A stretch of 64,000 bases of DNA from the NCBI GenBank assembly GCA_965287045.1, contig OZ336872.1:81034001-81098000 (forward strand), read 5' to 3'. The position numbers were made by a program, and so were the translations under genes. The number at the start of each line of letters is the position of its first letter. Position 1 is the first letter of the stretch. The notes under the pieces were generated by a model. The model did not search any database. It saw only the letters and a list, made by a program, of their open reading frames with translations, and was not told where the DNA came from. Origin of the DNA: Carcharhinus amblyrhynchos (taxonomy: Eukaryota). Positions 1 to 64,000 of the stretch are shown here, one piece after another.

Positions 1-54
1 CTGTGATCAGTCCTAGAATGCAATTTTGTGCTGCGTGACCACTGGGAAAAGCTG

Positions 55-350
55 GGGCAGCATTGTGGCACAGTGGTTAGCATTGCTGCCTCACAGCACC
101 AGGGCCCTGGGTTCAATTTCCAGTTTGGGTCACTGTCTGTGTGAAATTTGCACATTCTCCCTGTGTCTGCGTGGGTTTCCTTCAAGTGCTCTGGTTTCTT
201 CCCACAGTTCGAAAGACATACAGGTTAGGTGAATTGGCCATGCTAAACTCTCCCTCAGTGTACCCGGAGTGTGTGGCGACTACGGGATTTTCTCAGTAAC
301 TTCACTGCAGTGTGAATGTAAGCCTACTTGTGATTAATAAATAAACTTTA
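55..350 (+). mobile_element. tRNA-derived V-SINE (tail type ...cagtaacttcattgcagtgttaatgtaagcctacttgtg...aataaataaac)
   Basis: A/B-box head, V-domain core tctgcgtgggtttcc...tgctctggtttc. Confidence 0.85.
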
Positions 351-915
351 AGAATCTTTACTTCGCACTGCTAGTGGGGACAAGAAGATGGCGGATACTG
401 ACAAAAGGGAGGGTGTGGGCTGGCATTTTTAAAGTGCGCCCTCAGGAGACAGCCACTGTGGAGCTGTCTGACAGAGGTGCAGACCTGCAACATTTTAAGT
501 TTTATTGCAGCCCTGGATCGAGGTTGAAGCTAAAACTTAAAGACCACCTGGCAAAGGAGCTCATCTGCCAACCATAAAGGGAGTCATGCCTCTTAAAGTT
601 TGTTCAATTGGTCCCTTAATGGGCTAAATTGCCAGCTTGATTGTTGGCAGCACACATCCAACACTCGCGCATGCCCGCTGACTAAAATATTGTTCGACTG
701 TGCAATGCTGCTGGGACTTGTGCCTGACATCCTGTGCTATTTTCCATGCTTCTAGATCAGGTGCACACTCGACCAAGCAATGTCAAATTCTGGCCATCTT
801 TATTAATCAGCTGGCTTCTTAGGAAAGGGTGTTATTTCAAGCTTTATCCATCAAATTACTACGTAGCCCCTTTAATAAGTGATGTGAATAATTGATTCGG
901 AGTGCTTCTCCTTCT

Positions 916-1024
916 TCAGTGCTCCGAAAGCTCGTGATTCCAAATAAACCTGTTGGACTCTAAATTGGTGTTGTGAGACTTCTCACGGTGCCCTCCAATC
1001 CAATGCCGGCATCTCCACATCATG
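916..1024 (+). mobile_element. Penelope pLTR fragment (same family as 43462-43579)
   Basis: gctccgaaagctcgtg...aaataaacctgttggact...ggtgttgtgagact...gccggcatctccacatcatg. Confidence 0.75.
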
Positions 1025-1789
1025 AGATTTGATAAAATGGAGAAACAAGATGGGAAATAATTGAGGGTGGGATTCATGTTGTGCACTTGAATGAAAGTGC
1101 GGCCTTGCATCACATTGATTAGCCATTCAATTCCTGAGACTTGAGGAGAGATAAACATGAAATATATTACTAAACAACTAGGAAGAAGTCCCAAAACAGT
1201 GAGGCAGGCGTTTTAACCAAACTTCCCCATCGCCCGGCAATCCCTGTTGCTGCCTCCAAAGCTTTTCTCCAGGTAGTGGGCTCAACTCCTGCATGTGCCT
1301 CTCACCTCCCCGGAATGAAGATTATTCAGGATTTTTTTTCCCAACAGCTTGCAGCAAGCCAGGAAAATTCCCAAGTCTGTACACTGGCCTCTGCAGTGAA
1401 AATTGAGGCCATTGTCTCCTTCTTTAGTTCAGTATCAGGTTCCATCTGAAAACTGTCAAGCTGGTTGTAAGATTTTACTATGTTAAAGGCTCTTTTTAGC
1501 AAGTTGTTAGTTTCCATTAATTTTTCAAACCTTCGATTAATCGCCAGCACTAAATTATGATGAATTTCTATCTTGTGAAATTGTGCTAATTTGATCATTG
1601 TAAATATTTTAGTAGGTATTTATTAATTAGGAATTAACTATTCTACATCAGTGTTCAATCATGATCAGAAATGTACAATCAATATTTTGGTAATACTTAG
1701 CTCAGGATAGGCACTGATCAGTGTGGAAAATCATCAGTTAGGTCACATTTGCTTTTGTCCATTCACAATGTAAATGGCTGGATGATAAG

Positions 1790-3330
1790 TTCAGCAGGAG
1801 TAGGCCATTCATCCCATCGAGCCTTCTCCGCCATTCATTAAGATCATGGCTGATCTAATTGTGGCCTCAGCTCCACTTCCCCACCTTGCGCCATAAAACG
1901 TGACTCCTTCAAAATTCAGTCTAACTCAGTGTTGAATATATTCAATGACCCAGCCACCATGGCTAGCAATGGAAAAGAATTCCAAAGACTGATAAACCTC
2001 TGAGAGAAGAGATTCCTCCTCAACTCCATCTTAAATGGGACACCATTTTAAGCTTCACCCACTTGTCCTGCATTGCCCACAAGGGGAGACATCCTCTCAG
2101 CATTTAGCCTGTCAAAGCCCCCTCAGATTCTTATTTATTTCAATAAGATCACCTCTCATTCTTCTAAACTCCACGATCAGTATGGGCTCAACCTATCATT
2201 GTAAGATAACAACTTCATCCCATGTATCAGCCTAGTGGAACTTCTCTTTTCAATGTAAATACAGCCCACCTTAGTAAGGAGATGAAAATTGTAAGAAGTA
2301 CTCCAGCTGTGGTCTCGTCAATTGCCTTGGCCAGTTATATCAAGCTGTACTCCAATCTCCTTGCAAAAATAGCCGACACCTCACTTTCAGATTACTTATT
2401 GTACCTGTGTGCTAACCTTTTGGCACCCATGTAAAAGGACACCTAGATCCCTCTGCACTGCATCATTCTGCAATCTCTCCCCATTTAAATAATATTCTGC
2501 TTTTCAATTTTTCCTGTTAAAGTGGGCAAACTCATATTTTCCCACTTTAAACTCCATCTACCAATTTTTGCCCACTCAACTTATTTATATCCATTTGCAG
2601 AATATATTCTCCTCGCAGCTTGCTTTCCTATTCACCATTGTATCATCAGCAAATTTGACTATAATACAGTTGGTCCTTTCACCCAAGTTATTTGGATACA
2701 TTGTAAATAGTTAAAGCTCTGGAGATGGTCCCTGCATTACCCAATTAGTTGCAGTTTGCCAAACAGAAAATGCTCCATGTATCCCAACTCTCTGTTAGTT
2801 AACTAATCCTCCATCCATGCTAAGTATTACCCCAACACCATGAGCTCTTGTCTTGTGCAGTAACTTTTTGTGTGACATTTATTTAATGTCTTTTGCAAAT
2901 CTCTTTTTGGAATTCTTTTCATTACTGCTTGTTACATCCTCAAGCAACTCAAACATATCTGTCAACCACAATTTCCATTTCACCAATCCATGTTGACTCT
3001 GCCTAATTGTATTATGATTTACCAAATGTCCTCCTCCTATCTCCTTAATAATGGATTCCAGAATTTTCCCTATGATAGACATTGGACTAACTGGCCTGTC
3101 ATTTCCTGCTTTCTATCTTCCTCCTTTCTCAATATTGGTGTTACATTTGTTTTCTAATCGACAGGACTCTTTCCAGAATCTAGCAGAGTTTCAAAGATTA
3201 TAAATTATGATCCACTATCTCTGCAGGCACTTCTATGGAATGCAGATCATTAAGTCCAAGGGTCTTGATAAAATTTAGCCCAGTAGTTTTCCCAGTACTT
3301 TTTCTCTAGGATTTTTGTGGTTATTTTAAG
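1790..3330 (-). mobile_element. Decayed CR1 LINE fragment
   Basis: IGKILESIIK..IRQSQHGLVK remnant (2879-3082) and CR1 3' tail near 1795-1860. Confidence 0.75.
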
Positions 3331-3944
3331 ATCCTTCTCATGGGAAAATAAATACAAAATACTTGATTTGATTTGATTTATTATTGTCACATGTATTAGC
3401 ATACACTGAAAAAATGTTGTTTCTTGCGCACTATACAGACAAGGCATACCATTCATACAGAAGGAAAGGAGAGAGTGTAGAATGTAGTGTTACAGTTACA
3501 GCTAGATGTAGAGAAAGATCAACTTAGTGAGAGGTAGGTCCATTCAAAAGTCTGATGGTAACAGGCAAGAAGCTGTTCTTGAGTTGGTTGGTATATGACC
3601 TCAGACTTTTGTATCTTTTTCTGGAAGAAGATGGAAGAGAGTACAGGCTCTGGAGTGTGGCGACTAGGGGATTTTCACAGTAATTTCATTGCAGTGTTAA
3701 TGCAAGCCTATTTGTGACTAATAAATAAACTTTATTGGTGCAAGGGGTCCTCGGTTATGCTGTCGACAGAAGAAGGTGGGAGAGAGAATGTCCGGGGTGC
3801 CTGGGGTTTTTCTGAGGCAGCAGGAAGTGTTGATAGAGGCAATGGATGGGAGGCTGGTTTGTGTGATGGACTGGACTTCATCCATGACCTTTCGTAGTTT
3901 CTTGTGGTCTTGGACAGAGCAGGAGCCAGACCAAGCTGTGAAAG

Positions 3945-4230
3945 TAAAGTCGTTTAAAGTTTATTTGTTAGGCACAAGCAAGGCTTAAATTAACACTGCA
4001 ATGAAGTTACTGTGAAATTCCCCTAGTTGTCACATTCTTCTGTTTGGGTCAATGCACCTAACCAGCATGTCTTTCAGACTGTGGCAAGAAACTAGAGCAT
4101 CTGAAGGAAACCCACACAGACGTGGGAAGACTGTGCAAACTCCACACAGACAGTGACCTAAGATGGGAATCGAATCTGGGTCCTTGGCACTGTGAGGCAG
4201 CAGTACTAACCACTGCGCCACCATGCCGTC
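3945..4230 (-). mobile_element. V-SINE
   Basis: Reverse complement of head, V-domain and tail. Confidence 0.85.
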
Positions 4231-4474
4231 CATATGTTTATATATATATATATATATACAGAACAGTGAACAAATCACAGCTTTGATTTTAATACTGCTG
4301 TGTGGGCTATACATGAACAGGAACTTCTGACATTTTGTTTACTATCTTTGTGGTGTCACAACATCATAATAATATGACTCTTCCAATATGCAGATGTCTA
4401 TTCATTGTACTTTAATTAAATGTTGCCTATAATTTTACTCATTAACAAAGTCATATAGCCACATTATACCGCAA

Positions 4475-5160
4475 GGGCAGCATGGTGGTTGGCATAGCTG
4501 CCTCACAGTGCCAGGGAACCAGATTTGATTCCAACGTTTGGTGACTCTGTATGCTCTCCCCGTGTCTGCACGGGTTTCCTCCGGGTGCTCCAGTTTCCTC
4601 CCAGAGTCCAAAGATGTGGAGGTGAGGTGGACTGGCCATGCTAAATTGCCCATTATTGTCAGGAGGATTAGTAAGGTAATTCATTGTCTTACTGGTATAC
4701 TGGAATGGCACGGTGGCACTGCTGCCTCACAGCACCAGGAACCCGGGTTCGATTCCTGGCTTGGGTCACTGTCTGTGTGGAGTGCTTCCCATGTCAGCCT
4801 GGGTTTTCTCCGGGTGCTCTGGTTTCATCCTTTGAAAGACAAAGAACAAAGAAAATTACAGGACAGGAACAGGCACTTCGATCCCCCAAGCCTGCACTGA
4901 CCATAATGCCCGACTTAACTAAAATCCTCTACCCTTCTGGGGACCATATAAAGAACTAAGAAAATTAAATTAGATGTGCTGGTTAGGTGCATTGACCCGA
5001 ACAGGTGCCAGAGTGTGGCGACTAGGGGAATTGCACAGTAACTCCATTACAGTGTTAAGGTAAGCCTTGCTTGTGACTAATAAACAAAGTTTTTAAATTT
5101 ATAAGGCCAGTATGGGCTCAATGGGCTGAATGGCCTTCTTCTATACTGTAAGGTTTTTAT
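4475..5160 (+). mobile_element. HE1-type SINE containing a nested V-SINE (~4705-5095), which itself contains a CR1 tail fragment (~4838-4960)
   Basis: Two heads and V-domains; CR1-type tail resumes at ~5105. Confidence 0.75.
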
Positions 5161-8099
5161 GGGAGCAATTCTCCCAATCCGATCCACTAACTTTTTAGCA
5201 CTCGGGCCAGGAGATTTGCGCGTGTGCCGATTCATGGGATTCACGCATGCGTTCCCAACGCATGCACATTTCCCGCCGCCAGATATCTGGCATGGTTGGG
5301 ATCACGCAGGAGATCGGCGGAAACATCAGGTAAGTAATTTTAATCTATTTTTAATGTGATTTGAATGTAATTATTGGACCGGGACTGAGTTCTCTTGGTA
5401 ATGTTGATAGCATTTTCCACCTCGACAGGAGTATTTCACTCTGGTGGGGTTTAGAGTGGCTTCCCACTTTCAGGGAACTAGTGGGGAAACCCATTGGAGT
5501 TAAGGGGGGCAATCAGGGCCCCCTAGGTGGTTGGGCAGTGGGGGGTGGGCATGGGCACCCTGGCAAAGCCAGCTTGTGCCCCCAGCGCTGCCCAATGGGC
5601 AAAGTGCCCATGCCCAGGGGGCACCTTGGTGCTGCCCACCATTGGGCAATGTCAAGGAGGTGGGGCCAAGGGGCTGGAGCCTAAAGGGTGGGGCCAGCCA
5701 GGGGCAGAGTCTAGGGGTCGATCGGTAGGGGTAGGGGGTCCCGCTGCTACTCTGCAGCCAGGATCGGTCAGGACTGGAGGGAAGCCAGCAATAGGGGTGA
5801 GCTGGGGAAGGTGGTCTGCTAGAAGGGGAGGTCTGCTTCACAGGTAGGTGGGGTCTGCCAGGGTGGGGAGGGGTCTGCCTCTTGGGGGGTGTGTCTGCCT
5901 CCTGTGGAGTTGGGGGGTCTGTTGGGGTAATGGAGATTTAGGGGGATCATCACTGCTGGGAGGGGAGTGGAGATTGGGGTGCTCTGGGATTAGAGGGGCA
6001 GGTCAGGGCTGGCCCAGGAATGGCCATGGGGGCCATGATCAGGCTGTGCATGGTGGTGTAGGGGCAGCACTACTTGGGTCTGAGCTGGCCAGCGATTGAG
6101 CTGGTCAGTAAAGTGCAGGCAGATGGTTTGGGGCCATTGCCCATGTCAGAGGGAACATGGAAAATTGTCCATTAGTGTGAGGACTAATAGGGGTTACGAG
6201 GTTAGGGCCTGGTTGGGATTGTTGTCAGTGCAGGCTCGATGGGCCAAATGGCCTCCTTCTGCATTGTAGGGACCTTATGATTCCATTCTATGATTCTATT
6301 GACAGTCAGAGGTGCTCAATGGTTCCAACACAAATGAGGGGGTCCGCCATGTGCCTGGTCTACTCAGTGACTAACTGGCTCCAAAACCAGAAAATCAAAA
6401 GCTATAATGTATCACTTGTTTTTGAACAAAAGCAATTGTATTTGTTATATTGTAGTCCACATCTGTATTCAGTGAGACAAGTCTGCAGTTTTAAATGCTG
6501 AAATTATGTGGAGGAAATTGTACTTGATGTGTTAAGAAAGAATTGCTTTGGCAGCTGTGTGTAGTGACATTGTAATTGCACTCAAAAAGAACACGCTTAT
6601 TAAGCTGCTTCACAGAGTGAGAGGAACAGTTCTTCCCCACTGTTATCATTACAAAAACAGAAAGAGCATTTCATTTTCCTTCTTTTCAGTGGAAAGTAGT
6701 CACTCTTTTTCTGAACCTCTAACAATAAATTATGAAAGCAGACTTTAATTTTTTAAAAAAACACCTAAGAGTCGGAGTGGGAGAATGTAAGAGGCCTGCA
6801 TGGAAGTTATTATCCACAATAATGAAGGAAGCATTGTGATATTTAATTCTCACACAATTAGCAAATAATTTAAACACACTCAAACTCTTTACTGTTCTTG
6901 GCCTTATGAAAGATTAACTTAAAGATAACAGTGTCAGAAACCACTGCTATCACACACCCCAGTCTACGATTCGATTGTTGGATTTAACATTGACAACTCA
7001 TGCTGACACTTTGGGGGCGATTTTACCATTTTTTCTTCTAAGTGCCAGGCGGACTTGAAACTGGGAGAGTTTCAGACTCGTCTTCTGGGTGTGTTTTCAG
7101 GCCCACCCCAATACGCACTCTGCCTGCAGAATTTTGAACAAGTCTGTTGCTTACTGCAGAAGTCTGTGGGTGGAGCTTAATGCACCTGACACGCTGCAGA
7201 GGGAGATAGTGCAAGCTGCCTGAAGCTTCCCCACCGCCCCCCCACACCCCAACTGCAAACGCAGGGGCTCGCGGCCCGAGATACAGCTCCTGCCGACCCC
7301 CTCTACCCCCGTCTACCACCCAGACCAATCGCAGATCACCCCTCCTCCACTGATTGTGGACCCACCTTACTCCTCCACCGATCGTTGAAGAGTGGCAGTA
7401 GGCACCCTCTCCTTCCCTCCCCCAACCAATGCCTGCAAAGTAGCAGTGGACCCTCTTCCCTCATTAGTTCCTCCCCCATTTGCACTTCCCCACTAGCCCT
7501 GCCCCAATGACCTTCCCCAATGACTGCCCGGATGCCAGGGTGGCACTGCAGTCTGGCATTGCCCAAGAGGCACCCTCCCTTGTCCTCAGCCTCCCCAGGG
7601 GAGCCTCAATGGCCTCCAGTTCCACTGGTGATGCCAAGTCGACTGCTCCCCATTCATGGGAAGCATGTCTGTTCCTCTCCGGTGTGAACCTTTCCCAGCG
7701 AGGTCATAAAGGTGGGGGGCCAAGCCCAGACAATTGAGCATGGGGTTTGCTAAGCAGATGTAAAATAACATTAAAATAAATCTAAATACATTAACCTGCT
7801 CCAGCCTATTTCTGGCATGAGGCTGATTGCGCTGGAAATCCAGCGCTCACAAAATGGCGCTCATTGCGAAAACCAGTGCCATTCACACTAAGCGTTTTAT
7901 GTCTAGCTTTACCACCTTGTCGTGCCCATAGAATCATAGATGGCTATTCTCCCAAAAGAGTTCAAAGTGTTGAATTCATGGGAAAATTGGTGTAATTCAT
8001 GATTGTTTTTTCAGTGGGAGTTCAGACTCGAATCTCCCACACTCTGTGCACAGCAGATGTCACAATTGTGAATGTCATTTAAAGCTCAGGGGCCACTGG

Positions 8100-8520
8100 C
8101 AATCCATGGAGCTACTGGGTATCTATGGAATAACTGGGTACCCATGGAATGGGTTGTGTATCTATGGAGCTGTTGTGTATCCATGGAGATGCTGTATACC
8201 TGTTGATCTGTTGTATATCTGTAGCACTATTGTGTATCCATGGAGCTGTTAAATACACATGGAGCTGTTGTGCACTGATGGAGCTGTTGTGTATCCTTAG
8301 AGCCGGTGTGGACCTGTGGAGCTATTGTATACCAGTGGAGATGTTGCATGCCCATGGAGCTGTAATGTAACTGTGTAGCTTTTGGGTGCCCATGGAAATG
8401 TTGCACACCTATGAAGCTGTTGTGTACTCATAGAACAGTTGTGTTCCTGTGTAGCTGTTGTATACCTGTTGAGCTATTGTATATTTGTTGAGCTGTATCT
8501 CTGTGGGGCTGTTAACTATG
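8100..8520. repeat. Degenerate 19-bp minisatellite (ccatggagctgttgtgtat)n, ~20 copies
   Basis: Directly visible periodicity. Confidence 0.8.
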
Positions 8521-9611
8521 GCAATTTTAACAGTCTCTGGATCTCTCCAGGGTCCATGCAACCGTCAGTATCTAGGAGGCAGGTGATTATTTCCACTTGA
8601 ACTGGATTACATTATGGAGAAGTGAATTTTCCATGAATCTACATTGAAATATTGATTAAAACGATTATGCGCTATTATTGTAAGAAGAGCAGCTGGGAAT
8701 CTGAAGGGAATGATATGGACAAAGGAAGCTATATTGTGTATAGAGGGGATAATGGTGCCACTGGTGGCCCTGAAATTAGGGCTGGTAATTTTTTGCCAAG
8801 TGCAAGCATAGATAGAAGGCTGGATGCAGGCACAGATGAGAATGGATTAAAAATAGGCTTCTGAAATTTGAATTGAGGCAAACTATTTGAACTATTGTGC
8901 GACCTCACGATAACTACAAGGTGTTGATGTGTTTACCTCAATGCTATCTCTCTTCTACAGAATGTTCTTGCTTGTGCCTGTCTGCCAGCTCTTTTTTCAA
9001 TCAGCCAATTTAAATGCAACTCTGGCTCCATATTATTTCATATCATTTGAATTGTACGTATGTTAATATTTGTGGTCAGCGTTGCTAAAATGTGATTCCC
9101 AGTTACCCCACAAAAGCACTTGTTTAGATTATTTTCTCTCTGCTAACGTTATCTATTTTTTTCAGCAGACTGACAGCTCCTTTCCTTGCGGGCATTGCTC
9201 CATTTCAGTTTTCAGGCACTAGTGATGTTGCAGCCACTGAAATAGTTCCAATCATGCCAGTTCTGATTAGTCACTTAGTAACCTTCCAAAGCCAGGTCAA
9301 AACAAAGTTACTAAAAATCAGACAAAAATTGGACAAAAGGCAGTAAACTAGCCACTTGCTTTTACAGAAACAGTCAACTTGTAAACTACTTAATGTGGGA
9401 AATAGGTATTTTCTTTGGAGTTACACTGTGAGGTGAGATTCAAGGTACATTGTTGGAAAATTAGTACAAAATGTGCATTTACAAGGTTCTCTCCAATCAA
9501 CTTTTCCACAATACTGGAACAGTCCTTATTAAAGTCGTAAATAAGCATTCTACGTGACTGTGATCATGATAAAGCATTTCTCCTCACCTTTCTTTCCCTG
9601 CCAGCAGGACT

Positions 9612-9694
9612 TGATGTGGAGATGCTGGCATTGGACTGGGGTAAACACAGTAAGAAGACTCACAACACTAGACTAAAGTCCCAACAAGTTTTCT
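9612..9694 (-). mobile_element. Short Penelope 3' fragment with 11-bp TSD
   Basis: gatgtggagatgctggcattggactgggg... is the reverse of the pLTR end; TSD ccagcaggact at 9601-9611 and 9695-9705. Confidence 0.78.
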
Positions 9695-11045
9695 CCAGCA
9701 GGACTCAACACAGTTGACCACAACTTCTGGCAGTGCTTTCTGGCATTTGTACATGTGCAGTCAAACATGGAAATCCAGACGTTTCTCTCGTGATTTTCTG
9801 CACTTCTGCAGGGTGCTCTGGAGAAATCCATGCCTGCAGTCACTAATGTTTAGAAATCACCAATTGATGAAAACATCTCCTTTTATGCTGTTGCATCACA
9901 GTTAAAAAAGTTCCATCTTGTCGGATGATGTATGACTGGAATTTTGATGATGTGCCAAGACACAACTATTGTTGAACAGCCCTTCTGGCTCTGGAAAACA
10001 TATTTTATACCTGTCAAAGTTTCTCAATAAGTTAAAAATTCCATTGTACTGTTAATAGCATAAAAAGTGTGTTTTGAAAGTTTGCTACTATTTCAGCTTC
10101 TGACAAAGAACAAAGTACAGCAGATGAACAGGCCCTTCAGCTTTCCAAGCCTGTAATGATCATGATGCCCTAACTAAATTAAAAAAAAATCTGCCCTTTC
10201 TCAGTCCTCTATTTCCTCCCTAATCATGTACCCATTCAAATGCCTCTTAAATGTTGCTAATGTGTCTGCTTCCACCACCTCCTCTGGCCGCAAGTTCCAG
10301 GCACCCACAACGCTCTGCATGAAAAACTTTGTCCGCACAGCTCCCTTAAACTTTTCCCCTCTCACCTTGAACCTGTCCCTCTTTGTAATTGATACTTCAA
10401 CCCTAGGAAAAAGCGTCTGACTATCCACCCAGTCTAGGCTTCTCATAATTTTATAGACCTCTACTAGGTATCCCCTTAGCCTCCAACTTTCCAGTAAAAA
10501 CAATCCTAGTTTATTCAACCTCTCCTCATAATCAACACCCTTGAGATCAGGCAACATCCTGGTGAATTCTTTGCACTCTCTCCAAAGCTTCCACATCCTT
10601 CTGGTAGTATAGTGACCAGAACTGCATGCAATACTCCAAATACAACCTAACCAAGGTTTTATATAGCTGTAACATGATTTCCCAACTTTTGTACTCAATG
10701 CCCTGGATGACGAAGGCAAGCATACCCATAAGTCCTCTTAATCATCTGGGCCACCTATGTTGCCACTTTTAGGGAACAGTGGACGCCCAGATTCCTCAAT
10801 ATGTCAATGTTCCTAAGGGTTCTGCCTTTTACAGTATATTCACATCGACATTTGATCCTTCAAAATGCATCACCTCACATTTGTCTGAATTAAACTCCAC
10901 CTGCCATTTCTGTGCCCAATTTTCCAATCTATCTATATCCTGTTGTATCCTCTGGCAATCCCTGGCACCATCAGCAACTCCACTAATCTTCATGTCATCC
11001 GCAAACTTACTAATCAGATCATTTTTGTCCAGATCATTTATATAT

Positions 11046-12933
11046 GAGGTCCCAGAAGACTGGAGGGTAGCAAATGTGGTACCGCTGTTTAAAAAGGGTA
11101 GTAGGGATAACCCTGGAAATTATAGACCGGTGAGTTTGACATCGGTGGTAGGGAAATTAATGGAAAAAATACTTAGGGTAGGATGTATGAGCATTTGGAG
11201 CGTTGCGATCTGATTAGGGATACGCAACATGGCTTTGTTAGAGGGAGGTCTTGCCTTACGAATCTGGTGGAATTCTTTAAGGAGGTGACAAAAATGGTTG
11301 ACGATGGGAGAGCCGTTGATGTCATCTATATGGATTTCAGTAAGGCGTTTGACAAAGTTCCTCATGGTAGGCTGGTAGAAAAGGTTAAGGCGCATGGGAT
11401 ACGAGGTCAGGTAGCTAGGTGGATTGAAAACTGGCTGGGTAATAGGAGACAGAGGGTAGTTGTGGAGGGGACCTTTTCCGGCTGGAGGCCAGTGACCAGT
11501 GGTGTGCCGCAGGGCTCAGTACTGGGACCTCTCCTCTTTGTAGTATACATAAATGACTTGGAAGAGAGCGTAGGTGGTGTGATCAGCAAGTTTGCGGATG
11601 ACACCAAGATGGCAGGGTTGGCGGGTACTGAAGTGGAATGTCAGGTGATACAACAGGATATAGATAGGTTGGTGCATTGGGCAGATAGGTGGCAGATGGA
11701 ATTTAATCCTGACAAATGCGTGGTGATGCATTTTGGAAGGAATAATGCAGAGAGGAGCTATGTGATAAAAGGTAGACCAATTAGGAGTATAGACATACAG
11801 AGGGACCTGGGAGTGCAGGTTCACAAATCCATGAAGGTTGCGACACGAGTGGAGAAGGTTGTTAGGAAGGCTTATGGAATGCTAGCCTTTATAAGTAGGG
11901 GTATAGAGTATAAAAGCTGCCGTCTAATGCTTCAGTTGTATAGAACGTTGGTTAGACCGCATTTGGAGTACTGCGTCCAGTTCTGGTCACCTTACTACCG
12001 GAAGGACGTGGAGGCTCTGGAGAGGGTTCAGAGGAGGTTTACCAAAATGTTGCCTGGCATGGAGGGGCTGGGGTACAAGGAAAGGTTGGAGAAACTGGGA
12101 CTTTTCTCCTTGGAAAGACGGAGGTTGAGGGGGGACATGATAGAGGTATATAAGATACTGAAGGGAATAGATAGAGTCAATAGTGAGAGACTGCTCCCTA
12201 GACTGGGTACAAATACAAGAGGTCATGATTTAAGGGTGAGGGGGGAGAGGTATAATTTGGATGTGAGAGGAAGGTTCTTTACGCAGAGAGTTGTGGGGGT
12301 ATGGAACGCGCTACCGAGGAGGGTGGTGGAGGCAGGAACGTTGGACTCGTTTAAGGTTCAGTTAGACAGACACGAGTGAAACGAGGATGGAGGGTTATAG
12401 TAGGGGCTATTAAATAAGGTCAGAACCTCGGGAGACACCGGAAAAGCAGACTTGTAAGATTAACGTTTTTGTCTTTTTATTCCGCAGGTGGAGGTCCACC
12501 TCGTTGTCAAACGAGGGGCATGTACACGGTGGGTCGTGCGTGGGCTGCTCTTGGAGGTTCCGGGAGTGGCCTCGTACTTCGTGTCGGTGTGTGTGCTTGA
12601 TCCTGGACCGGTAGACGGGCACTGCAACAGCTCAGTGACTAGCACTGCTAGCTGTGCAGATACATGGATTTGGGCCTGTGTCTGTGGGAGTTTGTGCATT
12701 CTCCCTGTGATTGCATGGGTTTCCTCCGGGCGCTCCGGTTTCCTCCCACACCCCAAAGATGTGCACTTAGGCTGATTGGTTTACTAAATTGACACTATTC
12801 TCCCCTGAATCTGACTAAGTTAGGGGTTCCATTCGTAGACACGCAGGGTAGAGTAGGTGTAGGGTGATGCGGCGGCGCGGGCTCGTTGGGCCGAAGGGCC
12901 TGTTTCCCGTGCTGGGTTGTTCTTTGTTCTTTG
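11046..12933 (+). mobile_element. Young 5'-truncated CR1 (HER1-like) LINE, copy A, with extended 3' UTR
   Basis: RT ORF 11183-12379 (DFSKAFDKV, GVPQGSVLGPLLF, FADD); tail hairpin plus ttgttctttgttctttg; TSD tatatat at 11039-11045 and 12934-12940. Confidence 0.95.
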
Positions 12934-13811
12934 TATATATATTACAAGCAACAGAGGGCCACGCACTGATCCTTGCGGAACACCACTGGCTACAGATATC
13001 CATTCTGAAAAATACCCTTCCACTGATGCTGTCTGTCTTCTGTAACCAAGCCAGTTCTGTATCCATCTAGCTAGCCCAGCCCGAATCCCATGTGATTTTA
13101 GTTTTTGTATCAGTCTGTCATATGAGACCTTGTCAAATGCCTCACCAAACTACATATAATGCCATATAAACTACATCCACAACCCTTCCCTCATCAATTA
13201 TCTTTGTCACCTCTGCAAAAAACTCAATCAAGTTGGTGAGACATGATCTTTCCTTTACAAAACCATGCTCCCTGTCGCTAACTAGTCCATTTTCTTCCAA
13301 ATGTGTATGTGCCCTGTCCCTCAATATCTTCTCCAAAAGCTTTCCCACCATTGACTTCAGGACCACTGGTCTATAATTTCCTGGTTTATAATTATTCCTG
13401 CTTCCTTTCTTAAAGGATACATCTGGACACATCTAACAAATTGTTCAGCATCTGAGCTCCTGGCTGTAAGAGAATCCCAGTCAATATGAATGAAGTTAAA
13501 GTCACCCACCACAAATACCCTGCTTTTTACAGGTCTTTTCAGTATCTGACTATGCAACTGCACTTCTGTCTCCTGTGGGCTGTTGCGAGGTCCATAGTAC
13601 ACTCCCAACATTTTGATTTCACCCTTCCTATTCCTGAGCTTCACCCACAATGCCTCACTATAAGATCCCTCCAATGCATCTTCTCTCAACACAGCTATGA
13701 TCTGCTCCCTGATCAGTAATGTAACTCCCTCACCCCTTTTGTCTCCCCTTCTGTCCCATCTAAAACAATGATATCCCAGAATGTTAAGCTGCCAGTCCTG
13801 CCCCCTCCTGT

Positions 13812-14100
13812 TTTTAACTTTATTTATTAGTGTCACAAGTAAGCTTACATTAACACTGCAATGAAGTTACTGTGAAAATCCCCTCGTGGCCACACTCAGG
13901 CGCCTGTTCGTGTACACTGAGGCATGACCAATGCACCTAACCAGCACGTTTTTCGGACTGTGAGAGGAGACCTGAGCACCCGGAGGAAACCCACGCAGAT
14001 ACAGGGAAAACATCAGACTCCACATAGACAGTGGCCCAAGCTAGGAATTGAATCTGGGTCACTGGCTCTGTGAGACAGCAGTGCTAATCACTGTGCTGCT
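13812..14100 (-). mobile_element. V-SINE
   Basis: Reverse complement of head, V-domain and tail. Confidence 0.85.
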
Positions 14101-14605
14101 TTAACCATGTCTTTGTAATTGTAATAATATCATAATTCCATACAGTAATCCATGTGTATATCTCAATTTTAATTTGCACTCTGAAACTTACTTAAAAAAT
14201 TAAGGATAATTAGTGCAAATTATTTCCTGGTTTACTGTCTGTGAGAATTTTATAATGTGATTTGTTGCTTACCTTACTGTTAGTATTACTTTTGTGCTCC
14301 TCTGAAGAACCCCTTGACTTGGTGCCAGATTCAAATTACTATCGAGAAATGCTAAGTTATCACACAAAGATTGCCTAAGTGAACTTATCGGGAACAGGCA
14401 AGAAAGTAGAATTAAGTTCACAGCCATGATCTTATTGAATGACAGAACAGGATTGAGGGGCTAACTAGCTTTGTGCTTCTCCTATTTCCTCTGTGGTTAT
14501 TAAATAATGCCATTGCTGCCTTCAAAATCTGGGCCATAACTTTCTCTTTGGCTCAATGTCAAATTTTATAGGATTATGTTCCAGTGAAGCACCTACTAGC
14601 ACTTA

Positions 14606-17245
14606 GCCAGTCAAAGACACTATATACTGGGGGAGGGCTAGATACAACCGGATTAGGCAGGATCTTAAAGATACGGACTGGGGTAAGCTGTTTGATGGCA
14701 GGTCGACGCTGGGTATGTGGGAGTCTCTCAAGGGAAAACTAAAATCTTTGCAGGAAAGACATGTGCCGGTCAAGAGGAAGGATGGGAAGGGTAGGATTAG
14801 AGAGCCGTGGGTAACTAGGGATATTGAGGACCTGGTCAGGAGGAAGAGGGAGGCGTACATTAGATCTAGGCATTTGAGGACAGAGATAGCGTTAGAAGAA
14901 TACAGAGAATGTAGGAGAGAACTTAAAAGGGGCATCAGAAAGGCAAAAAGGGGCCACGAAATGGCTTTGGCGGGTAGGATTAAGGAAAATCCTAAGGCAT
15001 TTTACTCCTATGTTAGAAACAAAAGGATGGTTAGAGGGAAGATTGGTCCTCTCAGGGACAGAGGAGGGGAACTATGCTTGGAGCCTGGGGGAATGGGGGA
15101 GATCTTGAATGAATACTTTGCGTCGGTATTCACGCAGGAGAGGGGCCTGATGTCTGGTGCTGTGCTTGAGGAGTTTGAGGATCCATTGAGGGAAATAGTC
15201 ATCACGAGGGAAGAGGTGTTGGGACTGTTAGACAGCATAAAGACGGATAAATCTCCGGGGCCTGATGGCATCTATCCCAGGCTGCTAAGGGAGGTGAGGG
15301 ATGAAATTGCTGGGCCTCTGACGCAAATCTTTGTCTCTTCTTTGGACACAGGTGAGGTCCCAGAGGATTGGCGGATTGCAAATGTAGTACCGTTGTTTAA
15401 AAAGGGTCAGAGGGATAACCCAGGGAATTATAGGCCGGTGAGCTTGACTTCAGTTATAGGCAAGCTAATGGAGAGGATCCTCAAGGATAGGGTGTATGAA
15501 CATCTGGAGCGCTGCAATCTGATCAGGGATACGCAGCATGGCTTCGTTACAGGGAGGTTGTGCCTTACGAATCTAGTGGAATTTTTTGAAGAGGTGACAA
15601 AAACGGTTGACAAAGGACAAGCCGTTGATGTCGTCTATATGGATTTCAGTAAGGCGTTTGACAAGGTCCCTCATGGTAGGCTGATAGAAAAGGTGAAGGC
15701 TCATGGGATACAAGGCCAGGTATGTAGATGGGTGGAGAACTGGCTTGGGAGGAGGAGACAGCGGGTAGTAGTGGAAGGCTCCTTTTCCAATTGGAGGTCT
15801 GTCACCAGTGGTGTGCCGCAGGGCTCGGTACTAGGACCTCTTCTATTTGTGGTATATATTAATGACTTGGAAGAGGGGGTAGGTGGTGTGATCAGCAAAT
15901 TTGCTGATGACACTAAGATGGTTGGATTGGCGGGTACTGAGGAGCAGTGCCTGGCAATGCAACAGGACATAGACAGGCTGGTAGATTGGGCAGATAGATG
16001 GCAAATGGAATTTAATCCGGAGAAATGCGAGGTGATGCACTTTGGCCGGAATAATGTGGAGGGGAGTTATACGATAAAAGGTAGAACTATCCGGAGTATA
16101 GATACGCAGAGAGACCTGGGGGTGCAAGTGCACAAGTCCCTGAAGGTGTCGGTGCAGGTGCAGAATGTGATGAGGAAAGCGTATGGTATGTTAGCCTTCA
16201 TAGGAAGGGGTATAGAATATAAGAGTAGGAGTCTGATGTTGCAGTTGTATAGAACGTTGGTTAGGCCTCACTTGGAGTACTGCGTCCAGTTCTGGTCGCC
16301 GTACTACCGGAAGGATGTAGAGATCCTGGAGAGAGTGCAGAGGAGATTTACCAGGATGCTGCCTGGTATGGAAGGGCTGTCTTACGAGGAAAGATTGAAC
16401 GAACTTGGGCTGTTTTCCCTTGAGAGACGTCGGCTGAGGGGGGATCTAATAGAGGTTTATAAGATTATGAAGGGGATAGATAGAGTTAATGGTGGTAAGC
16501 TTTTTCCGCTATTAGAAATGGATAGAACAAGGGGTCACGGGCTTAGGGTGAGGGGGGCTAGGTATAAGACAAATATTAGAGGGCAGTTTTTCACGCAAAG
16601 GGTAGTGGGGGTGTGGAATGCACTGCCGAGTAAGGTGGTGGAAGCAGGCACGCTAGGGTTGTTTAAGAGTAACTTAGACAGCCACATGAGCGGGCTACAT
16701 ATAGGGGGATATAGCAGGCCTTACTAAACATTGTAGGCTTGGGATTACGTTTTTGCCTCAGGGATGTTACAGTCTTTGCCTGTTTAATAATGAATTTTTT
16801 GTCTCCACAGGCATTTAAGTCCAGCAAGGGGCATGCATGCGGCAGGTTGTAGTGGGCTGCTCTTGGACGTTGCTTCGGGAGTTGCCTATTGCTTCATGTC
16901 GTTAGTGTGCTTAAACTGGACCATCTCGAGGGCAACATGACAGCTCAGAGACTATCTCTGTTGCTGTGCGGACACATGGATTTGGGCCTGTGTCTGTGGG
17001 AGTTTGCACGTTCTCCCCATGGTTGCGTGGGTTTCCTCCGGGTGCTCCGGTTTCCTCCCACATCCCAAAGATGTGCTTTTAGGCTGATTGATTGGGTAAC
17101 AAATTGTCCCTATATTGGACCTCCCTGTTCCTCGCACATTAGGCGTAGACTAAAATCATGAATAGGTCACTGAGACAGTGGGATGGCGGCGCGGGCTCGT
17201 TGGGCCGAAGGGCCTGTTTCCCGTGCTGTGTTGTTCTTTGTTCTT
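14606..17245 (+). mobile_element. Young 5'-truncated CR1 LINE, copy B, uninterrupted ~700-codon ORF2 fragment and extended 3' UTR
   Basis: ORF 14715-16727 is open upstream to ~14607; RT motifs; same terminal hairpin and tail as copy A. Confidence 0.95.
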
Positions 17246-17281
17246 ATATACATACAAGTTGTTGTTGCATTGCAGCTACTT

Positions 17282-17570
17282 GGGGTGGCACGGTGCATAG
17301 TAGTTAGCATTTCTGCCTCATCGCACCAGGGACCTGGGTTTGATTCCCGGCTTGAGTCACTTCCTGTGTGGAGTCTGCATGCTCTCTCTGGGGCTGCATG
17401 GGTTTCCTTTGGGTGCTCTGGTTTCATCCCACAGTCTGAAAAATGTGCTGGTTAGTGCATTGATTCTCCCTCAGTGTACCTAGACAGGTGCTGGAGTGCG
17501 GCGAATCCAGGATTTTCATAGGAACTTCATTGCAGTGTTAATGTAAGCCTCCTTGCGACACTGATAAAAA
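17282..17570 (+). mobile_element. V-SINE
   Basis: Head, V-domain, tail. Confidence 0.85.
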
Positions 17571-19134
17571 AATTCAGCAAGGTTCCTTCAACAGCACCTG
17601 CCAAACCTGTGAGCTCTCTCACACAGATGGTCAAGGACAGTAGGCACGTTGAACACCACCATCACTGCTGTTTCAATGTCGTTGGACAACTTACCTAACA
17701 GCACAGTAGGAGTAACTTCACTACATGGACTGCACCATGAAGCAAGAAGGTATAGCTCACCACAACCTTCTCATGGGTAATTAAGAATGGGCAATAAATG
17801 ATGGCCTTAAGAGTGAAGATGGCCTTGAGTGAGTTTTAGAAAAAAAGGGACTGCTGTTCTAAATGTTGTATCAGACCCAGGAGTAATTAATAGTGTCAGT
17901 GAGTGTCAACAGTGAAAAAGTATTCAATTCTACAGCATTTGATCATCAAAGCTATTCTCTTCCTCTGCGCAAAGTAAAGGCAATAATTAAGTAATAGAAT
18001 CCATCAGTCCATGAAACAAACTATCAAAATCCTATCTGGGTTTTGACTGTGCTTAAGTATCTATGCAAAACTCAACAGATATCTGTGTCTGTGGTTCAAT
18101 CATCCATCATCACTTAGTTTCATACAAATTTAATTGCGCAAATCTGAATTAAATGCAAATCATCAGTTGTGCATGAATGCAAGCAATACGTTCTGCAAAG
18201 TAAATTTCAATTAAGAGTATAATTCATACATATCTACCATGATTTTGCAACAAACAGCTTGATTTCTTTGTTCTGGTTTAGTCTATTAAATACAAATAAT
18301 GGAATCAATTAACATGAAAATTTATCTCCACGTTCATTTTACTGAGTGAAAATCAAGCAGAAGAAAAATTTAGCATGTGACAAAATCCTCTAAATTCTTT
18401 AACGAAATGGACACTGGGAAGTCCTAGTCCTAGCTGCATCTAGACTTCCAAAAGATACTTGACAGAAGTTTCACCTACCAAGGCTATTAGTTAAACTTCT
18501 AAGATTCAGGATTAACCCTAAGATGGATAGTAAATAGGCTGAAGGATAGAAAGCAATTAATTGCATTGAGTTGGGGCAATGGAGTGCACCATGACTGGAT
18601 AGTGCTGTTCATATAAACACTTCGGACAGTGTCTTGTGGAGGCTATTCTCACTTCTTTTGTGGAAGGCCTACCCAACCATGAGCCAATCTTGGAGTCAAC
18701 AGATAAGTGACAAGCCTTTCCCTGAGATCAGGGTCCCAGGAGAGGCAGTTCTCACCTGCCGAGAGCTGCTGGCCAATCTGGGGTTGACAGCAGCACCACT
18801 GGCGTGGTGGTGGCTGCTACAAGAATAACATGGACGAGTAGCCAAGTAATAGTTGGAAGGGTTTTGATAGGTGGGGGTTGCAATGTTGGGGGTGGGGGGG
18901 GGTGGGGTGTAGGGGAGCTGACAGCTCTCAGAGCCAATGGGATGAGACCCTTAAATAGTCATCAACTGGCCACTTTAGGGTCCTAACAGGCATTAGGGTG
19001 GGAAGGCTGACCACGAGCCTTTCAGCCCCAGATATAATCAGGATGGAGCCAGGAAGGGATGCTCATCTGCCTGCCACTCTTCTTGCCAGACTGAAATGGC
19101 AAGCAACGGAAAGGTCCCTGACCTTGCCATTTTA

Positions 19135-19745
19135 ACACACGATCCTGCTCACATGTCTGTCCTTGGCTTGCTGCAATGTTCCAGCGAAGCTCAACGCAAA
19201 CTGGAGGAACAGCGTCTCATCTACTGGCTAGGCACATTACAGCCTTCCAGTCTCAATACCGAATTCAACAACTTCAGATGGTATACTCTATCTCACCTCG
19301 GCCCTGCTTGTTTTCATTCTAATTTATTCAATTTTTTACTGTTCTCTACCTTTTACTTCTTTATTGTCTTTCTTCATTTTTCTTCCCCTCCCCACTGTTT
19401 CCCCCTACTTCATCCCCCTTCCCTTACCTTTTCATCTCCCTGCTTCCCCTTCTTTATATTCTATCTCTGTCCCATCTTTCCCCTCCACCCTGCAACATTT
19501 TCATCTGTCACAGCTTACATCTTTTATATTGTTTGGCCATTCACATTCTTTATTCTCTCTGTGGACAGCTATTCGCAGTGTTTTCCCCTGTTTCTGTACT
19601 ATGATTCATCTTTCATTCCTTCCCCCTGCAGTATAAATATCCCCTGCTTTCTATGCCTTTTAGCTTTAACAAAGGATCATCTGGACTCGAAACGTCAGCT
19701 CTTTTCTCTCCTTACAGATGCTGCAAGACCTGCTGAGATTTTCCT
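19135..19745 (+). mobile_element. Penelope-like element (second family): GIY-YIG C-terminus, pyrimidine-rich UTR, decayed hammerhead
   Basis: SVLGLLQCSSEAQRKLEEQRLIYWLGTLQPSSLNTEF; agct-ttaacaa-aggatc-atctg-gactc-gaaa-cgtc-agct at 19662-19700. Confidence 0.8.
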
Positions 19746-20847
19746 TGCTGACTTCCAAGTTTAATGGAGGTGTATTTGAATGCCAGTGAGAAACTTGCAC
19801 ACTCATGGGGATATTATGGTGCATTTAATATTCTTAGGGAATGCTAATGAGACCTTTTGCAAATTGATATTAATTTTGCTCTGAATAGGATGTGTCCTGT
19901 GGCTCAGCTAGGTGACCATGGAAGCAGGGTTCAGCATTTGTTCAGGTGAGCATTTAAGTTGTTCAACTGAACAAAGGCTTACTTGTTGCAACTGGTGCCC
20001 TTGACCCCTCTGGCAAATGTTTGGCAAAGGCCAGTTGTGTGGATAGAACTTACAATGAAAAGTTCAGGATGAATTGTGCGTTGAATGTGTTTGGCAACAC
20101 AGCAGAAGAGGAAGACTGTCCATGATAATGACAATGTGTTGTGGTGGGATCAGTGTGTGCACAGGAGAGAGGCCACCACCACTGGCGGGCGGGACTACCC
20201 ATATTGAGAACTTACAGGCAGGTGTTCAGCTTCCTTGACCTCTCCAGACCAGCCTAATGGGGATAAGTGACTTGTAAGACTATAGAATTGAAAACTGTCA
20301 TCTTATTTACAGCATGCAGACAAGTTGGCATTCAAAGTCTGCCAGCATGGACAAACTTGAGAGATTTGATCAGCACACCTCAAGGCATGCAGGTGTTTTC
20401 TCTCCCCATGAGAGACATTTCCATAGCTATCTGTGCCATCAATCCACTAGCAATTGAATTGGCTCCTCCAGTCTCTCCACTATTGCAAAGAGTGCACCTG
20501 TCACAAATATCAGTACTTGACTAAATTGCTGATACACATTTAGCATTCATTTTCCTTCTCAATGTTAGCCCTCAGTGTTCAGCACATGTCTCCAGCTGAG
20601 CAGAATCTGAGGAGGATTGCCCCCCTACCACCCCCGATGTGTGGACGTTCCACAGTTGTCCCCCACCAGTTTCTGCTTGTGTTTGAGTCACCTGGTGAAT
20701 ACTCAACTATGCACCTCATTGCGAGCATCTATCCTGGCCCATGGCTGTAAATCCTGCCACTAAGCAGCCTTAAAAGGAATAAGTTCCTCTGAGGAATCAC
20801 TCTGATAGAAACTGACTGCACAGTAGGAGACTTTAAAAGATAAAATC

Positions 20848-21162
20848 GTAGAATCACTGCACTGCAGAAGGAAGCCATTCAACCCATTGAGTTTGCACCG
20901 ATCATTATCACATCCAGGTCTTATCCCCATAACCCCATATATTTATCCTGTTAATCCACTGACAGTGGAATCAGTTGTGGCCAATCAACCTAACCTGCAC
21001 ATCTTTGGACTGTGGGAAGAAACCAGAACACCCGGAGGAAGCCCACACAGACTCAGGAGAATGTGCAAACTTCACACACGGACAGCGACCTGAGGCCAGA
21101 ATTGAACCCGGGTCCCTGGCACTGTGAGGCAGCAGTGCCAACCACTGTGCCACTGTGCAACC
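20848..21162 (-). mobile_element. HE1-type V-SINE (CR1 tail)
   Basis: Head, V-domain and gggttgaatggcttccttctg tail on the minus strand. Confidence 0.82.
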
Positions 21163-24100
21163 CCAAATAATGAGATATGCCTTAGTCCTTGCAAGGTCAT
21201 ACACCATTTTCACCTAGTTCAGTTTTTTTTATTCTTTTGTGAGATGTGGGCTTCGTTGGCTAGACCCTTATTTTTGTCCATCCCTAATTGCCCTTGAGAA
21301 GATCATGGTGAGCCGTTTGGTGTAGATACATCCACAGTGCTGGATTGCATGGAGTTCCAGGATTTCGACCCAGCAACAGTGAAGGAATGGCAATATTTTT
21401 CCACGTCAAAAAGTGAGTGACTTGGAGGGTTTGGAGACTTGAGAGCACAGAGGGAAATTTGCTGATGATGGTCACCCCATGTGCCTGCTGCCTTTGTCTT
21501 TCTATGTGATAGAGATCACAGGATTGGAAGGTGCCGTCGAAAGACTTGATTTGATTTATTATTGCCACATTATTTGGGATGCTGTGAAAAGTATTATTTC
21601 TTGTGTGCTATACAGACAAAACCATTCATGAAATACATAGGGGAGAAGAAAAGGATGGGGTGCTTAGTATAGTGTTGCAGTTACAGATAGGATGTAGAGA
21701 AAGATCAGCTTAATATATGATAGGACAATTCAAAAATCTGATGGCAGCAGGAGCTTTGGTGAGCTATGGAATAAAGTCAGCAAATGTGTGTCAGGCATGT
21801 TTATAATTCTGTCACTAGCTACCTGCAAGCTTTCTGTCTCTCCATCTCTGACTAAGACGGCCACAGATATACCACTTACCTCCATCAGACCAGTTAGCCA
21901 GACTATTTGTGGTGGCCAATCTTTGGTATTGTCCTCTCCAATGTTAATGGGCTCTTGCTTTAACAATGGATGAAAGTGAGACTGGTGAGTGAGTTCAGAA
22001 ATGCATCTGAAAGATGCGGTAAGGATTACTATGAGAAAACTGAATTACATTGTATAAGAAGTAGGAGCAGGAGGATGTTATTCAGCCCCTCAAGTCTGCT
22101 CTGCCACTCAGTAAGATAATAGCTGCAATCAACTGCATTTTTCTGACCTCTCCTCATAATGATTGAGTGAGTGCCAATGGTGGATGGATACATGGGGAGG
22201 TAATGAAGTGCACAAGGCTGGGTGCTGCTGAAAGATGAATGGGTAAGAGTGGACAAGAAGAATGATGTGAGGTAAGATGCTGAACACATTAGAGTGAAAG
22301 GGGCAGGTGGCTTAAACCACAGGATTGACGTGAATCAGCAAGCACACTCATTTTTCCAGAATAGGTTAGGTCATTAATCCCAGACACTCTGATCCTGCCG
22401 CGCATCCCCTCAGTTCACTAGTCGCATTTTCTTGGTGAGACCCAACCACGATGCAGCGTCTGATAGCCAATCATGCAGTCCATGTAGTAGGATCTCAGGT
22501 TGGTCAGCTCGCTGCCAACTGGCATTACGGCTGTGGATTACAGCATGCAGGGTGTAAAAGTTCTGCATAAACCTTGGGAGCTTCAGTGACCTTGTGTAAA
22601 AGTTGCAACAAATTGCAAAATGTAAATATTTCCAACTTCAGCCTGAAGGGAGCCAGATGTATTAAGTTGATGGTCGTAATCATCAACACAGCCACTAGCC
22701 AACATGGTCCATATTATTCTCTATGGCTGCAGTTGTGGCAAAGTTCGATGAGGACATTCTTACTGAAGCACAGAAGTGTCAACATCTGAGGTTCAAGTAT
22801 GAGATTTGTTCCTTGAAAACCCTAGGTGACTATGGCATCCTTTTGAGAGCCATCTTCACCAGCTCCCTTTTCCACCAGCTTGACCTATTCTGCATGACTT
22901 ATGTTGATTCTACAATTCATGTTTTATTCCAGGAGGATTGCCAGTTGCAGCTTTAAATCTGAGTTTCCCAAACCCATGTTCAGAGACAACAGGCTTGTAC
23001 AGAATTGAAGTCAGGTAAAACTTGGGCACCATATGCAACAGCACTCCTGCAGACTTCTGCGACTTGGAATAATGATAGAATGCACCAAACACAAGCAGAA
23101 CCATAGCAACAACCAGACAAAATCAACCAGTACTAACCCTGTACATGCTTTAGGCTATGTTGGAGGGCCCTTCTTCCTGATATTGAAAACTCAGCTGGAG
23201 TTTTGAGATCTAAAAAGATAGATCAACAGCCAAATCAATGTGACAGTCTAATTGACATCATGATCTGTTTGCTTTGCAGATTTACAGCGGACAATCATTA
23301 CCTACGCTAATGCCCTCACCAGTGTGGTGTCCAGCTTATTTCAACCCAGATGTGTGTACATATGCCACAGACACCACCTTTGAGCCTCACGAAACAGGTG
23401 TCAATGAGCCCAATTTCCAGTCCTCAGACTGTTCTCTAATGGTAGGCATTTAGACAGTGGATGCAAACTGCTCACACTGTACACTCGTGTTTAAATCGTT
23501 TGAACCGCTTCATTACATGTCATCCCTGAAATCACTGACTAAATGTGAATAGTTTTTATGTGGTGCATAATGGATGGTGAAAAGTCTTATAAAATCCTTC
23601 TCCCAGTCTTGTGATTCACAACTTTCTGCTGATTACTGAGGAAAAAAACATTAATTGCTTCTGCTTACATTAAAATGGCCTTAAACAGCACAAAAGTAAC
23701 TGTTTTTTTTCACTGTCATGAGATCTCATTAAACAAGCTTATTGCATTAATGGCAGAAGGAACTTAAAGTACCAATATAATTCCAGTGTGCTGGCAGAGA
23801 TCGAGTATATTTAGATAGTCTTGTTAGATTGTGTATTTCCACAGATCATTTGTCAAAAGGCAATAAGGCACTGTTGTACAGGAAACAGCCAACATGGTGG
23901 ATTCTTTCTGAATACAGCACTTTGAGCTGCAGTGTTTGTACGCTCTTCAATTGTCCGACAGTGTCGAGGAATTGAAGATTATTCTCCTGAAACCTGTTAT
24001 AAACAAACAGGGAAAACAATTGAAAAAGTGATGAATTCTCCAGTTCTTTGAACATTTCATTTTATTAGTAACTAAAGTACGGGGGAACGGGAGAAAGGCT

Positions 24101-25119
24101 GTTATCCTGGGCTGGGTAGTCAGAGAGTAGATCGTGTGTGATTCAACCCCTCAAGGAATATATCCAAACAGAATTGGTAACCCTAAGCTAAGACTTCACT
24201 GAAGTCAACCCTCTCAAATAGTTGTGAACCAGGGCTGTCCAAACTGGGGGTCATGAGAGGAGACTTAGGGGTCATGGGTTACACAGTTGCAATGGCTGCT
24301 GGGAAGCTCCGACTGAATATTCACAGCTGTGCAACCCTTTAAATCCTCATTTTATTAAACAGTGGTATGGCTTACAAGATCCAAATTTGAGGCCTTAATT
24401 GCTGTTCCATAAAACCCACTGCACTACAGCTGCTCTTCCCTAAAGGGGTTGCCCCTCCAGGATCATGCCTGGGTGCTGGGTCTTTTTTTTACACAGCAAA
24501 GAAAGCTGTCCTTGTCCCTTGCAGTCTGCACTTTCATTTCGGCAGCTCCCGTGCGGCTGGTTGCGCTGTCGAGCACTGAGTCTGGAGACTTGCATTGGCC
24601 CATAAGACCACGGCCCCCCCAGCATCAGGAACCCGCTCACTGTCCCTGACTGATGGCTACCTCACTTCCTGACTTTAAGCCAGTATATCAAAATTGCAGT
24701 GCGTGTGCCCTAAAAAGTTTGTTGCAGGGTCAAGAACCAGAATTATTCCCTATTTCCAGTTCCCCACCCATGATTGAAAATTCAGTCCTTCATGTTGAAT
24801 CCTTCTAATAAAGCCAAGTAGTTCTTATCAAAGTCACACATCCAACGTGACTATAAAAAAACTAACTATTTCTCACCACATCATTTTCCTCCAATGCCTC
24901 TCCACCCTCATCCAGTTATTGGGTGGGACTGCAACTCACCAGGTTCCATTCTTAACTGTCTAACTGTGAGAATTATCAACAATAGGTTCTCTTTTGAGTC
25001 CTGTAGTTGCCTTGGAGTCTTTCAAGGACATATCCCTGGTCCCTTCCTATTTCTGAGCAGCATGCTGCTCCTTGCTAAATCATCTGCAAAGACAACAGCA
25101 GTTTCCACATATAACATGG

Positions 25120-25440
25120 ATGGTACAGTGGTATAATGGTTAGCATTACTGCTTCACAGCATCAGGGACATGGGTTTGATTCCAGTCTTGTATGGAGTTT
25201 GCATGTTCTCCGTGTGTGTGGATTTTCTCTCACAGTCCAAAGATTTGCAAGTTAGGTGGATTGGCTGTACTAAATTGCCCTTTAGTGTTCCAGGGTGTGT
25301 GTAGGTTATGGGGATTAGTGGGGTAAATGCATGGGGTTAAGGGAATGGGACGGAGGGTGGGCCTGGGTAAGAGGCTGTATCGAAGAGTTGTTGGGCCAAA
25401 TGGCCTGCTTTCACCTGTAGGGATTCAATGATTCTATAAT
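25120..25440 (+). mobile_element. HE1-type V-SINE (CR1 tail)
   Basis: Head, V-domain, gggccaaatggcctgc tail. Confidence 0.78.
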
Positions 25441-25799
25441 TCTAACCTAATCATACTTCTTGAGTTCTCTAATAAAGATTGCTTCTTCACATTAAGATTC
25501 CATTTGCCTCATTCTTGACTGCACTTAACCTATCTTAACCTGTTGTATAGCCTGTTTGTACTTATTGCCTGATCAATAGCAAAGAGCTGCTGTTTTTTCA
25601 CCAAAGTTCAGGTGAGGTGGTAGCCCCAAGTCTACCTCAGCCAGAATGTAGATTGAACGCTGTGCTGTTGGCATTAATTAGATACACGTGCTAGCTGTCT
25701 AGCTGATTGTGCTAACTGGCCCCCATACTCCCTGGTGATATCCGCTTTACCGCACCACCTCCTGTCTTGTCTCTTCCAAAGTCTTTGAATTGTCACACA

Positions 25800-26560
25800 G
25801 CTCGCCTGATGTATAGTACTGGACAAGCAGAAATTTTCTTCAATTAAACATTGGCAAGACATTGATCCCTGCTACAAACTTCACTTCTTTGACATTGACT
25901 TTGTCCCTTTTCCTGGCAACTGAAGCAGACTCTTTGCCACATTCTGGTCATAAATGATCCCGTAATAAGCTTCTGACCATGTAACTGCACCAATGCTATG
26001 GCAGCTGATTTCTACCTCTGTAATATTGCCTGACTCTCACTTCCACCCCTAAGCTGCCTCAGCTCTGTCATTGCTGACACCTTCATTTTTGCCTTTGTTA
26101 CCTCCAGACATGACTATCTTAACGCAGTCCTAGCCAGCCTCCCATATTCTGTCCTGTAAACTGGAGATCATCCACAATTCTGTGGGCCATGTCCTAACTT
26201 GCACCAATTCCTGTTCACCAGCCATCCCTTGCTAGCTGAAGTTCACTGGCTCCCAATTTTACAATGCCTCAATTTTGAATTCAATTCTCCTTGTTCACTA
26301 ATCCTTCCTACATCTGGAAACACCTCCAGACTCCATAAGCCACTGAGATATCCAAGCTCCCTCAATCTGCCCTCTTCAGCATCAGCAATATTAATTAGTA
26401 CACCATTGGTGGCCATGCCTTCAGCTACTTGGGATTCCCTCCCTAAACTTCTTTGCCTCGATACTTCATGTTCCTCCTTCATCTTTCCTAATCCCCCTGC
26501 ATGGCTTGGTGTCATATTATATTTTGTAATGTCTCAGTGAAATGTCATGGGACATTTTAT
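25800..26560 (+). mobile_element. Ancient L2-like LINE remnant
   Basis: HAFVTSRxDYxN-like and LHWLP-like remnants, L2-type tail. Confidence 0.55.
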
Positions 26561-28739
26561 TCTGACCACAGTTTACCTATCTTAACCCGTTGTATAGTTA
26601 ACTTGTGCTGTCCTCATAGTTTGTTGTCCCAACTGGCTTTATATAGTCAGCAAAGTTGAATATACTATTACACGCGGTCGCCTCATCTAAGTAATTGATG
26701 TAGATTGTAAATAGTTGTGGCCCAAGCAGTGGGGTTGCTGGACGCTGGCCCATGGGGCCCCAGCACTGGGTCTACTGTGCTGTACCCGGCTGGCCAGATC
26801 TGAATCTATTTTATGAACAATTACAAAATCTGAATTTAAAACATGAATCAGATGTTTGCTTTTTAATTCTCGGTCGATTATATTAATATAGGGGTACACA
26901 CTTACTAACAGAAATAGTTTAGTCCACATTCTCCTGTCCATAAACTTTAGTCATGAAGTGTACTTCAGGGGTGGAAGTAGAGAGGTTCTGGTAGAGAGGG
27001 GCTAACTTTGTCGCTGATCTTCAGGGCCTGAACGACTATGACTTGTGCAGAATTGTAAAAAAAACTACAAGCAATGCAATATTCAATTTATCACTGTTGT
27101 TGAGTTTTTGTTAAACTGCAAGAAGTAAATTGGACTGTGTTGATATTTTCAACTGGACAAAAGTACTTACTTCAATAAAAAAGACTTAAAAATGTTATTT
27201 TTCAATTTTTCTTAAATTCCTTAACTGTTTATTAAAACATGTTAGGCTCGTCCACATAGAGCGTGCTAAGTGCAGTTTTGCTTCATTTGACCAAGTTGTA
27301 ATTCTACAAGGTAGGTTTAAAATTGTCAAATTCACACTGCACACAACAAAGTCAAACCAAAGTTAATATACATATTTAATACCCAATACCCAATTTTAAT
27401 TATAAGCCATCACATCAGAAAAAATGCTGAACTTACTTCTGCAACAGCCGTTTTGACATGGAAAATAAAGAATTGATTATACCATGAATAAATTGTTGTG
27501 TTGGGGTAATTGTGTGATTTGACAAGGGCACTAATATAATCACTAAACCTACTGTTTAGAGATAAGTAAATCCACAAACAAACTTAGTTTTAATTTTTAA
27601 GTGAACAACATTCGGAAATTGAACAGCTTGTAAAAGATAGTTAGATACGATCAGATTGTTTTCCTGAATAATTTATTGTTATTGATAATTTCGGCTCTCT
27701 TAGGGAATGGATAGCAGGCAGTTTTTTAAACTGCAAACATGTGACACAGAGATACCAGGAAGAGCAGACAGGGCAGTTTCAATGGATGTCAGCATAGAGG
27801 AGGTTCCATTAAAGAGACCACGACAATAAGTGCCAAACTAGTGGATGTTGGTAAACATGAAGCATCTGATTTTTGAGGTATTGAAAATAGGTCAGTGCAG
27901 TTGAAATGAACATAGTACCCATTGTCGACAGAGAAAAGACGACTACAACAATGATATTAACAACAATAATGGCAATATTGGCTTTAAAGAGCAATTGTAA
28001 CTGAGAGTTAAGCATGCTGGGATTTTCAGGTAACTTATGATTAAAACAGATGCAGGCCATAAAGTACTGTTGCTATGATCTGCTCTGTGAACCGTGACCT
28101 GACACTTCCTGGGTTGACCAAATATGGGAAGTTGTTTGCTTTGAGTTGGACCTGATGGTGCCAATAGAGAATAAAGCTATGTGTTCCAAATGCAAGCTTG
28201 GGTGAACGTTATAGAGTCATTTACAAGTAATTCCATTGGCCAGGTCAAGCAATGTGATTGGTTTCTGGTTACACCTATGGCTGGATATCACAAAACTTTC
28301 TGGAAGGTTAAGACAGTTTTAGAATAAAGACACATGTTCAACCCTTTGTTTTCAGCTCAGATTAACTGTCGCAAATGTGCCCTGAAGAACACCTTCACAG
28401 AAAGACCATGAGGACAGATTCTCCATCAGGAACGGACATGACCATTTTGTTCTACACTGGGTAGTATCTGTTTTCAGTTAAAGAATTAGAGTTACTGTTC
28501 AGCTAAAAAGCTAATGTTCAGTTAAAGAACTAATGTTCAGCGAAGAGTTAGTGTTCAGTTAAAAGTTAAGTTTAGGTAAGAATTGAAGTTTAGTAAAAGA
28601 ATTAAGAATTGAAGTTCAGTAAAAGAGTTTAAGTGTTGCAATTGTTGTAAGTTTGAGTTTGATACCAAAAGTGTTAATTAAAGGGAAGATTGTTGAGAGA
28701 GTTTGAATCAATTCCTGTCACATTAAACTGAAATGTGTG

Positions 28740-29410
28740 GAGTGAGTTTAAATTAGTAGCCGAATAATACCATATGGTTTAAAAAGATGTTCATTCCAAT
28801 ACCACTGGTTTGAAAGTTTCAACTGGCTAGAATACGCCTTCAAGCAAAATGCCGCATTTTGTTTTCCACGTCAAAGGTTCAGTTCAAAATACATCAGATA
28901 CAAGAATGATTCATTGATTAATAATGGTTGTAACAACTGGAAAGGGGCACTGGATTCTTTTAGAGAGCATGAAAAGTTAGCAGTCACAAAGCAAGCATGT
29001 TGGCACGTGTGGCTTTCAGAGACAGTATGGTGCATGATGATGTAGTACAGCAGTTACTAGCAGCAAATGACGGTGAGATCAGAGAAAGATGAGAGTATCT
29101 TTGACAGATTATTGGGACCTCGTAATTTCTGGGAAATCATGGAATGCTGTTTAGAGCTCATGACATAACTGAAGGGAGCCCAAATAGGAGGAGTTTTGCT
29201 GAGTGCTTAAACCTGCTGACGAGGTTTGACCTGTTTCTTCAAAACTACAAAGCACCATCCAAACCAAGTTAGACTGCACCATTATCTCAGAATGAAGTTA
29301 TTCAGTGCTGTTCAGAAAAAGTAACATTCACAATAGTCAGTGAAATGAAGAGATTGGGAGTGCATACGATAATGGCAGGTGAAGCAAGAGACAAACAGCT
29401 GCCAATCAGC
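28740..29410 (+). pseudogene. Decayed hAT (Tip100/ZMYM1-like, TTF zinc finger + DUF4371-type) transposase
   Basis: RCSFQYHWFESFNWLEYAFKQNAAFCFP, GCNNWKGALDSFREHE, LFRAHD..N..SF, SQNEVIQCC; contains stops and frameshifts. Confidence 0.8.
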
Positions 29411-29419
29411 TTTCACTAT

Positions 29420-29675
29420 TGGGCTGCATGGTAGCACAGTGGTTAGCACTGCTCCTTTGCAGCTCCAGGGACCTGGGTTTGATTCCTGGCTTGGTGACTG
29501 TCTGTGTGGAGTTTGCACATTCTCCTCATGTCTGTGTGGGTTTCCTCTGGTTTCCTCCCACAATCCAAAGATGTGCGGGTTAGGTTGATTGGCCATGCTA
29601 AATCGACCGTAGATGCATAAGTTTGAGGATTAGTGGGTAAAATATGTACAGATATGGGGTTTGGACTTGGGTGAG
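29420..29675 (+). mobile_element. HE1-type V-SINE truncating the hAT fossil
   Basis: Head and V-domain. Confidence 0.8.
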
Positions 29676-31199
29676 ATTGACAATATTGTTAGCGTTGTTC
29701 TTGTGTTCTATATTCATGGTTTCTTAATATTAAGTATAAGAAAGATTTTGTTTAGAACAAACCCAGGATCTTAAATCTGAAACAAAGGCAACTATGTATA
29801 CGGAAGGTTTCTTGATCAGTATGCCAAGGAACCAAGGAGGGAGCAGGTTATTTTAAATCTAATATTGTGTAATGAAACAGGTTTAATTAATAATCTTGTT
29901 GTAAAAGAGCTTCTGGGCAAGAGGGATCATAATATGATAAAATTTAATATTGAGTATAAGAAAAATTTTGTTTAGAACAAATCCAGGATCTTAAATCTGA
30001 ACAAAGGGAACTAGGTGTAAGGGGTAAGTTGATTAAAGTGGACTGGAAACAACTTAAAAAGGTAATGATAGACAAATCTTGGTAAGTAGTTGAATTAATT
30101 CCTAATTCAAGCATATATCTATTCCTTTCAGAAAAATGATTTAACCATGACTGTGGTCATGCTAAATTCTCCCTCAGTATGCCTGAACAGGCGCTGTAGT
30201 GTGGCAACGAGAGGATTTTCACAATAACTTCACTGCAGTGTTAATATAAGCCAACTTGTGATACTAATAAATAAACTTTATTACTGCAAATTTGGTTTAA
30301 AGTAATGAATTATCTTGATTTTCAAATAATTAATTTTGATTTGTGATTAGACTTGTACTTTAGACAGCGTTCCCAGCCATTTAATAACTAAATCTGTAAT
30401 TAAGGATCATTTGTCACCCTTGCTACGCCTGGGGTGCAACTCCACAGGAAAATGGAGTTGAGACCACGATCAGATCAGCCATGATTTTATCAAATGGTGA
30501 AGCAGGCTTGAAGGGCTGAATGGCCTACTCATACTCTGATTAATATTCTACCTGACACTATTACTAGGGTGCTTGGGAAAACTCCCATTAATGCTTTCCG
30601 TCCCTGGTTTTCTTGGTTATATCTGAACTGATTTAATATCTTGGTTTTTTGCAGTCAGATTCTATCTCTCTATATCAGTATGATACAACATAAATTCTCT
30701 GTTTGAAAATACAACGACCCTGAAATAATTAATTCCTCATCTTAGTCACCCAGCAACCATGCCTCCAGAATGGGTCTTCAGTGAAACATATTTATTTCAA
30801 TCTGCATTAATATATTTTGTTGTGAACGATACACACATTTGGGTACAGTGCACTAGCTTTGTTACCCTCACTGTCGCACTGGACTTATTTTTTTTAAACC
30901 CAAATTGTTACTTTCTGCCCTGCAGCTCTTTGTCTTTTGTTTCTTAAACGCTTTTGAATCAATCCTTTCCTGAACCCTATCAGGCACTCATTGACCATTG
31001 CTGTGCCTTGAGCTGGTTCTGGCTGACGCTGAACACCACGCTCCTGCAGCACCGCCCAACCCCGGCAGGGGGAGCCACACAGAGCAAGTGCCCAGACAGG
31101 AGAGGTCCTTCGCCAGGAGAAGCCCCTTCAGCAGCCTGAAATTCAAATGCTTTTCAAACTTGATTTTTATTTTGAGTTACAACGCATAATAAATTGATG

Positions 31200-31750
31200 A
31201 AAAAGGCTGTGAACGACCTCGTGCTTGGTTGAATCGGAGAGACGGTTCGTATTTATTACGCGCTCAGGCCGGCCAGCTGCCCTGGGGTCCTGGCGGGGTT
31301 GCTGTGGAGATCTAAGATGGCGGCGCTCTGGCTGGCCGGCTCCGGTGGGTACAAATGGGGCCGGGAGCGCCTGCGTTGGGCTCGGGTCAGGCTCCGGTCT
31401 TTGGGGGAGGGGGGGGCAGGTTTTAGCCGCTAACCCTTCACCGCAGGAGCGGAGGTTGCAGGGATTGGGGCTGCGCTGGCGGTCCATTCCGCTGTCATTT
31501 CCTGAGTGTGAACAGTCAGTAACGGAGGGGGGGAAGAAGGGGGCGGGAGCTGTGATTGACAGCGCGGCTGCCCAATCAGGGAGCGGCTGGCCTGTGCCCT
31601 GCAGATCCTGTCCAATTAGCTGGAGGCGGGGGCGGGTCCCGCGCGGGGACATTCCAGGTTCGGTCGCGCGGCGGATCCTGATTGGAGTAGAGAAGAGGAA
31701 AACTCAGGCTGCGAATGTGAGCCCGGGACTGGAGCCCGCAGCATAAGCAC
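31200..31750. promoter_or_regulatory. CpG island / UGGT1 promoter region with YY1 motif, GC boxes and CCAAT boxes
   Basis: Only CpG-dense non-repeat stretch in the window; AAGATGGCGGC at 31314-31324; GGGGCGGG at ~31540 and ~31629; CCAAT at ~31572, ~31612 and (minus) 31681-31685. Confidence 0.85.
31317..31344 (+). CDS. UGGT1: UGGT1 coding exon 1 (MAALWLAGS, phase 1)
   Basis: aagATGGCGGCG (good Kozak, overlaps YY1 motif) in CpG island; donor G|GTGGGT at 31345; phase 1 joins exon 2 in frame. Confidence 0.8.
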
Positions 31751-31751
31751 C

Positions 31752-31897
31752 GTGCAACCAGTGAGCCACTGCAGGGCAACCGGTGTGCAACCAGTGAGCC
31801 ACGGCAGGGCAACCAGTGAGCCACGGCAGGGCAACCAGTGTGCAACCAGTGAGCCACTGCAGGGCAACCAGTGTGCAACCATTGAGCCACTGCAGGG
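31752..31897. repeat. Compound minisatellite (22-bp gcaaccagtgagccactgcagg plus 11-bp gcaaccagtgt units)
   Basis: Directly visible tandem units, decaying further downstream. Confidence 0.85.
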
Positions 31898-34625
31898 TGG
31901 GCACCCTGGAGCACTGTGCTACCATTGCGATATAATATGGATACCCTGGAGCACCCTGCAACCACTGAGGACCCCTGGAGTACTGGAACTACCCTGCTAG
32001 TGTCTAGCTTGCAGGAAACAAAGCTTTTCACTGCATACTAATACATGTGATAATAAATCACTGCAGCATAGGCACCTTACACAACTCTGCAACTACTGTG
32101 CCTTGGGCACCTTGGAGTACTGTGCAACACCTGTGCCACCACAGCTTGTGGAATTTGGAGTACCATACAAAACCAAACCTCTGTGACATAGGTGCCCAGC
32201 ATACTGTGCAATGCATGGAACCTTGGAGTACTCTGTCACTGTGGCACTGGTGCCTGCAATTTTCACATTGGTACCAAAACACATTTAGCCAGATAAGGTT
32301 ACTCTTAATGGTGCCTTCTGTTGGCCATGCATAAATGTTGTAGCAACTTCAAATGAGGGGCACATTTATGGCAAGATGGACATTTTGAAAAATTGCTACC
32401 CAAGTACCCAGCTGGCTTCATGAAAGCAGCAGCTTGCTGTTTGTCTCATCATTGAATGACAAGTAGTTGCTATGTTTGCAGAAGCTATTAGCTAAACCCA
32501 TCACTGAATGTTGGCCTTTTTGCAAGTGGAAGTAACCCTTTTAATGATATATGTTAATTGCTGTTAATCTCTGGCACTCAAAATGAACAATTGTGAGTGT
32601 GAAAATTATTTTCTTTTTGTGCTTATTTCTGCTTTGGGTAGTAATTATGGGAATTTTACTTTTACTTTCTGTTTCTCTCACAGTTCAATTTTCTTTCCCT
32701 TCTTTCCTTTTCAGTATTTAATTTTACATCGAATTTGCCTACTATAATTTGCACTGTCATCTCAGTACTTGCACTGTTAATTTCACAGTCCTTTAATCTG
32801 TTTGGGTGACATAAACATTTATGTTTTCCAATTGCCCAGTTTCACACATTGCAACAATATTGTGCTTTCAGTAAATTGCCATGAAAAAAAAATCAAAACC
32901 TATGGGCATGTCATGAAAAGACCACGTCTAACTCAGTGCAGATGCCATGCTGCAGCAAATTATGACCCAAAGCAATTGCAGCATGGTTACAGAACATGCT
33001 ATATTAAGAAAATGAATACATATATTGATACTGAATGTAGACCTGTGGTATGGCTGATGAGGATATTTAGAAACCAGGGACTACATTTGCTGCTAGACAA
33101 TGCCTTGAGGTCCAGATATGTGACCACAGGCTGATTTTTTTTGCACGATATCCCTCTGAAACCCTGTCAATTTGCTGGTATTTTCACCATCTTATGGGGT
33201 ATAATGTATGATCCTGCTGTGACAATGAAAATGGTGCCAATGCACCGGCATGTTTCATGGTGAATTATACTGTATACTAAGCTTAATTGTGAAAGGTTCC
33301 TGAAACATTGTTTCTGTCCTGTGCAATTCCCAGTTGTCTGGTAATGATTCTTGTGGAAGAGAAAGGAAAGCGAATTGTCTGGAACCAAGGCAACACTTTA
33401 ACATTTGACTGGAAGGCCATCCTGACTGGTTAGAGGCAGTGGGAAGCTTGTTTGGCAGGTTGTGTCATTACACTGTGTTCATCCCCAGACAGTACTCTAA
33501 TAGGTTCCCTCTGTTTTGGTTCTGCTAATCTTGTCCATAAGCTCCTACTAAATAGGATGTGACCCTAAGGGAAGAGACCCTTACATACTTCTGTAAACAT
33601 TCTTTGAAACATGGAATGGATTTCTAAAAATATAAAATAGCTAAAATAAATTAGCCATTTCATTTTCATAAGCAGAAATGCTGAAAGTGCTCAAAGAAAC
33701 TTGAGTATTATGTGCGCAAGTACTTGGAGAGACGCGACAGGCATCCAGATGGCCCGCAGAATTGTAAATTCATCACTTTTATTATTTGCTACAAATGTAG
33801 AAACACTAAAATGCTCTGGGGCATTGGCTGGTACAGAGATCCCTTCTGCTCTTTCACTTCTGGAATCCAAAATCGGTGTTGACTATTAGCATAAAGTTTC
33901 ACTTATGGCTGAAACATATCAAGTTGTTGGAACAGAAAGGCCTGTATTTAGTGCGTGCTTTGAGCTGTGTTTTATCATGGTATGTTTGATACTGACATTG
34001 AATAGTGGAGGTGAATAGGTCTTCACTTTCTATTTCCCAAATACATAAACTCAATTATGTATTGTGATGTGACAATCTCATTTGTTTGAGTTTGCTGCTG
34101 GAAAAACAAATTGCTGAATAGTTATAGAATAGAGTCCTAGAATGGTTACAGAAAGAATTCACAGAAGCCTGTTCAAATCTGTGAAGACTCTCTCTGCAAG
34201 AGCAACTTGGCTAATCCCTCTCACTTTCCTATACCTGCAGCCCTGTAATATTTTCCTTTCTGGTGCCTATCCAATTTATTTTTGAAAACCAAAATTGAAT
34301 CTATTTCCGTCACTCTTTCAGACAGTACATTTCAAATCAAAACCACTCGCTGAATAAAAGGTTTTCCCTTCAGTCACTTTTCTTTCTTTTGCCAATTACT
34401 TTAAATAGGTTATGCACTGGTTCTCGACCCTTCCATCAGTGGGAAACATTTTCCCCCATCTATTCCATTGGACCCCACCAACAAATCTTTCAACCTTCTC
34501 GTGAAGGTGAACAACCCCAGCTTCCTCTGTCTATCTTAAACTGAAGTCCCTCATCCCTAGAACTATTGTAAATTATTTTCTTCTGGGTATCAGTCTGTTG
34601 TTGGCATATCTTGAATTTTTTCATT

Positions 34626-34880
34626 GTTACAGCAACTAGTATTATGATTTTAACAAGGTCCACTTTGCGGCTCTCCTAGAATACGAGCTCCCTGATTAAG
34701 GCAATATGTTTTGTTGAATCAGGGAGCCCTGCCTGTGTATATAATGTGGAGTATCAGGGTTACTGGCACTTTGGATTTGTACTGCATATGAGGAAGTAAG
34801 TACCTGTCTGAGGGTTGCTGACTATGTAAATAAATCTTAAGTTTGGTGAAAGGACACCTACCTCAGAGGAGTTATTTCTT
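34626..34880 (+). mobile_element. Possible short solo LTR
   Basis: TGTTA start, gctccctgatt/aatcagggagc hairpin, TATATAA, AATAAA; 3' end and TSD unclear. Confidence 0.4.
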
Positions 34881-34999
34881 TTAGTATTTGTCAATAGTAA
34901 TTAGGTTCATGTTTCATTCCATGCTCAGAGTGAAGTTACAAATACCATGTTTGCAAATATCCGAGTCAAGCTTTTGGTTTAAAATTCCAACGTAGTAAC

Positions 35000-35960
35000 A
35001 TATAGTACCATTAGATTTACTGATTGCCCAGGTAAATTGGAATCGAAGATCGGGGCAGGTAGAACTGACATTAAAGGGTTGTCCTGAAAGAGGAGATATT
35101 TGAGATACATTCCCACCAGTAAAAAATGGTAGGACAAACAAAGCCAGAGCTCTCAGGGTGACAACAGTGATGGAGAGTAAAGACGAAGCAGGAAAAGGGT
35201 GGCTGTGAGGTAGATAATACAAATGAGAACCAGGCTGAGTTGAGAAAGTTCAGAGGGGAAATGAAAAAGCAAATAAGAGAAGGGAAGAGCAGGTATGAGA
35301 CCAGATTGGCAGGCAATATAAAAGGGAATCTAAACGTCTGCTATTGGCACTTAAATAGTAAAGAGGTTGTCGAAGGAGTAGTAGAGATGATTAGGGACCA
35401 AAAGAGGGATTGGTATACGGAGACAGAGGGTATTGCAGAGCCTGACGTCCTAAATGAGCACTTTGCATTGTCCTTACCAGAGTAAAAGATGTTGCCAATA
35501 TCATAGTGAGAAAGGTGATCATTGCAAAGAGACAGTATTTGTACTTCATAAGGCAACAGGATTGGATACACCTGAGCATACTGAGGGAAGTAAGGGTGGA
35601 GATTGCGGTGATAATCTTCCAATACTTCTTGGATATAGGGGTAGTGCCAGAGGACTGAAGAATTGCAAATATTACATGTTCGTTTAAAAAGTGTAGCGGT
35701 AACCCAGCAATTACAAATCAATTTAACAGCAGTGGAAGGAAAGCTTTTAGAAATGATGAGCTGGGTCAAAGTTAACAGTCACTTGAACAAGGGTGGATTA
35801 ATTAAGAAAAGCCGTCATGGACTTGTTAAAGGCAAACCATGCTTAACTGACCTGCTTGATTTTTTTTTTGATGAGGGTAATATGGTTGATGTAGTATAAT
35901 ACATGGATTTTCAACAAATGTTTGATAGAGTGCAGCATAACAAAAGGACAGTGGCAGCAT
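35000..35960 (+). mobile_element. Decayed CR1 LINE fragment
   Basis: RLAGNIKGN, VLNEHFA, HGLVKGKPCLTDLLDFF remnants. Confidence 0.75.
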
Positions 35961-35964
35961 TTTT

Positions 35965-37190
35965 GAAATTCAATTTATTATTGTCCCATGCATTAGCAAA
36001 CAGTAAAAAATATTTTTGTTGCGTGCTATACATACAAAGCATACCGTTCATAGAGAAGGGAGGGGAAGTGTGCAGAATGTAGTGTTACAGTCATAGCTAG
36101 GGTGCAGAGAAAGATCAACTTAATACAAAGTAGGTCCATTCAAAAGTTTGATGGCAGCAGGGAAGAAGCTATTCTTGAATAGGTTGGTACGTGACCTCAG
36201 ACTTTCTTTTCTCCCCCCCCCACAGAAGAAAGTATGTCTGGGGTTCTAGGGGTCCTTGATTATGCTGGCTGCTTTTCTGAGGCAGTAGGCAGTGTAAACA
36301 GATTCAATGGATGGAAGGCTAGTTTGTATGATGGACTGGGTTTCATTTGCAACCCTTGGTAGTTTTTTGCAGTCTTGGATCGAGCAGAAGCCAAGCTGTG
36401 AGACAGCCAAAAAGAATACTTTCTCTGGTAGCATTGTAAAAGTTGAGTCATAGTGGACATTCCAAATTTCCTTAGCCTCCTAAGAGAGTGAAGGTATTGG
36501 TGGGCTTTCTTAGCTATAGTGTTGGCGTGGAGGAACCAGAACAGGTTGGTGATTTGGACACCTAGAAACTTGAATCTCTCGACCATTTCCACTTCGTCCC
36601 CGTTGATGTAGACATGAGCACATTCTCTGCTATGCTTTCTAAAGTCAGGGACTAGCTCCTTTTTGTTGACATTGAGGGAGAAATTATTATTGCCACACCA
36701 CTTCAGATTCTCTATCTCATTCTTGTCTCATCATTGTTTGAGATCCGACTCACTATGGCTGTCATCAGTAAACATGAAAATCGAGTTGGAGGGGAATTTG
36801 GCCTCACGGTCACAGAAATGTAAGTAGTAAGGGATTGAGGACATTGCCTTGTGAGGCACTAGTGTTCATGATGATCGTGGAAATGCCTATCCTTACTGAT
36901 TGCAGCTTATAAATTAAGGAGCCCCAGGCAATTAAGTTTGGAGATGAGTTTTGTAGGAATAATGATGTGAAAGGCTGGGCTGTAGTCAGTAAGTAGGAAT
37001 CTGACATCGATGTCTTTGTTATCCAGATGCTACAGGGTTGAGTGTAGGGCCAGGGAGATGATGTCTGCTGTGGACCTTTGCAGCGATAGATGAACTGCAA
37101 TGGATCCTGTCAGTCTGAGAGGTCGGAATTGATTCATACCGTGACTAACCTTTTGAAGCACTTCATAATGATAGATGTCAGAGATAATAA
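35965..37190 (-). mobile_element. Decayed Rex1/Babar-like LINE
   Basis: LTSIIMKCFKRLV, VERFKFLGVQIT, KKAHQYLHSLRRLRKFGMS fragments; shorter 3' copies at ~3360-3940 and ~21545-21750. Confidence 0.75.
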
Positions 37191-38175
37191 ATGGCACAAA
37201 GTGGCATAGATTAGGATATCACTGGGATTTAAACCAGTTTCAAATAAATACTTCATGTTCCTAGAATTTGGGACATCATCATGTAAGATAGGGTTAATAC
37301 AGTCAGGAGAAAACCAAATGTTATCATGCTCAATCATTTATTGCATACTCTTGTAAATTTCTGTGAAAATGAAGTCAAGTGTTTTTAACTGAAGAGGAAG
37401 ATCGTGCCTTACTAACAGACATAGCCTTTCAACCGGGACTCCTTTTGACATTCTGCTGTGAGTGGTGCACTCTTGCTAATTGTGCCTTTCTCTAACAATA
37501 TTAGAGACCTATCATTTGTAGATGCTTTACGAGATCATTGATTTAACATTGTGTATAATTTTCTCAGGATTTTCCATACCCCAGTGCACACGTGGGTTAG
37601 ATTTAATTTGATTCATGTTGATGTTTTTCCAAATATTCTTGATTCTATTCATTAGGTTTAGTTTTAATCGGATTTCACTATTGATTACTTCAAGCCCAAA
37701 CTTCATTTAGGTCTGCAAATTATTCTCTTGGAATGTACAGTCTGCAATGTCTCCAGTCTGTTAGTGGGATTCTGGAGTCTTGACGAGAAGCAACCCTCAA
37801 TAACACTGTAAACTGTCATATCCAGACCATTTTCCTGTTAGTAATTCTGGTGCAAACAGATTTTTTTTGAATGAAAATTTAGCTGATAGGATGCCAGTCA
37901 AATGCAAGAGTGTCCTGTTTGATGTGATTCCAGTTTGATCTGCCATACAGCCAGGTCACCTAGTTCATGTGCTTTTTGAAATACTATACCATTGATGATA
38001 TATTTGGAATCAGTGCAAATAGTTTGGATCGCTTTGCTGCTGGAGCTTCCAAGCTTTGTAACCGCAACACTTTTTTGTGTTGTGGATTATTTAATTCTGT
38101 AAATCATTATAATTGCTTGCATTAAATAATAAAGAATTATTGTTGGTAACTTTTAATCATGCGTACTTCTTACAG

Positions 38176-38314
38176 CTAAGAATGACAACACTGGGATTCT
38201 TGCAACAGTTGCTCTGGTGTGTCTCTCCTTCTCGATTGTGAATGCAGACTCAAAAGCAGTGACAACAACGCTCACCACCAAGTGGCCATCTACACCATTG
38301 TTATTGGAAGCAAG
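38176..38314 (+). CDS. UGGT1: UGGT1 exon 2 (signal peptide, ...VNADSKAVTTTLTTKWPSTPLLLEAS)
   Basis: cttacag acceptor, gtaatc donor; matches the UGGT1 N-terminus ADSKAITTSLTTKWFSTPLLLEAS. Confidence 0.97.
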
Positions 38315-39222
38315 GTAATCGTATTGGTCTTCCATTTATCTGTCAATGGCTGAATTTCCAGTTCATTTGGTTAATTTCTTTTAACCCAAATGGAGGGCAT
38401 TTTGGTAAGCAAATGCAAATACTATATGGTACCTGATCAATTAGTATTTGGTCCTGATACAGGAAAAAAATGTTCTTATAAAGAATTGCAGGGCTGTCAA
38501 TGACGATCTACCCATTTCATGGTCATTTTCTGATGATTACCCACAAATTATTTGAATTCAGTTTCACATGTTAAAATTTAGGGGAAGGAGGAAGAGGGTT
38601 TAACAGTCTGGGTCCATTGTTGCTGTGAAGCAAACGGTTTTTTTCATGGAACCAGTTACATTGGTCTGATTATTCTCATTATAATTTTCTTCACTGATCC
38701 ATTGAGGGTTACGCATGTCTTGAATTTTGAGCACAACTTGCTATATTGAGGTATTGAAGGAAATAAGGTTTGGATACCTTCGGGAAAATCTCATTTATTT
38801 CACGTTGCTTCACCTATGTTGATTCAAGTTCTGTGCAGCATTTTGTGTTCCATGACTGAAGTATCTATTGTAAATTAATGATCATTTTGTTGGTACCCTT
38901 GTGGATAAAGTCATTAAGTGTAGAATCTTCCATCTAAACAGATCAATAATAATGGATTGTTGCGATTTTAATGCAGCATCTCAATTACTATCTAAAAGCA
39001 GTGCAAGAAAGTGGAGTGGAAAAGGATAATTCCAGTCTTAGCATGTAGCTGTAATTTGAAATGTAATGCGATTGTTGGATAACTGATCGAAACACTTGTT
39101 AGATAAACACGTAACAAGGTCAATTCTAATAACTTTTGCATGCTGTTAACTGAAATAGTAATTTGATACTTTATTGTAGTAAGTAAATTGGAAGATGTAT
39201 TTTCTTTTTCTTATTATTACAG

Positions 39223-39305
39223 TGAATTTTTGGCTGAAGAAAACAAAGCCAAGTTCTGGTATTTTGTGGATGCCACTCAAGAAATTCACCAAGGGGATTA
39301 TGAAG
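39223..39305 (+). CDS. UGGT1: UGGT1 exon 3 (EFLAEENKAKFWYFVDATQEIHQGDYE)
   Basis: AG/GT boundaries, phase-consistent, homologous to UGGT1 EFLAEDSQEKFWNFVEAS. Confidence 0.96.
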
Positions 39306-41009
39306 GTAGTGATGACTTCATTGCAGAGCAATAATGTGCCACAGAGTTATCACATTTCTCATTCATTTACACCTTCACATTTCATACTGTAAGCCAACAT
39401 TCAGCTGGAGGTGTGCGAGAAACGCACTGTCCTGATTAAGATTTTGATTGTATACTTGTCTGCTGTTCCACGCTCCTCATCACCATGACTTTTATTTTTG
39501 TCAGATGTTGTGGGCAGATGATATCTTTAAGCTCCTGCAACATTTTATATTACTTAATCAAATTGTAAGGTGAGACTGGGGTAGATGATAAAACTTATGT
39601 TTCTTTAAAATGATCACAGAATTCTCTGCAATGGCACTTTTGGTGGCAAATGCCACAAGTGAGTTTATTGTGCTCCCTGATCCTGGACTAGTGAATTCAC
39701 AACAAAAGTGGCTAGAAAAATGATTAGGGTACTCTGCAGTGAGTGTGCGGGTGGATCAGGAATAGCTTGGCCAGTGTTTGCTGCACATCCAGGGAAGAGA
39801 GTCTGACGCAGAATGGAATATGGTCATTAAGTCTTAGAGCACAGAAGGAGACCCTTCAGCCCAGTGTGTCTGCATCAGCCATCAAATACCTATCAATTCT
39901 GACCCCATTTTCCAGTACTTGGCCAAAGCTTTGTATGCTACGGGGTTTCAAATGCTCCTCCAAACTCTTAACTGTTGTGAGGGTTCCCATCTCTACTACC
40001 CTCAATCATGTCGTTTCCTCCCCACCCCAAGCGCACGCTCCCTTTCTCTCTCTTTCCCTGCCTCCCCCTCCCCACCTTGTCCCAGTCTAACCTGCCTCCC
40101 TTCATAACTAATGCTCCAGTCCAGTCAGCATGAAATTCTATGGTGGTGCATTTAGGAGTAATGGCACTGATATGATGATGTGGGATGGGTTACCGTATGC
40201 ACAGACAGAATCATTGCCTAATGTAAATGCCATCAAATTCTTAAAACAATGATGAAAGTTGTATCAGAATGACAGCATTTTACCTCTGAGGCTGATGTCC
40301 ACTTTAAAGTCCCAGTTGGTGTTGAGTAAACAGTTGTAAATGAATAACAATTGAAGTAGGATTTCAAGTACTTGCCTCCTTCAGAGAGTACCCAATCTTT
40401 TATGTGGTTTTCTTGTGTATTCAACGCTTGTAAAAATAGTTTGCCTATAATTCTTGTAGCAAGCAAAATATTTAATAGGCACAGGATGTCCTTACCAAAG
40501 GAATACGAAGTGGGGATGTTGATGCAAATGTGAAAGTAATGTAAACATATTGTTAGACGTATTTATCACTTAAGAGGAGCTACTAGTTTATCTTTATGTC
40601 TGAGCATGTTAATCCCAGGAGCAATTTATCCCAGAATTGAAGTCCAGTGTGTAATGATTTCACTGACACAGCGATAAGGCTAATGAAGTGGGGTTTTGTG
40701 GCATTAGGTTTAGAGAAGGGAAAAATGAACCCAGGTTTCCATTTACAGTTGTTCTTCAACTCCTATTGGAGTAGACATGCAGAGTTTGGCTCAAGGCAGT
40801 GGCAGCTTTGTCTATCATCAATGGTCAAATAGCATTTTGACCTTTACTGACTAAGCTACTACAACAACAGTGGTATTTTGGAGAATAGAGTGACAAGCAT
40901 CTATGAAATGTTACCAACAATAAATAAAAACAGTCAGTGAAAGAAGAGGAGAAAATTAACAGGGGGATGGGGCAACTTAAGGATGTAATTGTTTTGTTTC
41001 ATATGACAG

Positions 41010-41140
41010 AAACCGATACCTCATACTACCAGTATATACTACAGAAAGCTGGTGAGCTTCTGACCCCTGTGCAGACCAACCTGCTGAAGTTTGCCTTGTC
41101 TCTACGGGCATACTCTGCCACTGTTCAAACATTTCAGCAG
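41010..41140 (+). CDS. UGGT1: UGGT1 exon 4 (TDTSYYQYILQKAGELLTPVQTNLLKFALSLRAYSATVQTFQQ)
   Basis: gacag acceptor, gtgagt donor; conserved LKFxLSLRxYS motif. Confidence 0.97.
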
Positions 41141-41234
41141 GTGAGTTGAGTGTATTTTACAGGATTCAATCTGGGTAGAAGCTGGGAGCTGTTTTTGTTC
41201 AGGATGATATAAAGGATACCAATTCTTCTCATAG

Positions 41235-41347
41235 ATTGCAGCAGAGGAACCTCCTCCAGAAGATTGTTCTGCTTTCATAAATGTGCATGGGGAGAAAAGC
41301 TGCAATCCTGACAATTTGGAGGCACTTCTTCAGAGTGCTTTGGAGAG
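41235..41347 (+). CDS. UGGT1: UGGT1 exon 5 (IAAEEPPPEDCSAFINVHGEKSCNPDNLEALLQSALER)
   Basis: ctcatag acceptor, gtaaaa donor; 94-nt intron 4; conserved Cys pair. Confidence 0.97.
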
Positions 41348-42252
41348 GTAAAAATAATACACTGCATGTATCAAACAGAAAAGTTGGGAATCATTTCTGT
41401 TCTGAATTAGTAAAATGGAATGGAATTCAATGTGTTATTAACTTGAAAATTGGCAAATTAATTGCATATGAACATGTGAATTGGGTACTGTGTAAAGTTT
41501 GAGTTCATTGGACTTACAGTTGTAATGCTCTTGAATGATCGTGGAACTTGTGCTTTAAGTGGATAATTCCTCAATTATGCTATTTTTGTGATCTGCATTC
41601 CCAATGTGCTGCAAATGGTCAAGTCACGTTCAAGATTGGGACTAATTGCACACTTTGTTAAATTCCTTTTTCAGTTGCACCTGCTTTACCTCTGTGCTCA
41701 GAATATTATAATGTCAAATGGGGTCTGGTGTTTATTTGGCAATTTGCACTAAGGAGTTCCTTTCTACTATGGTGACCAGAGTACTTAGTGTTCTGATTAT
41801 GTGAGCTTCAGCTGCTGAGAGCTTGAACCAGTTGATGAACCACAAACATTTGGATTACAATTTGGTTTTGGATGATCTGATTTGCAATGAATGCAGAAGT
41901 TGATCTGCTTGACCTACAACACAGACCATATTGCACATGTGCCATGTTGTAAAGGGGCGTATGGTAAATTGGTGGAATTGTCATGTGACTGCTTGATGAA
42001 ACTTAAAATTGGACTAGTTTTTTTTCAAATTAAGGAGTGTGAATGAGTTTTGTTCAATGAATTTCACGGAAGTGGTTAAACAGGTTCTTTCTTTTTATGC
42101 TTCCCAAGACCTGCTTGCTATCTTCTGTCTGTGACTAATGTTGTGTATCTGTAACATTGTTGTGAGCCTGTGATGTTTCTGTTGGTCTCTGGTTTACATA
42201 GTAAAAAGTCTGACAACACCAGGTTTAAGTCCAACCGATTTATTTGATAGTA

Positions 42253-42294
42253 CACTCACTAGCTTTCGGGGTTAGTCCCTTCGTCAGGTGAATG
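42253..42294 (-). ncRNA. Minimal type I hammerhead ribozyme motif in the Penelope pLTR
   Basis: 5'-CAUUCAC CUGACGA AGGGACUAACCCC GAAA GCUA GUGAGUG: core boxes, 7-bp stem I, GGG/CCC stem II, palindromic AGCU stem III. Confidence 0.8.
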
Positions 42295-42353
42295 GAGAGT
42301 TCTGGCCTCAGACAGAGCATATAAAGCACAGACAGTTTACAGATTACTGATTA

Positions 42354-43242
42354 CATAAGAACCTAAGAAATAGGAGCAGAAGTAGGCCATCTAGCCCTTC
42401 GAGCCTGCCCCCCCATTCAATAAGATCATGGCTGATCTGTCGTGTCTCAGTTCCACATTCCCACCCTCTCCCCATAACCCTTAATCCCCTCTCTTATCAA
42501 AAACCCATCAACCCGCGTCTTAAAAATATTTAGCGAGGCAGCCTCCACCACTTCAACGGGCAGAGAATTCCAGAGATTCACCACCCTTTGAGTGAAGAAG
42601 TTCCTCCTCAACTCCGTTCTAAACCGCTCCCCCTTTATCTTGAGGCTGTGCCCCCTAGTCCTACTGTCCTTTCTGAGCGGGAAGAGTGTCTCCACCTCTA
42701 TCCTATCCATCCCATTCATCATCTTATATGTCTCAATGAGATCTCCCCTCATTCTTCTAAACTCTAACGAGTACAATCCTAGTTTATTCAGCCTCTCCTC
42801 GTAGCCCAACCCCCTCAACTCCGGCATCAGCCTAGTAAACCTCCTCTGCACTCCCTCCAAGGCCAAAATATCCTTGCGTAAGTATGGCGCCCAAAACTGC
42901 ACACAGTACTCCAGCTGCGGCCTCACCAATGCCCTATACAGCTGCAGCAAGACCTCCCTACTTTTATATTCAATCCCCCTCGCTATGAAGGCCAGTATCC
43001 CATTCGCCTTCCTGACCACCTGCTGCACCTGCAGGCTGGGTTTTTGCGACTCATGCACAAGGACCCCGAGGTCCCTCTGCACCGTCGCCTGCTGCAGTTT
43101 TTCGCCACGTAAGTAATAATCCTTCCTACCATTATTCCTACCAAAGTGGACCATCTCGCACTTGCCAACATTAAATTCCATTTGCCATTTCCTGGCCCAT
43201 TCACCCAGCCTATCTAGATCCTTCTGTAGACTCTCCACACCC
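42354..43242 (-). mobile_element. Young 5'-truncated CR1 LINE inside a Penelope element
   Basis: Intact ORF2 C-terminus (42447-~43240); tail tttcttaggttcttatg; 4-bp TSD atta at 42350-42353 and 43243-43246. Confidence 0.92.
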
Positions 43243-44419
43243 ATTAGAATGTGAATCTTTACACCTAACCTGCTGTTCAAGTCTTAAAGTGGCTGACAAT
43301 GTGAGTGGAAGGAGCGCTGATCACAGGTTAGAGATGTGTATTGTCTCCAGACAGTACAGTAAGTGAGGTTTTGCAAACCCAGGTAAGTCACGGGGGTTAC
43401 AGATAGCACAACATGAACCCAAGATCCTTGTTGAGACCGTCCTCGTGTGCGGAACTTGGCTACTAACCCCGAAAGCTAGTGAGTGTACTATCAAATAAAT
43501 CGGTTGGACTTAAACCTGGTGTTGTCAGACTTTTTACTGTGTTCACCCCAGTCCAACGCCGGCATATCCACATCATGACGGTCTCTGGTTTCACATATCC
43601 AGCAAAAACCAAATGATTGACTTTATCTAAGTCGTCATGATGCAATCTGATGGTTGGGGGAATTCCACCAGGTTCTAGCCGCTGTAGTGCCCAATTGATT
43701 CTGGTATAGCTGGTGAAAATGCCTGTCCAGTAAATAGGACATTGAGGTTCAAATCCCAGAAAAGCCTTATTCCCTTTTAACCTGCTGTGTTCAGGTTAAA
43801 ATTTTGTAGCCACTGTAGTAGTTCTTTTTTTCCACATCCCCCAAGTCATTTGCCCAATTGGGAATTTTTCTCATTATTCTTACTTTTGCTTTTCATCTGG
43901 TTTTTGAATTTACCTGAAACCCACCCCCATCTCCACTCCCACCCCGAATAGTCCAATTTGCTGACATTCATCAAAAATTATCCCAGAGCTCTGATTTTGA
44001 AAACAGGTGGAGAGGAGTCACTGATCCTATTCTAAATGTTTTAAAAATGCTTTGTTGATTTCCTTTCAAAGTCGCAGCCACCTTTTTACTGACTGTTTAC
44101 TTAAGGTGATTGGCATGTCACGGTATTTAATATTTGTTGGTCTAATGGCGTTGGGCTGCAACTTGTAACTGATTATAACTATTTGGTTCAGATCTGAAGA
44201 AATATATTTTTTGACTTTCCTAAGCCACAGTGCAGCCAAATTCCTAGCTTCCTACCCCTTTCAAACTTTAGCTGCGTACCCCGGACTCTTGTTATCTCTG
44301 AATGAGGATACCCAGTTTCTTATTGCCCTGGTGTTGTCTACAGCCTTCTCACCATCGCCTCCCACCCAGATTAACCCTATTTTTGGCTCCCTCTTAAACC
44401 AGCTTCAGCTCCAGGTCAT

Positions 44420-45390
44420 CTCTGCAGGTGCCTCTCAGGGTAGTGCCTTAGACCCAACATCTCAGCTGCTTCATCAATGGCCTTCCCTCCATCATAAAGT
44501 CAGAAGTGGGGATGTTTGCCAATGTTCAGTGCCATTCACGACTCCTCAGATGCTGAAGCAGTCCATGTTCAAATGCAACAAAATCTGGACAATATCCAGG
44601 CTTAGGCTGATAAATGTCGAGTAACATTTGCACCACACAAATGCCAGGTAATGACCATCATCTGTAAGAGACACTAACCACTGCTCCTCGATATTAAGTG
44701 GTGCTACCGTTACTGAATTTCCCACTGTCAACATCCTTGGGGTTACCATTGACCAGAAACTCAATTGGACTTGCCACGTAAACACCGTGGCTACAAGACC
44801 AGGTCAGAGGCTAGGAATACTGCGGCAAGTGACTCACCTTCTGACTCCTCAAAGCCTGTCCACTATTTACAAGCACAAGTCAGGAGTGTGATGGAATACT
44901 CCCCACTAGCTTGGATAGGTGCAGCTCCAACAACACTTAAGAAGCTTGACATCATCCAGGACAAAGCAGCTGGCTTGATTGGCACCTCATTCACAAACAT
45001 CCACGCCTTCCACCGCTGATGCTCAGTGTGGACTATCTACAAGATGCATTGCAGCAATTCACCAAAAAATCCTTGGACAGCACCTTCCAAACCCATGACC
45101 ACTTCCACCTAGAAGGACAAGGGCAGCAGATACATGGGAACACTACCGCCTGCATGTTCCCTTCCAAGCCACACTCACCATCCTGACTTGGAAATATATT
45201 ACTGTTCCTTCACAGTCGCTGGGTCAAAATCCTGGAATTCCTCCCTAATGGCATTGTGGGTCAGCCCACAGCATAAGGACTGCAGCAATTCAAGAAGGCG
45301 GCTCACAACCAGCTTCTTAAAGGCAACTCGGGATGGGCAATAAATGCTGGCCAGCCAGCGATGCCAATATCCCACGAATGATCTAAAAAA
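44420..45390 (+). mobile_element. Non-LTR retrotransposon 3' part (clade not resolved); related pieces at ~17570-17840, ~21230-21545(-), ~47760-48910(-)
   Basis: QGSALDP, YLQAQVRSVMEYSPLAW..LKKLDIIQDKA remnants; tail gggcaataaatgctggcc. Confidence 0.7.
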
Positions 45391-46732
45391 AACTTTTCCT
45401 CATTTCCTTGTAGAAGTTCAATGAGCAGCCACGTGCCCAAGCTTCCCACTTCCAGAGAAAAAAACAAGGTACTTCTGGAGGTCTGACGTCCTGAATCTGA
45501 TTCTGGGTTTCTGGCAGCGGTCTTTTCATATCTGAACACTAATGATCTAAAAAAAAGCCCACTGTAGTTAGTTCTTAGTAAACTTTGATTTATGCCATGC
45601 AGAAAGACCAGTTGTGCCAGTCTGTTGCCAGTTATACTAGAGTTGTGTGTACAGTATTTGATAGGCTTCATGTCATATGTTCTTCTTATTGGCATTAAAC
45701 ATAAATGTTGAACTGTGAAAATAGCATCCATAACTTGATATGTTATTGTTGATGTAGTAAGAGATAAATTTCAAAACCAGCATCAATTTGCTTTCAATAT
45801 TTCCATTGCATAATTTTATAATAGTTTGACAAACATGCTTGCATATCTGTAGTGCTATCTAAGAAAGTATGACAAAGCAATGCTTTACACTAGTAGGTAC
45901 TTAACTAGTGTGTAATTTTACAAATACCACTGAGAATTAAATATTGTCTTAAATAAGGAGATATTTTCTGATAAACATGATAATCATTCTCAATTAAATA
46001 TTTGCTTAAATGTCAGTTTGTAGGATGAGTAACTTAAGTTCCAGTTCATCTTTTCGTTCGATTGTACTTAATTGTAGCTTTATCTGTCTATTTGTCCCAA
46101 TTATTTTAATGGACAAGCGCACCATTTTGTGACATTGAGGGATGAGGAGCAGGGTGGCCCCTGGCTCTGTCCCTTGCCTTAATTGAGTTGAGGTCAATCT
46201 CTGCTTGAATTGGGGGGGTAGTAAAATTGGGATCAACATTTGGAAAAAGATTAAAATGGTCCAGAGTTCAAGCATTTGATTATTAAGCAGTGACTCTTAT
46301 GCTTATCACACTTGCTCTTTCAACAAATTTGGGTTCATGTTGGTGGCTTCTTTGTTTGAATGGCCTACCCACATTTACTCTCTCAAACTTATGCCTGATC
46401 AAAGGCTTCAGGAGCAATAGTGGAAATAGTGACCACCAACTTGCTGTCTTCGGAAAGAAAGGCTTCAGGGAAAAATGTTGGAGGGAATTTTTTGATATGT
46501 TAATTGCATTCTATAAATTCTCAATTTGAGTCTGAAAGTTAGATCAAAGATTTTTGTTCAATAATTATAGTCAAAACGAAAGAACGTTTCTATCATGGAA
46601 ACTATAGATTCTGCAATGGGAATACTTTTAAAATATTTAATTTACAACTGATAAATGTCTGAGGAGAACTATTTAATGCAATTTTACTGGAAAGTAATGG
46701 GCTATTTTTAATTTTGATTTCTACCTTGTCAG

Positions 46733-46907
46733 ACCCAAGCCATATTTATTTAAAGGCGATCATATTGAGTCATCCTTTAGAACTGAACTTCCGGTGGTGA
46801 TTCTGTATGGTGAGATTGGTACCAAAGAATTTTCCAGATTCCACAAGCTTCTTCATTCTAAATCTGATGTCGGAAGTGTCAACTATGTACTCCGGCATTA
46901 TGTTGCT
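46733..46907 (+). CDS. UGGT1: UGGT1 exon 6 (PKPYLFKGDH...PVVILYGEIGT...NYVLRHYVA)
   Basis: ttgtcag acceptor, gtaagt donor; in frame. Confidence 0.97.
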
Positions 46908-47876
46908 GTAAGTAAATATGCTGTTTTGCTCCTAAATTGCATGTGTATTAATAGTAATTACTTGTTTGCCTTCGGGGAATTCCATTCAAGAATTATCAAA
47001 GTTGTCTTGCATTAAGATTGGGCAAATTTCACTTGCTGAATAAGTAACCACATTTCAGTAACCACACTTCCCCTTGCCAATTTTCTATCTTTCTTTGAAT
47101 TGAGGCATTGCACCTTTTCTGGGAGATGAACATCTTTATTTTGTGCAGGTTACTCCCTAGTATCTTGCCTAAGTGGCCATTTTTATATGGAAGCTTTGTT
47201 ACAGGGATGCTAATTCTATTCTAACCTCATTGACGTAGATTTCTGAGACTGCTGAGTGTTCAGTCATTCTGTTTCTTATTATTCACTTTCTTATACTTTG
47301 TGGACAACAACAGGAACACATAGTGACATTACAGTTTTCAGACCATGTGCCAGGTGCAAATAGGGATTAAAAGGATAATGATTGCTTGAGCATTTGTTAA
47401 GTTTCCAATTTTTTAAATTCAACTTTGCGATGTGAAAGCAGGACTTTTGAGCAAGTCGAAATAATGGAGCACAAAATAAAGAGGTTCATCTTTATGTAGG
47501 TCATAGGAAGTAGATTTTAATCAGCCTAAGTCAATCTGAAACTTTGTCAGTGATGTTGCTGACATGAAAGAAAGCAGCCCAGAAAGATCTAGCGATCCAC
47601 AACAGTAATTGTGGAACCCTGGAGCATGTCTTGCTCTGCAGCTATAGTGATGTCAACAAGCAGTTAAGGAGCATATCGCATTAGATTATTTATGCACAGC
47701 TAACCAAAAAGTTGAAAGCACTTGATATAATTTATTTTTAATTTTCCAGGAGTAAAGTTTTCTTTACTCTTTCAGAGAAATTGCCATCACTGGGTTAGGC
47801 CAGCATTTGTTGCCCATCGTTATTGGCCTTGTAAAGGTGGTGGTGAGCCCTCTCCTTGAGTGCCCGTAGTCCATTT

Positions 47877-48726
47877 TGTGATACTGTGCCTCTAAGACAT
47901 GTATTTTAGTCATGTTTCTGTGTTGAATGTGTTTACTAGTCCCTTCCACTTTATTGGAGCCATTTTGTCTGAATCCAGAAGCACTGTATTGTTACTGCAG
48001 CAACATAATTGATCTTAACTGATGCAGCGTTTGTTTTGATTTGAATTAATGCAGGGTTCTGTTGTTTTGTGTTTTCCTCTGGGATTGCAGAGTAAGGCTT
48101 GATTAGGTTGATTGACAAGTAGGGTCATGTGACTGGGCACAGCTAGATTTTCACAAAGAACTCTAGGCTGTCTATTTTTAGGATTTTTAGAGAGAATTTG
48201 CTTTCTCTGAATCTCTTGCTCTGTCTGAAGTAGAGACTGAAATCTGCGAAGAAATAAGCTTGTTTTGCTGATATTCTACTGTTTGGGGTTGAATCTTTCT
48301 CTGGAAGATGTTTTAGGAGAATTAGAATATAGGTGTCTGTGTGGATTATTCTTCAAGAATGTCAAAAGGTTGAAAATCTAGGACCTACGTAAGCAGCTTT
48401 TGTTTCTGTGCTAACTGGTCCTAAAGAAGGGATTCATGTCTGTGGGGATAATGCTAACTTGGAGCAATAGAGATAGCTAGCTTTTAAGGAATATACTTTG
48501 TTGTTTTAAGTATTTTAATTGATAAAAGTTATCCTAATTCTTTTTACTATATTCTGACTGTTCTTAAATAAAGGTTTTATTTTGATAAAAGCTCCCTCGT
48601 GGATTATTTGAATCATAGCTGGAGTGAAATGCCTTATGTCCATCCTAATGCCAAAATCAAATGTCAAAGTTATGATTTGGGTTAACTTCATAAAATATCT
48701 TGGAGTTTCTTATCTGGTCCTTAACA
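47877..48726 (+). mobile_element. Probable solo LTR inserted in a LINE tail fragment
   Basis: TGTGA...TAACA ends, imperfect 4-bp TSD attt/actt, AATAAA near 48567; flanks rejoin one minus-strand LINE 3' sequence. Confidence 0.6.
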
Positions 48727-48954
48727 ACTTGGTGCTTTTAGGAAGGGTGTTCTAGGATTTTAATCCCATGACAGTGAAGAAAATGATGATATTTTTCCAT
48801 ATATGTTTGGCTTGGAGGGGAATTTGCGATGATGGTGTTCCCCTGCATCTGCTACACTATTTCTTGTAAGTAGCAGCGATCATGGGTTTGAAGGAGCCTT
48901 GGTGAGTTAAAGTAGTTCCACCTCATTCAATTAGGTGCAACCTTTCAAAACACA

Positions 48955-49130
48955 ACGAAAACAGAAAATGCTGGAAAATCTCAGCAGCTCTGACAACATC
49001 TGTGGAGAGAGAACAGAGCCAACGTTTCAAGTCTTAAAGTTTGCTCTGTTCTCTCTCCACAGGTGCTGTCAGACCTGCTGAGATTTTACAGCATTTCCTA
49101 TTTTTGTTTCAGATTCCAGCAGTCTTTGCT
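48955..49130. mobile_element. Fold-back (inverted) Penelope pLTR fragment
   Basis: ~65-bp imperfect inverted repeat 48958-49023 / 49039-49106, homologous to the 19690-19745 pLTR. Confidence 0.75.
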
Positions 49131-49438
49131 GTAACCTTTAAGTGTTTTTTAGCAAGCGCAATAGTGTAAAAGTGAAAGGTTTTGTGAAATTATGATTGCC
49201 ATGGGCATAGTAGTCTATGGGGACTTCCACAGTGTACCCTATGGAGTAACATGGACTTGCTGACGAGATTGTTAGGTTTAGTGGAGTAGTGATGATAAAT
49301 GCACAATCATGACTACAGCAAAATCTGGGCCATTGCGTTATTGCATTGTTGGCAAATGTTTCATTAAGTAATGAGCCGATTTGTATGGGTGATTTATTTG
49401 TTTCTTTTATTTCATGCTTTTGGACTTTTTATTTACAG

Positions 49439-49535
49439 AATCCAAGTGAAGATAAAGTCTTGCTTTCTGGTTATGGAGTTGAACTTGCCATTAAAAGCAC
49501 TGAATACAAGGCCAAAGATGATACCCAAGTTACAG
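49439..49535 (+). CDS. UGGT1: UGGT1 exon 7 (NPSEDKVLLSGYGVELAIKSTEYKAKDDTQVT)
   Basis: hallmark LSGYGVELAIKSTEYKAKDD motif; tttacag / gtgatt. Confidence 0.98.
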
Positions 49536-51617
49536 GTGATTCAGATACTTCCATTTTGTACCAGTTCAAAACCAAAGTGAGGACTAAAGTTGTGTGCACA
49601 ATTTGTGATATCTTGCTATTCTGATCTGAAGACCAATTTTCAGAATGGATCAGTTGTGTGATATTCATAGTTAATTATTGCTGGAGTAGATCCATAATGT
49701 GTGAAAACATTATAGCATTTGATGGACAGTGCAATGAGCACAGAACACCCTGGCAATTTTTCACTCTTTCCACCTGATACCATAATTCTTGCTGGGTTAT
49801 GGCCCTATGGGCAGTGTGAAACTTCAGATATCTCTCAAATGGTTCTTTTTAAAGTATGTGATTTGACAATTAGTGTCACCAGGATGCTTGACTGTGGACT
49901 CCATAGGATACACTGTGCATCGCAGGAAGTTAAGCAAGTTCTTGCACCTTCAGCGAGAGTGGGGGATGGTGAGGCCTGGTGTAGCAAACTGTTTTCTAGC
50001 TGAAAAAAAAATTTGTAAAGACCTGGAATTGAACTAGAAACTTCTGATTTGGATGGCTGACTGCTGCATCAGGTGATGCCATTACATGAACACCAGGTTT
50101 CCGAAGCATTGTCAAATATGCCTTCCTATGGAAAAGAAATTAAAATTAAATTCATTGGATTTTAGGACTTGTATATTTGTAAACTGACATTTATTGACTA
50201 TTAATTGTAGGTATTATATAATGATTATGTCAGTGATTAATAACAGGTAAAACAACAGGAGAAATATCCCTCCTGTGTCACACAATGAAAAGTCACATCT
50301 TTAAAGAAAATTTAGGATTGCATTTTTTTTTGATACAAGTTTCCAAAAATCCTAAGTGCTGATGACATGCTTAGTAACAGAGCAGTCATTGGGCATTACC
50401 TTTTTATGAGTGCCCATTTCCACTGATGTCAATATAATGACCTGAGGTGGTAGTGTCCAATAATTGTTTTAAAGCTAAAACATGACTTCAGAACTCTAAT
50501 ATAAAGGTCAGCCTTTTTGATTATTTTCTGCACCTGTTCAGGACATTTTGATGGTCTGTGTACTTGGACCTTTATTGTTGCTTTGGACCTCCAATGTTTC
50601 TCGCTTTTTATCATGTAGAAAATACATTTTTCAATATTTGTTTTTAAGGCCAAAATGGATCACCTCTCATTTACTTAATTGAAATCCATTCACCATCGTT
50701 TCACCATTCACTTAATTTATCAATATCCCTTTGCAGTTTTATGCTTCCATCTATACTGCTCACTTATCATTTTGTCATCGCCAAATCACAACATGTGACT
50801 TTCTTTCCTATCTGCTCTTAATAAATCTGGTGAATAGTTGAAGACCCAACATGAGCCCTTGTGAGACACCACTAGTCACATGCTGTCAATTCAAGTACCT
50901 GTCCGCTATCCCTACTCTGTGTCTCCTACTGCTCAGCCAGATTCCTAAATAGATCCTAAGGGGAGGTGGGCAGGGAGGAATGCTGTGCACTCTGCAATGG
51001 GTTTGCCGGGAGGGGATGCTGCACACTCTGCAACTGGGGCAGGGTGACCAACTGAGGGGAGAGAAGGGTTGGTGGTGTGGGCAGCGGCCAATGACAGGAG
51101 GCAATAGGCTGCAGAGGCCAGTGATATCAAGGGTGGGGCAACGACAGATCTTTCTGCAAACAGAGAGATCTGCGCGTGCGCAATTGCACCCACTGCTGTG
51201 AGCTGCCAGCTTTCGGGGAACTTCGGCCCAGCATCCTCCCCATTCTGGTAGGAACCAGGTTTAGCAATAATTTTTGCTCAGAGTCTGGTAACATCATATT
51301 TTTAACTTGCCCAAAATATCAGCACGATTATCTTCCGTTTTCTTGCTCCTTAGGCACTTAGAATTTTTTTGGTAAGATCGTCTATCACTACAGCTCCACC
51401 CCTCTTTATCCTTCCCATCATGCTATTTAAAACATTTATACTTTATTTAAATCTTTTTAATCATCTGTACCTTTTTTTTGGTGATGGATATCTTGGCCCT
51501 TTTGGACGTAAACTGGTTTTGTATCACAAATTCTTTTCTGAACAAGTCTCACTGTTCTTTCTGTTGTTTTACCCATTGGCAAGCTCCCTTATCCTCAGGT
51601 TATGTGTTGTTTTACAG

Positions 51618-51696
51618 GTTCTGAACTGAATGCCACTGTGATAAATGAAAACGATCCTGTTGATGAAGTCCAAGGTTTCCTCTTCGGCAAGCTAAA
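51618..51696 (+). CDS. UGGT1: UGGT1 exon 8 (SELNATVINENDPVDEVQGFLFGKL)
   Basis: tttacag / gtaagg; DEVQGFLFGKL motif. Confidence 0.97.
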
Positions 51697-53201
51697 GTAA
51701 GGGTCTGCATAGGAAAACTGGGTGGACAAAAAATTGAATCTATAACACTGTTGCTTACACACACATAGACATTCTGACAAGTGGTTTGTAAATCTATCAA
51801 TGATATAAGGCACATTTATGTGTAAATTTCATTTGGAAAAAATGTTTCATTTTGGTGCCATTATTATTTAATTTAGTTTACTTTAAGATGGTTCATTGCA
51901 CAGGGTTGCATGCATGAGAAATACTAGCAATTTAACTGTTAAAATGAAATTACAGCACGTAACTGCAAATTCTTTGCATGAGAATGGATATAGGATGCAT
52001 CAAGACAGTACACTGATAATTAACTACTTTACAAATGGAAACTGAATCAATATCGGGTTATTATCATTCTGAAAAATATATAGCTAAGTAGCGATCTATG
52101 ATACCCTATGATCTCATTCCTTTCTGAGCCTTGGGACTGCCAATTATGGAATGCAGTGAACCAGTTTGAATGAAACAGACTAGAAGGTGACATTTATACT
52201 TGCTCACCATCAAGAGTTGGAAAGAATGTTTTGAGAATTTTGCGAACTTTTTTACGGTAACCGTGACCATTGGAAGTTGAGATTGGTGTAAATTATACAC
52301 AATGGGAGTATTAAACTCTAAGATTTGAATGGTGTTTCTTTGTCCCAGGGTTCTGTGATAAGGGCCTGCAACTTCTGCTAGAGTGGCAATTAAATTGAAT
52401 TGCGCTGTCCTCCTAGTTTTTTTACCTTAAAGTGAAGCTGCTCTTGAGGGCTCGGCTAAGTGAAGGGGTTGGGGTTTCAGATGGTGGTCAGGTTAGGCCA
52501 GTGCGTGGAGTTTGGTTAAGGTGGAGACTGTTGGGTCAGGGTCAGTCAGGGAAAAGTCAATGAGAAGAGGGTGGTTGGGGGTGTTGGGGATTTGTGGGAG
52601 AGGGGGGCGTTGGTGGGAATTCTGTCGGGGAGAGGTGTAGCCAGGGGTGGTGGTTGAGGGTTGTGGGAGAGTCCAGTTAGGTTGTTCAGGTAGGTTATGT
52701 CCGATAACTATTGATGTGGGAACAATAGGAACCACCTGAAGTTTATGAATAAAATTGCATTTTTGGATGGTTCCCAGTGTAGCGTAATTGCCCGAGCTTC
52801 CTGGAAAATTGCCATGTAATCTTTACTTGTGAATTTGCAGGGAGGATGGGTGGGGGAATAAGGTTTGTTTCCCAGACCATCTTTGGTGTATCCCTTTGAC
52901 AGACTGCCCCGGAGCTCAGAGGTTAGGGGCCATTGTGTATTTATTATTTAAAATGAGAATTATATCAAACCATTGCACCCTTTCGGTGGATCAGTACAGA
53001 TTTGCCCGATTGATAAAGTTTGAAATATCAAGCTTCAAGTTATTGCCTTTTGTAAATAGCAGTACAAGTAGGAACTTCAATCAATACTTGCCTTGATACC
53101 AAGGATTACTTAGAAAAAGATGATTTTGCATTGTGGTGTCAGTATGTTGCAGATGAATTCCTCTTGCAGTAATCATGGTTTTGTTTTTTTCTTGATGACA
53201 G

Positions 53202-53302
53202 ACAGCTGTACCCAGAGATCAAGGAACAGCTCAAGGAACTGAGGAAACACCTGGTTGAAAGCACAAATGAGATGGCACCTCTCAAAGTCTGGCAGCTGCA
53301 AG
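53202..53302 (+). CDS. UGGT1: UGGT1 exon 9 (QLYPEIKEQLKELRKHLVESTNEMAPLKVWQLQ)
   Basis: gacag / gtaggc; near-identical to UGGT1 LKELRKHLVESTNEMAPLKVWQLQ. Confidence 0.98.
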
Positions 53303-53493
53303 GTAGGCTGAGAGGTTGTTGCCCAATTTAGGGCTGTCATGAAGTTGTCAGCCTAGTCATTACCTGGAAACTTACTCATTTAAATATACTGTTCAGGCAC
53401 ATTTTTGGATTTTCTTTTAAAGTAATATACTGATGCAGACGATTAGAAACATGAGATCAGGGCTTCACCTTTTAATGACTCCCAATACTCATT

Positions 53494-53806
53494 GGGGATG
53501 ATTCTCCCAGCATGCTGCTCTGGTGGTGGAGGAGGTGTGCGTGCGCTTGTTCGTTCGTTCAGGGGGTGGCAGGGTTGCACGGCCAGCTAGACAGTGTCGC
53601 GGTGCTGGCCAGCAGTCGAGCGTTATGCTGCTGGCCTCTCCAGTGGGAATGCGCCCTATGCATTTTTAATGTGATTCACGCCAATGCATTCTGCAGTGCA
53701 CAGAATGTCGGGGATTCATTTTGAAAATCATGCAAAAAGGAACAGTGGGATTTACTCCAATTTTTATGCAAATTCTGCATGTAGAAGTTTTGGGAAAATT
53801 CCACCC
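53494..53806. mobile_element. PIF/Harbinger-like MITE
   Basis: Imperfect 16-bp TIRs ggggatgattctccca / tgggaaaattccaccc with 3-bp TSD att. Confidence 0.6.
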
Positions 53807-54952
53807 ATTAACTTAGAATTCTTGCTAAACTTGGGAAGTAATGTTAAACTAAGTGAGATGAGAGGAGACTACTAAAGTGGATGCTTTTTACAAAATGATG
53901 CTTACATTGATTGACATCACTGAATGTTGAATTCATTTTAATCACCTGAAGGTTTATAGAAATGTGTGTCATCAAGCAATGTAATCAATTTTTGATGACA
54001 AAATACGCTTTTGTTCTCTTTCGCCCAGCCCTCCCACCTTCTGTAAGGAATAATATTCCATTCTGTTGAACCGTTAGGAACATGGTAGGCTAAAAGCAAC
54101 CAAAGTCTAATCAGTTCATATTTAAATTTGCATTTGTTTCTGGACTAAGTATCTCTTTTTTTTAAGTTCAGCCCCACAGAGCACTTAGTTAATATAGCAA
54201 AAAAAATCAGGTTACCCCTGAAGTGCTGGGTATTGGATGTGTTCAGCAAGAATCTTCATGGCTAACAGTAAAGCATTTCTGCTTTGCTACTTTCATGCCA
54301 AAATGGAGGCCTTGCAAATTACCTGTCCCTCAGAAATTTCAAATCAAACATTAAAAAAAATCCTGAAATATGTTTTATAAATATACATTCACAGTTGCCT
54401 CCTTTCACTGCCATAATATATTTCTTGCAGTTTCTTGTGGATAGAGTCTTAAGTCAGCTTCAATTTAGTCAAACCAGTTTCAAACTGCTGTTGAACCAAG
54501 GAACATTATAAAATAGCGGATGAATTTAGCTCAGAGCTAATAGGTTTCATGCATACCTGCATTGGATCACCGGGAACTATCCCCCAAAAGGGAGGAAATA
54601 CAAAACCTACGTGCCAGCTAATCCTATTAATCAAACAAAGGCTCGCATTCATACAGCACCTTTCAAGACCTCAGGCTATTTCAAAGTATTTAATGATATC
54701 AGTATAAATAAGGGTACAGATAGAGTACCCTTTATCTGTAAATTTGAAAACCAAATACATGCAACTTTCGTTGAAGCTCAATGACCTTTAGCACGGGAAG
54801 TCTAGTTTGTTTGTCTGTACTGTTTGTCTTGTGAAGTTTGTGGTGAATGTGACAAAAAGAAACTTACTGTAGATGCTCTGTATTTTTTATTAAGTGATAC
54901 AACTTACTTTTCTTGCCATTTTACCTTAGATTATAGCTAGTCAAGACTTAGT

Positions 54953-57410
54953 CTTTTTTTTAGTTTGTTGAAAATGTTCATAAATTTTACATAGCAAACA
55001 AACAGATACAGATCCACACAGTTCTCGGTGTACATTCCAACGTGACTGGGCACATGGCTACCTGTGGCCAGGGGACAAGCTCCTGGTACTCCCAGCACTC
55101 ACCCCACCCGAGTCTGTCTAATTCTGTCTAATTGCACCGGGAATGATGGTGATAATATAAAAACAAAAAGGCAGAGGAGCGCCCAAATAGCCCAAGCGAT
55201 AAACTAGCGAGTGGAGAAAAGAAAGACAAAGAGAGAGAAAGCGAAGGAGAGAGAGGAAAGGAAGTAAGAGGGAAAATAGAAAAGTTCTCGTGTTGGCCCC
55301 CATATCTCAGTTGGGCAGGTGGAGCATGCTCACGTAAAGGGCCAGGATGCATCCACCGATTGGGGTGCGAGGTAGGGGGCGCGGTTTCTGTGGGAGCATC
55401 GTGGTCCTATGGCCATTGGGTATCTGGCTACAACTGCAGCATCCCGACAAGTACTATAAATGGTTGCCAGGTCTCTTAGAACCTAGTAGTGGACCCATGT
55501 CGTAGAGTCATAAAGGTTTACAGCAAGGAAACAGGCCCTTCAGCCCACCTTGTCCATGCTGCCCCTTTATTAACTACAAAGCTCGTCCCAATTGCCCACG
55601 TTTGACCCATATCCTTCTATTCCCATTTTATCCATGAAACTATCTAAATGCTTTTTAAAACACAAAATTGTACCTGCCTATACTATTACCTCTGGCAGCT
55701 TGTTCCAGAAACTACCCTCTGTGTGGAAAAAATTGCCCCTCTGGATCCTTTTGTATCTCTCACCTTAAACTATGCCCTCTAGTTTTAGACTCCCCTACCT
55801 TTGGGAAAATATATTGACTATCTAACTGATCTATACCCCTCATTATTTTGTAGACCTCTCTAAGATCACCCTTCAGCCTCCTGTACTACAGAGAAAAAAA
55901 GTCCCAGTCTATCCAGCCTCTCCTTATAACTCAAACCATTAAGTCCTGGTAGCATCCTCGTAAATCTTTTCTGCACTCTTTCTAGTGTAACAATATCCTT
56001 TCTTTAATAGGGTGACCAGAACTGTATGCAGTATTCCAAGTTTCGCCTTACCAATGTTTTGTACAACTTCAACAAGATGTCCCAATTCCAATATTCAGTG
56101 TTCTGATCAATAAAACCAAGCATGCCAAATACCTTCTTCACCACTCTGTCCATCTGTGACTCCAAGGAGCTATGAACCTGTACGCCTAGGTCTCTGTTCT
56201 ATAACTCTCCCCAATGCCCTACCGTTAACTGAGTAAGTGCTGCCCTTGTTCAGTCTACCAAAATGCATCATGTCGCATTTATCTAAATTAAACTCCATTT
56301 GCCATTCGTCGGTCCACTGGCCCGATTGATCAAGATCCCGTTGCAAACCGAGATAATCTTCTTCACGGTCCACTCTGCCACCAATCTTGGTGTTATCTGC
56401 AAACTTAATAACCATGCCTCCTAAATTCTCATCCAAATCATTAATATAAATCATTTATATTTATGTAAATAACAGTGGACTCAGCACCAATCCCTGAGGT
56501 CACAGGCCTTCAGTTTGAAAAGCAGCCCTCAGCAACCGCTCTGTCTTCTGTCGTCAATTTTGTATCCATTTAGCCCACCTCACCCTGGATCCCATGAGAT
56601 TTAACCTTCTGCAACAACCTACTAGGTGGTACTTTGTCAAAGGTCTTGCTAATGTCCATGTAGACAACATCAATTACACTGCCTTCATCTACCTTCTTGG
56701 TTACCCTTTCAAAAAACACAATCAAATTTGTGAGACATGATTTGCCACTCTCAAAGCCATGCAGACTGCCCCTAATCAGTCCTTTGTCTCTAAATGCCCG
56801 TAGATCCTGTCTCTCAGGATACCTTCTAACCATTTACCCACTACAGATGTGAGGCTCACCGGCCAGTGGTTCCCAGGCTTTTCCCTGCAGCCCTTTTTAA
56901 ACAAAGACACAACAATGTTCTGGGATACTCTTTCAGGTCCTGGGATTTATCTACTTTGATGCACTTGATGTGCCATGTAGCCTGCACCTCATCTTCTCTA
57001 GTTTAATGGTATCCACCAACTCCTTCACTCGCTGAGTGCACCTGATTAGTCCTGATTAAACAGGATTAGTTATCTTGCAAGGAGTGTAGTGAAAACTACA
57101 AAATCAGCTTGGAATTTCAGCAGCGGTGGATTTAAAGGCACAACCTCAAACAGAGCAGCCTGGGGAATTGCACTTATGTCTTGATCTAGTGTTGCTGCAA
57201 TCGTCTGAAGTATCAATGTCCAGTAGTTATACAGTGATGGGCAAGCGCAGAACGTATGTAAAAGGATGGCGGGAACTTGCCAGCACTGCTCACAAATGGG
57301 GCTTGTGCCTTGGTACATTCTAGAGAGTTTAACCCTTGTTAGATATGCTCTGTGAAGGAATTTACATTGCATCACACCCAGCTTGGCACATATTGAGGAG
57401 GACTTCACGA
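54953..57410 (-). mobile_element. L1-clade LINE 3' portion (split by CR1)
   Basis: KFLHRAYLT...CEQC...LLHTFCACP Cys/His C-terminal domain (57070-57408); TWQPF end motif near 55455-55475; poly(T) at ~54954-54961. Confidence 0.72.
55501..56950 (-). mobile_element. Decayed CR1 LINE nested in an L1-clade element
   Basis: YMDISKTFDKVP, YINDLD..KFADNTKIGG remnants; CR1 tail near 55505-55555. Confidence 0.82.
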
Positions 57411-58300
57411 TTGTACTGTAAGTTTATGTGCGGTATCTGAAGACTGAAGAGATCTGAAATCCAAAATGTAATCGGCCTAGAGGCTTCGGATAAAGGATAC
57501 TCAACTTGTATATAGTTTTGCAGAGAAGAAAAGTAATAATTTGTCAGAACAGATTTGTTTTGAACAACATGGTTGCAGTGAGTTAATTTATCTTCAGAAT
57601 GTCAGAGGAGCATCAACCATTCAACTTTTCTATCTGCTGATTTGTTATTGAACTTGAATGTTTTTATATAGCTTGTCATATGAGTGTACGCATTGTCTCT
57701 GTTCAGTTAATGCTAGGAAAGGCAGGGCTCTAATGGTTTTAGAATCTCTTAAGAGTTAAGATTCCATTAAAAGATTAATTTCCCAATGCCATAGACCAAC
57801 TTTGGCCAAAACAATAACTGGATGATTTGCTCACTGTGCATGTGCTGTTCTGGAAATTAGATTTACTGTTCTATACTTCCCTAATTTTTTTTTATTAGCT
57901 TGCATAGTCTGGTCTCATTAGATTGAATCAAGAAGCCCCAAGAGCTGTGGTGGGAGAGAACAGCTGTAATTATACCTACAGAACAATATCTATTTTAAAA
58001 CAGTTATCAAACTTCCAAACAGTGATATATTGCCCTTGAACTCTATTTGACAATCCACACTGAGTCATATTTGAAGAAGGGCTTCCCAATGTCAGTCCTA
58101 AATGAATTATTTACCAGTTTGAACTGTACTATTTGTCAGACGTGTTTCAATTGCAATATTACTCTGGATGTTTACCTTTCACATTCCCTTAATTATCTTA
58201 AATTACTCAGCTATTCCTGGCTGAATGTTCGAAGGCTTTCTATGTATTGCATATAGTTTGTAGTCACTTTAATTATTTGAATTATTATTTATTTTAACAG

Positions 58301-58400
58301 ATCTAAGCTTTCAAACTGCTGCTCGAATCTTGGCTGCACCTTCAGTTGATGCTTTGATGGTTATGCGTGATTTGAGCCAGAACTTTCCCACTAAAGCCAG
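58301..58400 (+). CDS. UGGT1: UGGT1 exon 10 (DLSFQTAARILAAPSVDALMVMRDLSQNFPTKAR)
   Basis: ttaacag / gtaaca; conserved motif. Confidence 0.98.
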
Positions 58401-59356
58401 GTAACATATTGGATATCTGTCTATTGTTGTAAAACACATTGATATAGTACTGTTAAAATTATAGTTAAGTTTAAAGATGTGGGACCTGATGTTGAAAGTA
58501 ATTGTGGGACCAGGGGTACTCACTGTTGGTTATGTATAAATTAGGTTACAATCTCTCGTGAATGCACATACGCAGAAATCTGGAAGTTGCTATCTGAGAT
58601 GTCTGCAGGTCCATTGTCTTTGCCAAAATGGCATCTTGCTGTTTGGTTTAGCATTTAAGTATGCTGAATAGTGTGAAACTATACTGACATCGTAAGTAAG
58701 GACTGAATTCATTGCAAAGAGTTTTAGGGCCTGTCTATTCCATGTAAGTGCCCTTTTAATAGTGTGATAAGTGTTAATTACTGTCAAATAATTTCTCTGG
58801 CATTGGAAATCAACTTCCAGGAATAGGGAGTCTCATTGGTTCAGCATTTAATTACTTTTGGAGGTTCTTTTCTTCTTAGCTCTCTTTCTGCCTTTTTTAT
58901 TTTGCTTTCTGTATTTGATTTAACATTAAAGTAAATAGCCTATCTGATACTTCTTGGTTCAGAATTTGCATCTCTATTTAATGGTACTTTACTTGAATTA
59001 GTACAGGAGATTCTGTTTCTTGCACTGTTCACACAGATCCCAGCCCCTTATAGGGTGTTTGGCCCTCTGACAGTAACTTACTATGTAAAACCCCATGGAA
59101 AGTCTTTTGCAAGTTTAACAAACTTCTAGTGAAATTCTAGCCCATAATTTTCAGAATATATTTAATTTGACCTGGTGTACTCATTTTCGGAGTTCATGTT
59201 GTATCAGCACAAGAATCATTGGAATTGTGAAATTGAATTTGTTTCTGAAGGAGATAGATATTCCATGAATCAGTTGATGATATTGTCACAGTTGAGTTTG
59301 CCAGGACCACTAAATTTTTTTTTACTTGGCTTAGATTCTTAACTTTAAAAGCCCAT

Positions 59357-59714
59357 GGGTAGAATTTTACTAGTGGAGAGGTGGGTTGGTTCAGGCTGGC
59401 CCCAGCAGCAGAGGCCTGACAGCACACACTCTCTCCCTGTCTCTCTCTCTCTCTCTCTCTGAGTGTCAGGCCTCTGCTATTGGAATTGTACATGTGCAGA
59501 CACAGAGATCTGCACATGCGCAATAGTTCCCTCTGCTACTGGCTGGTGATTTAAGCCCCGCCCACTGCCTGTAGTAGCTAGAAACAGTCAAGTCCATTTT
59601 TCATGCACTATGTGCACAAGATTGGCCCTAAAAATGCACCCAAAAAACAGATCTGCAACTATCCTATTTTCACGCTAACTGGATGCTTAGAATTTTTCTC
59701 ATAAAATTCCACCC
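59357..59714. mobile_element. PIF/Harbinger-like MITE
   Basis: TIRs gggtagaatttta / taaaattccaccc; internal gagatctgcacatgcgcaat shared with ~51165-51185. Confidence 0.55.
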
Positions 59715-59860
59715 TATGAAAGTGATGTAAATGAGGGCAAATTTAGGGACCAATAATGGTGTTCGTAAAATGTTAATTGAGCATCCAGTAGACATTATTC
59801 AATGTATCAAATCATGTTTGCGTTTCTTAAGTATAATGTTTCTTCATTTTAAATGTACAG

Positions 59861-59921
59861 ATCCATAACCAGAACTGTTGTGAACCCTGAAATGAGGAAG
59901 GAAGTAGAAGAGCATCAACAA
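59861..59921 (+). CDS. UGGT1: UGGT1 exon 11 (SITRTVVNPEMRKEVEEHQQ)
   Basis: gtacag / gtaagc; 61 nt, phase-consistent. Confidence 0.95.
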
Positions 59922-61266
59922 GTAAGCATGTATTTTAAATTTTATCATTCTGCTCCAAATAATTGGCGATATAGGTTAAAAAAATCAAGTTGAACTGAAT
60001 ACAGTGCCATGTTTTGAGAATTGAACAAATGCATGTAATTTCAGGATTCAGATGGAAAAGGCTGAGTAACTGCTGCTTCTTTAAATGGCATTATGAAACC
60101 CAGTGGTTTCTAAAGAATATTCAATTTTGGTCATTGGATCTTTCGGATATACTTATTCTGCTCTGCATGTTTCTGCAGATACATTATTTGTTTCAGAATT
60201 GTGTGGGCACTGACAAACATCCAAGACATTCAAATTTATAACCATGTTATTGAGAACATCAGCAGTTGACAAGTTTGTTCAATCATTAAGTATCTTGAAG
60301 TTTTATTTTCACATTAATGTTTGGAATGTGTCCAACACTGAAATAGGTCAGTTTTCTGACTTTAACAAGTAATTTGTAACTACTGGAAAAATATAATTCT
60401 CTAACGCTGAATCTTTCCTCTGTTGTGACAGGTAGGGAATTACAATCCATGTAATGATTTATTTGTTAAAAGACCCTCTGCTTTTTTCATGCATTTCTGT
60501 AGGGTTTCTCATGACCAAAGGTAAGCTAGTTTCCAGCTGAATGGTGAGAATCTTCAGTCCAGTACAGCTGTATTAGTTTGTCTCTTTACTCATGCGTTTC
60601 TACATTCCTGTTTTCCCCAGTCCTTGCTCTGTAGACTTGTGTTCATCTGGAGTCAGCAGATTATATATATATTTTTCTGATCTTTGGATATGAGCAAAGT
60701 ATAAAACTTCTGAAGGTATTGTCTACCATTCTGAACATTGGGACAAGTGACAAAACAATTCATATTGCTGCAATTTTTGAGAAATAGTAACGACAGATGT
60801 TGATGTGACATCTATTTTAGTGCTGATTTAAAATTGTACATATTTATTTCTCTCCTGCTTTCCAGTTAAGGAAATGACTGTTCAACTGCAATTTTGTTCC
60901 AAGCATGACCATTCATCTTATGCAATATGCGATTTGTGTGTTTGAGCATTTGACTGTAGAGGCATCACAGTCAATCCTGACTTATTTATGGCTGCTGTGC
61001 CTGTTTGCAGCTTGCCTGCAACAGCTGCCAGTTGGCGATCAGAAGGATTGGCCGTTATTTTTGTTTTCCTCCGCTGTCTCCCTTATCTCAACACTTGAAC
61101 CACTTCTCTGATCAGGATCAGATAATAGCAGAGACTGAGTAGCTCCTTAGCCTGTTGTCTGGCTAAACACATTATAGCGCATTCACGGACTACAATAGGA
61201 TTTTTATGTGGTATTAGTAGGAGTTGTAAGAAACATTTTTGGCAATAATGGTTTTTCTGCTTTCAG

Positions 61267-61358
61267 TATTTCAAAGAAACATTTGGCCTTCACCCTGGTG
61301 ATTCTGCACTTTTCATCAATGGCCTCAGTATTGATCTTGATGTGCAAGATATCTTTAG
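61267..61358 (+). CDS. UGGT1: UGGT1 exon 12 (YFKETFGLHPGDSALFINGLSIDLDVQDIFS)
   Basis: ctttcag / gtatgg; PGDSALFINGL motif. Confidence 0.97.
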
Positions 61359-61482
61359 GTATGGAGAGTTGGTCTGTCTCAATGTATGCAAATAAAACCT
61401 TGAACCCAAATACAAATTGCAGACAGTTTAAGCAGCTAGGTTCCTATTAAAATGAATGACTTTGTCTCTGCGTCTTTGTCAG

Positions 61483-61633
61483 TGTTCTGGACTTGCTGCG
61501 CAATGAGGCCCGTCTCATGGAAGGTCTGCATGAGCTGGGAATCCAGGGTGATGAACTACATGACTTGCTGAAACTAAATGTACAGCCTGCAGATTCTGAT
61601 TATGGTGTCGACATTCGAAACCCAGCTATCTAT
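61483..61633 (+). CDS. UGGT1: UGGT1 exon 13 (VLDLLRNEARLMEGLHELG...DYGVDIRNPAIY)
   Basis: ttgtcag / gtaagt; in frame. Confidence 0.97.
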
Positions 61634-62182
61634 GTAAGTTTGATTATCATGCACCCTGCATTTTGTTGTTCATTGTCCAAACAGAGGTACTTATTGAACT
61701 TGGAGATTCAGTTTCTATGTGTAGTACATTTTGCAAGTATAGAGCTGGGTAGATTACCATCTATCCATCAAACTTTGTTTTTTTTTAAGCCAGAATCTTG
61801 ATACAAAATTTATTCTAACTTAAAAGGCCATTAAACAGAACTTTGCTTGGCTGAAACACTTTTCATATTCTAAATGATTTATTTGCATCTCTCAGCCATG
61901 CCTTCACTGCATCAAGTAGTAGCTTTATAAACTAACATATTCTGGCAGTGCAAGAGGCAGATCAATGTTAGGTGATACTATCATTTAGTTCAGGATATTT
62001 CAGTTGTGCTTATTATATTCAAAGCCCTGATTACATCCTCAGCATTCTGCTGAGCCAACAAAGTGACAAGAAAAAAATCAGAAGGGTGTCAAAATGACAC
62101 AGAGTTGTTTTTAACTAACTAACTAAAGTGTCATGACTGGTTTCATAGAGGATGTTCATAGTGGTTATTCTTTTCAATATAG

Positions 62183-62302
62183 TGGATTAATAATCTGGAG
62201 ATGGACAGCAAATACAACACGTGGCCTTCTAGTGTACAGGAGCTTCTGAGGCCTACGTTTCTTGGGGTTATCCGGCAGATTCGGAAAAACTTTCACAACT
62301 TT
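62183..62302 (+). CDS. UGGT1: UGGT1 exon 14 (WINNLEMDSKYNTWPSSVQELLRPTFLGVIRQIRKNFHNF)
   Basis: caatatag / gtaagt; conserved WPSSxQELLRPTF motif. Confidence 0.97.
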
Positions 62303-63236
62303 GTAAGTAAAAAGGAAATGATTTAATTTTGTTTATGTATGAGACAGTCAAATATCTCGATTTCACATTAGAGGATATTGTTATTTATGTGTACAGGAAA
62401 ATAAGAGTCTGAGTTTTTATTTCCTAAAAGCAATTTTGAAAAATGCGAATCAATTAACAATATACATGAGCTCTTCCCACTGCATTATTCTGATTAATTT
62501 TCTGCTGAGAAATGACTAATATGATGGTGGTTCAATACCCTGGATAATGGAACATCCTTTAACTTCTCACAGCTCGTAATCTTATTTAGCATGACCTGCT
62601 TGTAGTGTGAAGGTTCTATTAGCTTCCAAACTGCTGCATAACTCCTCCATTAATACTTCTCCTGCTTGTATTCAGTACTTTTTCTCAATTTCCTGTGCCA
62701 ATCATCCTTTGAGATAGCGTCTAATTGGATTAATTGTCCATTGGCCACATTCAAATGCGACAGTTTAATCTACCTAAACTTTGTTTACTTCTGACAACGT
62801 GCAATCATCAGAAGTGAGTCTTTCGGAACTAGGTGCTAATGGTAAAATGGGGCGATGACATCAGAAGAATATTGTGTGACCTATGCATGATCTGACTTCC
62901 ATGGTGCTCCTTTTTAAAGCCTCATTTCTGTTTGCGACCCCACCTTATGAGAGACATAACACGCAAAGGGAAGATTTTCACCTAAGCTACTCTCAAAGAT
63001 TTTGGGCTGTGTAAAATGTATGCTAATATTCAGACAGTGATTTTTTTTTTTGTAATATTGCTAGATCCTTTACAATTCATGGCTTTTGGCAATTGGAGGC
63101 TAGTGATGCTAAGTTCCCATTTGTTTCTTTGAAATGTTGGCACTTAAAGAGACTATATCCTCTGATTCCCGCGTTGCTGACCAATAAATAAACAATAAAT
63201 GCTCATGCTATGTCTGATAATTCTGTTTAATTTTAG

Positions 63237-63322
63237 GTGCTTCTTGTTGACCCAACTGATGAGAGCACTCCTGAGTTACTGAAAACGGCTGAAATGTTTT
63301 ATACAAATGACATCCCACTCAG
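63237..63322 (+). CDS. UGGT1: UGGT1 exon 15 (VLLVDPTDESTPELLKTAEMFYTNDIPLR); gene continues beyond the window
   Basis: ttttag / gtgtgt; AEMF...IPLR motif. Confidence 0.96.
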
Positions 63323-64000
63323 GTGTGTTTTCCATGTCGGTTGGTTGGTGTTATAGCTTTGCTGATTATATTCGATATTTTAAAACGTGCACCTTTTTGA
63401 GAGAATGCAAAGTTAATCTTAAAGAATCTTGACATCAATTGCTTTCAAAAGAAACATTTCCTATTTGCCTTTGTAAACTTTAATGACTTTTTTTAAGCAG
63501 TGCTCGGACTGAGCAGTACTGTTTTGTTTCACGCTTCCTGTCTCTGTCATTTTGTATTTATTTGAGCAAAAAGCATTTATTATTAAGATGTCCAGCAGGG
63601 CATAAATTAATTAGAATAATTAAATAAGATTTGGTTATATTTCCAGTATTAAGTTCAAATAAGTTATTTGTTTCTTTTGTCATCTATCAGGCCAGGCAAC
63701 TAATTTTTCACAACACAATTATTAAATGAAAAAATAATGTCAAAGTCATGTCTAGGTCATTCTTGAAATAAAACTTTTTTTTCACCCCTTCAAAAGAGGG
63801 AGATTGAGGGGGCAAGGTGACTAAAGTTTGGAAAAGAGTGCAAAACAATTTCAGAGAAACAATCAGGCTACATATTTTAAATTATTATAAAATCAGTAGA
63901 CATGGCCTGAACTCGCAACTCCTGTTGAGGTGTGCTGGTGTTACTTAAGTGTGCCTTGGCACTTGCTTATAAAATAAGAGATCTGGACTGCATGGAAAAG

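Follow-up and report, generated by a model that had tools for sequence, protein, structure and literature searches.

A promoterless V-SINE core within the 3′ UTR of two diverged CR1 retrotransposon copies of Carcharhinus amblyrhynchos

The Locus and Its Surroundings

The DNA under study, hereafter "the window", is a stretch of 64,000 nucleotides (64 kb) from Carcharhinus amblyrhynchos (GenBank assembly GCA_965287045.1, contig OZ336872.1, positions 81,034,001 to 81,098,000 of the forward strand). It is repeat-rich vertebrate DNA and contains two 5′-truncated CR1 insertions, copy A (11046–12933) and copy B (14628–17244), each with a long 3′ untranslated region (UTR) in which parts of a V-SINE are embedded (Table 1).

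On the plus strand of the window, host-gene exons with UGGT-type thioredoxin-like domains are found at 38283, 39251, 40990, 46730, and 61460. The first exon of this UGGT-type gene probably lies near 31317 within a CpG island (31200–31350), which would place A and B upstream of the gene. The minus strand shows a weak RGS-domain match (E 0.003) together with an acceptor-like site at 23849–24061 and a second exon-like stretch at 21880–22028; possibly, these belong to a minus-strand gene with an intron that could hold A and B in antisense. Further repeats comprise minisatellites at 8134–8513 and 31738–31897, with periods of 19 nt and 11/22 nt, respectively, and a 96-nt inverted repeat (42181–42276/43462–43557; 94%) around the CR1 copy at 42354–43232, which possibly represents the ends of another element that received the CR1.

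Table 1. Positions of the features of copies A and B within the window.
Copy	Feature	Position	Strand	Remarks
A	5′ target-site duplication TATATAT	11039..11045	+	sits within older minus-strand CR1
A	5′-truncated CR1 ORF2, reverse transcriptase and C-terminus	11046..12413	+	RVT_1 E 3e-26
A	Spacer 1, 101 nt	12414..12514	+	alignment to spacer of B at shuffle level
A	3′ splice-site-like motif: TTAAC, pyrimidine tract, CAG/G (G at 12488)	12461..12488	+	putative
A	Hairpin H1 ("100-nt block"), 35-pair G:U-rich stem	12515..12598	+	predicted; stable on sense strand only
A	Hairpin H2: 5′ half of SINE tRNA head, degenerate A box	12627..12655	+	predicted
A	B-box-deleted junction, helix H3	12656..12686	+	predicted; within 33-nt A/B-identical run
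A	V-domain	12677..12791	+	profile of free SINEs
A	Spacer 2, 79 nt	12792..12870	+	diverged from that of B, length equal to segment of B
A	CR1 terminal hairpin and TTTGTTC-type repeats	12871..12933	+	
A	3′ target-site duplication	12934..12940	+	
B	5′ target-site duplication TATATAC	14621..14627	+	
B	5′-truncated CR1 ORF2, open until stop 16725–16727	14628..16727	+	RVT_1 E 2e-35
B	3′ splice-site-like motif: TTAAT, pyrimidine tract, CAG/G (G at 16811)	16786..16811	+	putative
B	Hairpin H1, 33 pairs, plus 6-pair basal stem	16828..16912	+	predicted
B	Hairpin H2 (head remnant)	16940..16967	+	predicted; U-A to A-U compensatory change vs. A
B	V-domain	16989..17106	+	profile of free SINEs
B	CR1 terminal hairpin and repeats	17186..17244	+	59/60 identical to A
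B	3′ target-site duplication	17245..17251	+	

Copies A and B as CR1 Insertions

Both copies display the hallmarks of CR1-type insertion, namely 5′ truncation and a flanking 7-bp target-site duplication (TSD), as in target-primed reverse transcription, and a 3′ end consisting of a terminal hairpin and short tandem repeats instead of poly(A). Copy A interrupts an older CR1 in minus orientation. Since the TSDs of A and B enclose ORF2 as well as the UTR, it follows that ORF2, the V-domain and the tail have moved as one unit. Both targets read TATATA(T/C), a pattern present only 18 times on the plus strand of the window, and the family may have a preference for (TA)n target sites. A full-length element of the A/B type was not seen in the 64-kb window, both copies being 5′-truncated.

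The ORF2 of copy A is not intact, with frame changes near 11177 and near 12370, and that of copy B is a remnant with 706 open codons. The range given for A in the first-pass annotation of this DNA starts at 12380, behind a premature stop that is due to a frameshift, and has to be revised; the stop equivalent to that of B is found at 12411–12413, hence, the UTR of A comprises 12414–12933. Over 396 codons, the two ORF2s share 82% protein identity, at a dS of 0.87, a dN of 0.11 and a dN/dS of 0.13, and four-fold sites are identical in 71 out of 122 cases. They are sisters (SH-aLRT 100) in a quick tree of 25 rows, from which the A+B grouping alone is used, several window rows being short or long-branched. 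On sequence grounds, A and B stand for two long-separated CR1 families.

The best named matches of the ORF2 reverse transcriptase are vertebrate CR1-like gene models, those of elasmobranchs being highest in identity; the CR1 assignment is based on these matches. Among the matches listed, the nearest named relatives are from Stegostoma (70%), Hypanus (66%), Mustelus (64%), and Chiloscyllium (63%); the best matches from named sharks and rays cover 54–70% identity, with none listed above 70%, compared to 82% between A and B. Endonuclease Pfam domains are present in the relatives P0003, P0006, and P0007. Several CR1 ORF2 sequences (P0003, P0081, P0148, and L001–L007) have been deposited under bacterial names and presumably represent vertebrate contamination of the assemblies concerned.

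Conserved and Randomised Segments of the 3′ UTR

The UTRs of A and B are each about 520 nt long and share one layout, in which conserved and randomised segments take turns. The first-pass annotation had described this layout with its coordinates, including a conserved block of about 100 nt and clear divergence of the two copies in ORF2 and spacers, and all of this is borne out by the alignments. Between A and B, 75/92 aligned sites match in the block (corrected distance 0.21), 50/56 in the SINE-head remnant (0.12), 101/115 in the V-domain (0.13), and 59/60 in the terminal hairpin plus tail (0.02), every one of these four alignment scores exceeding all 300 shuffles. The spacers, by comparison, score inside the shuffle range (spacer 1, −69 versus −78 ± 12; spacer 2, −45 versus −59 ± 11). 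Compared to the four-fold sites of ORF2, conservation is higher in the block, the head, the V-domain and the tail alike (Fisher P 2e-4, 2e-5, 2e-7, and 4e-10, respectively). With its divergence of 0.13, close to the dN of 0.11 and far under the dS of 0.87, the V-domain is approximately as conserved as the nonsynonymous sites of ORF2; it occupies the same position in both copies and is more conserved than the spacers. The conserved unit exceeds the V-domain, as it takes in the hairpin H1 ("100-nt block"), which is not SINE-derived.

Such a pattern might also have come about neutrally, if the H1-head-V block were a mere passenger that template switches had recently carried from one of the two lineages to the other, V being a preferred site of recombination, and, thus, were younger than the split of the ORF2s. 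The near contiguity of the module (about 280 nt at 80–89%) favours an exchange of this kind, and module exchange mediated by highly conserved domains (HCDs) has been put forward as a hypothesis (PMC5804259). However, at least two crossovers and a separate homogenisation of the tail would be needed, and the lengths of both spacers have been held within 2 nt, spacer 1 measuring 101/100 nt in A/B and the stretch between the end of V and the hairpin 116/118 nt. In addition, a 17-nt linker within the module (12610–12626), in which 12/17 columns differ (P 0.001), adjoins a 33-nt run that is identical in A and B (P 0.017); a linker randomised inside the module speaks against one recent transfer. Neutral exchange is, therefore, considered unlikely, and purifying selection on the module is regarded as probable.

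Coding sequence in the UTR was considered as a candidate explanation and rejected. In copy A, 95 codons are open behind the acceptor-like motif, the matching frame of B contains a stop and local shifts, and the matches of the translated UTR are to generic V-SINE only (1/3 candidates; 5 proteins), with none over H1.

The V-Domain and the Remnant of the SINE Head

A profile built from eight free SINEs of the window recovers the V-domain in both UTRs (E 4e-26 for A; E 5e-25 for B), in agreement with the first-pass annotation. Compared by eye to the V_HCD consensus from the supplement of PMC6887750, 75/85 positions agree in B and 72/85 in A. The V highly conserved domain, by which the V-SINE superfamily is recognised, is thus present in A and B. 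Of the tRNA-derived head, only the 5′ half is left. The head-only profile, applied to the whole window, returns A at E 0.05–0.11 and does not find B; with a position-restricted PWM, 0/2000 shuffles are as good as A and 13/2000 as good as B. These values point to a weak but real head remnant at the expected position, as had been proposed along with a degenerate A box. An A-box pattern finds neither LINE copy, and no tRNA was found by ARAGORN. The B box, previously stated to be missing, is indeed lacking: its profile matches nine free SINE copies and neither LINE in the 64-kb window, and the alignment shows a deletion of approximately 12–18 nt at its site in A/B.

Two defining features of a V-SINE are, hence, absent. 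Neither copy has a tRNA-derived head in which both Pol III boxes, A and B, are intact, and neither is a short, non-coding, independently mobile unit with boundaries of its own, since the TSDs of A and B also enclose ORF2. For this reason, A and B are CR1 LINEs that hold a captured V-SINE core devoid of its promoter, and not V-SINEs.

The V-domains of the two LINE copies are 86% identical to each other and 67–80% identical to the free copies. In an unrooted tree, they are monophyletic versus the eight free V-SINEs (UFBoot 100), and they have 11 states in common, 7 of which are absent from all eight free SINEs; both observations fit a single capture followed by inheritance. That the LINE and its V-SINE core are one mobile unit with vertical inheritance is very likely. 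The corresponding claim of the first-pass annotation, namely that a LINE lineage has fixed and kept a V-SINE core, can be upheld on the basis of TSDs that enclose ORF2 and UTR, sister ORF2s, monophyletic V-domains, and a V divergence of 0.13 against a dS of 0.87.

Two other origins of the arrangement have to be weighed. The first one assumes independent SINE insertions into two resident LINEs, local gene conversion, or an assembly artefact. V-SINEs are dense in the window, with nine strong matches besides A and B in 64 kb, and the two copies are merely 1.7 kb apart, as would suit such events. Yet each element has its own TSD, V lies at an equal position in both, the B-box deletion and the 11 states are shared, and conserved segments alternate with randomised ones, which makes this origin highly improbable.

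The second one reverses the direction of transfer, with V being an old LINE 3′ UTR element that was borrowed by SINEs and the present lineage being a source of V-SINEs, as had also been suggested in the first-pass annotation. LINE-derived SINE bodies are known for 5′ parts of RTE and Vingi (PMC5786205), and the LINE V-domains are placed outside the eight free SINEs in the unrooted tree. Against this stand the decayed tRNA head without a B box ahead of V, which is a SINE relic; the 7 of 11 shared states that occur in no free SINE; the absence of V from the other CR1s of the window and from seven outgroup loci; and the reported occurrence of V-SINEs in molluscs and in cnidarians (PMC4824008), far older than this CR1 clade. 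The suggestion is, consequently, dropped as very improbable. Judged by the decayed head in front of V and by the reach of V-SINEs to cnidarians, the direction of transfer is from SINE to LINE.

The CR1 Tail and the Origin of the Module

Seven CR1 copies of the window extend to the C-terminal end of ORF2 (A, B, 10225, 1919, 34254, 42474, and 55609), and a V match downstream of ORF2 is found only in A and B; the absence of a V-domain from the other window CR1s, as noted earlier, is thereby confirmed for 5/7 copies. As these five have spread without the module, it is not required for CR1 mobility. Neither V nor H1 was found at seven distant CR1 loci obtained by a protein scan. An exact 25-nt scan of genome contigs for module copies gave 0 matches and the plasmid collection gave none; all three results carry little weight, the sets compared being free of shark genomes.

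The near-identical terminal hairpin of the two copies was recognised correctly from the outset, but the (ttgttct)n tail ascribed to it has to be corrected to approximately two TTTGTTC-type units. The ORF2 nearest to those of A/B is that of the short-tailed copy C, at 10100, and the tail of B scores 37–43 against three short-tailed CR1 ends versus 13–29 against three free V-SINE 3′ ends. Tail capture from an HE1-type SINE was considered as the origin of the arrangement and is weakened by this closeness to short-tailed CR1s, by a spacer 2 that matches 0/3 free-SINE spacers, and by the lack of an old-tail remnant after the stop (6 comparisons, all P > 0.08); this origin would still be possible if a V-SINE with such a tail exists, and the free copy at 29421 does close with a repeat of this kind. 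H1 and the acceptor-like motif, absent from free SINEs, may be captured host DNA.

Several further insertions are found in the window. Two free V-SINEs (25118–25445, plus strand; 20850–21164, minus strand) have CR1-type tails and an HE1-like layout. A third one (29421–29710, plus strand) has the V-domain closest to A/B (77–80%) and ends in a TTGTTCT-like repeat without a hairpin. A second V-SINE family (55–350, 3955–4231, 13816–14100, and 17282–17575) has a non-CR1 tail with a AATAAATAAACTTTA-like end motif. Finally, a tail-only CR1 insertion with TTTGTTC repeats is present at 4840–4930 (minus strand), apparently within a V-SINE starting at 4706.

Predicted RNA Structure of the Module

H1 is predicted to form one long hairpin of like topology in A and B, with folding z-scores of −3.1/−3.2 (A/B) for the sense and 0.0/+2.4 for the antisense strand. 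In the predicted helix H3, the head remnant, at the site of the lost B box, is paired to the first part of V; the two differences between the copies in this helix leave the pairing intact. The central part of V is predicted to fold into a stem-loop of 36 nt with an internal loop (A, 12715–12750; B, 17027–17062), in which 2/36 sites differ and for which energies of −12.1 and −15.9 kcal/mol are calculated in the two copies. Its internal loop is a symmetric UUUCCU/UUUCCU loop, which we take to be loosely similar to the pyrimidine-rich loops of triple-helix stability elements. The fold of the whole V-domain is no more stable than that of shuffles (z 0.1 and −0.7). The central stem-loop appears to resemble the Vhc hairpin of PMC4758252, a stem-loop that likewise has an internal loop.

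For the module as a whole, the number of broken predicted pairs is lower than in a base-matched null, with P 0.002–0.07 over 12/12 settings and P < 0.05 in 10 of them; for H1 alone, P is 0.002–0.10, varying with the alignment. This tendency of the changes to preserve predicted pairs stands against the neutral exchange discussed above. On the other hand, paired and unpaired sites of A differ at like rates (32/178 and 19/97), which is in favour of such an exchange. In the B-to-A direction, the proportion of broken pairs among those changed does not reach significance (P 0.05–0.13), and a comparable proportion (5/13) is seen in one of four control stretches taken from ORF2. A result with zero broken pairs was set aside because the structure had been fitted to both sequences. 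Overall, the structural support for the module is modest.

Rfam gives no match at gathering level in the whole window, H1 included, and one chance match, within ORF2, when E up to 5 is allowed over 12380–17600. The H1 profile matches A and B only within the window, and translated H1 occurs in none of the 238 proteins compared.

A Putative 3′ Splice Site Ahead of H1

In addition to the H1 hairpin structure and the TSDs, the present analysis extends the first-pass annotation by a 3′ splice-site-like motif, which stands 27 nt (A) and 17 nt (B) ahead of H1 and has a weaker twin upstream in copy B, at 16762. A strict acceptor pattern is found at 7 among 966 YAG/G sites in 128 kb (both strands), and A and B account for 2/7; this pattern was chosen after the two sites had been seen, and they share ancestry. 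In the supplement of PMC13343379, several of the catshark CR1 consensus 5′ ends (ScyCan_CR1 rows) show donor-like GTAAG/GTGAG motifs, some of which are followed by a pyrimidine tract and AG right before an ATG (21 rows, by eye).

From these motifs, a different role of the module may be conceived, with the module as the terminal exon of a short RNA that arises by splicing from a donor in the LINE 5′ UTR or in a host gene. The product would be either a Pol II-driven non-autonomous RNA (H1, V, and tail) or a Drosha-type substrate that tunes the activity of the family. A pre-miRNA, as a Drosha substrate, has an imperfect stem of about 35 bp with a terminal loop, and H1, with 35 and 33 pairs, is of pre-miRNA-like length. 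Besides H1, the two strict acceptor patterns and the donor-like motifs of the catshark CR1s agree with this role. It is countered by the post hoc choice of the acceptor pattern and the common ancestry of the two sites, by the absence of a spliced retrocopy from the window, where the H1 profile recovers A/B alone, by the lack of an Rfam family for H1 and of a translated counterpart among the 238 proteins compared, and by would-be miRNA arms that differ between A and B, so that H1 corresponds neither to a known miRNA family nor to one with a conserved mature arm. Furthermore, the 5′ ends of A and B, where donors would lie, are missing. Taken together, a spliced short RNA is quite unlikely as the role of the module.

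Proposed History and Function

The preferred reading, to which we assign a probability of roughly 55%, is that a V-SINE was incorporated into the 3′ UTR of a CR1 lineage, which retains it as an RNA module acting in cis. The ancestor of this lineage would have been a short-tailed elasmobranch CR1, like the copy at 10100, in which about 400 nt were added behind the ORF2 stop and ahead of the element's own terminal hairpin, comprising the splice-acceptor-like tract, the long hairpin H1 and the V-SINE (tRNA head and V-domain). This gain may go back either to a SINE that inserted into an active master copy, or to a template switch in the course of reverse transcription. The B box has been lost; upon this loss, the SINE part is no longer a Pol III unit and moves only in the Pol II transcript of the LINE. 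The lineage subsequently split into the A and B families, which, as seen in two copies, both retained H1, H2, H3, V, and the tail, and the spacers drifted.

Most likely, the module would act in cis through its RNA fold, at a site upstream of the hairpin that ORF2p recognises, and would allow more of the LINE RNA to survive, to be exported from the nucleus, or to be loaded into a productive RNP. A benefit of the module to retrotransposition via RNA stability, export or RNP loading is possible, at somewhat less than even odds; the argument that an upstream module helps is drawn from conservation, and function is read from two copies. It is plausible that the V-domain aids retrotransposition in cis, as had been supposed at first. 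A more far-reaching proposal, tentative and, on balance, doubtful, considers V as a polymerase-independent cis-acting RNA enhancer which CR1 has taken from its own parasite, with the Pol III promoter removed, and which is set in a multi-hairpin module behind a splice acceptor, perhaps also releasing a spliced, Pol II-driven SINE-like RNA.

Highly conserved domains of SINEs have been maintained over hundreds of millions of years. If true, the reading of V as a cis-acting enhancer would provide the first highly conserved SINE domain under selection in a LINE, and the very long conservation of V would be explained by a benefit to the element and not to the host. A CR1 that holds V at approximately the nonsynonymous rate without a SINE promoter would, if this applies genome-wide, constitute a counter-example. 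LINEs of the A/B type also make the function of V testable in cis, with their short-tailed CR1 sisters as natural controls.

Comparison with Known Systems

The ends of BovB may include pieces of SINEs or of CR1, a point that our literature search did not confirm. The parts of the A/B 3′ UTR are known. In the literature searched (titles and abstract openings), no published description of a V-domain in a LINE was found, and the arrangement of A/B was not found in print, including the passages compared from PMC5804259, PMC5786205, PMC3747384, and PMC11481361. In 2016, highly conserved SINE domains were stated not to have been found in LINEs so far (PMC5804259). A Repbase-wide comparison of LINEs and SINEs revealed SINE bodies with only RTE and Vingi 5′ parts; it left out 3′-terminal similarities and is older than most shark genomes (PMC5786205). 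From the elephant shark, CORE and Deu SINEs have been described (PMC5499810), and shark CR1 consensuses were built in 2026 (PMC13343379); the A/B family may be contained, unnoticed, in the latter library.

The HE1 V-SINE/HER1 LINE pair of sharks and rays (PMC3747384, table) shares with A/B the order of a tRNA-derived head, a V-domain and a CR1-type terminal hairpin, a layout that is represented in the window by the free SINEs at 25118 and 21164. In A/B, by contrast, the SINE parts are located downstream of ORF2 inside a TSD-bounded LINE, lack the B box, and are preceded by an extra hairpin and an acceptor-like tract; moreover, the A/B tail is nearer to short-tailed CR1s than to the HE1-type SINEs of the window. 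With canonical vertebrate CR1 of the elasmobranch clade (PMC13343379), A and B have in common the RVT_1 ORF2, 5′ truncation, the terminal hairpin, and a short tandem repeat, whereas the canonical UTR is roughly 70–100 nt long versus about 520 nt, with a SINE-derived module, in A/B.

The nearest precedent is MER6/MER6A (PMC6887750), a MITE with an Ac1-like, headless V-SINE, i.e., likewise a promoter-less V-SINE that was captured and spread by another mobile element. MER6 is a non-autonomous DNA transposon, whereas the carrier in A/B encodes its own reverse transcriptase and moves via RNA, and no selection among MER6 copies was seen by the authors, unlike the conservation of the A/B module across diverged families.

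With respect to function, the closest likeness is to the stringent-type LINEs UnaL2, ZfL2-1/2, SART1, and R2 (PMC5135761), which possess a conserved 3′ UTR RNA structure acting in cis and several of which need terminal stem-loops for retrotransposition; by analogy, the A/B module would most likely work alike. The stem-loops of these LINEs are native sequence near the 3′ end, whereas the upstream structures of A/B include a captured SINE core.
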